Of a DNA stretch of 64,000 nt, positions 1 through 64,000 are shown piece by piece. The notes beneath the pieces are model-generated. The model did not search any database, was not told the origin of the DNA, and was given only the letters and a program-made list of their open reading frames with translations. The position numbers and the translations under genes are program-made. Numbering within the stretch: position 1 is the stretch's first letter; each line of letters opens with the position of its first letter. Source of the DNA: Calcarisporiella thermophila CBS 279.70. Lineage: Eukaryota > Fungi > Calcarisporiellomycota. The stretch spans positions 322,092 through 386,091 of the forward strand of contig NW_027192209.1 of assembly GCF_041956535.1 (NCBI RefSeq), in the 5' to 3' direction.

Positions 1-3000
1 CGTGTTTTCATGTCTAATATCCTCCAAAAATGAGGTCAGTTGAGATGCCCAAGGAATGCTAGTAATGCTTGCATGGGAAGCACGCAGAAGAGACGCATCG
101 AATGAGAGGCGTTTAAGTGATAGGCGCCTACTCAATGTTTTTCCATCATCATCCGTATATTGTATCTTTGCTTGCGATTGGCATTTAGATTCGCGGATAG
201 CGTTGGCAACCGCTTCGTCTTCATCCTCATCTTCATTCTCGGAATCTTCAAGTTTCAGGGATCGCAGTGCATCACACCCATCAGCTTCACTAAATTTGTG
301 CTCTGAATTGGGGGACGTATTTGATATCGAGGTAGACGAAGTTATATTTACAAGCTGAGCATTTGCTATCAGTGGCGACATATATTTGACCAATACTATA
401 GCTGCCAATTCCTGCAATAATATAAAAAAATTGTACGAATAAGTTTTTTTCTCCAATAGGAAATGCGGCCTTACCTTACAAAATTCCTGTAGTACTACAT
501 ATGCGTTACAAAAATTAGTGATCCAAGTTACTTTCGCCTTTCGTAGTACTTCTAAATCATCCTCGCGCCTTGAGAGTGAGTGGATAGACGAGGGCGATGG
601 CAGCGAAGTTAATATCTTCTCATGGAATGTTGAATTTGGTGATGAAAGCGATGGTGATACAATATGAATGGGAGAAGGAGAATTAGAATCAGGAGAGGCA
701 ATTTTTTCACTAGGATTGGGTGAAGAAGACATGGAGTTGCTAGCGCTGACTATAGATGAGGTGGTAAAGCCTTTTCTCCTAGCAAATGCAACACGCGTTT
801 CGAAATATTCTACAGAAGAAGCCTCTACCTGACATTTGTGTGAAATCTTCCTCAATATGTCTAATAGGCATCGCTGCTGTTTTGTAATATTATCGGTTGC
901 CTTTGCACCAAATATGAGAATGTCAATCCTCGAGTCTGGTAGCCCTGCCAGTTTGCTTAACACACTTGTCAGTGCTAAATTGCGCTCAAGTGAATTCGTC
1001 ATCATGAATTCAGTCTGTCTAAACAACGCTCTCAATAGACTTGTGTCTGTTCCTTTACACCTAGTGGTGGCTGAATTAACTGGTTCAAATGGTCTTGTCC
1101 ACCTGGCACATGCTAACATTGCAAATTGATGCCTTTCCTGTGCATCATTTATATAACTCTCATAATGAATATTCTCCTCATTCGCCAATAATGTTGAGCC
1201 AGCATTTTGATTATTGGATTTAGGGATTTCCGTTGTAGATGCCTCCTGCTTCTGGATAACCTCTTCTGCGCACGGTATTATCTCCAATGCTCTAAAGTTA
1301 AACAGTGAATAATTTTACGTATGAATATCTTATATAGAAATTTGTACCTTTCTATTAAATCTCGAATTTCTTGTAAATCTCTAGGTGATTCCTTTAAACC
1401 TTCTAAATGTTCAGTTTCAAACTCACGAAATACAAGATGGTGCAACGCATATTGATCATAAGTATCTAAAATTGCCCCTAATAATCTCAGGTTTGCAATG
1501 CATAGCTACGGTAATATACTTTTAATGCAGCCGAAATATTCTATGGGTTTCATCGCAATCATACCCTGTCATTTGGCGATTCGATTCTATCTATCAAAAT
1601 CTCCCTAAGCCAATTTGAAGCTTGTTTTTTGTCTGAACGCTCTCCCCTCCGCTCCATTTTAGAAAAAAGGGTAAATAAGATAGCTTTGAGAAGAGAAGGA
1701 TCGGAAAGCATTCGTATCATATCCGTCAGGTATTCAGTGGTTATTACAGCCGTATCATCAGAGCTAGCCATATGAAAATAACTTGGTTAAACATTGTAGC
1801 TTTAAAATTCTACACCACAAATTTAATTACTCTGATTGTATGCCAGCGGATATCCAAGGAAGAAACTGGGATATTAGTCTCTCTATCAAATAGTTGTTGA
1901 GCTCCTAGAAAAATGTTATATATTACGTTTGGGAATTCTATAAATATAGCTAAGCTTACCTTGTATCCAGTAGCTGATATCTCATTTACAAACTCCCAAA
2001 ACTTGAAAAACTCCTCCACTACCACAGATGTTTCTAATAACTTGCGCCCAAATAGTGCAACCATGCTTGCAGCTCGTTTATTTGTTGCGCGGCGAGCAGC
2101 TTCATATGCACTCGGATGTGCAGTTAACAATATTTGATCAGTGATGGAAATTTGATTGGAGAATGTGGGGATAAGAAGGTTGAAAATAAACGATAACCGT
2201 ATTGCCTGGATTTCAAGAGAAAAATTATTTAGATACGAAATTAGTATAATTATACAATAGCTTACTATGATGTTGCATAAATCTGAGGGATTTAGGATAA
2301 AATCTAACATCTTGCTGTGGATGTCCATCAGTCGCAAACCGTAAAGTATGGCTTCACGCGCCATTCTTCCTGGTGACCCAAGCATATTCATGTATGTGAA
2401 CAAGATAGAAAAGAGATGGAACTGTGACTATATTGCTTTGTGGTCAAATTCAAATTCTCATGGTAAAATACAAATATCATGAAAAACTTTACCTCTGCTG
2501 ACACAGTATTCTTTTCTCCTTTGATATTATTTATCTCAATTGGAATTGGTGTTTGTGGCTGAAAGAAAAGTTCAATCAATGCAGCGTTACTCATTAGCCG
2601 TTTAAAAATTGTGTGTATGAGACGTATAAGTTCCATTTTAAGCTCTGGTAAACGATTCGCATTATCTGAAGGGTCGCCGTGGCAAATTGCAATTAATTTT
2701 TGGAGAGGAACGCGTACACCCACTTCGGGTAAAAGATGCGTATGCACATTGCTAATCAGCTGCGAGTGAGCGCGTAGAACTGCAACACGCATACCTTTGG
2801 GAAGCTAGGATGAATTCAAAATTTAAACTTGTATTCTTATATGATTACCACGTAAATCACCATAAACTCACATCCAGTTTTGCAAAAGTGACAAGATCTT
2901 CGAGTATTGAATGTTCCAACATATATTCTAGGCATGGGCCTGTCGCCATATCTGTCTCAAGGGCTTCTTCAGACACAATTCGTACTATGGTTTCAAGAAG

Positions 3001-3180
3001 CTGTGGAATCGGCGTGGTATTTACATGTTCCGCACCGAGAGCGCGTTTTTCAGCAGCTGCCTCTTCATATATTCGACGAAGACTAGTCCAAGCTTCGCGT
3101 AGAGCCTCATGATGAGAGCGCGTTTGCGGAGCAAATGCTTCCATAACGCGTGAAAGAAAGCTTGGAGGCATGCTGTACAT
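1..3180 (-). CDS. FHF complex subunit / Hook-interacting protein (FAM160/RAI16-like, FhipA), multi-exon; 3' end runs off the window
   Basis: Exons include 'GPCLEYMLEHSILEDLVTFAKLD', 'GRMAREAILY' and the C-terminal 'NAYVVLQEFCK|ELAAIVLVK' typical of FHIP proteins; short GT-AG introns. Confidence 0.8.
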
Positions 3181-3569
3181 AAAAATAAAAGATAAGAAAC
3201 TGTATAAAAATGCTATCTAATGATCCAGCAGGGTAAAGAAAGAAAGTATTATTAATAAAAGTAAAAATTCTCAACTCTATATATTATATGCGCTAATGAA
3301 TGAGCATCTTGTGTAGAGTATTGAAAAAGAAAAAATGAAAATTATGGAAAATATAACACGTCACATAAATACTAATGAAGGTTGGATTAAATGGCTCAGC
3401 ATTAGTATAAGAATCTACAATCTTTATATCTTAGTACAGAATACCAGTCATTAGATAATGGTCAGGGAAATACGTCCCTAGAGATATCATATCAAATGGA
3501 TATAAATAACTATAAAAAAAGCAAAAACGAAAAATGTACAGGGTTTACAGAGAGCATTTTTTTTCTAAA

Positions 3570-4949
3570 TTAAGCCCTCGAGCTTGATGCTTCCCCGTAT
3601 GTTATTAGTCTACTTGAGGATATTAGTGGCTCTGTACTATCCGAATCCTGTATATCCACCATAGGACCGAGTAGCAGTAATGGGAAACAGCAACCCGTGC
3701 AGCAACATATTAGCCCTAGCACGATAAACATAGGGATAAATACAATTGCTAGAGGAACTGATCCACCATCTAGGAAACTAGTGAGAAGCCAAATCGTTGT
3801 ATAAAATAACGATCCACCCATGCCGAACATAACTGCCAGAATGACAATTGCGGTTTTGCCTTGTATCGCCATTTCTTGCGGTAAATATCTCAATTTGATA
3901 TACAAGAATGCGATCCCTAATACTAGCTTCAGACCCCAGATATAAAGTGGAATAAATACGATCCCCCATGAGCATAAGATAAAATTATCTATTCGCAGCG
4001 TAATAAGAATGCTTTGAACTACTCGAAGCGCCCATGCATCAAATGTATTCCATAAGAATAGCAGCTTCACTCCAATTCCAAAACTTGGATATTCTTCATC
4101 TGTTCCAGACATTCGTTCTTGTTGCTCATGCGAATCCAACACTCGTATTGCAAACAAATAGCTGGCTAATTTGTTCAGAAACAAAATCCCCTCTAGAACA
4201 AAATAAGGAGAAAGCACTAACGCCGTTGGCCAATCGATAACATTATCTGCTCTTAACGCGATAAATATGGCAAGAAAGCAAAAAAGTAGAAAATAAATAG
4301 GGATCGTATAATTGCGCACAAAACTCGCACGTCTCTTAGATTTATCGCCCATTCCTCTTCGAAATTGCCCATCCGTATCAGATGACGATTCTTCCAGTGA
4401 TTCTTCTTCTTCTTCCACTTCCGCTTCATCACTCTCCAACCATAATTTAAGAGTGCTAGGAAAAATAACTATCGCAATAACCGCAATGAAAATCCAAACT
4501 GGGACGAAAACTGTCGTCCAATTCCATCTCACGCTTCCATCGACTTTGGTTACCACAAATACAAGGAATAATATCCCGAGTATGATGAAAAACGTAAAGA
4601 TGATGGATATTGCGCAAAACATGCTCTCAAATTCAGGATCAAATAGGGGAAGAGAGCCTAGCATATTAACTCCCATTTCACCATATTTATCAAATATACG
4701 CCTTTTTTTATTATCGCCAAGTATCTCATATGCATGGTTTATTGCCTTGAACTATAATAATTCAGAAATCTTGAATTGATAAAAGAGAATTTCTCTTATT
4801 TAAATTCAACTAACCTGCTCTCCTGCGCCAGGATTTTTATCTGGATGATATAGTAGAGCAAGTCTCCTGTATGCTCGCTTTATTTCATCTGAAGAAGAAG
4901 TCTTTGGCACGCCTAGTACTTCATAGAGATGGGTTGTATTGCGTTCCAT
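3570..4949 (-). CDS. J-domain (DnaJ) protein fused to a TMEM185/TMEM60 (Fragile-X-F)-like multipass membrane region with a Cys-rich motif
   Basis: Exon 1 from ATG 4949: [41 protein letters not shown] (HPD motif); intron 4752-4814; then [11 protein letters not shown]..., repeated '[18 protein letters not shown] / [18 protein letters not shown] / [18 protein letters not shown]' units and [11 protein letters not shown]. Confidence 0.85.
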
Positions 4950-5886
4950 GAGTGTTTAGAATATATTAATCTTATCGTTCTTTAAATTTTAAGCATGTGG
5001 CGTAGTTGACATAGAATCCCCTCCACTAGATTATGAAATTTGAGGCAATTCAGTTGAATTGGAGAAATGCTGCTTTATCATTGCAACCTTGCTTTGATAT
5101 TTAAAGCCACACCTATTTTCCTCAAAAAAAGTTAGATACCAAATATAAAAGTTAATTTGTGCACAACACTAGTTATTAGATCCCCAGCTATTCCAAAGAA
5201 ATACGTGATCAATAGCCCATTTAGTGCCTTCTTGTATGTAGATAACTCCTTTACTACCTCAAATATTTTGAGGGCGGGGATCTTACGCGTCATTTTTCCA
5301 TCTTAAATGCCGTAACTGCAATAGTGGAACATCTGAATTGTTCGAAAGGTCGTCTCTTTGCCGGCTATATCAATAGCTTAGCTGCAATCCCTACCGCCCT
5401 GATTTGAATAGGTGTATTACCTACGCTCTATAATTAAGCTTTTTCATTATTATTTGCAGCAAGATAATTTTTTGCCTAAGCACTTCAAATATCATAGTTG
5501 GAAATCTTATTTCGGATGATGCTTCAGTGTTTCTGGGCTTGCAAAATGCCGTGGTTTCCATCATGATCTTGTCGAGGCATGCGCCCGAACGCCTTCATGG
5601 TAATGACGGGTTCTGCTTGTAATTGTTGCATCATTTCGATAATATAAAATACATTCATTAATCAGTTTTCATCTGTGTCAAATCCATAGATTTAACTTCC
5701 TTTTTTGATCGAAATTCATGTTACACCGGATCCTACTTTGTGTCTATTTCTTCTAATAATTAGTTCATTTTTGTATTCTTTTTTGTTCTTGACTTGTTAT
5801 TAAACGTGTTGATTATTTTTGGTATCATTTTGATTTCTCCTGAGCTTTACAAATCATATTTTACACCGATTTTATTTGCGCCTCGA

Positions 5887-8045
5887 ATGACCACGTTAAC
5901 AGTAGGGCAAATAGCCCATCAGCTTGGGAAAGAATACCAATTGTCTGGAGGATCGAGCCCTAATTCTCTGCATTCGCCACTTTATCGCAGTAACAGCAAT
6001 CCCAAGGCAGATCCTAAAGTCCTGCGGCCGGACCGCAAGGATTCTCTTGATAGCTCGAGCTCCGTTCGCAAAAATAATTTGTTGTTCAAATCTTCGCTTG
6101 CTAACTTTCAGCAAAAAGTAAAAGTCAAATCACCTCCCCCTCGACCTGTGCGTCCGGCTGGAGAAAGCCCACTTGACGGCATATTGGCTAACGGCAAATC
6201 GCTTGAAAACACAGATTCAATAAGAAAAAACCCCGGTGCTCGTGTGGCATTTAAAGAGACTCCAGATTCCGTGTCTCCCGATGCAACTTCCCCGAAAACG
6301 GTGACAATTATTTCACCAAACTCATCAGCCCATAATGATGAGAGCTCAGAGTATGATGACAATTTTGACATAACAGAAAGCTATGTAACTACATCTCCTG
6401 TGGCATCTACGGCCGCATATAGCCAGAACCTTTCTCCTAACGCAGCAAAACGCTGGTCCATTGCATCACCAACTATTGTTTCCCCCGGCTTTGCGCCTTA
6501 TCCTCGTGAACTTTCCGTGAGCCCACCACCAGGAGAGCGTATCAACAATCTTGAGAGAAGAAGGCACTCAGCAGATGCAGAAAAGACTTCGCTTGGGTCA
6601 TTGTCGCCGACTACAGATTCTGAAACCATTGAGGAAGCAAAAGCTAAACTATCTGCTTACCAGAAACCGGACGTAGGCGTGTTAAAGACGATCCCTAAAA
6701 TGAAGATCCCTGCTACATCCGTTACTGTAAGCAAGGAAAACGACACTAAAAAGAGTATAGATGAGGAGAAAAGAAGCACCTCAGGTGTCTTAAAGACTGT
6801 TCCTGAAGAGGGGTTAAAGCCAAGGCAGGCTTACGAAAGATTGGATTCAAAGACACTTCACCCTATTATTAGCAACGCAGTTTCTGATTCAAGAGAATTC
6901 ACGCTGCTCTCAACCGAGGAGGCAGAGAAGTGCAAAATTGTATGTGAATTTCTATTATTAATGCAGTCGATATTATTAACATTTTTACATAATAGAATAT
7001 GGCTAATATTAAAGAGCATATTGGATGGCTTCTCTCCTGTCGTAATTCCGGTAAAAACAGTGAGAAAATCATGAACGAAGTTTGGCAATCAAGTGCAATG
7101 TTCGTTGAGGCACAGAGAAAATGGTTTGAGCACACCGCAGGGGCACTCAATGTCGGCATGCGCAAACTTGATGAAACGAGCCGGCGCATGCTGGACAAAT
7201 CACGAGAAGTACAACAAAAATATGCTGAGCAGCAGACAGAGCTTGAGTTTTTGAAAAAGCGTGTGAAAGAACTTGAGTCGATGAATGAACTACGACGCGG
7301 GCTTGCTTTGGCAATAGTAGCAGAGGACGGAACTCTGATTCAAGGAGCTATTCAAGATGCACGCAAATTCCTCGATTCCAGAGACGAGAATGAGCGAGCA
7401 AACACTTTCGAGCCTCTTGTGCAAGACCTTGTTACGGAATTGATGCGCTGTCTAACCGATCTTGGTGAAATGCGAAGGGTAGAAAAGCTGGCGATGGAAC
7501 GGATCCAGGCTATGGAAAGTATTATTGAAAAAATCGCGCCATCTCATGTAGCGTTGCAGGAAAAGAAATTAAGAACCCCTGCATTAACTTCAGCGGAAGA
7601 GTCAAGCCTGTTGGAAGGGTTAGATGAATTACATGGCAGGCTCGAGTATATTCCGGAATATATCGTGAAATCATCTTCCACATCTTCAGTCCCAGCTCAA
7701 ACTACAAATCAATCGCAAAAGGTACAAAAAGAGCGCCCAGTAGAAGGAAATAAGCGCACTGGGGGGAAGACAGGCCGTAAGGAAAAGCCGCCTCGACTTT
7801 TTCTGAATAAGAACAATCACTATCCAAATGGGCAGCCCAGTTCTAGTGACCAAGAGCAAAAACAAACTGGAGTCTCGAAGCAAGTTCAGCAAGTCGAGAA
7901 CGCTTCTTCCCAAAAGAAAGTATATGAAGCCACGATCCATGCACTGAATGCAGAGTGCAATGGCCTTACGTCTAAGAATGAACAGTTACGCGGAGCTGTA
8001 TCAGATCTCTTAAAAATGATGGAAAATAATTCAGAGCAGGGCTAA
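5887..8045 (+). CDS. Ser/Pro-rich plus coiled-coil protein, possible Up-regulated-during-septation (Uds1)-like domain
   Basis: Two long ORFs joined in frame by GT-AG intron 6940-6995; 'AVSDSREFTLLSTEEAEKCKINMANIKEHI' resembles the start of the Uds1 domain (recalled similarity only). Confidence 0.6.
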
Positions 8046-8342
8046 TAATAAGTATTGGTAAAGGGAGTGAAAAGTTCAACCTTTATCTCTAATTATATAT
8101 ATCGATTCGTTTACAAAATAATAGTTATCTCTTAGTTGGGATGCTATTATCTTCTACTTTATTTAAATTAAATGAAATATAACCCAGTAGGTCTGTTGAG
8201 CCATTCACATGTATTATATCTAAATGCTCTTTGTATCGATTTCGCTTCCCCTCACTTTTCGTTTCTTTTTTTTTTTCTTTTATGAATGTACAAATCGAAT
8301 AAGTCTATCCTACTTTATACCAACCAATATGAATTGACATCT

Positions 8343-9361
8343 TTAAACATCTTTAACGCCGCTTCCGATTATAAACCGTAGCAAGTTATCATGAAAGAAC
8401 CAAGCGGTTTGACCAAGCCAATAAAGCATATATGCGGCAAATAGTTTCAACCTGGGATGTCTTCTGATGAGGACATAAATGAAAAGGAGTAGAATGGCAG
8501 GTAAAAGTGCCGGTAAAAGAAAATATCGCCCGATGCGTGTGCGGAGGGGAAGATTGGTGCCATATGGTCTAAGGGATTCTAAGTGTTTGATATAGGATGG
8601 ATCTAGTCCATGCTCGCGTGCACCCTCACGCAAGATATTTAGGTATCGAATTGAGGGTTGAAGGTTGGGCCTGGTTGCACGCTTACCACCGATAAGCGTC
8701 AATGCACTGATCGTTTTTAGGCCATTATCCAAAACTCGATTAGAAGATAGTTTGGTTACAGAGTCATTATGAATAGGAGCATATTGTCGGCACTCGATTT
8801 CAATAACCAGGTATCCAGTGTCACTACCGCTCCCAGCCCCCCCTTCTGTTTCCAGGACTCGCAAGAATTGACGCTTTGTAAGCTTATGCAGTACTCCGTG
8901 GAGTGTTGGTGGAAGTTTAGGGTGGGCCTCATCCCAATAAAATGGAGCATTGCACATCGTGCGGTTGTGAATATTTTCTGCCTCCTCTCGCGTCACACGC
9001 TTAGTTGGGTCACTAAGGCGGATAACGGAAGCAAAACATGGTTCGACATAAGGTAAACCTGCATAATCAAAAGAAAGAAAGTATCCATCGGCGACACACG
9101 GGATAGATTCTGCAGGTATTATTTTTCGTCGCCCAGTCAGTACGGCACTATTCATATTTGAACCATATGCTGTTCGAGTTAAGAGGAAATCAGAATTGAG
9201 TAAAAGCAAATATACAAATTACGCTTACCCAAATACCATACATGTTCTTCCCTTTCATTGTCAGAAAGTTCCTTATTGCTAGTGGGCGGAAGAGCACTTG
9301 CAGCAAGTTCTGCATTAAATATTAAATCAGAAGAATCATCTTGAATGGAGCGATCTCTCAT
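8343..9361 (-). CDS. Gamma-glutamylcyclotransferase-like (GliK/AIG2-like) protein with C-terminal hydrophobic segment
   Basis: Spliced motif VWYL|AYGSNM, then 'GLPYVEPCFASV', 'LHGVLHKLT...ETEGG' and 'PSIRYLNILREGAREHGL'. Confidence 0.8.
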
Positions 9362-9694
9362 GATATAAGTACTTCGTTATATAATACAATTCGTATATTT
9401 TAACTACTGGAATATTTTCATGTCCTTTAATATATATGTTAGGATTTGTTGGTCAAGGAACTTTCTGTAAGTTCCTCGACACGTAATATGGCCAGAATAT
9501 CCTGTTACGTAGTCAAGGGGCTAAGGGTCATCGGTATCAATTCAACCGAAACAAAGAGCTATAAAGTATCGATAAGCCATAGGCTAGCCCTTAATCGTTT
9601 GCCTAGCCATCGGGTAAATAGTATATGAAATAAAATTTATTTCTGAGGAAATTGTGATTAAATAATCATCCAAGCTTACTATACGAGAATACAG

Positions 9695-12600
9695 TTATTT
9701 CTCGCCAGAGCGTAATCCTCCTATGAAATCGTAGAATGCACTTTGTGGAAGCTCTACGTTTGCTGGAATAAATGGATAAGACTGAGAACCCGAAAAAGTT
9801 AATTTAAAATTATGGTAGCATACCTATACTCTTCATCTTTTTCTTTCCTTCCTTTTGCTTATTCAGCAGCTTCATCTTCCGAGTAATGTCACCTCCATAC
9901 TATTAAAGGATCCCGTTTAGCGTTTTTGTGAATCAAAAGTGTAATTAACAAACCTACACATTTTGCAGTGACGTTTTTTCGCATTGCAGGTATACTTAGT
10001 CAAGAAGTCAAGAGTTAAAATAGGTTCAGTATTCGTGGAATTTACTAGTACTAATTGAAACTCACGTCTCACGAGCGATAATCTTACTTCCCACTGCAGT
10101 TTGAATAACAACTTCATAGAGCTGCCTTTGTATTACTCGCTTGAGTCGCTTGGCCCAGTCACGACCAACGCGATCTACTTGTGAACGATGTAGAATCGCA
10201 GCAAGTGCGTCGACTGGTTTCGAGTTTAATAGCACGTTCATCTGAGAGATTATATTGATAAATTGTAAAATGAATAAGATGAGATTGTATTTGATTATAT
10301 TACTTTGCAAAGATCGGACGAATCATATCCTGCCTCCTCATAATCAAAACTATTATAAAATATCTTTTATAGGGCATGATAGAATTCCGTCGAATTCAAT
10401 AAACATACCTAGCATAACCTGAAGTTCGCGACTTAAGTTCATCATAAAAGTCAGTGACGACTTCGGCAAGAGGTAGACGGTATTGTAGAATGACACGTGA
10501 GTCATCGAGATAAGTGAGTTCTTCCTGAATACCGCGTTTTGCCTGAAATTTTGGTGAAATCAGGGATGAATAAGTTGTTATTGAATTAAGAGAAAATGGG
10601 AGATGCCTACCTCACAAAGCTCGATCATACTGCCCAGATAGGTCTAAACAATCAGAAAGCTTTTGATTTAGGTAATTGTTATATGCTTTCTGAGAGGACC
10701 CAATTACCTCTGGCGCTATCATTGTTCCACGGACCATTGGTTCTTGGTATTCTTGCACCTTTACGTGTTGATCGGGATCAGGAAAATCAGATGGATTTTG
10801 CACCAAATTCTCTGTGCCATTACGATACAGAACTTTAAAGGGAACAGTTGGTTGCGTTACAATCACATTTGCTTCGTATTCCTGTATTGACAGGTGAGTT
10901 AAACGCACGGAATAGAAGAATAAGATGCATAGGATTCCAACCTCTTCAAGTCGCTGTCGGAAAACATCCATATGTAATGTACCCAAAAACCCTAGACGCC
11001 ATCCTTGTCCCAAAGCATTGCTATCATGAGAATAAATGAAAAACGTTTCATGCTTAAGTCACAAAAAACTCTAACCTGGTCTCTTTTTGAACAGAAACGC
11101 TGGCGTCATTAAGAGTAAGTTTTTCTATAGACTCCTCGAGTTTCGTAAAATCATTAGTATCCACAGGAAAGATACCAGCAAATACCTATTATAGGGTTGA
11201 TTATATTTGGCCTATTAATTAGTTATTCAAATTTAGGAATTACCATAGATTTTGCTGGTTCAAACCCAGGAAGAGGTTCAACTGGTTGCTTGATATGGTA
11301 AAAGGTATCACCGATATGTGCTTCCGTCGCCACTTTCATATTACAAATGATATATCCAACCTGTCCTGCATGCCTATTGACAGAAAAAGGCATCTATTAA
11401 TGTCAAAGTATTACAAGTATTATGTTTATGTTCATTACGTACAAGTAACCAGTATTGTACATATCAGGGTGCATAATTCCCACTTCTGTAACTTCATACT
11501 TTTGTTGCGAGTATGCTGAAATGATTCTATCACCTTCAAAATTAAAATTGATATTAGTATATTTGAAAGATAGCGTATGCCATCTAAAGCGTAACTTACC
11601 TTTTCGGATTGTGCCATCCACAATTGCCATCATGCAAATCACCCCCACATACGTGTCATACCAAGAATCGAAAAGCAGAGCTTTGAGAGGCTTATCAATA
11701 TGTCCTGGAGGGCTAAAAAAAAACGATTAATAGCTTTCTGGTTGATAGTATCTGGAAAAAAGAATACCTGGGAAATGATTCGATTACAGCGGGTAATACT
11801 TGATCAATATTTAGACCAGATTTTGCAGATATCTTAACACGTCAAAAATTAGTATCACTTGATCACTAGTATCAATATACGAGCTAATAGAATATTACTT
11901 TGATACAGCTTGACATATCTAACTCAAAAGTGTTCTCTATTTGCTTTACAACTCTATCAGGATCAGCAGCTGGAAGGTCGACCTATTGCTTGAAATCTCA
12001 ATAAAAGGTCGAGCAGAAGTCAATCAGAAATTAACAATCAACCTTATTAATAACAGGAAGAATAGATAAACCCTCTCCAAATGCTAAATAAAAATTGGCT
12101 ACTGTTTGTGCCTGGATTCCTATGTGCAATAGATGTAAATAGAGTCCCTAGACAAAAGGAACCAACCATGCATATACCTTGTGCTGCATCAACAAGGAGT
12201 AGCGTTCCCTGACAAGCTGCCAAAGAACGTTTTATCTCATAGCTAAAATCAACATGCCCCTGCAGAGAAGCCATTACTAGTTGAAAATATGCGAAATAAA
12301 ATAAAAAAGACTTACTGGAGTATCAATCAAATTAATTAAATAATCTTTATCTTTATAGCGGTAGAACATGGACACAGTCTAGCAAGGGCATAAGTAAACG
12401 TGGAATTATAAAAATAATATTGTGGGTTGGATGGCTTACTTGCGCTTTAACTGTGATTCCACGCTCTCTTTCTACTTTTAATTTATCTAATACTTGCTTA
12501 TTTTCAGCACGCGAAGAAATAGTCCCAGTTAACTCTAATAATCTATTTTAAATACAGAACGTAAATAATCGGAGAAAAATGCAAATAGAATAAAAATGCT

Positions 12601-12982
12601 TGAAACTTCATACCTATCTGCCAGCGTACTCTTTCCATGGTCAATATGCGCGATAATGCTGAAATTTCGAATACGATCCGCCTCAAAATGTGATAAATCT
12701 AAAGTATCTTCACGAGTTTTTTTCGTAATAGAGCGATCTTGAGCCTATAATGCGTATAACCAGAGTGTATCGAATAAAACAATGCTCATAAGCAATGTCA
12801 TTCTAGTGATTTTGCTCTACCTTCCCTGAATTCCACCTTTTGGCTGAGCTTGATAAGGTCAAGACCATGGGCCTCTTAAATAATTGCGAATGAATCGAAG
12901 TATATCCAAGTTCACAATATAGACATAAACCTGGTTGTCTGATGACACTGTGCATTCGCCATGCCAGGTTGGTGAGGGCCAT
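9695..12982 (-). CDS. GUF1: Mitochondrial translation factor GUF1 (LepA/EF-4), many short introns
   Basis: N-terminal targeting-like sequence, [52 protein letters not shown]-terminal [11 protein letters not shown]. Confidence 0.95.
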
Positions 12983-13307
12983 TGCCTAGTGCCAGAATTA
13001 TGTAAGTGTTTAAATTTCTATCTCGATAATACAATATTCAGGTAAATGTGACTGCTTTCTACTGCGACTTGTTTGTGGTGCTCAAATGAAATTTTCTGAT
13101 AATTGATTGGCGAGAGAAAGGTATTTAGCTCGTTTAATTTTGGGGAAAATTCATTTCTTCTTTATTCCCTTTTTTTTTCAGGCTGTTCTCCCTAACTCGA
13201 ACATCTCCCTGAATAACACCCCCTTTCTGCTGCATTATTATATTTCTCCATCTGCGTTTTAATCTTAATTTCTTTTCTGCTGTTTCTCGCGAAAACTAAA
13301 TTCAGAT

Positions 13308-14875
<1,568 letters not shown>

Positions 14876-15190
14876 ATCCTAAATGAATTTTCAGCCCATA
14901 GTGTAATCAGAAATATATGTCCCAATCAGTTTTCGAGCATCTATGCCAATATTAGTAAGAAATAAATAAGGATTTCCTATGCAAAGCTGAAGCTCGAATA
15001 TATATAGTTGAAATGGGCAAGCATTCGAGTGAATTCACACAAAGTGGATATGTTTAATAAATAAGAATATATTATTATTAGGCAACATTAGAAATCATGA
15101 GAAAAAAATTAACAATGAAAAACTATGATAACAAGTAATAGTTTAATATTCTACGCCAGACTTTTTTATTGAATATCGATCCACCTGTAT

Positions 15191-17101
15191 TTAAACCTTT
15201 ATATCTCCTACTTGAATCCCGCATACTTCAAAAGGATCCATAACTTGTGTTGCAATGAAACGTAATCCAGCTACTTTTGCAACAGGGCAGCTCGCTAATG
15301 ACATCCTTAACTTCTCTGGTGTTGATGACGTGAGCATTCGAGCCGAACATCTTGTCCAATTCGAGTCTCCACCCTCATGTACTTGCAGCTCAAATTTGGC
15401 ATTTCCAACTACTTTGCCAAAAGTTATTTCTACCTGGGCCGACGTAGATGGAATGGCCTTAAGCAGAGTTAACCCAAAGTAATCGCCAACTTTTGGAGCC
15501 TTGTGGCTATTCCAGCAAGTCTTGGGGTCAAGATCAACAGCGTTGTGATATGCATGTTGATCCCAGAAAGTATTGCTCGGGAAGTCAAGGCTGTTAAAAG
15601 CTTCCTCTTGGTGCTTGACGGACCGGTATTTATTAGGGGAGAAGCGTACTTGCGAAGGATGTGGGAATGCATCAATATTGGTGGTGAAAAGACATTTGTC
15701 GTTAAGACAAGGTGCACTACAATAAAAATACATTTAAAGTGAGAAATATGTATCTCCATACGTGCCAAACAAAAATCGAGCGAATCGCTTACCGAACATC
15801 ACGATCTTTATGAAGGGGAGGTTGTTCCTCTCTGACAAAATAGTCCTCTGGATTCTCACCGACATTGACTGAAAGTGCTTTGTGAAGTTTTGAAGCCGCA
15901 TCATACTACAGAATTAATCATGAGCTTGGTGAGATATTTTAATTTCCGAAATAAAAGCACTTACGATGTTTCCATAGACAATTGCCCACTGGTCTACACT
16001 TGTGCTCCATCCTTTATCCTGATCAAGTGGAGTAAGTGGGTTCGACAATTGATACGGATATTGATTGGTCCAAATTGAAAAGTACATATCAGCAAGTCGT
16101 AGCCGCTCTCTTGGCAGGTTCTCCTGCCCAAGCTGTGCAAGGAATCGATGGACTTTATCGCGCTGCAAGAAAGAACCGCAGCCAAGCCAAGTGAAGCCAG
16201 TGTGCAAGTTGATATCTTTAAAAGAAAAATTAATATGAGTTGGGTCGATGGGTCTAAATTTCAAGTTTACCAGTATCAGTAAACATCCAGCGACGGTGCT
16301 CCAAGTGTATAATGGGCATTGTGTTGGAGTGAATAAGGGTGGGGTGCTTTAAAAAGTTTGAATATAAACTGTCCATATACAAATTGAGCCAGTCATCATC
16401 TTGGAAGTAACAGTAGTCATATTTCGATAGCGCACATGTTGTATATTTAGAGAGGTCATGCAAATTCTCGTCCGAATTAAAGACTTGGAGTTCGACGTGT
16501 CCTATTGCTGAGGGCTCTAGCTCAAAATCCTAGCAACGATCATGTTAGAATGTTAGAATGTACTACCAAGCATTGAGCATAATTTTACCTTAGCATTTAA
16601 GCGAATTTCCTTATTATTATTCCATATCAGTATTTCCTTGATATAGGGGTATTTAGTCAAATATTTAATCACAAATTGAAGACTCTCGATGCGCTTCCAT
16701 CCAAGTAACACAGCAGTAACCGGGATAAGTCCGTTATTCTCTAGGGCCTGAGGAGTAAACTGTTCTCTCGTAAAGATGGAATATCTGTCATTGACTTTTG
16801 CAAGCACCTCTTTTTTCCATGTTGGAACATCCGGGTTTTTACTTCTGTTTCCACCAGCTAAAGGAGGTGCAAGCGGTTTCTGCTGATTCAATTTAGTATG
16901 TGCTGTGGGTGATAATTCGATGACAGTTGTGGTGGGCCGGGCAAATATCATCCATAAGAGCGCACAGGACGCAAGTAGAGCTAGAATTCTGTAGAGAAAG
17001 GTGGAGCGACGGTCGCTAATTAGAGTTGACTTAATGCGAGAGGAGATGCCAGCGAATGTGCTACGGTGCATCGGTAGTGAAGGCTCATTTTTGCCCCACA
17101 T
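15191..17101 (-). CDS. Type II membrane GT-A fold glycosyltransferase (GT64/EXTL-like) with C-terminal discoidin/galactose-binding-like domain
   Basis: N-terminal TM anchor, VTAVLLGWKR...IKEILIWNNN, YFQDDDW (DxD-like), C-terminal 'HNAVDLDPKTCWNS...GDYFGL'. Confidence 0.7.
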
Positions 17102-17271
17102 TTTCAGTCACGTATTATGAATTAAGAGAAGGATGGGATGATGAGATGAGCAAAAGGATTTTGGTATCGTTATTCTTTATGAGGACAAAAATAGAAATAC
17201 CCAATCAACTAATATAAATATAAACTATGCAGTGCGGCTTATGCAAATCAAAAGAAGTTTCGGAAATTCGA

Positions 17272-18296
17272 TTAATTGTGAATTCCGCATGCTCTTAGGA
17301 TCGAAACTTGCAATTCTCGTATTCCTGTGCGATCCTTTGCGTTAACAGCCAAAAGTTCTGGAAAACAACATACTCCATTTTCCTGATTTTCCAGCCAGCC
17401 TTGCACCTCATTTCTCATCGCGCCTAGCGAGCTGCTCGAAGTCTTGTCTGTTTTTGTAAGAACCACCTGATAAGAAAGGCCCTCGTTACCAAGTAGTTCC
17501 AACAATGACTTATCGCTATCTTTCAAGCCGTGTCGTGAATCTACTAGAATATATATTCGACGCAGCCTTTTATGATAAAGAATAGTTAGAGCTAAAATAT
17601 TAGTATATTCTCTCTGTAAGAAAAAAAAAAAGGGTATTTACTGAGGTCTATCTTTAAAGTAGTGTAAAATCATTTCTCCCCACTCCTCTCGACTTCGAAA
17701 GCCATACCCAGGTAAGTCGCATAAGACCAGTCGATCTCCTACCGAGAAAAAGTTCATTGTACGCGTGTGACCCTAAGAAGATACTTATATCTTAGCAAAC
17801 AAATGATAGTATTGTTTATATAAAAAAAATAAAAAGACAAGTACAGGCTTGTTTGATGTTTTCACTAAATTCTTTCGATTAACTATCGCGTTGATAAGTG
17901 TCGACTTCTATCCTTTGATAAATACGGAAAAAATGTCGATAGTACACTTAGTTATAAGAAGAGCTCAAACTTTGACCAAAATATATTCATTACCCCAACA
18001 TTACTTCTTCCAACAAATGCAACCTCTAATTTTGAATTTTGTGGAGCATCTTCGAGCTTGTTGGCGGATTTTACGAAATATACTGAGTCAGATCCGAATA
18101 CTTTTTGAGCCAAGCGCTGTTCAACTGTGCTTGGAGGTGAAATGGGCAAAAATGCAAATTTTTTCAGCTCATCACCATTTATTCGAGATATGTGTATTAA
18201 TCTTGATTCTCTGCATATAAAATTTAGAGAGAGACGACCTGGTAATGGTAGTGTATTTCTTAAGCTTAACCACTTTAGCATTACAGAAACACCCAT
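17272..18296 (-). CDS. EngB/YihA (GTPBP8-like) GTPase, likely mitochondrial
   Basis: VAFVGRSNVG|KSTLINA (G1), KP|GHTRTMNFF, DLPGYG, LTKTDK. Confidence 0.92.
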
Positions 18297-18403
18297 TTCG
18301 GTGGCGAGTATTTAGGTAAACAAGTGGCGCAGTACAATCTTCAGTTTTATTATTTGATGGGATTACACAACTATTTCACTCCATAATCAACAAAGATTTC
18401 AAC

Positions 18404-18627
18404 ATGAGAGAGGAAACTAAAGAAAGAATTCTCAAGGTATGTATCTCGCATCTTAATGTTCATCATAACCTCACATAATTAGTAGTTATTTATATGTACT
18501 CTTAAAGGCTACCGAGATCATTAAAGGCATCGTTCACATTGGCTTTATTCCTTTTGTGCTCTACCTTGGGTTCACCCGCAGCAACCCCCGGCCATCGATC
18601 ATGAGACTTATTAATCCTCTTGCTTAA
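18404..18627 (+). CDS. TOM7: Mitochondrial import receptor subunit Tom7 (absent from the ORF track)
   Basis: Exon 18404-18436 plus exon 18508-18627 give MREETKERILKATEIIKGIVHIGFIPFVLYLGFTRSNPRPSIMRLINPLA*; intron GTATGT...AAAG. Confidence 0.93.
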
Positions 18628-19003
18628 GATCTTTAAATTGACTTTTCTGGATTCTGCGGAGTGCTAAGAAGAAGGTTAGATCTTGTAAAAATTACTTCAA
18701 TTAAAATTTTTTATCCCTTGATCATTTCCCAAATTGCCAATTTCGACATCACCACCCCCCTGGTGCAGAATGGAGACAAGACTGAAAAGTATCTAGTAGA
18801 GACAAGCTTGTGTAGAATGCATGGATTTAAACTATATGAAAGTTACCGAAAACTGAGGCAAAGAAATATGAGCAAACATAAAATTCAGTGTTTTATTGAA
18901 TGTTACCGATTAGAAACCTATGTACAGCCTTTTTTATAGCTTTTGCTTTATAAAGATACAACTTGAATAATACTGTAAATGAAATATTGTATACCAGGCC
19001 TTA

Positions 19004-20922
19004 TTACACTCCGGATGGGAACGTATCTATACAATTGATAGTTAGCTTCCTTAATTTATCTGAGGATTTCTTCAGCTATTTACCAGGCACTTCGTGCTCT
19101 ACTTCTGGGTGAGAAATATCCTCTACAGGAAGCACCGCACTCGTTTCATCTAAATGCAATATCACGTCGAACTGCCTCGCCGGCTGAGCAAAAAAATAGT
19201 GACTCCACCGTTCAGTGTCAGGACGGTAGATTACCCCGATCGCCCGTTGTAATCTGGTACGTGCAAATACCTTTGCGAGGCGGGCATTTTCAGGACCGGT
19301 AAATTTTAACATAAAGTTGGGCTGGCCAAGCTTAACAGCCGCCTCGTGCAAGAGTCCTTGTGACCATAAGCATATTAAATCACAATTTTCTTAAGTTGTA
19401 AAACTACACCTACCTTCCCAAGAATCGCTACGTCCCGGATTAACCATTTTCACCTGCCCGGGAGAATCCCATTCATCGGCAGCCATTACAGTTCCCGTGT
19501 AAGTAGAAAATCCAATGCTATAATGATAAGTTAACATAAAAAAAAATGCCTTCACATGATGGTATTTAATTTACTTGAAGACTTCTCCAGGGAACTGCTC
19601 TCGGAGTAATTGCCCAACATTGATTTCGCCTCGTCGCTGTCCCATCTCTGTATAGCGCGCATCGCCAACATGACTATATTTTTTATAATTTTGGATTAAA
19701 TGAAAGATGCATTACCTCAAATCCAGCGATGTTATGTCATGGATATTACCTGTTGTGGGCCCAAACTACTAATTTCACCTGCTTACCACTTTGCTTTCGC
19801 AGGAAATCTCTTATTTGACAAAATATCTTGGCCATATGAGTATCTCTAATCATTTAGTTTTGAAATATAGTATTAGGTTTGTAAAAAAGACAGCTTAATT
19901 TTTTGAGTTATTAGCTGACCGTATATTCCACGATTTCACATCTTCTCTCAGTAAGTTGCGGTAATATTCTTCGGCATCAACCACAACTTGAGCATTTATT
20001 TCGGACACAAATTGAGATTCTTCGCTAGGAATGCTATTGCCAGCTTCATCTACATTCTTCCATATATAATCTTGGCGTTTACGCAGAAGATCTCGTAATA
20101 CATTTATCACTTCGTTTTCGCATGTGTGAGCAATTCCATAGCGAGCAGAAAACGCGTATGCGGAAGTGTCTGAATCATACGTATCAAAACAGCCGTATCT
20201 ATAGGTATGGGTGCAAGGTTAATTAATAGGTGTAGTGGATAAGCTAAAATAGTATACCTTTTTCGTGCTAGAGCAGCGGCTTTCTTGTCAGTCTTGGCAA
20301 GGTAATCGACCACGGCAGAAGAACTTGACACCAAACTATAAATATCGAGACCGTGAAAAGAGACCTGATTCACGCAAAATTCCTATTAGCATCAGTTGTA
20401 AGATGGCCTTTGCAATCGACAATTCCATACTAAATCATAATGGCCTTTGCCCTCTTTTCGAAGCTTTGAATTGTGGCTTTTGCACCATTCTATGAAGGGC
20501 AAGACCTCTTTATTACGCCACATCCATCTTGGGAAGCGCTCGTAATATTCGGTGGCCATCACCGCATTCTTAGCATCACTCGTACCTTGAATATAACGGT
20601 TGACAGAGTATGATTCAGGGTAATCCGCCTCGCAACATATCTTCAAAATGGAGAATTATTTAAATAGCACATTAATATCAATAATAAAAAAAATAAAGCA
20701 TTGCTCTGACAGAATACTTACAGCTGAGAAATTTTTCTTTTCAATAAGCAATTGAGTTATCAATTCCCTCTCACGATAGAACTCGGCGGTTCCATGACTC
20801 GCTTCTCCAATGAGCACGATTTGAGAATCGCCAATGGCGTCCAGTAGTTTACTATATTCGGACGAATTTCCAAGTTTAAGAGGGTGATGATGTTCGCAAA
20901 CCACATCGATTTGTCCCTCCAT
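19004..20922 (-). CDS. Erythromycin esterase (Ere)-family protein, 7 introns
   Basis: VLIGEASHGTAEFYRER, EADYP, RFPRWMWRN, FHGLDIYSL, WNIRDTHM, VVWAHNSHVGDAR, LQRAIGVIYRPDTERWSHYF, terminal DTFPSGV*. Confidence 0.9.
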
Positions 20923-21302
20923 TGGAAGATATTTACTTATACTTTTTGAATAAGGAGAAGAATGTAGAAATGACCTTGGTATATGCACACGAAAGAATTT
21001 GAACATATCTAACGGTGGCAAAATCAGGATCAGTACGCCACTTATATATTCACTTGCTTTCTTTAGTAAAATCTCGAGGTCTTGAACATTAGCAGTAACA
21101 TGAAGTTCTCTATACGTCATGCATATATAAAAATGTAAAAAAAGTATATTGCCGAGATTATTAATCGCGATTATTCTAAGCTCTTATCATTAAAGTAGGA
21201 TAGAAAAGATAGCTCGAATATTATTATAAAAAAAAACAAGGGTTAACAAGAATTCTTTTTAACAACAACTACATCAACAACACATTAAATAGTAGTAAAA
21301 GC

Positions 21303-24300
21303 TTATAGTTTTGCGGTCACAGGCACATCAGAAGCCGGGACCGCAACTGATACCACGTTCGACTTGCTCACCAGTTCAGCGAACCGTAACAGCCGATCAA
21401 ACACGCGGATATCATCGCGTCTACTCTTCCCTTCACGTCTGAATCTGCCTATTCTTTCAATTAACTCCCATAGCAATCCTTCGGGTATAATGGTGCCATC
21501 TGATCTCCGGCGTGGGATATAGGAAGGATGGAGTGCAACAGCCGTTGATTCAGTGTTGGATCGGGAGCGTCTTACCATGATGATTCTCTGCTGTTCCAAG
21601 TGATCGAAGGCATTCTTTAGTGTTTCCTTATTGATAGACTCGATATAGGACTGATAAAGAGAGGAGAGAAAACTCAGTTAGAATATAAAAGAGCGGCCAT
21701 CACGTTTAGCATTGCATTTATACCAGGTCACCAGAGTAGAAAAGGGTTTTCCCTAATGCCTGCGACTTTGAAAAGAAGTTCTTCTCCACCACCCAAGTTA
21801 CTTCGATAGGGCTACCTGTTGCCGCCGATGTGGACATATATGCAGGAGTCAGAGCCAGTAAACTGACAGTTGCAAGCCAATAAGTTTCAACGAAAGGCCA
21901 AATAAGGAAGCAGTAGAAATCGTAGTTCTCGCGCCCGATGCTTCGCTCTGCGTCCGAGAGGCCAACCATCTCGCCATCATACTCGAGAATACCATTATTC
22001 TAATAACAAAAATATAATTTAAAATCACTACTCAATCATTCCCATGTAGCTAAATTATAAAGTATACAATCAGATAACGCAAGGTTCGGTCCAAATTGGC
22101 ATCCACGGTCCCTGGTTTATAGACGAATTCGCTCTTCAGCAGACTTGACAAAAACGACACCTCCTCTCGCAATTCCGCAACGGTCATGCGCTGTGTCGAT
22201 TTCGAGCCCCCGATTTTTATTTTCGTGAAGAGAGCAGCAGAAGTGATTGCTTCATCGACAAAAAGATGCATCACCTGATTGCGATAATAGCTCAGTTCAA
22301 ATCGTTTGGCAGCATAGAAAGTGGTCTCCAGCAGTGACTTGTCTTTCCGCTCAGCAACAAGGCCGCGAATGACTTCGCAGGCTCTGAAAAAGAAGGAAAG
22401 AATACATTATTGGCCATTTAAGCCTGCGAAATCTCCTATTTCCATTACCTGTCCACAACCTCAGCCGTTGATTTCCCACCAAAATCAGCAACTTGACCCT
22501 GTTTGGACAGGATTTGTCTACGGAGCCAATCAACGCGTCGGATAAGCTCGTTTCTCCCAACTCCCTACACAGCGTTATAGGAGTGTAAACAGAACTATAA
22601 AAGTGAAGCCAAAAATCTTATATCAAATCCCTACCCTTCCTCGCAGAGTCAGCAGCACGGTACCAACAAGTGCGGTTGGCATCACAACTGTAGCTGCATT
22701 CTATTATCACGCGGGTTACTCAGGTTACAGCGGGCGATGAAAAGTTAAAATATATATACATACAATATCGGACAGGATGCGATATCCGAATGCTTTCAGC
22801 AGTATACTTTTATGGTCCAAAATCTCATTAGGGTTGAATCCTTGCCTCCCCGCAAACTGCTTGTTGATAAATTCACGCATAGAAAATGGCTTGCCAAATC
22901 TCACGTCAATACGGCCCATTTTGAGCTATTAATGAATATGACCGAGTAAGGTTAATATCCTCATATTCTCATTTATAAACTGCGGAAGAAAGTATGAGAC
23001 ATGCCTGAAGCAAACGAGTGTTCGTCGCTAATCCCCACAGACTTTCTTTCTCCTTCGGGTTACCCAACAATTCGTTTACATAACTCTCGGTCTCTATCAC
23101 CTTGTCATACCCAATATTCATAGGAACCAATATCGCATCCTTATCAATAGGTGTGTCGGGCGATAAAAAGTATTCCAACACAATCTTCAAGATTCCCAAT
23201 TTAGGGGGCAACAGCTTGCCCGTTCTGGAGCGAGTGCCTTCAACAAAACATTGAAGGGTATGCCCTAGATCAAGTAGCTCGTGCACATACTGAGTCGCAA
23301 TTGCAGTATAAAGGCGATCTCCACCCCACGATCTGCGTATATAGAACGCACCTGCTCCTTTGAGAAACGGGCCCACTACAGGAAAGTTGAGATTATCACC
23401 AGCAGCAATGTGAGGAAGCGCAAGCCCAAGCCGGAAGAAGATGTAACTAATGACTAGATAGTCAACATGAGACTTGTGCGAAGGAAGAATGATAAGCGAG
23501 TGTTTCTTTTCTTGAGCGCGCAGAGCATATCGGCGAATCTATTTTCGGATTCAATAATGATTATATGAGCCCCAGTCAAGATACTTTTATGATTCAATGA
23601 TGCCGGGACTGAATCCTACCTCTAAAATCTCACTGGACCGTACATGGATGCCCTGATTATACATCCGTACCAATATATTATTAACGACAAAGGCGGCAAA
23701 ACGCACGTGGCGAATACTGCTCATATCGGATGCCATCTTTTGCAATATCTCACGAGCCACAGCTTGCAGTTCCTTCTCGAGGTCCGCTTGTTTCTTGGAC
23801 CGATATTCTTCTTCGCTCTCACGTTGAACTAATTTTTTTCGCTTCTTTTCAGATAGCTGGGAGAGAGATTGCTCACGTTGCTTGGCAAGCTCAGTAGCCT
23901 GCTCGACGGATAACTCGTGAATAAGTGTTTGCACTAGTTGCAAATGTTAAGGTTGAAAGTAAGTAACTGAGTTGTTGCTACTTAATTGTGTCTAACAAAT
24001 ACTCAACGTTTTTTGTTACTTAACACCCGCTGTATCATTTCGGTAGTATAGCTTTTATATAGAATTTTTTGGCCTATATACCTATCGTATGCTCGCCAAC
24101 CCTGTCAAGATTATGGAAATGCTGAATGAATAGTATTACCACGTGGAATAAATATTTTTTAAGAGATTTACCGTTCCTTGATAAAATGCCCCTGCGTGCA
24201 TCATAAAAGCAATAGGATCTTCTCGGAAGTGCCTAGGATCGTCTTTACTAAATTCATGAAGTCCAAATGCAGAACTAAACGTTAACAAAAGAAAAATTCA

Positions 24301-24520
24301 TCGTAGGTCTAGAATATGGTTAAGATACTTGCACTATATTCCGGTGCTCGACCTTTTGGCCATCGCGAAACGCCTGCTGGTGCTCCTCATCGTTATGCTC
24401 AGCGGCACTACCAGTGGTCCATGTGCTTCCCGAGGGAATGGACCCGCCATCGGTTCTGGACGACAATGGATCGGAATAGAGCTCCGCGGACGAAGAGTCT
24501 GAGAGGGCACTCTCTGACAT
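21303..24520 (-). CDS. PlsB/GNPAT-type glycerol-3-phosphate / dihydroxyacetone-phosphate acyltransferase with PTS1
   Basis: LPSHKSHVDY (HX4D), IAAGDNLN, GAFYIRR, FVEGTRSRTGKLL; ends in -AKL. Confidence 0.9.
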
Positions 24521-25167
24521 TTTTATATATTATGGCAGATATTATGCTAAATGGTCGAAGTAGCTATGAGAAAAAAAAAATTAGGTACTCTCTGTGCTTC
24601 CTAGTTTCGCAATGCAGGTGACTGCCTTTTTCCTCGTGAAATTACTTTGTTGGGGAAGGGGGTTCTATTCCGCATATTTTCACGAATCTTTATTCCTCTA
24701 ATAAACTTTAAAACTGATGGACAGATACAGAGGATATATTCGTTTGACTCTTCTATCTCACGGAAACTTGTGTTTTCTCAACACCAATAGAAGATTTGAA
24801 CCACAAGTATATGACGGGTCGACACGGATTTTGTGTTCACGAAATTTCTTGTGTCTTGTCTGAATTTTTTTCTTGCAGAGTGATAATTAAATGAGAGTGC
24901 TAAGTCAGTTCTACTGCACCCTCCCCCTTTGTCCTCCTGGAAAAGTAGGATAATACAGAAAGTCCCGGTCTGTGTATTATTGCGTCTATTTTTTTCCTAC
25001 AGCTCTATGATATTCGCCTACATTCATTACTTCGCTCATTCCCTTACACATCCCCTTGCACCTCATTCTATTCATCACACTCTTTTGTATCATTCAATTT
25101 CCTTACATTCATTCTGAATCATTGTATTTTTTTTCACTATTAAATGGCATCATTTTAAAACGTAAAT

Positions 25168-26447
25168 ATGCCGGAATATACTCCCATTTTAGCAGTATAC
25201 GTTTTCCTGCAATTCCTTTCAATTGCCCTTATGTTGTTTCTCCTTGTCATTCTCTTTCGTCACAGAACTTCGCTTACCCTTGTTGGCCTCTGTATGTCCG
25301 CAGTGATTCTCAGCATTACAGAGCTGCTTACTGTTCTGCCATTCGGTAGTGGTGTCCGTAATATGGGTGGCCGGCCACTCTGTATTGCTCAAGCTTACCT
25401 TGAAGATTTTGCACATAATGCCGCGTCTTTCTGGGCGCTTTGCCTGGCCTTTAACCTGTGGGTTGTAGTGGGGAGGAGACTGAAAAAGACAGAGCGACAA
25501 ATGTGGCCTTTTTATGCGCTCTTTTCTTGGGGAATGCCCATTATTCTCGAAATAGTAGCATTTGCCATGTCAGCCCGCAAACCTTCAGCTGGAACATTCG
25601 GGGGACCCGCGTTCTGTGTCGTTGGCGACTCAGTCAGAGTGCCAACCGTGATGCTCCCTTCATCGGTGTCAACGGGGATCGGGTTAGCACTTGCTGGTAC
25701 TTATTTCAAAAATGTTATGAGCATTCAGGATTTTGATTTCGAGGTCTAATCCCCAACCCTTTTTAGTATGGTGCACGATAACCGTAGTTCGTCGTCGACG
25801 ATTTTTTACCAAATCTTCATCGCGCTCAAACGGAGGGGATTCTGGACAAAGTGGCAAAACGCGATTAAAGAAAAGGTATTCGACGACACCGTTGGAGCTT
25901 CATTCGTAGAAGCTGAATTGAATGTTTTTTTTTTGTACAGCTTATGCATTCGAATGCTAACCTTCTGCATTGTGTATGGGCTTGTCAGTACACTCGCTAA
26001 TAGTATGATTTCATCCTGCTCTCTTTGTTGATAGTATCCCATCAAATTCTAATTTCTTTCCTTACTTTGGCAGTCGATAAACTCTCCAACTGGGTTGCAG
26101 ATCCGTCCCGCGATATGGTTCAGTCAAAAGATCCAGGACTTGACGAGTTTTCTGGAACTTTGGTCGGGACAGGCCTTTTTATCATCTTTGGAACAACAAC
26201 CGAAGCTCTCCAAATGGTCTTTCCGTGCTATAAAGGTGGTAGTCTCTTCCGAGCGAAACGCAATGAACAATACAGTGACATCGAGATGCGTTCGCCAACT
26301 GCCACTCAGTTTTCACTCAGTTCCGTTGTAAAACCGCACAACAACACGGTGGAATCCTTCTCCATGCACCCCTTAAATAGTCAGCCAACTATGCATGAGG
26401 AGTTCGAATTCAGAGCAGGAGAGCATGGGAAGAGCTACAACTTGTAA
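25168..26447 (+). CDS. Putative 7-TM GPCR-like protein (cAMP-receptor/Frizzled-like), 4 exons
   Basis: About seven hydrophobic segments; 'LCIAQAYL...AASFWALCLAFNLW', 'YALFSWGMP' and the extracellular Cys in 'FCVV'; GT-AG introns reconstruct an open frame. Confidence 0.7.
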
Positions 26448-26586
26448 GGACGTGCGGTCCTGCATTTTGGGTTTAGAGAGTTGAGATTACCTAGGTGTGT
26501 CTGCAAAAAATAACTGCGAGGGCGAAAACAAGCACCTTTGAGTGTCTTCGAGCGATACCCGCAACAAATGACAAGAGCCTCCAGTT

Positions 26587-27185
26587 TTATCTTTCGGAAT
26601 ATCCATTTTTTACCTCGAGAGTTTATTCGATAGCATTGTGCTTTATTTTTTCTTTGGATAATGTATATATTTATATCATCTTTGCGTTTGGGGAAATTCG
26701 TTGGAGTGGGATTCATCCACGAAGTTAAAAGTGTGTAACAAACAAATGAGATAAGTAGGATGGGTTTGGGCTGCCATGGCACAGATAACGTGAAAGAGAA
26801 AGGGGGATCTGTATTAATTTAGGACTGCAGTCTATTTGACCCTAAGTTTTGGTCGGTGGAACTCGGGGATGCAGATATTTGGCCAAAACACCTATTTGAA
26901 GATAGGAGTGGATAAGAAATCGCAGCAAAATATATCAAGTGATTGTGGTTTGGATAGCCTACCAGTTTATCTGACACAAATCCTCGGGATTTTTGATAAG
27001 AACATACACGCCTACCAAAAATGGGTTCCATCTCTAGATAATGAATTCAATAGCGATATATTTAAATGAAAGCTTACTTTGATAGCTGTTTCCCTTTTGA
27101 TTTTCTCCTCCTTTTTAGTAATCCTCCCTCCTCTCTATTACTTTGCTTGGACATATCTCTTTTTGCTTTGGTGTGCTTATGATAA
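26587..27185. promoter_or_regulatory. Cluster of HGATAR (GATA-factor, AreA/NIT2-type) sites upstream of nitrite reductase
   Basis: HGATAR on either strand at about 26587, 26628, 26749, 26783, 26900, 26967, 26994, 27036, 27080 and 27180. Confidence 0.6.
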
Positions 27186-27186
27186 T

Positions 27187-30100
27187 ATGCCTCCGAACGT
27201 GCTTCATTTTGACGAGATAGTGGACCATAGCGCCCCCACTAGAACCGTGGTAGTGGTGGGCCTTGGGATGGTAGGGCTTAGATTCATTGAGAAGCTGCTC
27301 GAGCTTGACTCGGAAAGAAAATGGTATATTCACGTGTTCTGTGAAGAGCCCAGAGGTAATGCGGATTATCTGTCAATGAGGTTGACAAAAAAAAAAAAAG
27401 TTGATTTTGCTTGTATTCTAGTGGCATACAACCGCGTTGGCCTCACACAATACTTCGCTCATAGAGATGCTGGACGTCTATTGATGCAGCCGCCCGAGTG
27501 GTACGCCAACAATCGCATCCAACTGCACGTGAACACACGAGCAACACGCTTGAACTCCGTCGAGAAGTGGATCGAAAGTGCCGACGGCCGACAAGTGAAC
27601 TACGATATTTGTGTGCTTGCGACGGGTTCTACCCCCCTTCTCCCTCCGAATATGCTCGGCCTCGACGGCAAAGGCGTGTTTATATACCGAACAATCGAAG
27701 ATCTAGATAGTATTATCGCTTATTCGTCGCAGTGTAAGTCTGCCGCGGTAGTGGGCGGCGGCCTGTTAGGCTTAGAGGCTGCTAAGGCTGCAAAAGATCT
27801 AGGGATGGAGGTGACGGTATGTGAAAGATCGACGCGGCTTATGAATCGGCAGCTGGATGAGGAGGGTGCCGAAGTTTTACTCTCCGAGATCAAGAAGATG
27901 GGAATTAATACTCGTCTGGGCGAATCACCGATGGAAATCCTCCTTGATGAGGAGGGGCGGTGTCGTGGGTTGAAATATGACAAGAGTGAAAATCTCAATG
28001 TGGATATGGTCATTTTCTCAATTGGGATCATTCCTCGAGACGATTTCGCCAAGGCATCAGGAATTCAGTGCCATCCACGGGGCGGCGTTCTCGTTGATGA
28101 TTCTCTCAAGACGAGTGTTGACTCGGTATTTGCTGTGGGCGAATGTGTCGTGTATAATAACATGGTTTATGGGTTGGTGGCTCCGGGGTATGAAATGGCA
28201 GAGATTGTAGCGCGAAATCTCACTGGAGGAACCAGCCTCTTCAAGGGAGCAGATATGTCGACTAAGCTGAAGCTACTGGGAGTCCATGTGGCTAGCTTTG
28301 GAGATATTAATGATAGCAATGCGCGACCGCTTGTATACCGGGACCCATTTGCCGGAGTGTATAAAAAATACTTTTTCAACGAGGGGGGAACGAAGATACT
28401 TGGTGGAATAATGGTCGGGGACACGAAAGACTACGCGAAGCTACATTCGTTTTGCACATCGAACCGACGCCTTCCTTGTCCACCGGGAGAACTTATCTTA
28501 GGGTCAGCGGGGCAAGCGGGAGGTGGGGATGGAGTCGAAGAGCTTCCCGATGAAGTTCAAATCTGCTCATGTAACAACGTGACAAAGGGATGCATCCGCC
28601 AAGCTGTCCGGGATGGATGCCGCTCAGTTGGCGAAGTGAAGTCCTGCACCAAGGCTGGCACGGGGTGTGGTGGATGCTTGCCGCAAGTGACGGAAATAGT
28701 GGGGTGCCAGCTCAAGTCGATGGGGGAAACCGTGAAAAATTCCTTATGCCCGCATTTTGATTATTCACGCGTGGAAGTGTTCCAAATCGTCAAGGTAAAG
28801 AAGCTGAAGACATTTAGGGAGGTCATGGAACATGCTGGAAAGAATGGCAGAGCTTTCGGTTGTGAGGTGTGTAAGCCCACCATCGCATCCATCCTCGCCT
28901 CCTTGTGGAACGACCACATCCTCGAGAAGGATCACACCCCACTACAAGACAGCAACGATAGATTTCTTGCCAATATTCAACGCGGGGGCACCTATTCCGT
29001 TGTCCCACGTGTGCCGGGAGGCGAGATCACCCCCGAAAAACTCTTGGTCATCGGAGATATTGCCAAGGAGTATGGGCTCTATACCAAAATTACAGGAGGG
29101 CAGCGAATCGATATGTTCGGCGCCCGGAGAGAGGATTTGCCCAATATCTGGGAGAAGCTGGTCGATGCGGGCTTTGAATCGGGCCATGCATATGGAAAAG
29201 CTCTGCGTACAGTTAAAAGCTGTGTGGGCTCGACTTGGTGTCGATACGGAGTCCGGGATTCGGTATGATATTCAAAATGACAATCCGGTTTATTGATCCT
29301 CCCTTTTCTTATGATCACCTCCTACTGAATAGGTTGGATTTGCGATCATGATTGAAAATCGCTACAAGGGAATCAGAGCCCCGCATAAGATTAAAGGAGC
29401 CGTTTCCGGGTGCATACGAGAGTGTGCGGAGGCCCAGGGCAAAGATTTTGGTTTAATAGCCACGGATAAAGGCTACAATATCTATGTGTGTGGAAATGGT
29501 GGCTCGAAACCCAAGCATGCCCTCCTCCTTGCCGCCGATGTACCCGAAGAAAAATGCATCCGATACCTCGATCGGTTCATTGCATTTTACATCGCCACTG
29601 CCGATCGGTTGCAGCGGACCGCACGCTGGCTTGAAAAATTGGAGGGAGGAATCGAACAGCTTCGCCGAGTGATTATTGATGACCACCTTGGAATTGCTGA
29701 GGAGCTAGAGCGACAGATGCAGTATTTGATTACCACGTATCAAGACGAGTGGGCCACTGTAGTGAAAGACCCTATTAAGCGTGCCCGCTTCAAACAATTT
29801 GTGAATACAGAAGAAAGTCAACCTGGTATCGATGTGATCCAAGAGCGTGGCCAGCAACGACCTGCAGATTGGCCAAAGGAAATAGACAGGGTCGATATCG
29901 GTCTTGAACAGGATACGATTGGAAACGGAGCTCTGCAGAAACGACTGGCTCAAGATAGATCGTGGGTACCCGTTGGAAAGGCCGGTGCTTTTATACGCGA
30001 TGTGGGAGAAGTCATTAAACACGGGCGGAGTCAAATTGCCGTTTTTCGCACCTCTGATGATAAATGGTTTGCAACTCAAAATGTAACCTAATCTAATACC

Positions 30101-30515
30101 TAGTTTTCGCTTGATGGAATAGCCAACTGACAGCCCAATTGTTTATCTGTAGATGTGCCCTCACAAACGAGCATTCGTTCTCTCACAAGGAATTTTGGGC
30201 GATCACGAGGAGAATGGAAATGCGACTCCATACGTCTCCTGTCCTATGCACAAAAAGAATTTCTCGCTTAAATCTGGGAATTGTCTAACGGGAGAAGACT
30301 ACAAACTTCTCACTTTTGATGTACGGGTAGGGGAGTCTCCCTCCGACGCCACAAACGAGGATGCTATCGTTTATGTACATTTACCCCCTCCCGAGATTCT
30401 TGACAGTGTGTTGGCCACCGAGAAACTTATGGTTAAGAAAGAAGAAGCGAGCTCCATCAGTATCGAAAGTGTGGGTGGGTGCGGAGGATGTGGGGATAAA
30501 GCTTTGGAGTGGTAA
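27187..30515 (+). CDS. niiA: Assimilatory NAD(P)H nitrite reductase (NirB plus C-terminal Rieske NirD-like domain)
   Basis: VVGLGMVG (FAD), GGGLLGLEAA (NAD), BFD-like CSCNNV...CGGC, RTVKSCVGSTWCRYG, GAVSGCIRECAEAQ (siroheme/4Fe-4S), Rieske CPHK...CPMHK; introns 27356-27421, 29262-29332 and about 30083-30152. Confidence 0.96.
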
Positions 30516-30563
30516 AGATTGCTATTTAGTTTGAAACTACGGCTATATGTTATTTATTTTAAT

Positions 30564-30627
30564 ATTTTACCATTTTACCATTTTACCATTTTACCATTTT
30601 ACAATTTTACAATTTTACAATTTTACA
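30564..30627. repeat. Compound 8-bp tandem repeat (ATTTTACC)4(ATTTTACA)4
   Basis: Read directly; begins 49 nt after the nitrite reductase stop. Confidence 0.95.
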
Positions 30628-31047
30628 ATTTTTTTCTTCACAAATCATCGATATAAACGAATCTAGAATATAATTAAGAAACATTTGCCTAACGTCTAAT
30701 CAGAGCATTCATCATATCTACCAGCACCATAAGCTCTGCCCTAATGCTTTGTGTTGTGAGAATGAAGATCGACTTTTAATTGCTCTAGAATATTTTCAGG
30801 CTTTTTTTAAAAGTAGTAACCTACTTTGAGCAAATATATCAATAATGAAAGTAGTACATTGGAGATAAAGAATGCTACGAAGACATAGACTAAAGGATGC
30901 AAGGAAGAATGAGGTAGATGAAATGAAAGAATGAGTGCTTATATCCTAATGCGTTATAAAACAAGCGTATTCGAAAAAAAAAAATAGTAAGAACCCGAAA
31001 AATGAGTAAGAAGATCAAAAAATGGGTACGAAAACGCCAAAGAAAAC

Positions 31048-33565
31048 CTAGTTGAAGTTGGTGGTTCCCTCATCCCAACCATTTGTGGAGTGAGGGAATT
31101 CCTTTTCGTCAACAACAATATTTGCAAATGGGTCGGCGCTGTTTAGGTCACCGAATCCGTCTGCACGTTTGCTCAGGTTCGCCTTCGGTTCATCGTTGAA
31201 CTTGGCCCTAATTTCACCAGTGAAATCGGTCTGTCCCTCATCAAAACGTTCAGTACTTGGGCGGAATTGATCCTCATCGATGACGATGTCGGCGAAGGGG
31301 TCGTCGCTGTTGAGATCATCGAACTCCTCTTGTCCAAATTCCCCGTTTCCAGCCAGCGGGTCAAAACTACCCTGCGCAAGCTGACGCTTGAATTGAGTGG
31401 TTCCCTCGTCGAAACCTCCTCGGCTGGATCGGAACTCGTTCTCGTCGACGACCACATCGGCGAATGGGTCGTCGCTATTGAGATCATCAAACTCTTGCTG
31501 ATTGTCTTGGGNNNNNNNNNNNNNNNNNNNNNNNNNNNNNNNNNNNNNNNNNNNNNNNNNNNNNNNNNNNNNNNNNNNNNNNNNNNNNNNNNNNNNNNNN
31601 NNNNNNNNNNNNNNNNNNNNNNNNNNNNNNNNNNNNNNNNNNNNNNNNNNNNNNNNNNNNNNNNNNNNNNNNNNNNNNNNNNNNNNNNNNNNNNNNNNNN
31701 NNNNNNNNNNNNNNNNNNNNNNNNNNNNNNNNNNNNNNNNNNNNNNNNNNNNNNNNNNNNNNNNNNNNNNNNNNNNNNNNNNNNNNNNNNNNNNNNNNNN
31801 NNNNNNNNNNNNNNNNNNNNNNNNNNNNNNNNNNNNNNNNNNNNNNNNNNNNNNNNNNNNNNNNNNNNNNNNNNNNNNNNNNNNNNNNNNNNNNNNNNNN
31901 NNNNNNNNNNNNNNNNNNNNNNNNNNNNNNNNNNNNNNNNNNNNNNNNNNNNNNNNNNNNNNNNNNNNNNNNNNNNNNNNNNNNNNNNNNNNNNNNNNNN
32001 NNNNNNNNNNNNNNNNNNNNNNNNNNNNNNNNNNNNNNNNNNNNNNNNNNNNNNNNNNNNNNNNNNNNNNNNNNNNNNNNNNNNNNNNNNNNNNNNNNNN
32101 NNNNNNNNNNNNNNNNNNNNNNNNNNNNNNNNNNNNNNNNNNNNNNNNNNNNNNNNNNNNNNNNNNNNNNNNNNNNNNNNNNNNNNNNNNNNNNNNNNNN
32201 NNNNNNNNNNNNNNNNNNNNNNNNNNNNNNNNNNNNNNNNNNNNNNNNNNNNNNNNNNNNNNNNNNNNNNNNNNNNNNNNNNNNNNNNNNNNNNNNNNNA
32301 GCGAGCTGGCGCTTGAACTGAGTGGTTCCCTCGTCGAAACCTCCTCGACTGGATCGGAATTCATTCTCGTCTATAACAACGTCTGCGAATGGGTCATCAC
32401 TGTTAAGATCGTCGAATTCCTGCTGACCATTCTCCGCGACCTGGCGTTTAAAATGAGTCGTTCCTTCGTCCCAGCCGTTGGTGCTGTGAGGGAATTTCTT
32501 CTCATCCACAACGATGTTAGCGAACGGATTAACGCTGTTCAGGTCGCTGAATCCGCTTAGAGCGCGCTTTGTAGGAGCATCCTTCTTAGCAGAGGTGCTC
32601 TCTGCTTGCGAGGACTGCTGCTGCGAGTCTTGTGCTTGCTGCTGTTGCTTTTGCTGTTGTTGTTGCTGCTGTTGCTGCTGTTGCTTTTGTTTCAAAGCCT
32701 CCTGAACCTGCTTCAAGCGCTGAATCGCTTTATTTCCCTTTTTTTTCGTCCCCTTAGCCTTCTTACCCTTTTTACCCTTTCCTCCCTTGTTTCCTTTACC
32801 ACCTCCGGCTCCATTCTGCCCACCTTGCTGGCCGGTCTGATCAACTTGTCCATTTTGACCCTGTTGACCGGTCTTTTCCACCTGCCCATTCTGACCTTGT
32901 TGGCTCTTCTGCTGCTCAACCTGTCCATTCTGGCCCTGCTGGCCGGTCTTTTCCACCTGCCCATTCTGACCTTGTTGGCTCTTCTGCTGCTCAACCTGTC
33001 CGTTCTGACCTTGCTGCTCTACTCTACCGTTCTGCTCGACTTGAGTCCTCTCACCGTTCTGTTGCTCTTGTTGTCCATTACGTCCATTGACCTGAATACC
33101 ATTATTTTCCTGACCATTGTTCCCTACTCCATTTCGCCCATTCTGATTATTATTGTTACGGCCTCTGTCATCATTGCGACCACGGTTGTTGCTGTTGCCC
33201 TGGCCACGATCCAGATCGACCTGGCAACGCTCGAGATTATTGAAGACGTCGTCGAGCTGCTTCTCAATATTGTCTTGCTGAGCCTTGAAGAGATCGAGGG
33301 CGCGGTTAACGTCGTTGGCGCGACCAGTGCCACCTAGGCGGCGGAATTCAGCGGCCTGGAGGTTGAACATGGCATCCATTTTCTCCCGCATCTGGTTCCG
33401 GAGCGCCTGAGCGCGGGAGCCACCGTTGGCAGCGTTATTGATGCCGCTAGGCGCTTGTGAAGAGCTGGACTCTACAACAAAGTCATCACCTTGCCCACGC
33501 CGGATCGGGCTGGCAAGTGCCGCCGACGCCACGACAAGTAGAGCTAGAAAACTTAAGGATTTCAT
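31048..33565 (-). CDS. Secreted Kex2-processed repeat protein (KEP-type peptide precursor), interrupted by an assembly gap
   Basis: Signal peptide MKSLSFLALLVVASAALA, Q/G/N-rich and K-rich blocks, polyQ, then at least 5 KR-delimited repeats FxDLNSxxPFAxxVxDExxFxxSxxxF/WDEGxTxF on both sides of the N run; stop at 31048-31050. Confidence 0.85.
31512..32299. other. Assembly gap (788 N) inside the peptide-repeat array
   Basis: N run flanked on both sides by near-identical repeat DNA. Confidence 0.99.
32830..33030 (-). repeat. Coding tandem repeat, 75-nt unit (QQGQNGQVEQQKSQQGQNGQVEKTG) x2 plus degenerate copies
   Basis: Near-identical duplicated DNA beginning 'ccggtcttttccacctgcccattctgaccttgttggctcttctgctgctcaacctgtcc'. 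Confidence 0.9.
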
Positions 33566-34853
33566 GGCAGTATGCAGTTGAGAGAGGTGTGAAATGAAAC
33601 GGCGACCAATGCAATGAGAGAATATATATGCAATTGAAGGAATGTACTATGCAAAGAAATGAAGAGCTGATATACAATGTTTCCCAAGAGAGTTCTGCTT
33701 GCCCAAATTCGATAATGAACTACTTCAAAGGGGGAGGAATGGGGGGGCGAGCGGCGTCGGCTTATTTTTATATATTCCCCTCATCTTTCCACCTGTTCAC
33801 CCCGTTTCCCACTGAGTGACAACCTAATTTCATGTCGGATCCATGTTTGTATGGATCTTCCAGCTCGTTTGTGACCACTCGACCCCTATCCCGGCGGAGT
33901 GACTGCGATTGCAGAAAGTGCACGGTGGGGATGAGGAATAGTGGCCGAGGGCTCAGGAAAAAGATCCACTTGAGAGAGGAGAATGAAATGGGTCTGAGAA
34001 AAAGAGGGTTAAGCGCAGCAGCTCATTTTCTAGAATGAGCAGGCCTAACAGGGCCAAGGAAAGCAGAGGCCTCGCACAACCCACGCTGTTCTCCTTAGCT
34101 CACTACCCTTGCCTTGCCACCGGATTGGACGATCATCCTCTCGCGAGCGCATCAAAGGGGAGCCAAATGAGCTCATCCATTGAAATTGCGCCTTGCCACG
34201 AGGTTCTTTTCTTCTTTCTGCTCTCAAACCCGTCGCACTAGGAAGAGTGCCTTGCGCAGCCCAACCCAATCACTCGCCGAAATTCAGGAGATGGCCGTGA
34301 TTATCGTTTGTGGGATCAGAACTCCCGATTACATAAAATCCGATTTTCTATGTACAGGAGCACCACGCTATCCCGTTTTGCGAATTGAGCGGAGGGCGAT
34401 TCGTCATCCCCTGCTCCTCCATGGCACCTTGCTTGTGACCCATACCAGGCTACGACCCGCTGTGAACTTGGTTTTAGTCATTGAAGTAACGTTACATGGT
34501 TGCGCAGCCTCGTCTCCCTGAAACCCGAGTGTACTGTACAGGTCCATGGCTCGCACCGCTGCGCTCTCCCTCGCAACGCTTCTAGCCCTCGATTGCAAGG
34601 AGAAATCCGGCGTGTTGGCCCTTATCACTTGGGCCTTCCCCGGCTATCGAAGACTCTCGAATGGGCTCACGTCCATCCCGCTTCCCTAATTTGTCCGCCT
34701 GCAACACCGATATGTGGATGGTTCCACCGCGTTACTAACCACTTATTCTATTGGCACATGTGAAAGCTTCAGGGACAGGAAATTGCCCGAACCTGTTCAT
34801 CTCCACTCGCCTTAATCTTCTCCTCCTAATAGGGAGCCTTCCCCCACTTCATA

Positions 34854-35537
34854 ATGAAGGAAGCCGCCCTGTTCGCGCCACTTGAAGATGCACTCCTCTA
34901 CAGCTACAAGCCGGAGGAAAAGGACATTGCCATCCCTGTTCGCGAGATTCTCGCGAAGCCAGCAGTAGCGCTAATCATTCGCCGTCCAGGATGCTGGCTC
35001 TGTCGGATCCAGGCTGTTGCGTTGAAAAGGCACCGCGAATTTCTCGAGAAGAAGCTGGGCATCCGATGTTTCGCTGTGGTACATGAGCAATTGGGTGCGG
35101 AGGAATTCAATAATGGCTTCTGGAATGGCGAGCTTTACTGGGACAAATCGCGAGCGTTCTACAAGTCGCTCGGGGAGGGCGAGATCCGCGTTGCCTCCTT
35201 GTGGAATCTCTTCACTCTACAGACCTATGCCAGCATGTTCAAGGCGCTCTCCAGCGGCATTTCCGGTAATTTGCTCGTTGGAAATGGCCTAATATATGGA
35301 GGTGCCGTTGTGATTCAAGACAAACATTTTCTCTTCGTGCACAAAGAGAAAGGTTTTGGCGATCTGGTTAAGATCTCTGAGGTTTTAAAAGCCTGCAAAC
35401 AGATCGCGGGATCCAGTGCGAATAATGAGGTGATGAGCGAGCTCGATCAGCGTATTGCTGACGAGCTCCGAAAAGAGGGCCAGAATCCACCTGACGCGTT
35501 AGCTTGTAAACCTCCCGATCGTCCCTCCAAGCTGTAG
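34854..35537 (+). CDS. Peroxiredoxin-like 2A / AhpC-TSA_2 (FAM213/SelenoU-family, Cys form) with PTS1
   Basis: IIRRPGCWLCR (CxxC), VVHEQLG, FWNGELYWD, HKEKGFGD; intronless; ends in -SKL. Confidence 0.88.
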   Translation: MKEAALFAPLEDALLYSYKPEEKDIAIPVREILAKPAVALIIRRPGCWLCRIQAVALKRHREFLEKKLGIRCFAVVHEQLGAEEFNNGFWNGELYWDKSRAFYKSLGEGEIRVASLWNLFTLQTYASMFKALSSGISGNLLVGNGLIYGGAVVIQDKHFLFVHKEKGFGDLVKISEVLKACKQIAGSSANNEVMSELDQRIADELRKEGQNPPDALACKPPDRPSKL

Positions 35538-35950
35538 ATTCAACTTGCTTTTCCTTCGTTTTTTTTTTACTACCCTTAATAGTCTTTATGTATGTACAGT
35601 ATCTGCTAATTCCTTGTTTTACTTTCGCGCTTTGTAGCAAATCCTTGCTCATCACTGGGATTAGAAGGAAGATTAACGAAGCTCTCACAGATTAATGAAT
35701 AACCTATTCTTTAAACCTTTTACTAGCTCCTACAAAGAGCTGCTTCTAGAGAGGAAACGACCCATTTGGCTTTTTCAAGAAAGCCCTTGTTTTGACGTTG
35801 ACTAACACCTTGACTCCTCGGCAAAATGCTTCAAATATAAATACAGTACATTTCCCGACATCAATAGAATACAAAATTACAAGGAACAATAGTGTGTACG
35901 ATATTGGCAAAATAAATAAACAGCTGGTACCGGAAAATGGGGGTGGCTAT

Positions 35951-38879
35951 CTAAGGGTTGGCATTCCGGAGAGCTTGCAGAGCAGTTGCCACGCTCACCG
36001 ATTTGCGAATGCGATGGGCCAGTTGGCGTATTTCGGCGCGCTTCCTCTCCGCAGCCTTTCGCTCCGCAAGCTTCCTCTTTCTTTCCTTGGTAGGCCACAG
36101 CATGACGGTGCGCTCAAACGACCACCACCTATATGGAAAACAATATATCATGCCCACGGATCAACCTCTGAAATACAACTGGGACAAGCTCTCCACCCAC
36201 TTACCTCAACATGGCCACTTTAACCGCATCCAAGACGAACATATACGCAAGGGAGATTGCCATGATGGTGATGCCCCACGCCCATCCGATGGGGGCGTTC
36301 CTTTCTGCCTCGCCGAACGCCCCGTAAATGGACATGAACATGGCAAAGACCTGAGTGGCCAGGATCACTACCGTGAAAATGATCGACGGTAAATTCGTCC
36401 AGATGAAGCCGGGGATACGCGTCGAGAAAATCAGGAAGTGGGGGCACGAGGATATGTGCAGGTACATGATCGTATTGAGCTCAAAGTCCGTGACATGGAA
36501 ATAATCGCGTGCCGTGTAGAAAAAGGCGAAGGAGGCCGCGGAGAGGAACAGCGCAAGGACAAAGGACATGCACAAGAGCTGGCCGAGCCGCCATTTATCC
36601 GGACGATTGGATATCTGGGCGTTGTCCCAGGCAATCACGATGGTGGCCGCATCGTTCAGCACCGCGATCAAGATCAGCAGCAGCGGCGCCATCTCCCATT
36701 GCTCGATCAACGTGATCAAGAAGAAAAAGATGAGGAAGTGGATGGTGGAGGTGATACGGTAGAGAGAATAGGAGCGCATCCGCTGGAAGATGGCTCGCGA
36801 GGTTTTGATCCCATCCACGATGGTGGAGAGGCCGGGGGCAAGGAGCACAATATCCGAGGCAGAGCGGGCCGCGTCGGTGCACCCATGCACCGCAATGCCA
36901 ACATTGGCCTTCTTCAGCGCCGGCGCATCGTTCACCCCATCCCCCGTCATGCCCACCAGCAACCCCTTTTTCTGCAACAGCTCCACCACGCGGTATTTAT
37001 GCTCGGGGATCACCTGGGCAAACCCATCCGCACGCACACAGTGCTCCGTCACCTCCTCCTCTGATTTCTCGGGATCCACGAGATGGCCGGCATCCAGAAT
37101 GACGCGCTGCATGCCGAGGCGATGGGCGACCTCTTTTGCAATGATGAGCTGATCCCCCGTGACCATTTTCACATTCACCCCCATCCCCTCGCACTCGGCA
37201 ATCGTGTGGGCCGAATCGGGGCGGGGCGGGTCCAAGAGGGATATCATTCCAACGAGCTGGAAGGTCTCGACATCGCCCGGAAGCGTGCGGGCCACGCCTA
37301 GAGCGCGCAGGCCCCGCCGGGCAAGGGCATTCACCGCCCTTACCGCGTCATCGTCGCCGCCCACCAATTTAACAATGACTTGGGGCGCGCCCTTGGCCAC
37401 CCTGAACAAGCTCTGGGACTCGAGGTTCAACACCTTGGCTTGCGTCATCTTCGTGACCGAGTTGAAGGGAAGAAAAGAGGTCACCTTGTACCCGGGCACC
37501 ACGGTTTTACTCTCGCGATTCTTCAGGATCTCGAGCTTCTCCTCCGCTGCACGCCGCACCGCAACCTCAATGGGATCGTTGGCGCCCGGCTCGGCGGCGA
37601 GGTACGCATACAGCAGCAGGTCCTCCTCGGTGAACCCCTTGCTGAGGTAGGGCTTATCGAAGGTGAGCTCGTTGAGGGTCAGCGTGCCGGTCTTATCGGA
37701 GCAGAGCACCGATACCGAGGCCAGCTCCTCCACCGCGGTCAGCCGTTTCACGATGACCTGCTTGCGCGCCAGTTGCTTCGCCCCAAACGCCATGGTGACG
37801 GACATGACGGTGGGCAGCCCCACCGGGATGGCGGCGATGGTCAGCACGAGGATCTTCTTGATCGAGTCCAGCGGGTCGCGAGCCTGGGTGATGCCCAACA
37901 GGTAGCCGAGGAGGACGAGCACCATGATGACGGTGATGAGGATGAGGAAGTTTCCGATCCGGTTGATGATTTTTTGGAAGTGCCCTTCCTCCGTGGTGAT
38001 CGAGATGAGGTTGGCGGCCCGGCCGATGAAGGTGTGGGCGCCGGTCTTGGTGACCACGGCCATCTGTTGGCCCTGCTTGACGACCGACGAGGAGTACACC
38101 GTGCTCCCCTTGTTCTTCGTGACGGGGAGTGATTCTCCCGTGAGGGCCGACTGGTCCACATGGAGGTCGCCCTCCGTCTCCTCCCCGTTCACCCCGATCC
38201 CAAGCAGCCGAGCGTCGGCGGGGATGATATCCCCCAGCCGCAAAACAATGATGTCGCCGGGCACCAGCTCCGCCGCATCCACTTCCGTCAGTTTTCCATC
38301 GCGCCAGACCCGAGTCTTGAGGGCCAGGTTCTGCTTCAACGCGTCGAGGGCGCTCTCTGCCTTGGCCTCCTCGGCAAACCCAATGGCGGCGTTGACGAAC
38401 AGAAGGCCCACGATGATTCCGAAATCAATCCAGTCCCGGGTGACACCTGCCAGGATGCATGCGATCTCAATCAGGTAAGCGATCGCGCCCGTGAAGAAGC
38501 TGAGGAATTTGAGGATGGGGTTAGTCCGTTTCTCGACCAGCTCGTTGCGCCCGAAGTTGGCCAGCCGTTCCGCGGCCTCCTCCGACGTCAGCCCCTTGGA
38601 GGGGTCGGTGTGCAGCAACTTCTCGCGCTCCGGATCGATCTCGTCCTCGTGCTCGGTATGCTTGTGTTCCTAAAACCAGGATGGAGGTTAGTTTGACTTG
38701 AGGCTTCAGCCCAGGACCCAGGGCCGAGTCGGTATCGCTTCTACCTCGAACTCCACCCCGCTCTTCTCCTCCTGCTTCTTTTCAGACGCATCTCCATCCG
38801 CTGCCGGCGGCTTTTCCTCCGATGCTGGGGCTGTGTTTGGCATCTCATCCCCATTTTGCATCTTTTCAGTTTCCGTCAT
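35951..38879 (-). CDS. PMA1: Plasma-membrane H+-ATPase (P-type IIIA)
   Basis: DQSALTGESLP, PVGLP, CSDKTGTLT, KGAP, DPPR, MTGDGVNDAPALKKA; introns 38670-38744 and about 36133-36204. Confidence 0.97.
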
Positions 38880-40923
38880 TGCGACTCAATCCAGCTTCTG
38901 ATCAGCAGAGTTTCCGAAGGAATCCAAACCAATGACGACGAATTAAAGTCAAGTTGATATTTGAGAGACAAGACAGCTCCCACTTATAAAGAAATAGCTA
39001 AACAACGCAATAGGTAGGGGGGAGGGCCGGTGGGGACTTTCCTCGCGAATATGAAAACTCTCCGGCATTGATTACAGGGGGTGCCCATGCTCTTCAGAAC
39101 AAGCGTGAAACTCGATTCATCTTGCGGAAGGAAAGATTTAATATAGAAGAGTTTTAACTCGCATTGCATCCTAAACAAAAGGAGATCCCCCATTCTTTAA
39201 GAATCCACGCGGCCGAGGGGGATACTATTTGTGCAGCATGTTAATAACGCGACCTGTTTTGGAGCTCAGCCAACACCCTGTGTAATTTTAATTAAAGAAA
39301 CGAATGTAACGCAGCATTTGTGAAATTGCAGAGAGGATTCATCTTTGCCGGAATTTTTTTTTTGTTTGGCCGGCAGAGAGCTCTTGCTCACGCAAGAAAA
39401 GAAAACAAACAAGGAGGGGGAAAACAACAACATACACGCCGTGGGAGGCGAAAAGCTGCGGTGGGAGCCGCTCGGCGCTCCTGCTTTGATGAAACCAGAG
39501 CCTCTTTGGATTCTCGAAGAGGCCGACTTCCCCCGCGAGGCCTCAGGGCTTCCCGAGCAGCAGGCTCAAAGCGCGCCGGTTTGTTTGCACCAGTATGGAA
39601 ACGCAGCCAAAGAGGAGCGAAATACGCCAAACCCAAGGCGACGGCCCTAGCCCTCATGTGCACAAACCTTCTTCCTTGGTCATTGGGCGAATGCACCTCG
39701 AGATTGGCTCCTGATCGAGCTTTTTACTTGCAAAGCTTGTAACCCCGTGGGCTCCATGACAGGAAACCATAAATCCTCATATATAAGCAGGCCTTGGCCG
39801 GATTCTCCGCTGCCTTTTCCCCCACTTCGGCTAAAAATCCTTCCCATTCTCCTGCATTTTCGCATTCCGAGCCTTCGATCTTCACCACGCCCTATGCCGC
39901 ACGCCATTGCCCCGCCACCCATGCCCACCATGACAGGCTCCATGGAGAGCGAGCCGCCGCTATGCAAACGGTGCTGGAGTCGACATAGCCCAAATGAGCC
40001 CTGCTACTGGTAGTTTGAGGTTGAGAATGGACATTCCATTCGACCTTCTCACTCCTCCCAATGAGCGCGTTCAATCATGTATTTTGCTATCTACTAGTTG
40101 CACCCATTCCTCATGGCCTTATTACTACTGGAAAAACTCGTCTTCCTTGTATTTTGTTTATTCACATGTATATCTCTACTTTTAGCTTCATTGAGAGCCC
40201 TTTTGTTCAAAATTGCCCTTGTTCATGTGCAAGCTTCCATAAATCTATTTTTTGGGGGGAGGGAAATTGATACCGAACTTTGACACATCCAAGTCCTAGC
40301 TAAATGGGCAATTTACGAGTAATTTGTAAGAAACGCGACGTTGGAATTGGATCAGCCGGGCGCAATCGGAAATTGACACTGGGCACGTTTGGATGACACA
40401 AGAGCAGAGTAAGCCACGTCGCCTGTCCTTCCGAAAGCTTTTAAGTTTGACGGTATGAAGGGAGAAGAGGCGTTGGCCCCAATTTGAAAAGACGTATCGA
40501 CATGTACGAGGGGATGGATCGCATCCCACTCTTGGCAAATCGGGGGCAATTTGCCAAGGGAGAGGATAGGCGCTGGGGGAGGGTGGGAGAACTTGGGGGC
40601 CGTACAAAAGTGATTCCGGAGAGGAATGATGTTATGCAGCACACGGGGAAGAGGTGGCACGATTTTGACTTATAATGATTGATTTGCTATAATGCCCTTC
40701 CAGGCTCATATAGTTGCATTCGTCTAGATATGCTAGAACAAAAAACGAAAGAGAGGAAATTAAAGCCACAACTGGCTAATGCGATCTGTTAGCAATATTC
40801 GAAGTAGTCTTTCAAAGCCACCTTCTCGATTAGGTTAGGTTAGAATATGGATGCGATTGAATTTACGGGAACTCGTTTACTGAATAAAACATTAGCCGAT
40901 TTGTACGTTAACATTTCTACAGC

Positions 40924-42555
40924 ATGGTAAATGTCTTGTGCCTACGGATGGCAAATCGATTCTTAGTAATCTATACGATAATGCCTCTTAGGGTATCCTC
41001 GAACGAATTAGCGAAATCGAAGCGGAAATCAATAGAACACAAAAAAATAAAGCTACAGAACACCATCTTGGACTGCTCAAAGCCAAACTTGCAAAGTATC
41101 GCGCCCAGCTACTCGAGCCCACATCAAAATCAAGCGGAAAGGGGGAAGGGTTTGCAGTAACTAAGAGCGGCAATGCAACGGTAGCACTCATCGGATTTCC
41201 GTCTGTGGGTAAATCGACCCTGTTGGGTAAAGTGACCAAGACGCATTCAGTGGGTAGGTTTGCTTGAATTTCCCGACGTCTACATTCATTGCAATAATCT
41301 CGGATGATTCCTTTTGCCTACATTAGCCGCCAGTTATGAGTTCACAACTCTCACTTGTATCCCTGGAAAGATCGAGTATAAGGGTGCTAGCATTCAGCTT
41401 CTCGATCTACCAGGTATTATTGAAGGCGCAGCTCAGGGTGAGTGGATATGCATTTTTGACAGGGAGCACAGATAGCTAAAGGGTTTCTATAATTGCAGGC
41501 AAGGGTCGTGGGAAACAAGTGGTGGCAGTGGCTCGTACTGCTGACTTAGTCCTAATGATGCTGGACGCGACCAAGAGTGAGCAGCAGAGGTATATACCGT
41601 TTCTTTGCGCTCTCGATCAGCCTCCTGACAATTTTTCTGCTCTATTCTGTAGATATCTATTAGAGCGCGAGTTAGAGGCTGTAGGCATTCGGTTAAATAA
41701 ACAACGGCCTAATGTGTACTTCAAGGTCTTTACCCATCCATGTGTGCGCGCTATTTTTGCTAGGTTTTTTTTTAACCATTTCCCTTTGCTACATAGGTGA
41801 AGAAGGGAGGAGGCATAAGCTTCAACGCAACCGTGAAGCTGACCTATTTGACGGCTAGACTTGTACAAAATATTCTACATGATTATAGTAAGATCTCCTC
41901 GGTCTGTGTCCCTCTCTACCCCCTAATAACTCGTCTTTCGATGGATTGGTTTGAATCTGCGTAGAAATTTTCAATGCAGAGGTGCTGATACGCGAGGATA
42001 TCACCGTCGACGAGTTCATTGACGTCGTATTATCCAACGTCAAATACATCAAATGCCTATATGTAGGTGTCCATAGCCTCAAGTTCTATTTTTTTTTTCC
42101 TCACCTGTATTGAGACATCCCGATCATAGTGCTTTAACAAAATCGATCAAATCACAGTCGAGGAGGTGGATCGTTTGGCACGACAGCCCAATACCGTCGT
42201 GGTCAGTTGCGAAAATGATCTCAACTTGGACTATTTAATCGAAAAGATATGGCAGGTGAGTCGATGATCCGCAGCTTGCGTGGTGAGCTAAAGCTAATCA
42301 CCTCTCTCCACTCAGAAATTGGACCTTATCCGGATCTACACCAAGAAGCGCGGAGAATTCCCGGATTTCAACGAGGGCATTATCATTCGCAATGGAAGCT
42401 CGGTGGCCGACGTGTGCCGCTACATTCACCGATCGCTTGTGGACGACATGCGGTACGCATACTGCTGGGGCTCCTCTTGTAAGCACGTTTGTCAAAAGGT
42501 CGGGAAGGATCATGTCCTGGAAGACGAGGATGTGCTCCAAATAGTAAAAAAGTAA
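40924..42555 (+). CDS. RBG2: Developmentally regulated GTP-binding protein 2 (DRG2/Rbg2)
   Basis: M|[62 protein letters not shown] domain at the C-terminus. Confidence 0.92.
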
Positions 42556-42939
42556 GCAACATGGTGTTTCTCATTTTTCCTATTGGATTTTTCCTAATGA
42601 TTTGCTTTTTTTTTTCTTTTTCTCTCCCCTCCCCCACCCCCTGAAATAGGATCTAATTCCCTTGTCACAACCAAATCTCAAATAAAATTCTCAATTTCAT
42701 AAAAGGGTTCTGGTGACCTGAGCTGTCCACAGTCCACAGGTTCTTGGTTAAACGAATCAGAGCTGTGTGCAAAATGCCAAATTGGATCTTTATATCTGAA
42801 TATCGATTGTTTACTTTCTATCCTGAATTATAAGGAATGTAATGATTGTTTAGTGTTTTCAAACTTTCCATCCGTCACCATTCACTTGTTCTCCTTTTGT
42901 CTTCTACACTTGCACCGCCTTCTTCATTCCACCTAATAT

Positions 42940-45009
42940 ATGGATTCTGGTCATCCAAGCATGACATCGGATCAGCAGCAGCCAACTAGAAAGCGTTCCC
43001 TGATTAGACGCCGCACATTATCCCGCGATGATCGCCCAGCCCCCAATCTCCTCTCCGCCTCTGAAATCGATGCGGGCCAGCAGGCCGAATCTCCCACCGA
43101 TTACATAATCCAAATGGCTATCCACCGCAACAGTAGCGACAGCTCTTCTGCTGAAATTCAATTGCAGCAGGCTACTTCATCTCCCCGCACAACACGAAGA
43201 CGGCCGTCCAATGTGGAGGAGGATGTGTGTTTTCCCCTGCTTCCTGATATCAAAACTACCTCAAAGAATGGGATTGACCACGATGCACTGGGGGCGTATT
43301 TGAGAGGCGAATTAATACCCGCCTCGCGCTCTGGCAATGACCCATCAGATACAACGGTGGAGCCAGAAGGAGACACTTTAAATGAAAAGGACCCGCTGAA
43401 GGGCGATCTATCCAAGCCGATCGTACCTGAAAGAAGAAAGGTAGCCATGCCTATTCCCCCCTTCCCTCTCCCGTTATCTGATCCCTTCTTAATTGATTGT
43501 TTTCGTGTGCTATAGCAACTTGAATCGGAACGCTTTAGTTTCTATTCCCCCGCCACGGGTGTTATATATGCGGAAACTTTCAACGAACTCACTCATGAGG
43601 GAAAATCCATCATTGACATGTTGTCCACCAGCGGATGGTGGATCGACATCTTGTCGCCCACCGATGCTGAGATGCGAGCTTTTAGTCGGGTGAGGGACCT
43701 TGTCGAAAGGGATCGAATTAGGATATAGGACTGACCATCTATCCTTTAGATATTTCGTATTCATCCGTTAACTACAGAGGACATCCAAACGGAAGAGGCA
43801 CGGGAAAAGTGCGAAGCTTTTCCAAATTATATGTTCGTGTGCATTCGCACCTTTGATCAAGACCACTACTCTCCAGGCTATCTAGACCCGATTAGCATGT
43901 ACAGCGTCGTGATGCCGGATGGGATTCTCACCGTCCATCATAGGCCGATTCCCCACGCAGAGAATGTTCGAGCCCGTATTGAGCAGCTTCAAAACCATAT
44001 CACCATTACTCCAGGTACTGTCATCGCCAACCATCTTTTTAAGCTTGATGCTGACCCCATGCCCACTGCATAGAGTGGATTAACTATGCCATTATTGATG
44101 ATATCACCGATTCGTTCGCCCCCCTCATTCAACACATCGAGTTGGAGGTGGATTCCATCGATGAGCTTGTGCTGATTCTCAAGGAATCCGAGCAAAGCGA
44201 CATGCTTCGACGCATCGGGCACTGCCGAAAGAAGGTCATGGGTCTGCTGAAGCTCCTCAATCCCAAGGTGGACGTGGTGCGTGGGCTGATCAAAAGATGC
44301 GAGGACTTTGACAAGGAAGTGTCTAGCAGCTCAACCACCATCGCAAGCGGAACGCGTGCCACCATGGGCTCGGGGCCCATCACATCGACAGGCCTGGCCA
44401 GCTCTGGAATTCCTGGTCCCTATGGGCCCATACCATCCGCGGCCGTCCCACCTCTGCCCGGAAACAATGGTTCCACTGCTTACGGGGTGTATCCGACCCA
44501 GAGCTTGTCGCTAGGAGGAAATATCCTCCACAACGATGTGAACCTATTCTTGGGAGATATCCAAGGTACCGTCCTAACCTTGTATTGTGTGATCTCTTTA
44601 TACTGAGCCGCCCTTTTCTTGGTAGATCACTTGATAACCATGCTCCAAAACTTGAACCACTTTGAGCAAATTCTCGCCCGCTCGCATTACAATTACCTCG
44701 CTCAGATCAGCATCGAGCTGACCCAAGTGAGCAATCGGACGAACGATGTCGTTGGGCGCCTGACGGTATTTGCCACCGTGCTTGTGCCGCTTAACGTGAT
44801 CACTGGTTTGTGGGGGATGAACGTCCCTGTTCCAGGAATGGATAGGTAGTTCGAATTCACTTTGACTTGAATGTTCACCCACCGCTAACGCTTGCACTTG
44901 TCCTTTCTTCAATAGCAAGGGTTTGGTGTGGTTTTTCTGGATTGTCGGATTCTTGTGTATTTTCGTGCTTGTCGCGGTGGCGTTTGCAAAGCGGGCCGGT
45001 CTTTGTTAG
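42940..45009 (+). CDS. CorA-family Mg2+ transporter (Alr1/Mnr2-like)
   Basis: WWIDILSPT, IHPLTTEDIQ, HFEQILARSHYNYLAQISIE, TGLWGMNV (GMN motif), second TM ending AKRAGLC*. Confidence 0.93.
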
Positions 45010-45555
45010 AGAGCCGTTTTCCTCTCCCGCTCTGGTATTGTTTCATTTTCTTGTATTTGTGCAATTTATTTCCTTCTTTCTCTCCAAGAAACACCTTTAT
45101 CATTCTCGACGCTATTTTATTTTTGGCTATTTATTCTCCTTCCTTTCTGCCAGCCCTGCCACTTTTTTTTCTCTCGTTCGGTACCTTTAACTACGTATCC
45201 CCCCCCTAATCCAAATTCTAATACCTATTTTTAATGCTTCATTCAACTGAAGGGTATATATATACTTTTTCTTTTATTCCAAAAATATAGACCCATTTTA
45301 TAACCCAGAGTGGTTGTCGACCTGAGCCCCATAGGCTACTCAGTCATTCTATGAGGGCCATCGACCAACACGAGCTTAGCGATGGAAGTCGCACGGCTTT
45401 GAACAGAAAGGTGGCGTAGTCAATTCATTTGTATCATTCTCAAATGGATGCGATTTCCTGGACTTGTATTCCATCTATCTGGTTAGCTTTCTCTCCCTAA
45501 ACATACCGGAATCCTCTGATCATCGATAGGAGTTTGAAAGGAGAGATAGAGAACC

Positions 45556-47147
45556 ATGACTACACGGCCCGATCCACCCTACCGGACCATCACCGATCAA
45601 TCCCTACCTACGCATGTGTCGCCAAGTACCACAGCCGCTAGACAGAAGCGAGTAAAACGGTCTGCCAGCTCTGGGGCGCACACGGACACCGAATTAGAAG
45701 GCCCAGCTCCAAGAGTAACCCCGGTGGCCACAACTGTGCTTGCCAATCCAACGCTAGGGGCACCGCGCCAAAAGCCCACCCAACCATTGCGCACCACCAA
45801 AACCTCGCAAAAGCTGGTCATTTTCCCTGAAGATGATCGTGTCATTCCGCCCCCCGTAGAGGAGCCCACCATATTCGACCAGGCTCCCACCTATGTTGAC
45901 ACGCAGCGCACTGAGGCCGAGCGCATGCCAAAAGACATGCGTGCGGATGCCAACATTCCCCGCGCGACCGCCTACTACACCGCCGGGAGTTGCGATTTGC
46001 AAGCCCTCGCCGCCTACCTCAAAAACATACACGGCGTACGGCCACGTAAGTACGACGAATGCCTGTACGCCCCCTACCATTTCCCCCTGCTACCTGGGAC
46101 GGCGGACGCTCGCTTGAAGAGTTCGCCCCCGCTGCGCTCGCCGGGGGGGAATGTGATTCACGACAAACAGCTGGAGACGATCGAGAACATCAACCTGATG
46201 ACCGATGGAAATCGCATGTCCAGCTCTCCCTCGTCCGCCGATAAGACGGCGGAGCCTCATCTCATCGACGATTTCGAATCCAAGCGCCGCTCTACAGAGG
46301 TGGTGCCGTTTGCGGGGGGGGAATGCTTTTTCTTCGACTACGGCGTCACCGTTTTCTGGAACTTCTCGGAGCGTGAGGAGATGCTTATTCTGGCGGACAT
46401 AGCCCGTTTCCAAAACAATCGGCTGTCGCAGGATGTGCGCGAAGAGTTCCACTTCCAGTATCAACCGGACGCGCTCGATCAGAAGCCACGGTGAGTAGAG
46501 TCTCTCTTGGCAGTGCCCGCCCCTTGTGCTAACCTCTACTAACGGGTATGCAGCATTTACAACGACATGATCACGATCAAGAGTGGCAACCATCTCCTCA
46601 AGCTAACGATCTCCCACGCCATTGCGCAGAGTACCGTGCTGGCCTACTACGAGGATGAAATGGACTCCACCATTGATGCCACCAAATCCATTCCACAGCG
46701 GCTGGCCCTCAGTGGCCACCTGGACATGAGCCGCACCCAAGTGACCAAGCTGAACGGACAGCTGTTCAAGCTGCGAATGCACGTGAACCTGGTATCGAAC
46801 GTGCTGGGTAGGCTATCATCATTGAATATCGGTGTTTGCGCACCGCTCTGATTTCTGTACTCTTGCTCCACCCAATAGACACCCCCGAGATATTCTGGAG
46901 CGAGCCCTCGCTTCAACCGCTCTACAATGTGATCAAGCTCTATCTCGAGATTCCGCAGCGGGCCAAAATCCTCAACGATCGCTGCGCGGTGCTTAGCGAT
47001 CTGCTCGAGGTTCTGCGAGAGCACATGAACAGCGCGCACATGCATTACCAGACGTGGATTATCATCTGGCTGATTGTGATTGCGGTCTTGGTTGCATGCG
47101 GCGAAATTTTTGTCAAGGCGCTGAATCAGGCAGCGGGTTTAGAGTGA
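45556..47147 (+). CDS. RMD1: Rmd1/DUF155 family protein
   Basis: PRATAYYTA, FFFDYGVTVFWN, KLTISHAIAQS, DTPEIFWSEP...YLEIPQR; C-terminal TM. Confidence 0.88.
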
Positions 47148-48371
47148 ACTTGGTCCCCTTCCCCTCCCCCCTCCCTTCTCCCCTCACCTCCATGAGCCAC
47201 GGCGCTCCATTAGACATGCATTGTTATTTTCCCTCTCCAAGTGACTTCATGGATATGTGGGAAGGAGAATACGTGTGTATTTTAGCAGACTCTACCTTTT
47301 TTTTTTGTATATTGTTTTTTTTTATCATAATTCTTCCCGGGTTCCATGTAAGTTTTCTTTGCTCTCGCCTTTAAAGCCCAAGTAAACCCAACGTGTGAAA
47401 TATGGCCAGATCTACTCGAGCCATTTTCGGTTAACTTTTAGTGGACATCCATGCCCCTTTCATCTGGCGTTTTCTCACCCAATATAAAAGCAGGTTGATT
47501 GGATTTTTATTTTACTCTTTCACTCTGCCACTTTGGCTTTTTGAGTGATCCAGCTTTCCTGATAACATCCTCACCTACGCGAGGCGACGGTGCAGGTTGT
47601 AACTATTTGCGCAAACAAAGTCCCGCTGCCCCTAACACGAAGCGCCTAAAATAGGGCCAGCCAGAGAGATTGGTAATAAAGTGATGGAGGCACAAGGGCT
47701 CTATGGTGGAAAACAGGCTATTTCTCTAAGAGGCCGATCGCGATCTTCACGATTCACGATTGGGCGGCCCAGCCAATCAAGCAGAATACACTTGGAGTAA
47801 GGCACAGCCATCAGGGAGGGGCATAGCATTTCATAGAAGCCGGCTGATTGCTCAAGCTGAGTCATGAAGTTGCCGAACTCTGGAAGTTTGGCCCCACGTG
47901 TCCCTGCGAAAGGGAGGGGATCATCTGGGTGGAAAAGAGCAATGCGAGGTGGGAAGGGATAATCGTTTTGCAGCTAGAGCCATAATTGGGTCGCCGTGAA
48001 ATGGAATGGGGAACATGTCGAGTTGGAAGAATCCGGCGGATCGAGCAAGACTTGTAGTTTTCTACCGATTTGGGAGTCTGAAATGAGCCTGATGTTCCGG
48101 ATAGCTATTGTGGCTTTTTGTGCTTGCGTTGGAGACTCTTCGCATCCCCCAAAATGGGGGATCGGACGCACGAGGAATGAAGTCACATTCGGGATTTTCT
48201 TGTGCTCTCGAGCAAGCCGTTAAAACGGATCCTGGAACTTCCCCTCCTCTTTCTCCTTGGTTGACTATTCCGCATTGCCCTTCAGTCATTGACGCTAGAA
48301 TCGAGAATCGCGCATGGTGCGATCTACACGGCTTTTGATCACATAATATTTATTCCCCAATCTCTTCATCC

Positions 48372-49262
48372 ATGGGCAAGTTAATGACAACGCGCTATAA
48401 TGATATCTTGAGCCTCAAGGTAGCGCCGCCCCTCGCCCATTTGCCTTGCGTCTCCTTGCCCATGACTAAATTCTGCTTTTAGATGAGAGCGCTGTTTGAT
48501 GAGGCGGACGAGGATTCGGGAAATGAAGTAGGACGGCCGATTCTGCCAAGTGCGTTGGGGACTGGACTGATCCAAGGCTCTTTTCTATCCTATTAGCAGA
48601 GCAGAGCGTTCACATTCGACCAGTTTGTGCAGGCGATCGATGTCAACGACAAGGAGATCCGTAGGCTTTTCTGCTTGTTTTACAAGGTAGAACGATTTTC
48701 TTGCCCTCTGCCTTTCTTCTGATCGCTCAGCCTCTTGACGCCTCTACAGAAAGTAAGATTGCAGCATTTCATCAACAATCCGTGCCAGCATTTCCACCTC
48801 CACCACCGACATTATCGTCGCCATCACCGCCAGAACACCCCCACCCCGATCTACACGCCCTATGGCGCCAGTTTGGGACTCAACAGCAATGGCCGTCGTT
48901 CCCGTCTCTCGCGTCGCTCCCCCGCCCTCATCGGCACGACCGCGGGCGAATCCCTTATTGCCGGGGACCATTCCGACCACGACCTCCCCCACCGGCCGAT
49001 CTTGCGTCGCCTGGCCACCATGCTGCCCATTGACACCGTGGAGGGCGACGTGGAGGCGTTTTTCGATGGCTCGGAGCGCTTTTTGCCACCGCAGGAGGAC
49101 GCGGCGGCCCCGGTGTTTGTCGACGAGGCCTTGAGCGAGCGCAGCGTTGGCGGGGACAGCCGGAGAGAGGAGCCGGCGCAAGCCCCGGCGCGCCCCGGCC
49201 GACTCCCTGCGACTCCCCCGCCGGGTGTCATCTCGCCCCCGCTCTCGCAATCGATAGATTGA
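48372..49262 (+). CDS. Hypothetical protein of about 231 aa (4 exons) with N-myristoylation consensus, EF-hand-like segment and His/Arg-rich tract
   Basis: Exons 48372-48419, 48483-48527, 48597-48686 and 48750-49262; all introns are phase-0 GT-AG; GC-rich third codon positions in this frame. Confidence 0.65.
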
Positions 49263-49842
49263 GCCTGCTTGCAGGCCCGCGGCCAGCCCGAGCCGGCACT
49301 GCCACCGCCTCGGCTGGAGACGGCCTGTCTACTTGTATGTATCATTGCACGAGTGCAGTTAGTTTGTAACAGTATCTTTATAAGAGGTCGACTGTATATA
49401 CTCGCCTTGATGGATATGTGTGTGTTCCTCTTCCTCTTCCCTTGTACCTCGCTGTCTTCTGAAATGAAGTCTGCTACCCCTCCTCCCCCCCCCCTATGCC
49501 CTTGCTCGGCATAATTGCAAAAGGAGCAGGCGATTTTCGCGGCGCGGACTCCGCGCCGAGCGCGGATTGGCCGGCGTCCTTCATTAGCCTCAAGCTCCGC
49601 AAGTAAATCTATCTTGGTGATCAGGAGCTTAATTTAAGGTTTGGTGTGGACGCCGTATTTCTACCAGAGCCAGCACCGGTTGGGGGGAGGCGCGTGCTCA
49701 CTTTTCCCTCTCTCCATCCGCTCGTTGATGCATCTTGGCCCGCGAAGGATGCCAGGTTCCCCTCTCTAATCCCCTCCAAGCTTCTCTCCACACCACACCC
49801 GCCCCCCTCTAATCGCTTCCTCCCATTCACTATCCAACCATA

Positions 49843-50967
49843 ATGCGGATTCTGTCCCTTGTATACCCATGTGCATTGATTCTCCTCCCCCTTCTCTTCG
49901 CCTTGGCCGTCGATTCCGCCTCGTATGATGGCAGCGCAATCGGCTCGCCCGCGATCGCACGCCCTCTGCGATGGGCACGGCGGAGCATCGGTGGAGATGA
50001 GAAGGCGAAGCCCTCGAAGACGAGTCCGGCCCAGGTGGCCCAGCCGCTGACCCCGACCGAGCGAGAAAAGGCGCCAAAGTCAACCCCGACCAAGGCTGAA
50101 GACGCCATCCCGGCTGAGACGCGGCCCAGCAAACAGGTCGTGCCAAGCGAACAGGCAGAGTCTCCGGCTTCGGCGGATCGCAGCGCCACCAAGCGCAAAG
50201 ACCCGGAACCAACGGCTAGCGACGAGCCGGTCCCGAGTCCGCGCATCATGGACATTCCCGGGAACAAGACGTCTAGATCGGGCGAAGAGATCAAGGACTC
50301 CCAGATGCCCTCCTCCAACCTCACCATTCTCATGGCCACCACGCACAGCCCCGATCAAGGGAACTCGACCCTCCCCACCAAAAAGCCGGGCAAGAACATC
50401 CAGCTGAATATCTATGACGGCGGGGAGACCCCCCCGTCCGAGGGCGCGTGCTCCCAGTCCTCCCCGTATGACCCCACCTCCTCCGCCTCGGGAATCTGCG
50501 GCGTTGCGTCCAGGTTCGCCGAGCCCACAGGCACCAACCCCTCCGGCGAATCCGATAAGTCGATCAACAAGCCCACCAGCAAGACCGACGGCTCGGCCTC
50601 GCCCCCGACACGCTCCCATACCACGCCGACCCCCACTACCACAACCACCACCACAACTTCCCCCGCGGCGGCGGCGGAGGAAGAGGCGCATCCTCGCAAG
50701 GAGGAAAAGCACAGCGCCTCTCCTCTGACCGCTCACCCCACGGAGCCCGCCACCCCCTTCTGCAAGGTATACGACTGTGTGGGGCCCATGGAGACCGTGC
50801 TGCTGGTGCCCACCGCTCCCGTCCCCACCCTGCCGATTTCCCCGCCCAAGTTCGTGCTGCGCCCCGGCGAAGGCATTGCCGCCTCCGTCTCCTCGCCCAA
50901 TCTCGCCATCCCCCGCACTCTGCTTCTCGCCCTGTCGCTCCTCCTCGTGAACCTCCCCCACCTCTGA
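49843..50967 (+). CDS. Secreted Ser/Thr/Pro-rich, probably GPI-anchored cell-surface protein
   Basis: Hydrophobic N-terminal signal, mucin-like body with poly-Thr, small residues (AASVSS) followed by a terminal hydrophobic tail. Confidence 0.75.
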   Translation: MRILSLVYPCALILLPLLFALAVDSASYDGSAIGSPAIARPLRWARRSIGGDEKAKPSKTSPAQVAQPLTPTEREKAPKSTPTKAEDAIPAETRPSKQVVPSEQAESPASADRSATKRKDPEPTASDEPVPSPRIMDIPGNKTSRSGEEIKDSQMPSSNLTILMATTHSPDQGNSTLPTKKPGKNIQLNIYDGGETPPSEGACSQSSPYDPTSSASGICGVASRFAEPTGTNPSGESDKSINKPTSKTDGSASPPTRSHTTPTPTTTTTTTTSPAAAAEEEAHPRKEEKHSASPLTAHPTEPATPFCKVYDCVGPMETVLLVPTAPVPTLPISPPKFVLRPGEGIAASVSSPNLAIPRTLLLALSLLLVNLPHL

Positions 50968-51492
50968 CCCCCGTGGGCAGCCGTGTTTTTTTTATTTCTG
51001 TCTGTTGCCGACTGTAGAAACTTAGTATTTAATATATGTAAATGGTATACCCCCCTCACCGCCGATCACCCCTCCATCCTCGGGCCTCGCTGCTTGAGCT
51101 CAAAAGGATATAGGATTTATTCTTTTACAAAAAAAACTTCGGAAGTAAATAAAACATAAAAAAAATAGAATCATAAAATAGTAGTATCAAGAAAAGAAAA
51201 ACAATTTTTATATCGAGAGGGAACAAGTGAGAAGAGGAGGAGGAGACAAATAAAAATAGAGTGGATCCCAAGAAGCGAGGGAGCATTTCCTAAGGTCTAA
51301 AAAGGGTTCGGTGATGGCGTGCGTGTCCGTGTGGAAGAGTCAAGAAGAGGGGGAGGCAAGAAGAATAAGAATAATAAAAATAAGCATAGGAATAACATAA
51401 AACAGGAGGAGAAAAGGGATGCAAGAAAGAGGGCGAAGAGAGGAGCCAAGAAGATTAAAGAGGTGGAAGGCTATCTCCCCCCCCCCCCCAGC

Positions 51493-54448
51493 TCACGACA
51501 CAAAGAGATTCACCACGGTCGACCCGCAAGCTTCAAACGCCATCTGCACGTCGTCGTCGGACCGAATGGTCACCAGGTCCCCGTCCTCGTCGACGTACTT
51601 GATGCGGAGGGGGGGGATCGACACCTCGCCCGCCTCCTCCCCGCCGCCCTTCCCGGCCACCAGCCGCATCTTGCGCTCCACCTTGTCGGCCAGCTCGCGA
51701 TACCCGATGCCGGTGGACGCCATGATCACGTACACATCCTCGCCGTAGTTGACCTTGATGCGGATGGAGGGGCCGTTGGAGACGGGCGACGGAAGGGGCG
51801 ACTCTGCGTCGGAGGAGGGGATCTGCGGGAGAGGAGGCACCTCCTCCACCGAGCCCGCCATATGGTTTGGCGTCGGCTTGCGGACGTGGAGCGGCTGGTG
51901 CGGATTGCTCTGAGAGCGAAGCCGCGTTCGCGCAAATTCGCCCCGGGGCATCCGCGGCTGCGCGGGAGGCGCCTGCCCGTTCCCGGCCCCGTTGTAGTAC
52001 AGCCCCAGCCCCACGTTGGCGCCCGTGCGTGCCGTGGTCATGTCCGACTGAGAGCGCATCAGCGGGGGCTGCGGGAAGTCGAGCTCCTCCTCGTCGCCCG
52101 CGCGGGAATGGGGGTCCTGCTCCGCCATCATAAACTTGGCAAAGGTGTCGGCGGTCAGGGGGGAGGACGAGGCGGAGTGGGCGTCCCGCAGGGAGCCTCG
52201 GTTGCGGGGATGGGGCGGGTGGGTGGAGTCATGGGGGGAATACACCAGGGTGCTCGAGCTGCTGTACTCGGTGGGAAGGGTGGAGCCGGAGTAGACGCTC
52301 GACATGGTAGCCGCGGTGGAGGCCGAGAAGGATCTAGGCAGCGGGGGGACGTGGGGGTTGGCGCCCGGCTGGGCGTACTGCCGGGCCATATGGGGGAGAG
52401 GGGGCGTCTGGCTGCCCCAGTAGGCAAAGCTGGAGCTATCCTCGGTCCGCGCGCGCGGCCGAGCACCGGTGGCCTGTGTTTTGCGGGCATATTGGACCGA
52501 GGTGCTCCTGGGCTTCGCTACCTCGCCGTCGCCCCCCTCCTCGGACTCGAACTCATCGTCGTACACGGAGCTAGGGTAGTCCTCGGTGGTGGGCGACCGC
52601 AAATCCATGCTCTGCATCGCAGAGGATAGGCCCGACCGCCTTGCGGACTGGGCGCCTCCGTTCTGCTGGATCTCGCTTACCAGCTTGTTGAGCAGCGGCT
52701 CCCACTGCTGGAGCACCTCCTCGTTTCGGCACTTGAGAACAAACGACTCCATCTCCACGTCGGACCAGAACACCTTCAAGGTATAGACCCCTAGAGGGAA
52801 AGAGCGATGGGTTAGAAACCTTCCCCGCTTCCAAAGCCAGCGCATGCAAAAGCAAAATACCATTCCGCGCCGTATTCATGATGATGTTGATATTGGCGAT
52901 TGGAACCTTGAGCTTCAGCACTAGACTCCCCCTCCGCTTCTTCATCAGGGTAATCGAGTTGGTCTTTGTGTTTTTTCGGTTTTTATCCCCCACGTATTTG
53001 AAGAACAGGAGGGCGCGCTCGAAGAGATACACCTTCATTTCCCGCTCCATGTCATTGCTTGACATGATAAACGTCTCCACCAGCACCAGCTCCCCAAGGT
53101 TGTCCAGCGTGAGGCCCTAGAAACGAACGTTAGTGACCGGGTGGAAATCGCCCTTAAAGATTCCCACTCGTGCTTACCTTCCAATCATCCACCCGGGTCT
53201 TGAGCTCCTCGACCATCAGCGCATTCTCTTGCTTGCGTTTGGTCTCGTTCACCTTGTCCACCACGCGCTTTATTGCGTTGAGCCCGTCCGTCTGCTCCTG
53301 GAAATACGGATGTGACTTGTCCGTGTATTTGTTTAGCTCCGCCATGAGGAGGGAGTATTTGCACACGCGCTGGACCGGCTTGATAAGGAGAGAGGGGAGC
53401 TCGTAGGTCGGCTCCACGAGCTCCGACAGCTTCATAAGGTTGGGGGTCTCCTGCACGGCCAGGTCAAGTGCCGAGGAGTAGTTTGTACAGTAGGGCTCGT
53501 AGACGCTGAATGCATCCTCCATGCGGACAAAAAGCTCGCCGAACCGCTGCTCCGCCGGCGGTTTGTCCGCATTGGCCTCCAATGCCATGAGAAAGCGTCG
53601 CTGAAAGTCCACGAGCGCGTTGAGGTTGGCAAAGAGGTGGTGGATCGTGTCGGCAGAGACGACTTGCTGGGCTTGCAGCTGGTTCATATAATTTTGTAGG
53701 ATCTCGAGGTCCTGCACATACTTGAGTTCGGTTGTGCGCAGCTCATTGACAACCTTGGCCCGCGAGTCCAGCGGGAGCTGCTCGCCGTCATCGGTTGCCT
53801 CCTTGTTTTTTGGCTCCTGCAAGACCCCCTTCTCCTCCAGCCTGTCGAGCACAATGTTTATTGTCCGGACAACCTAGGTTAAAATGGATGGGCCGGCATT
53901 AGTGGGAATGGAATGGAACCATCCATTGCACAGGGCATCGGAATGCTCACCTTGACGAACCCGTTAGTGTTGTTTTGGAATACATCCGTGATGCTAAACA
54001 GACTATCCTCGGCCAACTTGAGTTGGTCGCGACACGCTAATAGAAAATGGTATACACTAGCTTTACACTGATTAGCATTGCTAAGGTTCTCCGAGTTGAC
54101 GCGCAACGGTTTTTCAGGATCTAAGGCGTTAAAGAGGGCGCATAGAGAATATCCCTTGCGACATATCTGCCACAAAATATGGAGCGGATCGTCTTCAAAA
54201 AGGGGCGGTGGCAATTCGGTAGAGCCACCCGGGGTGAGCGGAGGCGGAGGGTCGTCAGATATATTGAGGAATTCGTCAAAGCCCGGCACTCGCTTCAGGC
54301 GGTCAAGCACCGACCGACAGAGATGGTAAAGTGATGCTGCGGGAGAGGCAGGCTTGTTGGTGATGGATGCAGATGGCATGGGCTGTTCAATGGCAATTCC
54401 TGACGCGGGTGACGTATTTGTATGCGTGCTACGTCTTACCGTGGCCAT
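51493..54448 (-). CDS. CDC24: Cdc42 guanine-nucleotide exchange factor (CH-DH-PH-PB1)
   Basis: CH 'GYSLCALFNAL...CKASVYHFLLAC', DH 'VVNELRTTELKYVQDLE...LIKPVQRVCKY', PH, PB1 'IKYVDEDGDLVTIRSDDDV'. Confidence 0.95.
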
Positions 54449-56629
54449 TATAAGGGAAGGCTGATTGGATAGGATCGATCGTCAATAAACCTGGCTGATC
54501 GATGGTAATGTGATGGAGGGGGCCGCGGATGCAAGTAGATGAATGTTAAATACAAACTTTTTCAATGATCGATTTCGACACAAATCTACAGTGGAGATTG
54601 GATAACTTGGAGGCGGAGAGTGCTGTTGAGAAATTCCAGGTTAATCAATGTGCCGGATGGTTCCTGTTTCGGCAGGAGATGATGTTCGATGACTACCAAC
54701 GAGGAATGCAATTACAGAACAATGGAGTTTGGATGCGAAGATGGAAAGAGAAGTAGAAAAGGGCGGTGGCGGCGGGGGGGGAGGGGGATTGAGGATGGAC
54801 AGCCTGTATCCAGGGGATGGTGTTCCAATCTGAAGAGGAAATCCCGAAAGATGCGATATAATTCAAACCCACCAGTGGGGAGAGAGCAGGACCTGTCAGA
54901 TGATGGGCAATGGCCGCATTAGTTGGATGGGATTCGAGAACAGGAGAGCAGCGCTGAGCACTCACCAGACTTAGGCACACGCGCACGCTGAGATGGCTAG
55001 AATTTAAATTAGTACTCGCTCGCAGAGAGAGATCTTAGTTGAGGGATTCGAACATGAAGAAAAACTGTGACGAACATAAAAAAAAAAGAAAAAAGGGGTA
55101 ACCAAAACTCAATCAATCGTCAATTGAGCGTGAGCGAGGTTGGGTCGGCCGTCGAACGACAGAAATTACGGACCAAGACTGATTCCAGCGCCTCGGTTGA
55201 TTATTTAAGATAAAATGGCGGTCAGAAAACTACCACTACAGCCTTTGCTCGATGGTCACCTGCGCGGTTCCGGCCGCCCTCCCCGTCCCCTTGCCCACAA
55301 GCGTCTTAGACCACTGGGCGCAATCCCTGGAATTTCGGATGCTGGAAACTTCCCGTAGAACCGGCTCTGCTGGCCGCTCCAGCACAACACACGGTCGCCC
55401 GGGGCTGGGCCGACCAGTGTTGGGCGCACTGGCGCCGTCCATAGAGGTCCCCCCCACATGGCTTCCCGAGAAGCCATATGTCGATGTCCCTCGAAACCAT
55501 ACAGGCTGCACTCAATATGAGCACATATTGATCACGAGGTATTTGTGCAAATTGCAATGGATATGAGAGCCACCGGGTTCATGCTCATGCAAATCCAGCG
55601 TCGCATGAATCGGGAGGAGGTGGCTGGAGTCCAAGTCAGCAACTGGCCCAGCTAGCTGGGAAGGAGATCTCCCGGTTGCGGGTGGGCCGCTCTCCTCGGG
55701 ATGCCTCAGAATCGCGAGGGGCACATTCTATGGTGTTGCTGTCAGATGCACATTTTCATCACAGTGCGACCGAATTGCATCATTTCCCCCTAGCACCCCT
55801 TCCACCTAGAATCTGACCAACTAGGCCCCTATATATGACTTACCCATCCAGCCGCCTACATGCCTTTGCTGCTCGCTTCTACAAAAGCCGGTGGCCCGTT
55901 TGGCGCCAAACCCAAGCACTGGCTTTCTGGTGCTTTCACTGCAGCAGCGTTTATGTCCGAAAATTGGCAGCGTGTAAGGAGGCTCCCGAGTTTTGGCCGT
56001 AAATGCGTGCAACAATTGTAATGGAATATCACTTGGATAAGTGCCAAACGAGGTCTCCAATGACGTCCCCTCGTGGTGGTCCGGCTACGACAACGAACCA
56101 GACCGAACTATAAAACCTCTATGCAAGCTGTAACCTGAAGGTTTCACGACGAGTAAATATACGGTACGCGGTGAACCCCAGATTGCGAAGATTGGATTGC
56201 GATTCATGGCATTAAAGCAGCCACCTAACTTCGAGGGGCTCCAGTCCTTTCAGTCAGGGCTATATTCCGGCCTCTATCCTCAAAGCTATGTTGAGTGTGC
56301 TTCCAGGCCCATATGTGAACTGGAGGAGGGGCACCCTTTTCCAATCTCGCTAGATGGTCTCATTGCTAACACATTTTCTCCGGGTTTCACCCGATCAATA
56401 TACTTCTTAATCGATCCAATCAAAATGGGGGGCAAGGTTGAGCGAATTATGACTGGATTGAAATGTTTCTGAAATCTGCCATTGGAATTCACCTCATATG
56501 GTGGGAAGTCTTAGGACGATTCGTCAGTAAAACGGTAAGAAAGGGTAGGTTAGGTAGGTTCTCGGTTTTTGATTTTTCAAAAATACTCTAGAAATTTTAT
56601 TAGGGGAGGAGCTGCTAATAAATAATATT

Positions 56630-57708
56630 TTATGCTGACGCTTGGGATGGAGTACCGGACTTTAGTAAATCCAAAAAACTGGCTTTGGACATGGATGATA
56701 CTAAAATTTCAAATACCGGTTAGAAATGGTCAAAAATAGCTGTTGAACAACCTATTCTACGCACCATCTTTTGCTCTCTCTATTGCTGTTGTCGTCTTAG
56801 ACTTCGTCTGCGCAGCATTAACAGCCTCCTCGGTTGTTTTTTGCTGTATGCGAATGGCGTTGAATAGTTTCACGACTATTAGAGAAACAATAATAAAACA
56901 TCTTAAGGATACACCACTAGGACCTCCAGAAAACATCCAAGATACATTACCTCCGCGTGTGGCAATTTTTCTCAGCTTCTTCTCATACTCGAAGTTGCTG
57001 TAGTCCGGTTTCACACGATCTCTTGATTCAAGTTTCTTCTTCTCTGCCGCGAGAATTTTACGAGCCTTGTACTCGAGCTTTTCTTCCTCGAGTTTACGCT
57101 CTGCACCTTTAGCACGCGCTAGAATGGGTTGCTGATTAAATTTTTTTGGAAGAGAGGCTGATTAGAGGCGAGAATTTGGATAGTTTGCCGAAGATAAATG
57201 AACTTACTTTGCGGTCTGTCGCCTTAAGCTGACTGCCCAAAATTTTGCCCATGGCATCTGCGAAGCTCTCAGGATTAGCATTCTTCCGGCGTTCTATTCA
57301 AAATTTCCAATAAGTTTACAAAAAATGATATGCATTGTCACAGTATATACTTGCTTTTGGTCGGCTTCTCTAATCCCGTCAAGTCATCTTCGTCATCGCC
57401 ATCGTCATCTTCCTCCTCTCCATCAGCCCCTTCTTCTTCTTCTTCGTCGGTTTCATTTTCTTCATTTGCTTCACCTTCAGAATCCTCCTCGTCTCTCTCA
57501 GCTTCTGAATTGTCTATACCAGCAAGTTTTATGAGTAAATTTTTGCCTTGAGCATAATTCATGATCCCCTACCTGACTCTGCCTCTGCATATTCGTCATT
57601 TAGTAACTCGCTATCTTCTACAAATTCTTTGGCTGAACTAGCCTGCTCTTCTGCTTTGTCGTTTTTCTTTTCGGTCTTCTTTGACGATAACTTTCTTTTG
57701 CGCTGCAT
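56630..57708 (-). CDS. RRP15: Ribosomal RNA-processing protein 15
   Basis: Acidic N-terminal region, 'KPDYSNFEYEKKLRKIATRG|VVKLFNAI' and 'MSKASFLDLLK'. Confidence 0.9.
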
Positions 57709-57852
57709 GTTGATATATAGATAGAATAGAGAAAATGAATGGTGTTAGCGGCAAATCACAAATTTGTTTATTTATTATTAAGTAGTCACACGGCTTATAG
57801 GAATCGCAAAAACCCCTTTTAAACATTATAACCAAATATATATCCATAGAAT

Positions 57853-59605
57853 ATGTCGACACCAAAAAAACCAAGTGGGAAAACCACTTCTAATCATCAT
57901 ATTTCATCTCCAAAACATCAAAATTCATCAACCAAGACCCCTGCTAAAAAGTCTAAATCCTCCACTGCTCCACATAACTCTACGTCTACCCCTCGAGATT
58001 CTACTCCAAAATCTCTCCCTCCCAAGAAGCAACAGCGAAAGGAGCAGGTCCACCCGGTACTTTTAGGACTTCCCGATGGCCCCGCCGATGAGGATGAAGT
58101 TGATGCTCAAGTGACAAAGATCGGGGGCAAACCGGTAAGCCCTAAATGGTAGCTGGGGGAGTGCTAATGCACTAATTACAATTCTCGGTTTAGAATTGGC
58201 TTCTACCTGGCCAGGCCCCCTCTGGAAATATAATAATCTGTGATTATTGTGGCAATGCAATTTTCCTTTTGCTGCAGGCTTATGTTCCGCTGGAAAATTC
58301 CGTTTATGATCGAGTTATTTACGTTTGGGGCTGCAATCGAAAGCAATGTATGCGACGCGACCGAAGTTTCCGTGTATTGCGTGCTCACCGCATGGACGAG
58401 GAGTATGCACAGCAATTAGCTCGGAAAGAAAAAGAAAAGGCAAAGAAAGCCGAGGCCAAGTCAGCGACTGGAGTTCTCGGAGCTGGATTTAATGTAACTC
58501 CCCCCCCATTATTTATAACGACTTCCAACCTCTCTTAATTTAACTTCAAAATTGGATAGTTTGGAGACGTTTGGAATACAACGAAAGATGAGGAGGTCAT
58601 CCTAAACAACAACCCCTCCCCCGAAAACGCGTCTACTAGCTCCGGATTATCAGAAAATACCTCGGTGACGAAAGAGGACACTACCAATAAGGAAGGAGAC
58701 GTCTCTTCGCTTAACATGTCACAGGACCAAGAAATTGCCGGAGCATTCAAACAGCAATTAAATATTCAATCCGAACCTCCTCAAGCCGACAAGCTTCGTA
58801 TGTTTACTGTTCTAAAATGGGGCTCCATCCTGATCTTCGAGCTTACTCATCACACTATTCTCTATAGCATGGCCATCCACATTCCCAGCTTTTCCTAGTT
58901 TCTATCTCTATATATCGGAAGAAGTGCTTGACGAGACATTTGATTACACTGGTTTTGACGAATCCAAATACAGCCAATACTATAGCATCCAGGAAGAGGT
59001 AGGAGAGGAAGAAGCAGAGGAGGGCGCCACGTGGACCGGAGAAGTTTACGAGAAAACAACGCTCCCTAATGGAATGGACAAGGGTTTCAAAAAGTTTGCT
59101 GAGCGAGTGGCAGAATGGCCGGAGCAGTGTGTGCGGTAAGCATGTCCTTCGAAGTAACCAGACGAACAACCCTAACCCTACTGAAATGTATAGATATGAC
59201 AAAGGGAGTACCCCCCTCTTCTATTCCAACAGTGACCAGGTCGCCTCTCTCCTCCACTCCGCATCCCCTCGTCACAAAGATTCCCAATTCACCACGACGA
59301 GATTGGCTCCTTGTCCCTACTGTGGAGGAGCCCGCACATTTGAATTTCAGCTCATGCCCAATGTCCTTTCCTTGCTGCCTACTGAGCGCTACGCAGAAGG
59401 AGGGGCGGAGAGCCTGCTTGAGGCTGCAAAACAGGCCACCTTGGAAAGCAAACCGCTTAATGGGCTGGCCCGGTTCGATCTGGGGATGGAATGGGGAACC
59501 ATTTTAGTATTCACTTGCGAGAACGATTGCAATGGCGGTCTCCCCGACCGTTCTGATGAAGTATATTATTTCGAAGAATTAGCTCTTGTACAGTACGAGG
59601 ATTAA
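57853..59605 (+). CDS. TSR4: PDCD2-like / Tsr4 (uS5 chaperone, 40S biogenesis)
   Basis: VLLGLPDG...KIGGKP, LLQAYVPL...RVIYVWGC, PEQCVRY, CPYCGGARTFEFQLMP, MEWGTILVFTC. Confidence 0.88.
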
Positions 59606-59783
59606 GAATGCAGTAATAAATCAATAATGAGCTGTTTATTTTTTTTTTTCTCACTGAAAATGAGAAGTAAAAGCTGAATATCCACTAATTTATGAAGATT
59701 TAGGCCAAAGTTAAACAGTATAATAATGAGGGAAAGAAAATTGAATAGAAAAAAAAAAAGAACGATTAAAATAGAAATAAATT

Positions 59784-62700
59784 TTACAAGAAATAATCAA
59801 GTTCAGGACGCTGATAAGTGTTACGCTCATCGTCCTCTATGCGAGGATAATAAGGTACCAGGCTATCTTGGGCACCAATGTACATGCTGTTATAGATCTT
59901 CCAGTAAACCTCACGAACACGTCGTGCCGGATGGAACAATCCCTGGAGTGAATATTGAAGAATGGTCGCCGGGCCAAGACTCACTCGCAACCCCTCGATC
60001 GCATCCATGACGGCGTTGATGACGTGAGGTGAGGTCTCGAATATATTGGGCCACACAAAGTTGAGCAGATGCATCAGTGCATCTTCACAGCCCAGCCCAA
60101 ACACGCCAAGCGCCATGTGCTTGACCGTGGTACAAGCGGTCTGTCTATGGACCAAGTCCCGATCGGTCAGAGCATCCTCCAGTAGCGGTGTGACGGCATA
60201 GATGTAATCCTTGCCCATTTCGCCAATGTATTCAAACAAAAAGGAGAGCGACTTGAGAACACCGTTCTGAACATTCAGCTCCGGCACACGGTACTCGTTC
60301 ATCAGGGCAGGCAAGACGGTGAAAGGCGCGCAGGTTTCAGCCACGATAGCAATAGCCACCGTCGTACACACACGGTTCTGGCGCTCTTGCACTTTGAGGT
60401 TGTTAAGCAGCGTGGCAAGCACATCGCTAGGGCCAATCGCCTTGGCAATGTAACCAAACGTGTTGACTGCCGCACGGCGAATGGCCTTCTTGTGAGCCTT
60501 CAGAAGGTCAAGCAGATCAAAACAAATTCGCATCCACTCTTTCGGCTGAGCAAACTCTGCCCCGCGGTCTGCAATACGACCAACCAAGTCAATGGTGTTT
60601 TCTTGTACCTAAAGTGAAATAAAGTAAAATAACGCTCAGAAACCGTTGGAGAAGTAAGATGCCGAAAGTATCACTTACCTTCTCATGTCGATTCTTCAAA
60701 ATGGGGGTCAACCGTGGCAGCAAATCCTTGATAGGGGGGGTCATGTTCGCCATACCAATAACATTGACTATTGACTTGAGGGCTCCAAGAATAGAGCCCA
60801 ACACCTCGGGATATTCTTCACCGAGGTATTCATAGAGTACCACTCCAAGATGGCCCATCAGCTTCTCTTCCCCACACGACTTCATCACCACAGCAATGCG
60901 TGAAATCAGATCCGCGGCCTGCTGTCGAACTTTGGCAGATTTGTTGTTCAGTCGCCACAGGATAGTGGAACAAATTTGCTGCAGATATGGCTTGACGCGC
61001 ATGCCAAGCGCATTGACGACGGTGCCGAAGCCATTCAACATGATCACATCTTCCACCGTCTGCTCTTGGAACGCATACAAAATGCCATCGATCAAGATCT
61101 CCTCAAGGCGCTGGTCGATATCGGATGCGCCCAACTCACTGACAATCTTCTCGATCGTCTCCATGACCATTTTGCGATAGGGCTCCGATTCGTCCTTGAG
61201 GTCTTCGACAATTCGGCCAATAATTTCTGATACTCCCACCTTCTTCGCAAGCTCTACCGTGGTCTCCACCACCTGCCGGTAATTACGACGGTCGAGAGCC
61301 ATTCGACGCACCCAGAAATTCCTAAAGAATTCGCCCAAAATCTCCTCTCTGATATACTGAGGCTGCACCCCATCGGTCGCGGTGCATTGCTTCACAACTT
61401 TAAGCACAATCTTTTTCATTTCCTCGTCGGGGGATTGGAACTCGCGAATAAGGATAACCATCACTTCCTTTGTGTAGTAATTGGCGTATTCATCGTCCAT
61501 GAGAGGAATAATGAAGCCAATTGCCTTAAGAAATGCTGCGAGGCCCTTGCCACGGTGTTTTCGAATGCCGGTCCAAAGTGGCTTGAGAACAGAATCAAAT
61601 GACTCGATACCATAGGGAGCAGCAGCTTCAGCAAGCGCAGCAATAGCTAATGCCGTGATAGTCCTAACCTTTTGTTGATCATCCTATAGACAAAAGAAAT
61701 CGTATTATAATTGGCACCAGAGTTATTGGTTAAAGAGAGCAAACTCACCTCTAATCCATGTGCTACACAATCTACTAAGTTCTTCAGATGCGGGAGGACG
61801 GCACAACCCATAAGAATCGCAATCTGCTGCACAATTTTGATACCGGTGTGACGCGCCTGCCATGATTTTTTGCTTCTACAGACTGCCTTGAGGAAGGGGA
61901 GCAGGGCGGGAATACCGAGTGCGGAAGCAACTACGGAAAAGGCTCTGGCTGTGGTGTTACGCACATATTCATCGACGTGATCAATATCAGGGCGCATGGT
62001 GGTTATCATCGTGGGCAAACCGGCCGCCTTACTGAGATTACTGATAATCTCGCGACCTTCAACACGCGCGTAAAAGTCCTCGTCAATCAGCAAAGGTTCA
62101 ATTACGACCAAGATTTTGTGCACCCATGGACGAACCAGGTCGTCGAGCTTATAGAGAATGCGATCAATAACTTTGACCTAGCGTAAAAAAGAATATTTAA
62201 GAGATGAATACAATAAATGGGATTATTGGGGATGCAAATGATTCCAATCTTACCAATAGATGGCGCTCTTGATCTTCAAGCGTAGGCGACATGAGAAGAG
62301 GCAAAATCTGGTTAAAAAGCGGCCCAGGACCAAACTCGCGAGCCTTCTCGGTGATCTGGCGTAAAGCCGTCTTTCGCATCGGTGGAGTTCCGTTTTTAAT
62401 TTTAAGCAAGAGCCGCATGATCTTTCTTTCCTTCACTTCCTCCGCCTTCATCAATGATTCATCTTTGTCCTCCAAAAGCTTTCCGAAATATTGCATATCC
62501 TCCTGCTTAAAGTATGGTAGCTCGCCGACGCCAGGTATTTCCTGGGGAAGATCAGCCACTATAACTGGCTGACCATCCTCCTGCATGTAGAAGCCATCAT
62601 TAACAGGAGTTGGAGTCGCAGCAAGTTTGCGCGAGGGAGTATGAATGGGCTGATAACCAGGAGGAGGCTCAAGAATTTTATACCCTTCTGTAGGAAACAT

Positions 62701-63734
62701 GGCGTCCAACTCTTCATCGGAGAGCGGCCTATTACGGGCATCAAGCTCACGTTCCCAGCGTGCAGCTTGCATGGCCTCTGGGGTCATGGGAATTTGAAGG
62801 TGACTAGGAGTAGGCGTGATCATACCAAGATTACCCACAGGTGTAGCAGTGATGGTGTCCGCCCCAACTGGAGTTTCATCCCATCTCGACCGTTTTCCAG
62901 CCTGTGATTGTTTTGGCGTTGCATCCCAGCTTGCCGCACCCGGAACTGCAGCGGTGGGAGTCTCGTCCCATCTATTGCGCTTTCGTGGTGTTGCACTCGC
63001 ATCTGGTCCTCTTGGGGTTTCATCCCAGCGACTCCGAGGTATAGCACCGACCTCCACATCTGGCTTATCCCACTCGGACACTTGTTTTTCAGGTTCTGAT
63101 GCCGCAACTGGGGTAGCCATATCCCATCTTCGTTTTTTGGTGGCAGGAGGCTGTGTGCTATCCGAGTCTTTACGCTTTTGCTCCTCTTCCTTTTGTTTTG
63201 CAGCAATCTTCTGTATTACCTGTTGATGTTGACGCTGTAGTTCCGCTTCTTTCATAATTTCTGCATACGATCTAGCCTCCTTATCGTCGCTTTCAGCAAA
63301 TGGATCCGCCCGAGCAGGGGTAATTATGCGATTATATCTTCTCGAACGATATTCATCTTCCCGATCAGAGATGCGATAAGAACTAAAACGGCTTTCTGGC
63401 TCTTCTTCATCTACTGCGGCCAGCTCTTCGTAAACCATTTTGGGTGCGGTGTAAGATGCCAGACCTTGAGCCTTCGCTGCATAGGCGCGATCTCTAGCCA
63501 ATTCTTCTTCATTTTCATCCTCTTTGTTGACTGGGATTGAAGTGTTGTATCCCTCGTATCTATTTGTAGTGTAAATGTCGGTATCATAAGAAATTTTTGT
63601 TGTACTATGTTGGCCTTGTCTGCTAGCCTTTTCGGCCTCGATCTGTTTCTCAATGTCTAGCATAAGAAAAAAGAAGCACATGAGCACTTGCTGAAAATTA
63701 GTAGCAAAAAAATCATTAGCTTACCGTCCGTCAT
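59784..63734 (-). CDS. SF3B1: U2 snRNP splicing factor 3B subunit 1 (SF3B1/Hsh155/Prp10)
   Basis: RWDETP (ULM) repeats, HEAT repeats '[14 protein letters not shown]', '[11 protein letters not shown]' and '[10 protein letters not shown]'; tiny first exon ATGACGGACG at 63725-63734. Confidence 0.98.
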
Positions 63735-64000
63735 ATTGCCCTTTGATCTTGATATACTAAATGATTTAGGGCGTGATCAAAGGAAAAAATATATCTCAAG
63801 CAAAATGTTTAAATGTTTCGTCATCACAGTGGCTCATTTTATGCCTGGTATGAAATCAGCGAAAGGACATTTTGTTTCAATGCCAAATTATGCATATAGG
63901 AATTACAGTGTTATGTAGATAACTCATTGTATGATTTCCAGTAAAAATAGCTAGCTCTTAAGCTTTCATATGAAAGGAGGCCCAAGGCTCACCATGATAA

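What the first reader, a model, noticed from the sequence alone, without database searches (positions are those of the whole stretch)
31048..32575. Kex2-processed repeat precursor encoding a family of acidic secreted peptides (best candidate novel system)
Seen in sequence: after a signal peptide and pro-region the ORF becomes KR-delimited repeats. (1) ALSGFSDLNSVNPFANIVVDEKKFPHSTNGWDEGTTHF-KR. (2) QVAENGQQEFDDLNSDDPFADVVIDENEFRSSRGGFDEGTTQF-KR, then QLA and the gap. (3) ...QDNQQEFDDLNSDDPFADVVVDENEFRSSRGGFDEGTTQF-KR. (4) QLAQGSFDPLAGNGEFGQEEFDDLNSDDPFADIVIDEDQFRPSTERFDEGQTDF...LS-KR. (5) ADGFGDLNSADPFANIVVDEKEFPHSTNGWDEGTTNFN*. A core of about 34 aa (FxDLNSxxPFAxxVxDExxFxxSxxxF/WDEGxTxF) is conserved while the leaders vary, and many differences between copies are synonymous. 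Established: signal peptide plus KR-separated repeats is the architecture of fungal KEPs (alpha-factor, Ustilago Rep1, Candida Ece1, dikaritin precursors). Inference: this is a peptide family I do not recognise, from a probably non-Dikarya fungus, releasing multiple 38-70 aa acidic peptides. Those starting with Gln could be pyroglutamylated.
Basis: partly seen in the sequence, partly recalled or inferred. Interest (0 to 1): 0.8.

Follow-up and report, generated by a model that had tools for sequence, protein, structure and literature searches.

The report
Orphan Kex2-type acidic peptide precursor
A gene of the thermophilic early-diverging fungus Calcarisporiella thermophila has the build of a known fungal precursor class cut at Lys-Arg sites into many secreted peptides, but its roughly 40-residue acidic peptides have no relatives in any public sequence; cleavage and function are untested.

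Summary
One minus-strand gene (33565..31048) encodes a canonical signal peptide, a 315-residue non-repeat region and at least five copies of a 34-residue acidic core. Every copy is bounded by Lys-Arg or by the stop codon.

Between copies, synonymous sites are saturated while protein identity stays at 59-97%, so each unit is under strong purifying selection.

The organism is Calcarisporiella thermophila (Mucoromycota), so "non-Dikarya" is right. Its genome has at least six kexin P-domain loci and no UstYa/DUF3328 match.

The repeat has no relatives. An exhaustive profile search of 1.84 billion proteins returned only the window's own fragment and one spurious hit. Pfam, PDB, the ESM Atlas and a metagenome scan gave nothing.

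The gene meets the published working definition of a Kex2-processed repeat protein (KEP). KEPs are common in Mucoromycota (about 9 per strain), so this is a new member of a known kind.

The assembly gap could not be closed because no sequencing run was listed. As written, the two pieces are one base out of frame, which means nothing for an estimated N-run. About six more units would fit.

Cleavage, expression and peptide function remain inferred. The scan noted this same stretch twice more, and a different KEP-like gene elsewhere in this genome.

The parts
33763..33774 (-). TATA-like box (TATATAAAAATA), about 209 nt upstream of the ATG
   Evidence: Read by eye. There is no eukaryotic promoter tool here, and the bacterial scan is not relevant.
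33512..33565 (-). Start codon and predicted signal peptide, residues 1-18 (MKSLSFLALLVVASAALA, predicted cut before SP)
   Evidence: Eleven-residue Kyte-Doolittle means are 1.8-2.7 over residues 1-11 and fall below 0.3 from residue 13. Ala at -3 and -1. SignalP was not available.
33191..33511 (-). N-terminal non-repeat region (residues 19-125); residues about 51-122 are predicted as two long helices
   Evidence: AlphaFold2 on the single sequence gave pLDDT 66.6 with helices at model residues 33-62 and 65-104. No relatives by word search or Atlas, and no Pfam family.
32834..33205 (-). Gln/Asn/Gly-rich low-complexity region (residues 121-244), including a recent 75-nt tandem duplication at 32837-33016
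   Evidence: Composition Q 28%, G 20%, N 19%. TRF period 75, 2.4 copies, 91% matches.
32564..32833 (-). Gly/Lys block, predicted coil and polyGln (residues 245-334, net charge +17), ending in the first KR (32564-32569) directly before unit 1
32444..32563 (-). Unit 1, class A (38-residue peptide plus KR); core at 32450-32551
32300..32443 (-). Unit 2, class B (43-residue peptide plus KR), then QLA, the first three residues of the next unit; core at 32315-32416
31512..32299 (.). Assembly gap (788 N, length estimated). Room for about six further 42-45-residue units if the estimate is right.
   Evidence: It could not be closed.
31384..31509 (-). Unit 3, class B, N-terminus cut by the gap (at least 40 residues plus KR); core at 31390-31491
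31165..31383 (-). Unit 4, divergent class B with a 20-residue leader and a 17-residue tail (71-residue peptide plus KR); core at 31222-31323
31048..31164 (-). Unit 5, class A (38 residues). The stop codon (31048-31050) falls one residue after the core, where the other units carry KR.

Best explanation
The gene encodes a Kex2-processed repeat protein (KEP).

Shown:
- A signal-peptide-like N-terminus.
- A 315-residue non-repeat region.
- At least five, probably about ten, copies of a 34-residue acidic core. They fall into two classes: A at both ends of the array, B inside.
- Each unit is bounded by Lys-Arg or by the stop codon.
- Each unit is individually under strong purifying selection.
- Kexin genes are present in the same genome.

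Inferred:
- The precursor enters the ER, and a Golgi kexin cuts after every KR.
- A Kex1-type carboxypeptidase trims the C-terminal KR.
- The cell then releases cysteine-free, tyrosine-free linear peptides of 38-71 residues (net charge -3 to -14, pI about 4), plus one large Gln/Asn/Gly/Lys-rich N-terminal fragment.
- N-terminal Gln of class B peptides may cyclise to pyroglutamate.

My guess at function is an extracellular or cell-wall role of the peptides as such, because the build is closest to Ustilago Rep1 (many peptides of about 40 residues plus one large fragment). A role in cation binding or in signalling is equally open. The function is not shown.
For: Architecture is.

KR sites:
- KR lies only at unit boundaries: 5 of 5 overall, and 4 in the repeat part against 0.41 expected, reached by 5 of 20000 shuffles.
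- The KR before unit 1 sits in non-repeat sequence.
- Unit 4 has a 17-residue non-homologous tail and still ends in KR.
- The last unit ends at the stop codon where KR would be.
- So KR tracks the boundary, not a fixed position in the core.
- KR codons differ between units: AAG or AAA, CGC or CGT.

Selection: pS is 0.66-1.0 against pN 0.01-0.24. Units 2 and 3 differ by 15 synonymous and 1 non-synonymous change.

Processing enzyme: six kexin P-domain loci in the genome, with S8 plus P domain confirmed on one.

No repeat fold: AlphaFold2 gave pLDDT 49 and pTM 0.13, with the KR regions below 50.

Other properties: no Cys, no C-terminal hydrophobic GPI-type signal, no Ser/Thr-rich stalk.

Definition: the gene meets the KEP criteria of PMC7329392, namely a signal peptide and at least 3 repeats of at least 8 residues between dibasic sites, none over 100 residues.

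Precedent: KEPs are common in Mucoromycota and give larger peptides there.
Against: No peptide, transcript or cleavage product has been seen, and no RNA or DNA run was listed.

The signal peptide was judged by rule, not by SignalP.

KR is part of the repeated unit, so most of its recurrence could be inherited rather than selected.

The 315-residue non-repeat region is far longer than in most KEPs, so it may be the main product.

The single-sequence structure prediction is weak evidence for disorder.

The gap leaves it formally open whether the two pieces are one gene.
Confidence: 0.68

Rival explanations
1. It is a secreted repeat protein that stays intact. The acidic units would be modules of one long extracellular or cell-wall protein, for example a cation-binding or matrix protein, and the KR pairs would be conserved linker residues that are not cleaved.
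For: Purifying selection on each unit fits a repeat domain as well as it fits released peptides. The large non-repeat N-terminal part, with a predicted helical hairpin, suggests a multi-module protein. The strongly acidic, Asp-rich units would suit cation binding.
Against: KR is the optimal kexin site, it lies in stretches with no confident predicted structure, and the genome has several kexins. A secretory protein would be expected to be cut there. KR follows unit boundaries through variable leaders and tails and is replaced by the stop codon in the last unit. No repeat superstructure is predicted, with pTM 0.13.
Confidence: 0.2
2. The gap hides a gene boundary. There would be two tandem paralogous genes: the first (signal peptide, long region, at least 2 units) ends in the gap, and the second starts there.
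For: Continuity across the gap is untested. The public annotation holds the downstream 149-residue piece as a separate partial protein.
Against: About 790 bases is little room for a stop, an intergenic region, a promoter, a start, a signal peptide and a leader. The downstream piece begins in phase, inside a unit leader. The class A units at both ends of the array look like the ends of one array. Even under this reading, both genes would still be KEP-like.
Confidence: 0.08
3. It is a silent or decaying lineage-specific ORF with no function.
For: There are no relatives anywhere and no expression data.
Against: The frame is open over all 575 visible codons. Synonymous sites are saturated between units while the protein sequence is conserved, which cannot happen without long-lasting selection on the protein.
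Confidence: 0.03

Closest known systems
Ustilago maydis Rep1 (repellent precursor)
   Same: Both have a signal peptide and a tandem array of KR-delimited units. Rep1 has 12 repeats that give 10 peptides of 34-53 residues plus one large fragment of 229 residues (PMC3133707). Here there are at least 5 units, probably about 10, that would give peptides of 38-71 residues plus one fragment of about 315 residues. The peptides lack cysteine.
   Different: There is no sequence similarity: the profile search found nothing but the gene itself. The organism is in Mucoromycota, not Basidiomycota. The peptides are strongly acidic (net -3 to -14). Amyloid formation and surface activity are untested.
Kex2-processed repeat proteins (KEPs) as surveyed by Le Marquer 2019 and Umemura 2020
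   Same: It meets the working definition. Like all 357 Mucoromycota KEPs in that survey, it has no DUF3328 neighbour. Peptide size lies in the larger classes noted for Mucoromycota.
   Different: Calcarisporiella is not named in the main text of either survey. The core matches no catalogued or public sequence. The non-repeat region is unusually long. The public annotation keeps only a 149-residue fragment without a signal peptide, so proteome-based surveys would miss the gene.
Saccharomyces alpha-factor precursor and alpha-type pheromone-like KEPs
   Same: Signal peptide, pro-region and KR-delimited repeats.
   Different: Those peptides are 9-24 residues long, and the spacers carry X-Ala or X-Pro dipeptides for Ste13. 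Here the peptides are 38-71 residues with no such dipeptide signature.
Ustiloxin-type RiPP precursors (dikaritins)
   Same: Signal peptide and KR-delimited repeated cores.
   Different: Dikaritin cores are 8-14 residues, need Tyr, and have neighbouring UstYa/DUF3328 genes. Here there is no Tyr in any unit and no UstYa match in the whole genome.
Candida albicans Ece1 (candidalysin precursor)
   Same: By my own knowledge, not tested here: a signal peptide followed by eight KR-ended peptides of about 30 residues.
   Different: No sequence similarity. Ece1 peptides are not homologous repeats of one another, and candidalysin is hydrophobic and cationic, whereas these peptides are acidic.

Membership tests
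KEP (Kex2-processed repeat protein; definition of PMC7329392) | ER signal peptide | tested here: met
   Met by rule only. The N-terminus has Lys at position 2, a hydrophobic core from residue 4 to 17 (Kyte-Doolittle window means up to 2.7) and Ala-Leu-Ala before the predicted cut. SignalP, which the definition uses, was not available.
KEP (Kex2-processed repeat protein; definition of PMC7329392) | At least 3 tandem repeats of at least 8 residues between dibasic sites, none longer than 100 residues | tested here: met
   Five visible units of 38-71 residues, each bounded by KR or the stop codon. The criteria were read.
KEP (Kex2-processed repeat protein; definition of PMC7329392) | Kexin present in the organism | tested here: met
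   Six loci with the proprotein-convertase P domain, at 76-104 bits against a cut-off of 21. Peptidase S8 plus P domain are on one ORF of L004.
KEP (Kex2-processed repeat protein; definition of PMC7329392) | Actual cleavage at KR and release of the peptides | not testable with these tools
   This needs peptidomics or expression in wild-type and kex2-null yeast.
Ustiloxin-type RiPP precursor (dikaritin) | UstYa/DUF3328 gene nearby | tested here: not met
   No PF11807 match anywhere in the 28-Mb genome. The tool's control genomes are prokaryotes and could not ring, so sensitivity is unproven.
Ustiloxin-type RiPP precursor (dikaritin) | Short core (8-14 residues) containing Tyr for cyclisation | tested here: not met
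   The cores are 34 residues long and no unit contains Tyr. The requirement was read.
Alpha-factor-type pheromone precursor | Peptides of 9-24 residues, with Ste13 dipeptide spacers after KR | tested here: not met
   The peptides are 38-71 residues. The leaders (ALSG, QVAENGQQE, QLAQGS..., ADG) carry no run of X-Ala or X-Pro dipeptides.
Rep1 repellent family | Sequence homology to Rep1 repeats | tested here: not met
   The exhaustive profile search returned only the gene's own fragment and one spurious bacterial-type repeat protein.
Rep1 repellent family | Peptides form amphipathic amyloid at the hyphal surface | not testable with these tools
   This needs synthetic peptides with ThT or CD assays, or staining of cell walls.

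The most novel reading that the evidence does not exclude
The acidic 38-71-residue peptides would be a previously unseen class of functional extracellular peptides of an early-diverging, thermophilic fungus. One version is Rep1-like surface or cell-wall assembly peptides that arose independently in Mucoromycota. The other is cation-binding or signalling peptides, conceivably sensed by the cAMP-receptor-like GPCR that lies 5 kb away. The array would be ancient (synonymous sites are saturated) and confined to the isolated Calcarisporiella lineage.
Probability: 0.15. Interest if true: 0.6.

Novelty: new member of a known kind. Interest (0 to 1): 0.35.

Why it matters
KEP-derived peptides are abundant in fungal genomes, but very few have been detected or given a function, and almost none in early-diverging fungi.

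This gene is a clean test case. The units are long and strongly conserved, and the two peptide classes are easy to synthesise and to look for by mass spectrometry. The fungus is culturable and thermophilic.

The gene also shows a blind spot. An assembly gap splits it, and the public proteome keeps only a fragment without a signal peptide, so secretome-based KEP catalogues cannot contain it.

Beyond that it is an ordinary member of a common class, and its function is unknown.

Tried and rejected
Closing the gap did not succeed:
- no sequencing run was listed;
- exact-protein look-ups of a neighbouring gene and of the fragment P0121 found no other assembly.

Searches for relatives were all blank or noise:
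- word search with the repeat region;
- word search with the N-terminal region;
- ESM Atlas, twice;
- Pfam, which gave only sub-threshold noise: SspK, SLT_beta, CDRT4;
- a PDB profile search, with best E = 0.45 for SMURF and ectodysplasin, which is noise;
- a metagenome contig scan, where 94 pattern matches gave none confirmed.

The second hit of the exhaustive search, P0122, is a 987-residue protein with repeated LDPFADVCVDAAPFAL units. It shares only the word DPFADV and I rejected it as a relative.

Structure prediction of the three C-terminal units gave no confident fold, so no fold search was run on it. The helical hairpin of the N-terminal region is too generic for a fold search to be informative.

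Readings considered and rejected:
- DPF and NPF as endocytic adaptor motifs, because the protein has a signal peptide.
- An EF-hand-like calcium loop, because the spacing of Asp, Asn and Glu does not fit the 12-residue loop (by eye).
- A GPI anchor, because there is no hydrophobic C-terminus.

The bacterial promoter and terminator scan is not relevant to a fungal gene.

Full report
**What is there**

The finding's coordinates (31048-32575) cover the 3' part of one minus-strand gene. That gene starts at the ATG at 33565 and ends at the stop codon at 31048-31050. An assembly gap of 788 N (31512-32299) splits it into two pieces.

The upstream piece, window:32300-33565:-, is one open frame of 422 codons. 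In order it holds:
- **Signal peptide.** MKSLSFLALLVVASAALA, then SP.
- **A region with two predicted long helices.** AlphaFold2 on the single sequence gave pLDDT 67.
- **A Gln/Asn/Gly-rich low-complexity stretch.** It contains a recent 75-nt duplication.
- **A Gly/Lys block and a polyGln run.** Together they carry net charge +17.
- **A KR, then unit 1, KR, unit 2, KR, QLA.**

The downstream piece, window:31051-31509:-, is 153 codons. It reads unit 3 (cut by the gap), KR, unit 4, KR, unit 5, stop.

A TATA-like box lies about 209 nt upstream of the ATG (by eye).

**Is the repeat real?**

Yes. The five units align over a 34-residue core without indels and with 18 invariant columns. The genome's own six-frame search recovers the internal copies at E = 5e-21 and 5e-16, and finds the repeat at no other locus of the 28-Mb assembly.

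The units fall into two classes:
- **Class A:** units 1 and 5, with ...PFANIVVDEK.FPHSTNGWDEGTT.F.
- **Class B:** units 2, 3 and 4, with EFDDLNSDDPFAD.V.DE..FR.S...FDEG.T.F.

Class A sits at both ends of the array.

The strongest result is at the DNA level. Between any two units the proportion of synonymous differences is 0.66-1.0, which is saturation. The non-synonymous proportion is 0.01-0.24.
- Units 2 and 3 are 97% identical in protein and differ by 15 synonymous and 1 non-synonymous change.
- Units 1 and 5 are 85% identical in protein and differ by 21 synonymous and 7 non-synonymous changes.

So the duplications are old, they have not been homogenised by gene conversion, and each unit has been kept by purifying selection on the protein. 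This also settles the reading frame and the strand.

**The KR sites**

KR occurs five times in the 575 visible residues, always at a unit boundary. In the repeat part there are 4 KR where composition predicts 0.41, and only 5 of 20000 shuffles reach that.

Inheritance with the unit could explain recurrence, but three details point to the boundary itself being what is kept:
- The KR before unit 1 lies in non-repeat sequence (DAPTKR, then ALSGF).
- Unit 4 carries a 20-residue leader and a 17-residue non-homologous tail, and still ends in KR.
- The last unit ends with the stop codon one residue after the core, where the others have KR.

The KR codons differ between units (AAG or AAA, CGC or CGT).

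**The gap**

I could not test continuity directly:
- No sequencing run was listed for this stretch, so no reads could be laid.
- No other assembly holds the flanking proteins.
- No metagenome contig carries the repeat.

As written, the last full codon upstream and the first full codon downstream are 790 bases apart, which is one base out of frame. The N-run length is only an estimate, so this says nothing.

The indirect evidence favours one gene:
- Both pieces are on the same strand, at the only locus with this repeat.
- The upstream piece has no stop codon.
- The downstream piece has no start codon or signal peptide.
- The upstream edge stops three residues into a leader (KR-QLA, as at the start of unit 4).
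- The downstream edge starts inside a leader (QDNQQE-F, compare QVAENGQQE-F of unit 2).

If the estimate is right, about six more units of 42-45 residues would fit, giving roughly eleven in all. That is inference. A boundary between two genes hidden in the gap remains possible, and I give it about 8%.

**Organism and processing machinery**

The neighbouring nitrite reductase exon is 100% identical to a protein of Calcarisporiella thermophila. The next best hit, from Jimgerdemannia, is only 61% identical.

The genome has six loci with the proprotein-convertase P domain. One ORF carries the end of a subtilase domain plus the P domain, so kexin-type enzymes are present. No UstYa/DUF3328 match exists in the genome.

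**Relatives**

There are none.
- Pfam gives only sub-threshold noise.
- The word search finds nothing for the repeat region or for the N-terminal region.
- The Atlas gives nothing.
- The PDB gives noise.
- An exhaustive HMMER profile search of 1.84 billion representative proteins returns two hits. P0121 is the window's own 149-residue C-terminal fragment, held by NCBI and UniRef. P0122 is an unrelated 987-residue repeat protein that shares only the word DPFADV.

The exact sequence of the upstream piece, which carries the signal peptide, is not in the protein collection. No protein carrying its two units appeared in the exhaustive search either. The public proteome thus appears to hold only a fragment without a signal peptide, which secretome-based surveys could not pick up.

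**Predicted products**

If every KR is cut and trimmed, the peptides would be 38, 43, at least 40, 71 and 38 residues long. Their net charges are -3, -10, -10, -14 and -7, with pI about 4-4.8. Each has five to eight aromatic residues and one short aliphatic cluster (IVV, VVI or IVI). None has Cys or Tyr.

There is one N-glycosylation sequon, in the tail of unit 4. There is no GPI-type C-terminus and no Ser/Thr-rich stalk.

AlphaFold2 on the three C-terminal units gives no fold (pLDDT 49, pTM 0.13), and the KR regions are among the least confident parts. That is weak evidence, because a single sequence was used, but it gives no support to a compact repeat domain.

**Comparison with what is known**

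The gene meets the working definition of a KEP used by Umemura 2020: a signal peptide, and at least three repeats of at least 8 residues between dibasic sites, none over 100 residues (PMC7329392).

That survey found 9.15 KEPs per Mucoromycota strain, none with a DUF3328 neighbour. Le Marquer 2019 noted larger peptides in Mucoromycota (PMC6339444). Neither paper's main text names Calcarisporiella.

The closest build is Ustilago Rep1: a signal peptide and 12 repeats, giving ten peptides of 34-53 residues and one 229-residue fragment, which form amyloid at the hyphal surface (PMC3133707). There is no sequence similarity to it.

The gene is not an alpha-factor type, because the peptides are too long and there is no Ste13 dipeptide signature. 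It is not a dikaritin type either, because it has no Tyr, no UstYa match and long cores.

**Verdict**

This is an orphan, lineage-restricted KEP-type precursor: a new member of a known and common kind. Cleavage, expression and function remain to be shown. Interest is moderate to low, at 0.35.

The points worth keeping are the unusually clear purifying selection on each unit, the two-class arrangement, the long non-repeat N-terminal module, and the fact that the assembly gap hides the gene from proteome-based catalogues.

First-stage readers noted this same stretch twice more. They also noted a different, Asn-rich KEP-like gene elsewhere in this genome. I did not check that second gene.

Noticed in passing
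window 27079-30515 (+): A nitrite reductase gene in at least three ORF pieces (exons). The 729-codon piece is 100% identical to a Calcarisporiella thermophila protein (VTP21DRAFT_3943), and the next best hit is 61% (Jimgerdemannia). This names the organism and shows how isolated the lineage is.
   Followed up: partly
window 25168-25749 (+): An ORF with 7tm_2 and Dicty_CAR matches (28 bits each, above the cut-offs). It is a cAMP-receptor-like GPCR exon about 5 kb from the precursor, on the far side of the nitrite reductase gene. Nothing links it to the peptides, and fungal peptide-pheromone receptors belong to other families.
   Followed up: partly
G000:C5:1110032-1112179 and G000:C7:757755-759762: Kexin P-domain loci come in two closely spaced, oppositely oriented pairs. 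Two more lie on C17 and on C19 (C19:558104-558436, with two in-frame stops or an intron). That makes six in all, many for a 28-Mb genome.
   Followed up: partly
window 32837-33016 (-): A 75-nt tandem duplication (2.4 copies, 91% matches) inside the Gln/Asn/Gly-rich region, encoding QQGQNGQVEQQKSQQGQNGQVEKTG twice. It is young, in contrast with the old acidic units.
   Followed up: no
window 31051-31497 (-), protein P0121: The public protein collection holds only the 149-residue C-terminal fragment that starts just after the gap. The exact sequence of the upstream piece with the signal peptide is not in it, and no protein carrying that piece's two units appeared in the exhaustive search.
   Followed up: partly
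window 34854-35537 (+) and 36201-38618 (-): The other neighbours are an AhpC/TSA_2 redoxin-like protein and a P-type cation ATPase (E1-E2 ATPase, hydrolase and Cation_ATPase_N domains). Neither suggests peptide modification.
   Followed up: no
same genome, another contig (first-stage notes s1-600671 and s1-593827): First-stage readers noted a different five-repeat KR-delimited precursor with Asn-rich units of about 50 residues. If real, this fungus has several unrelated KEP-type genes. It did not match the present repeat in the genome search.
   Followed up: no
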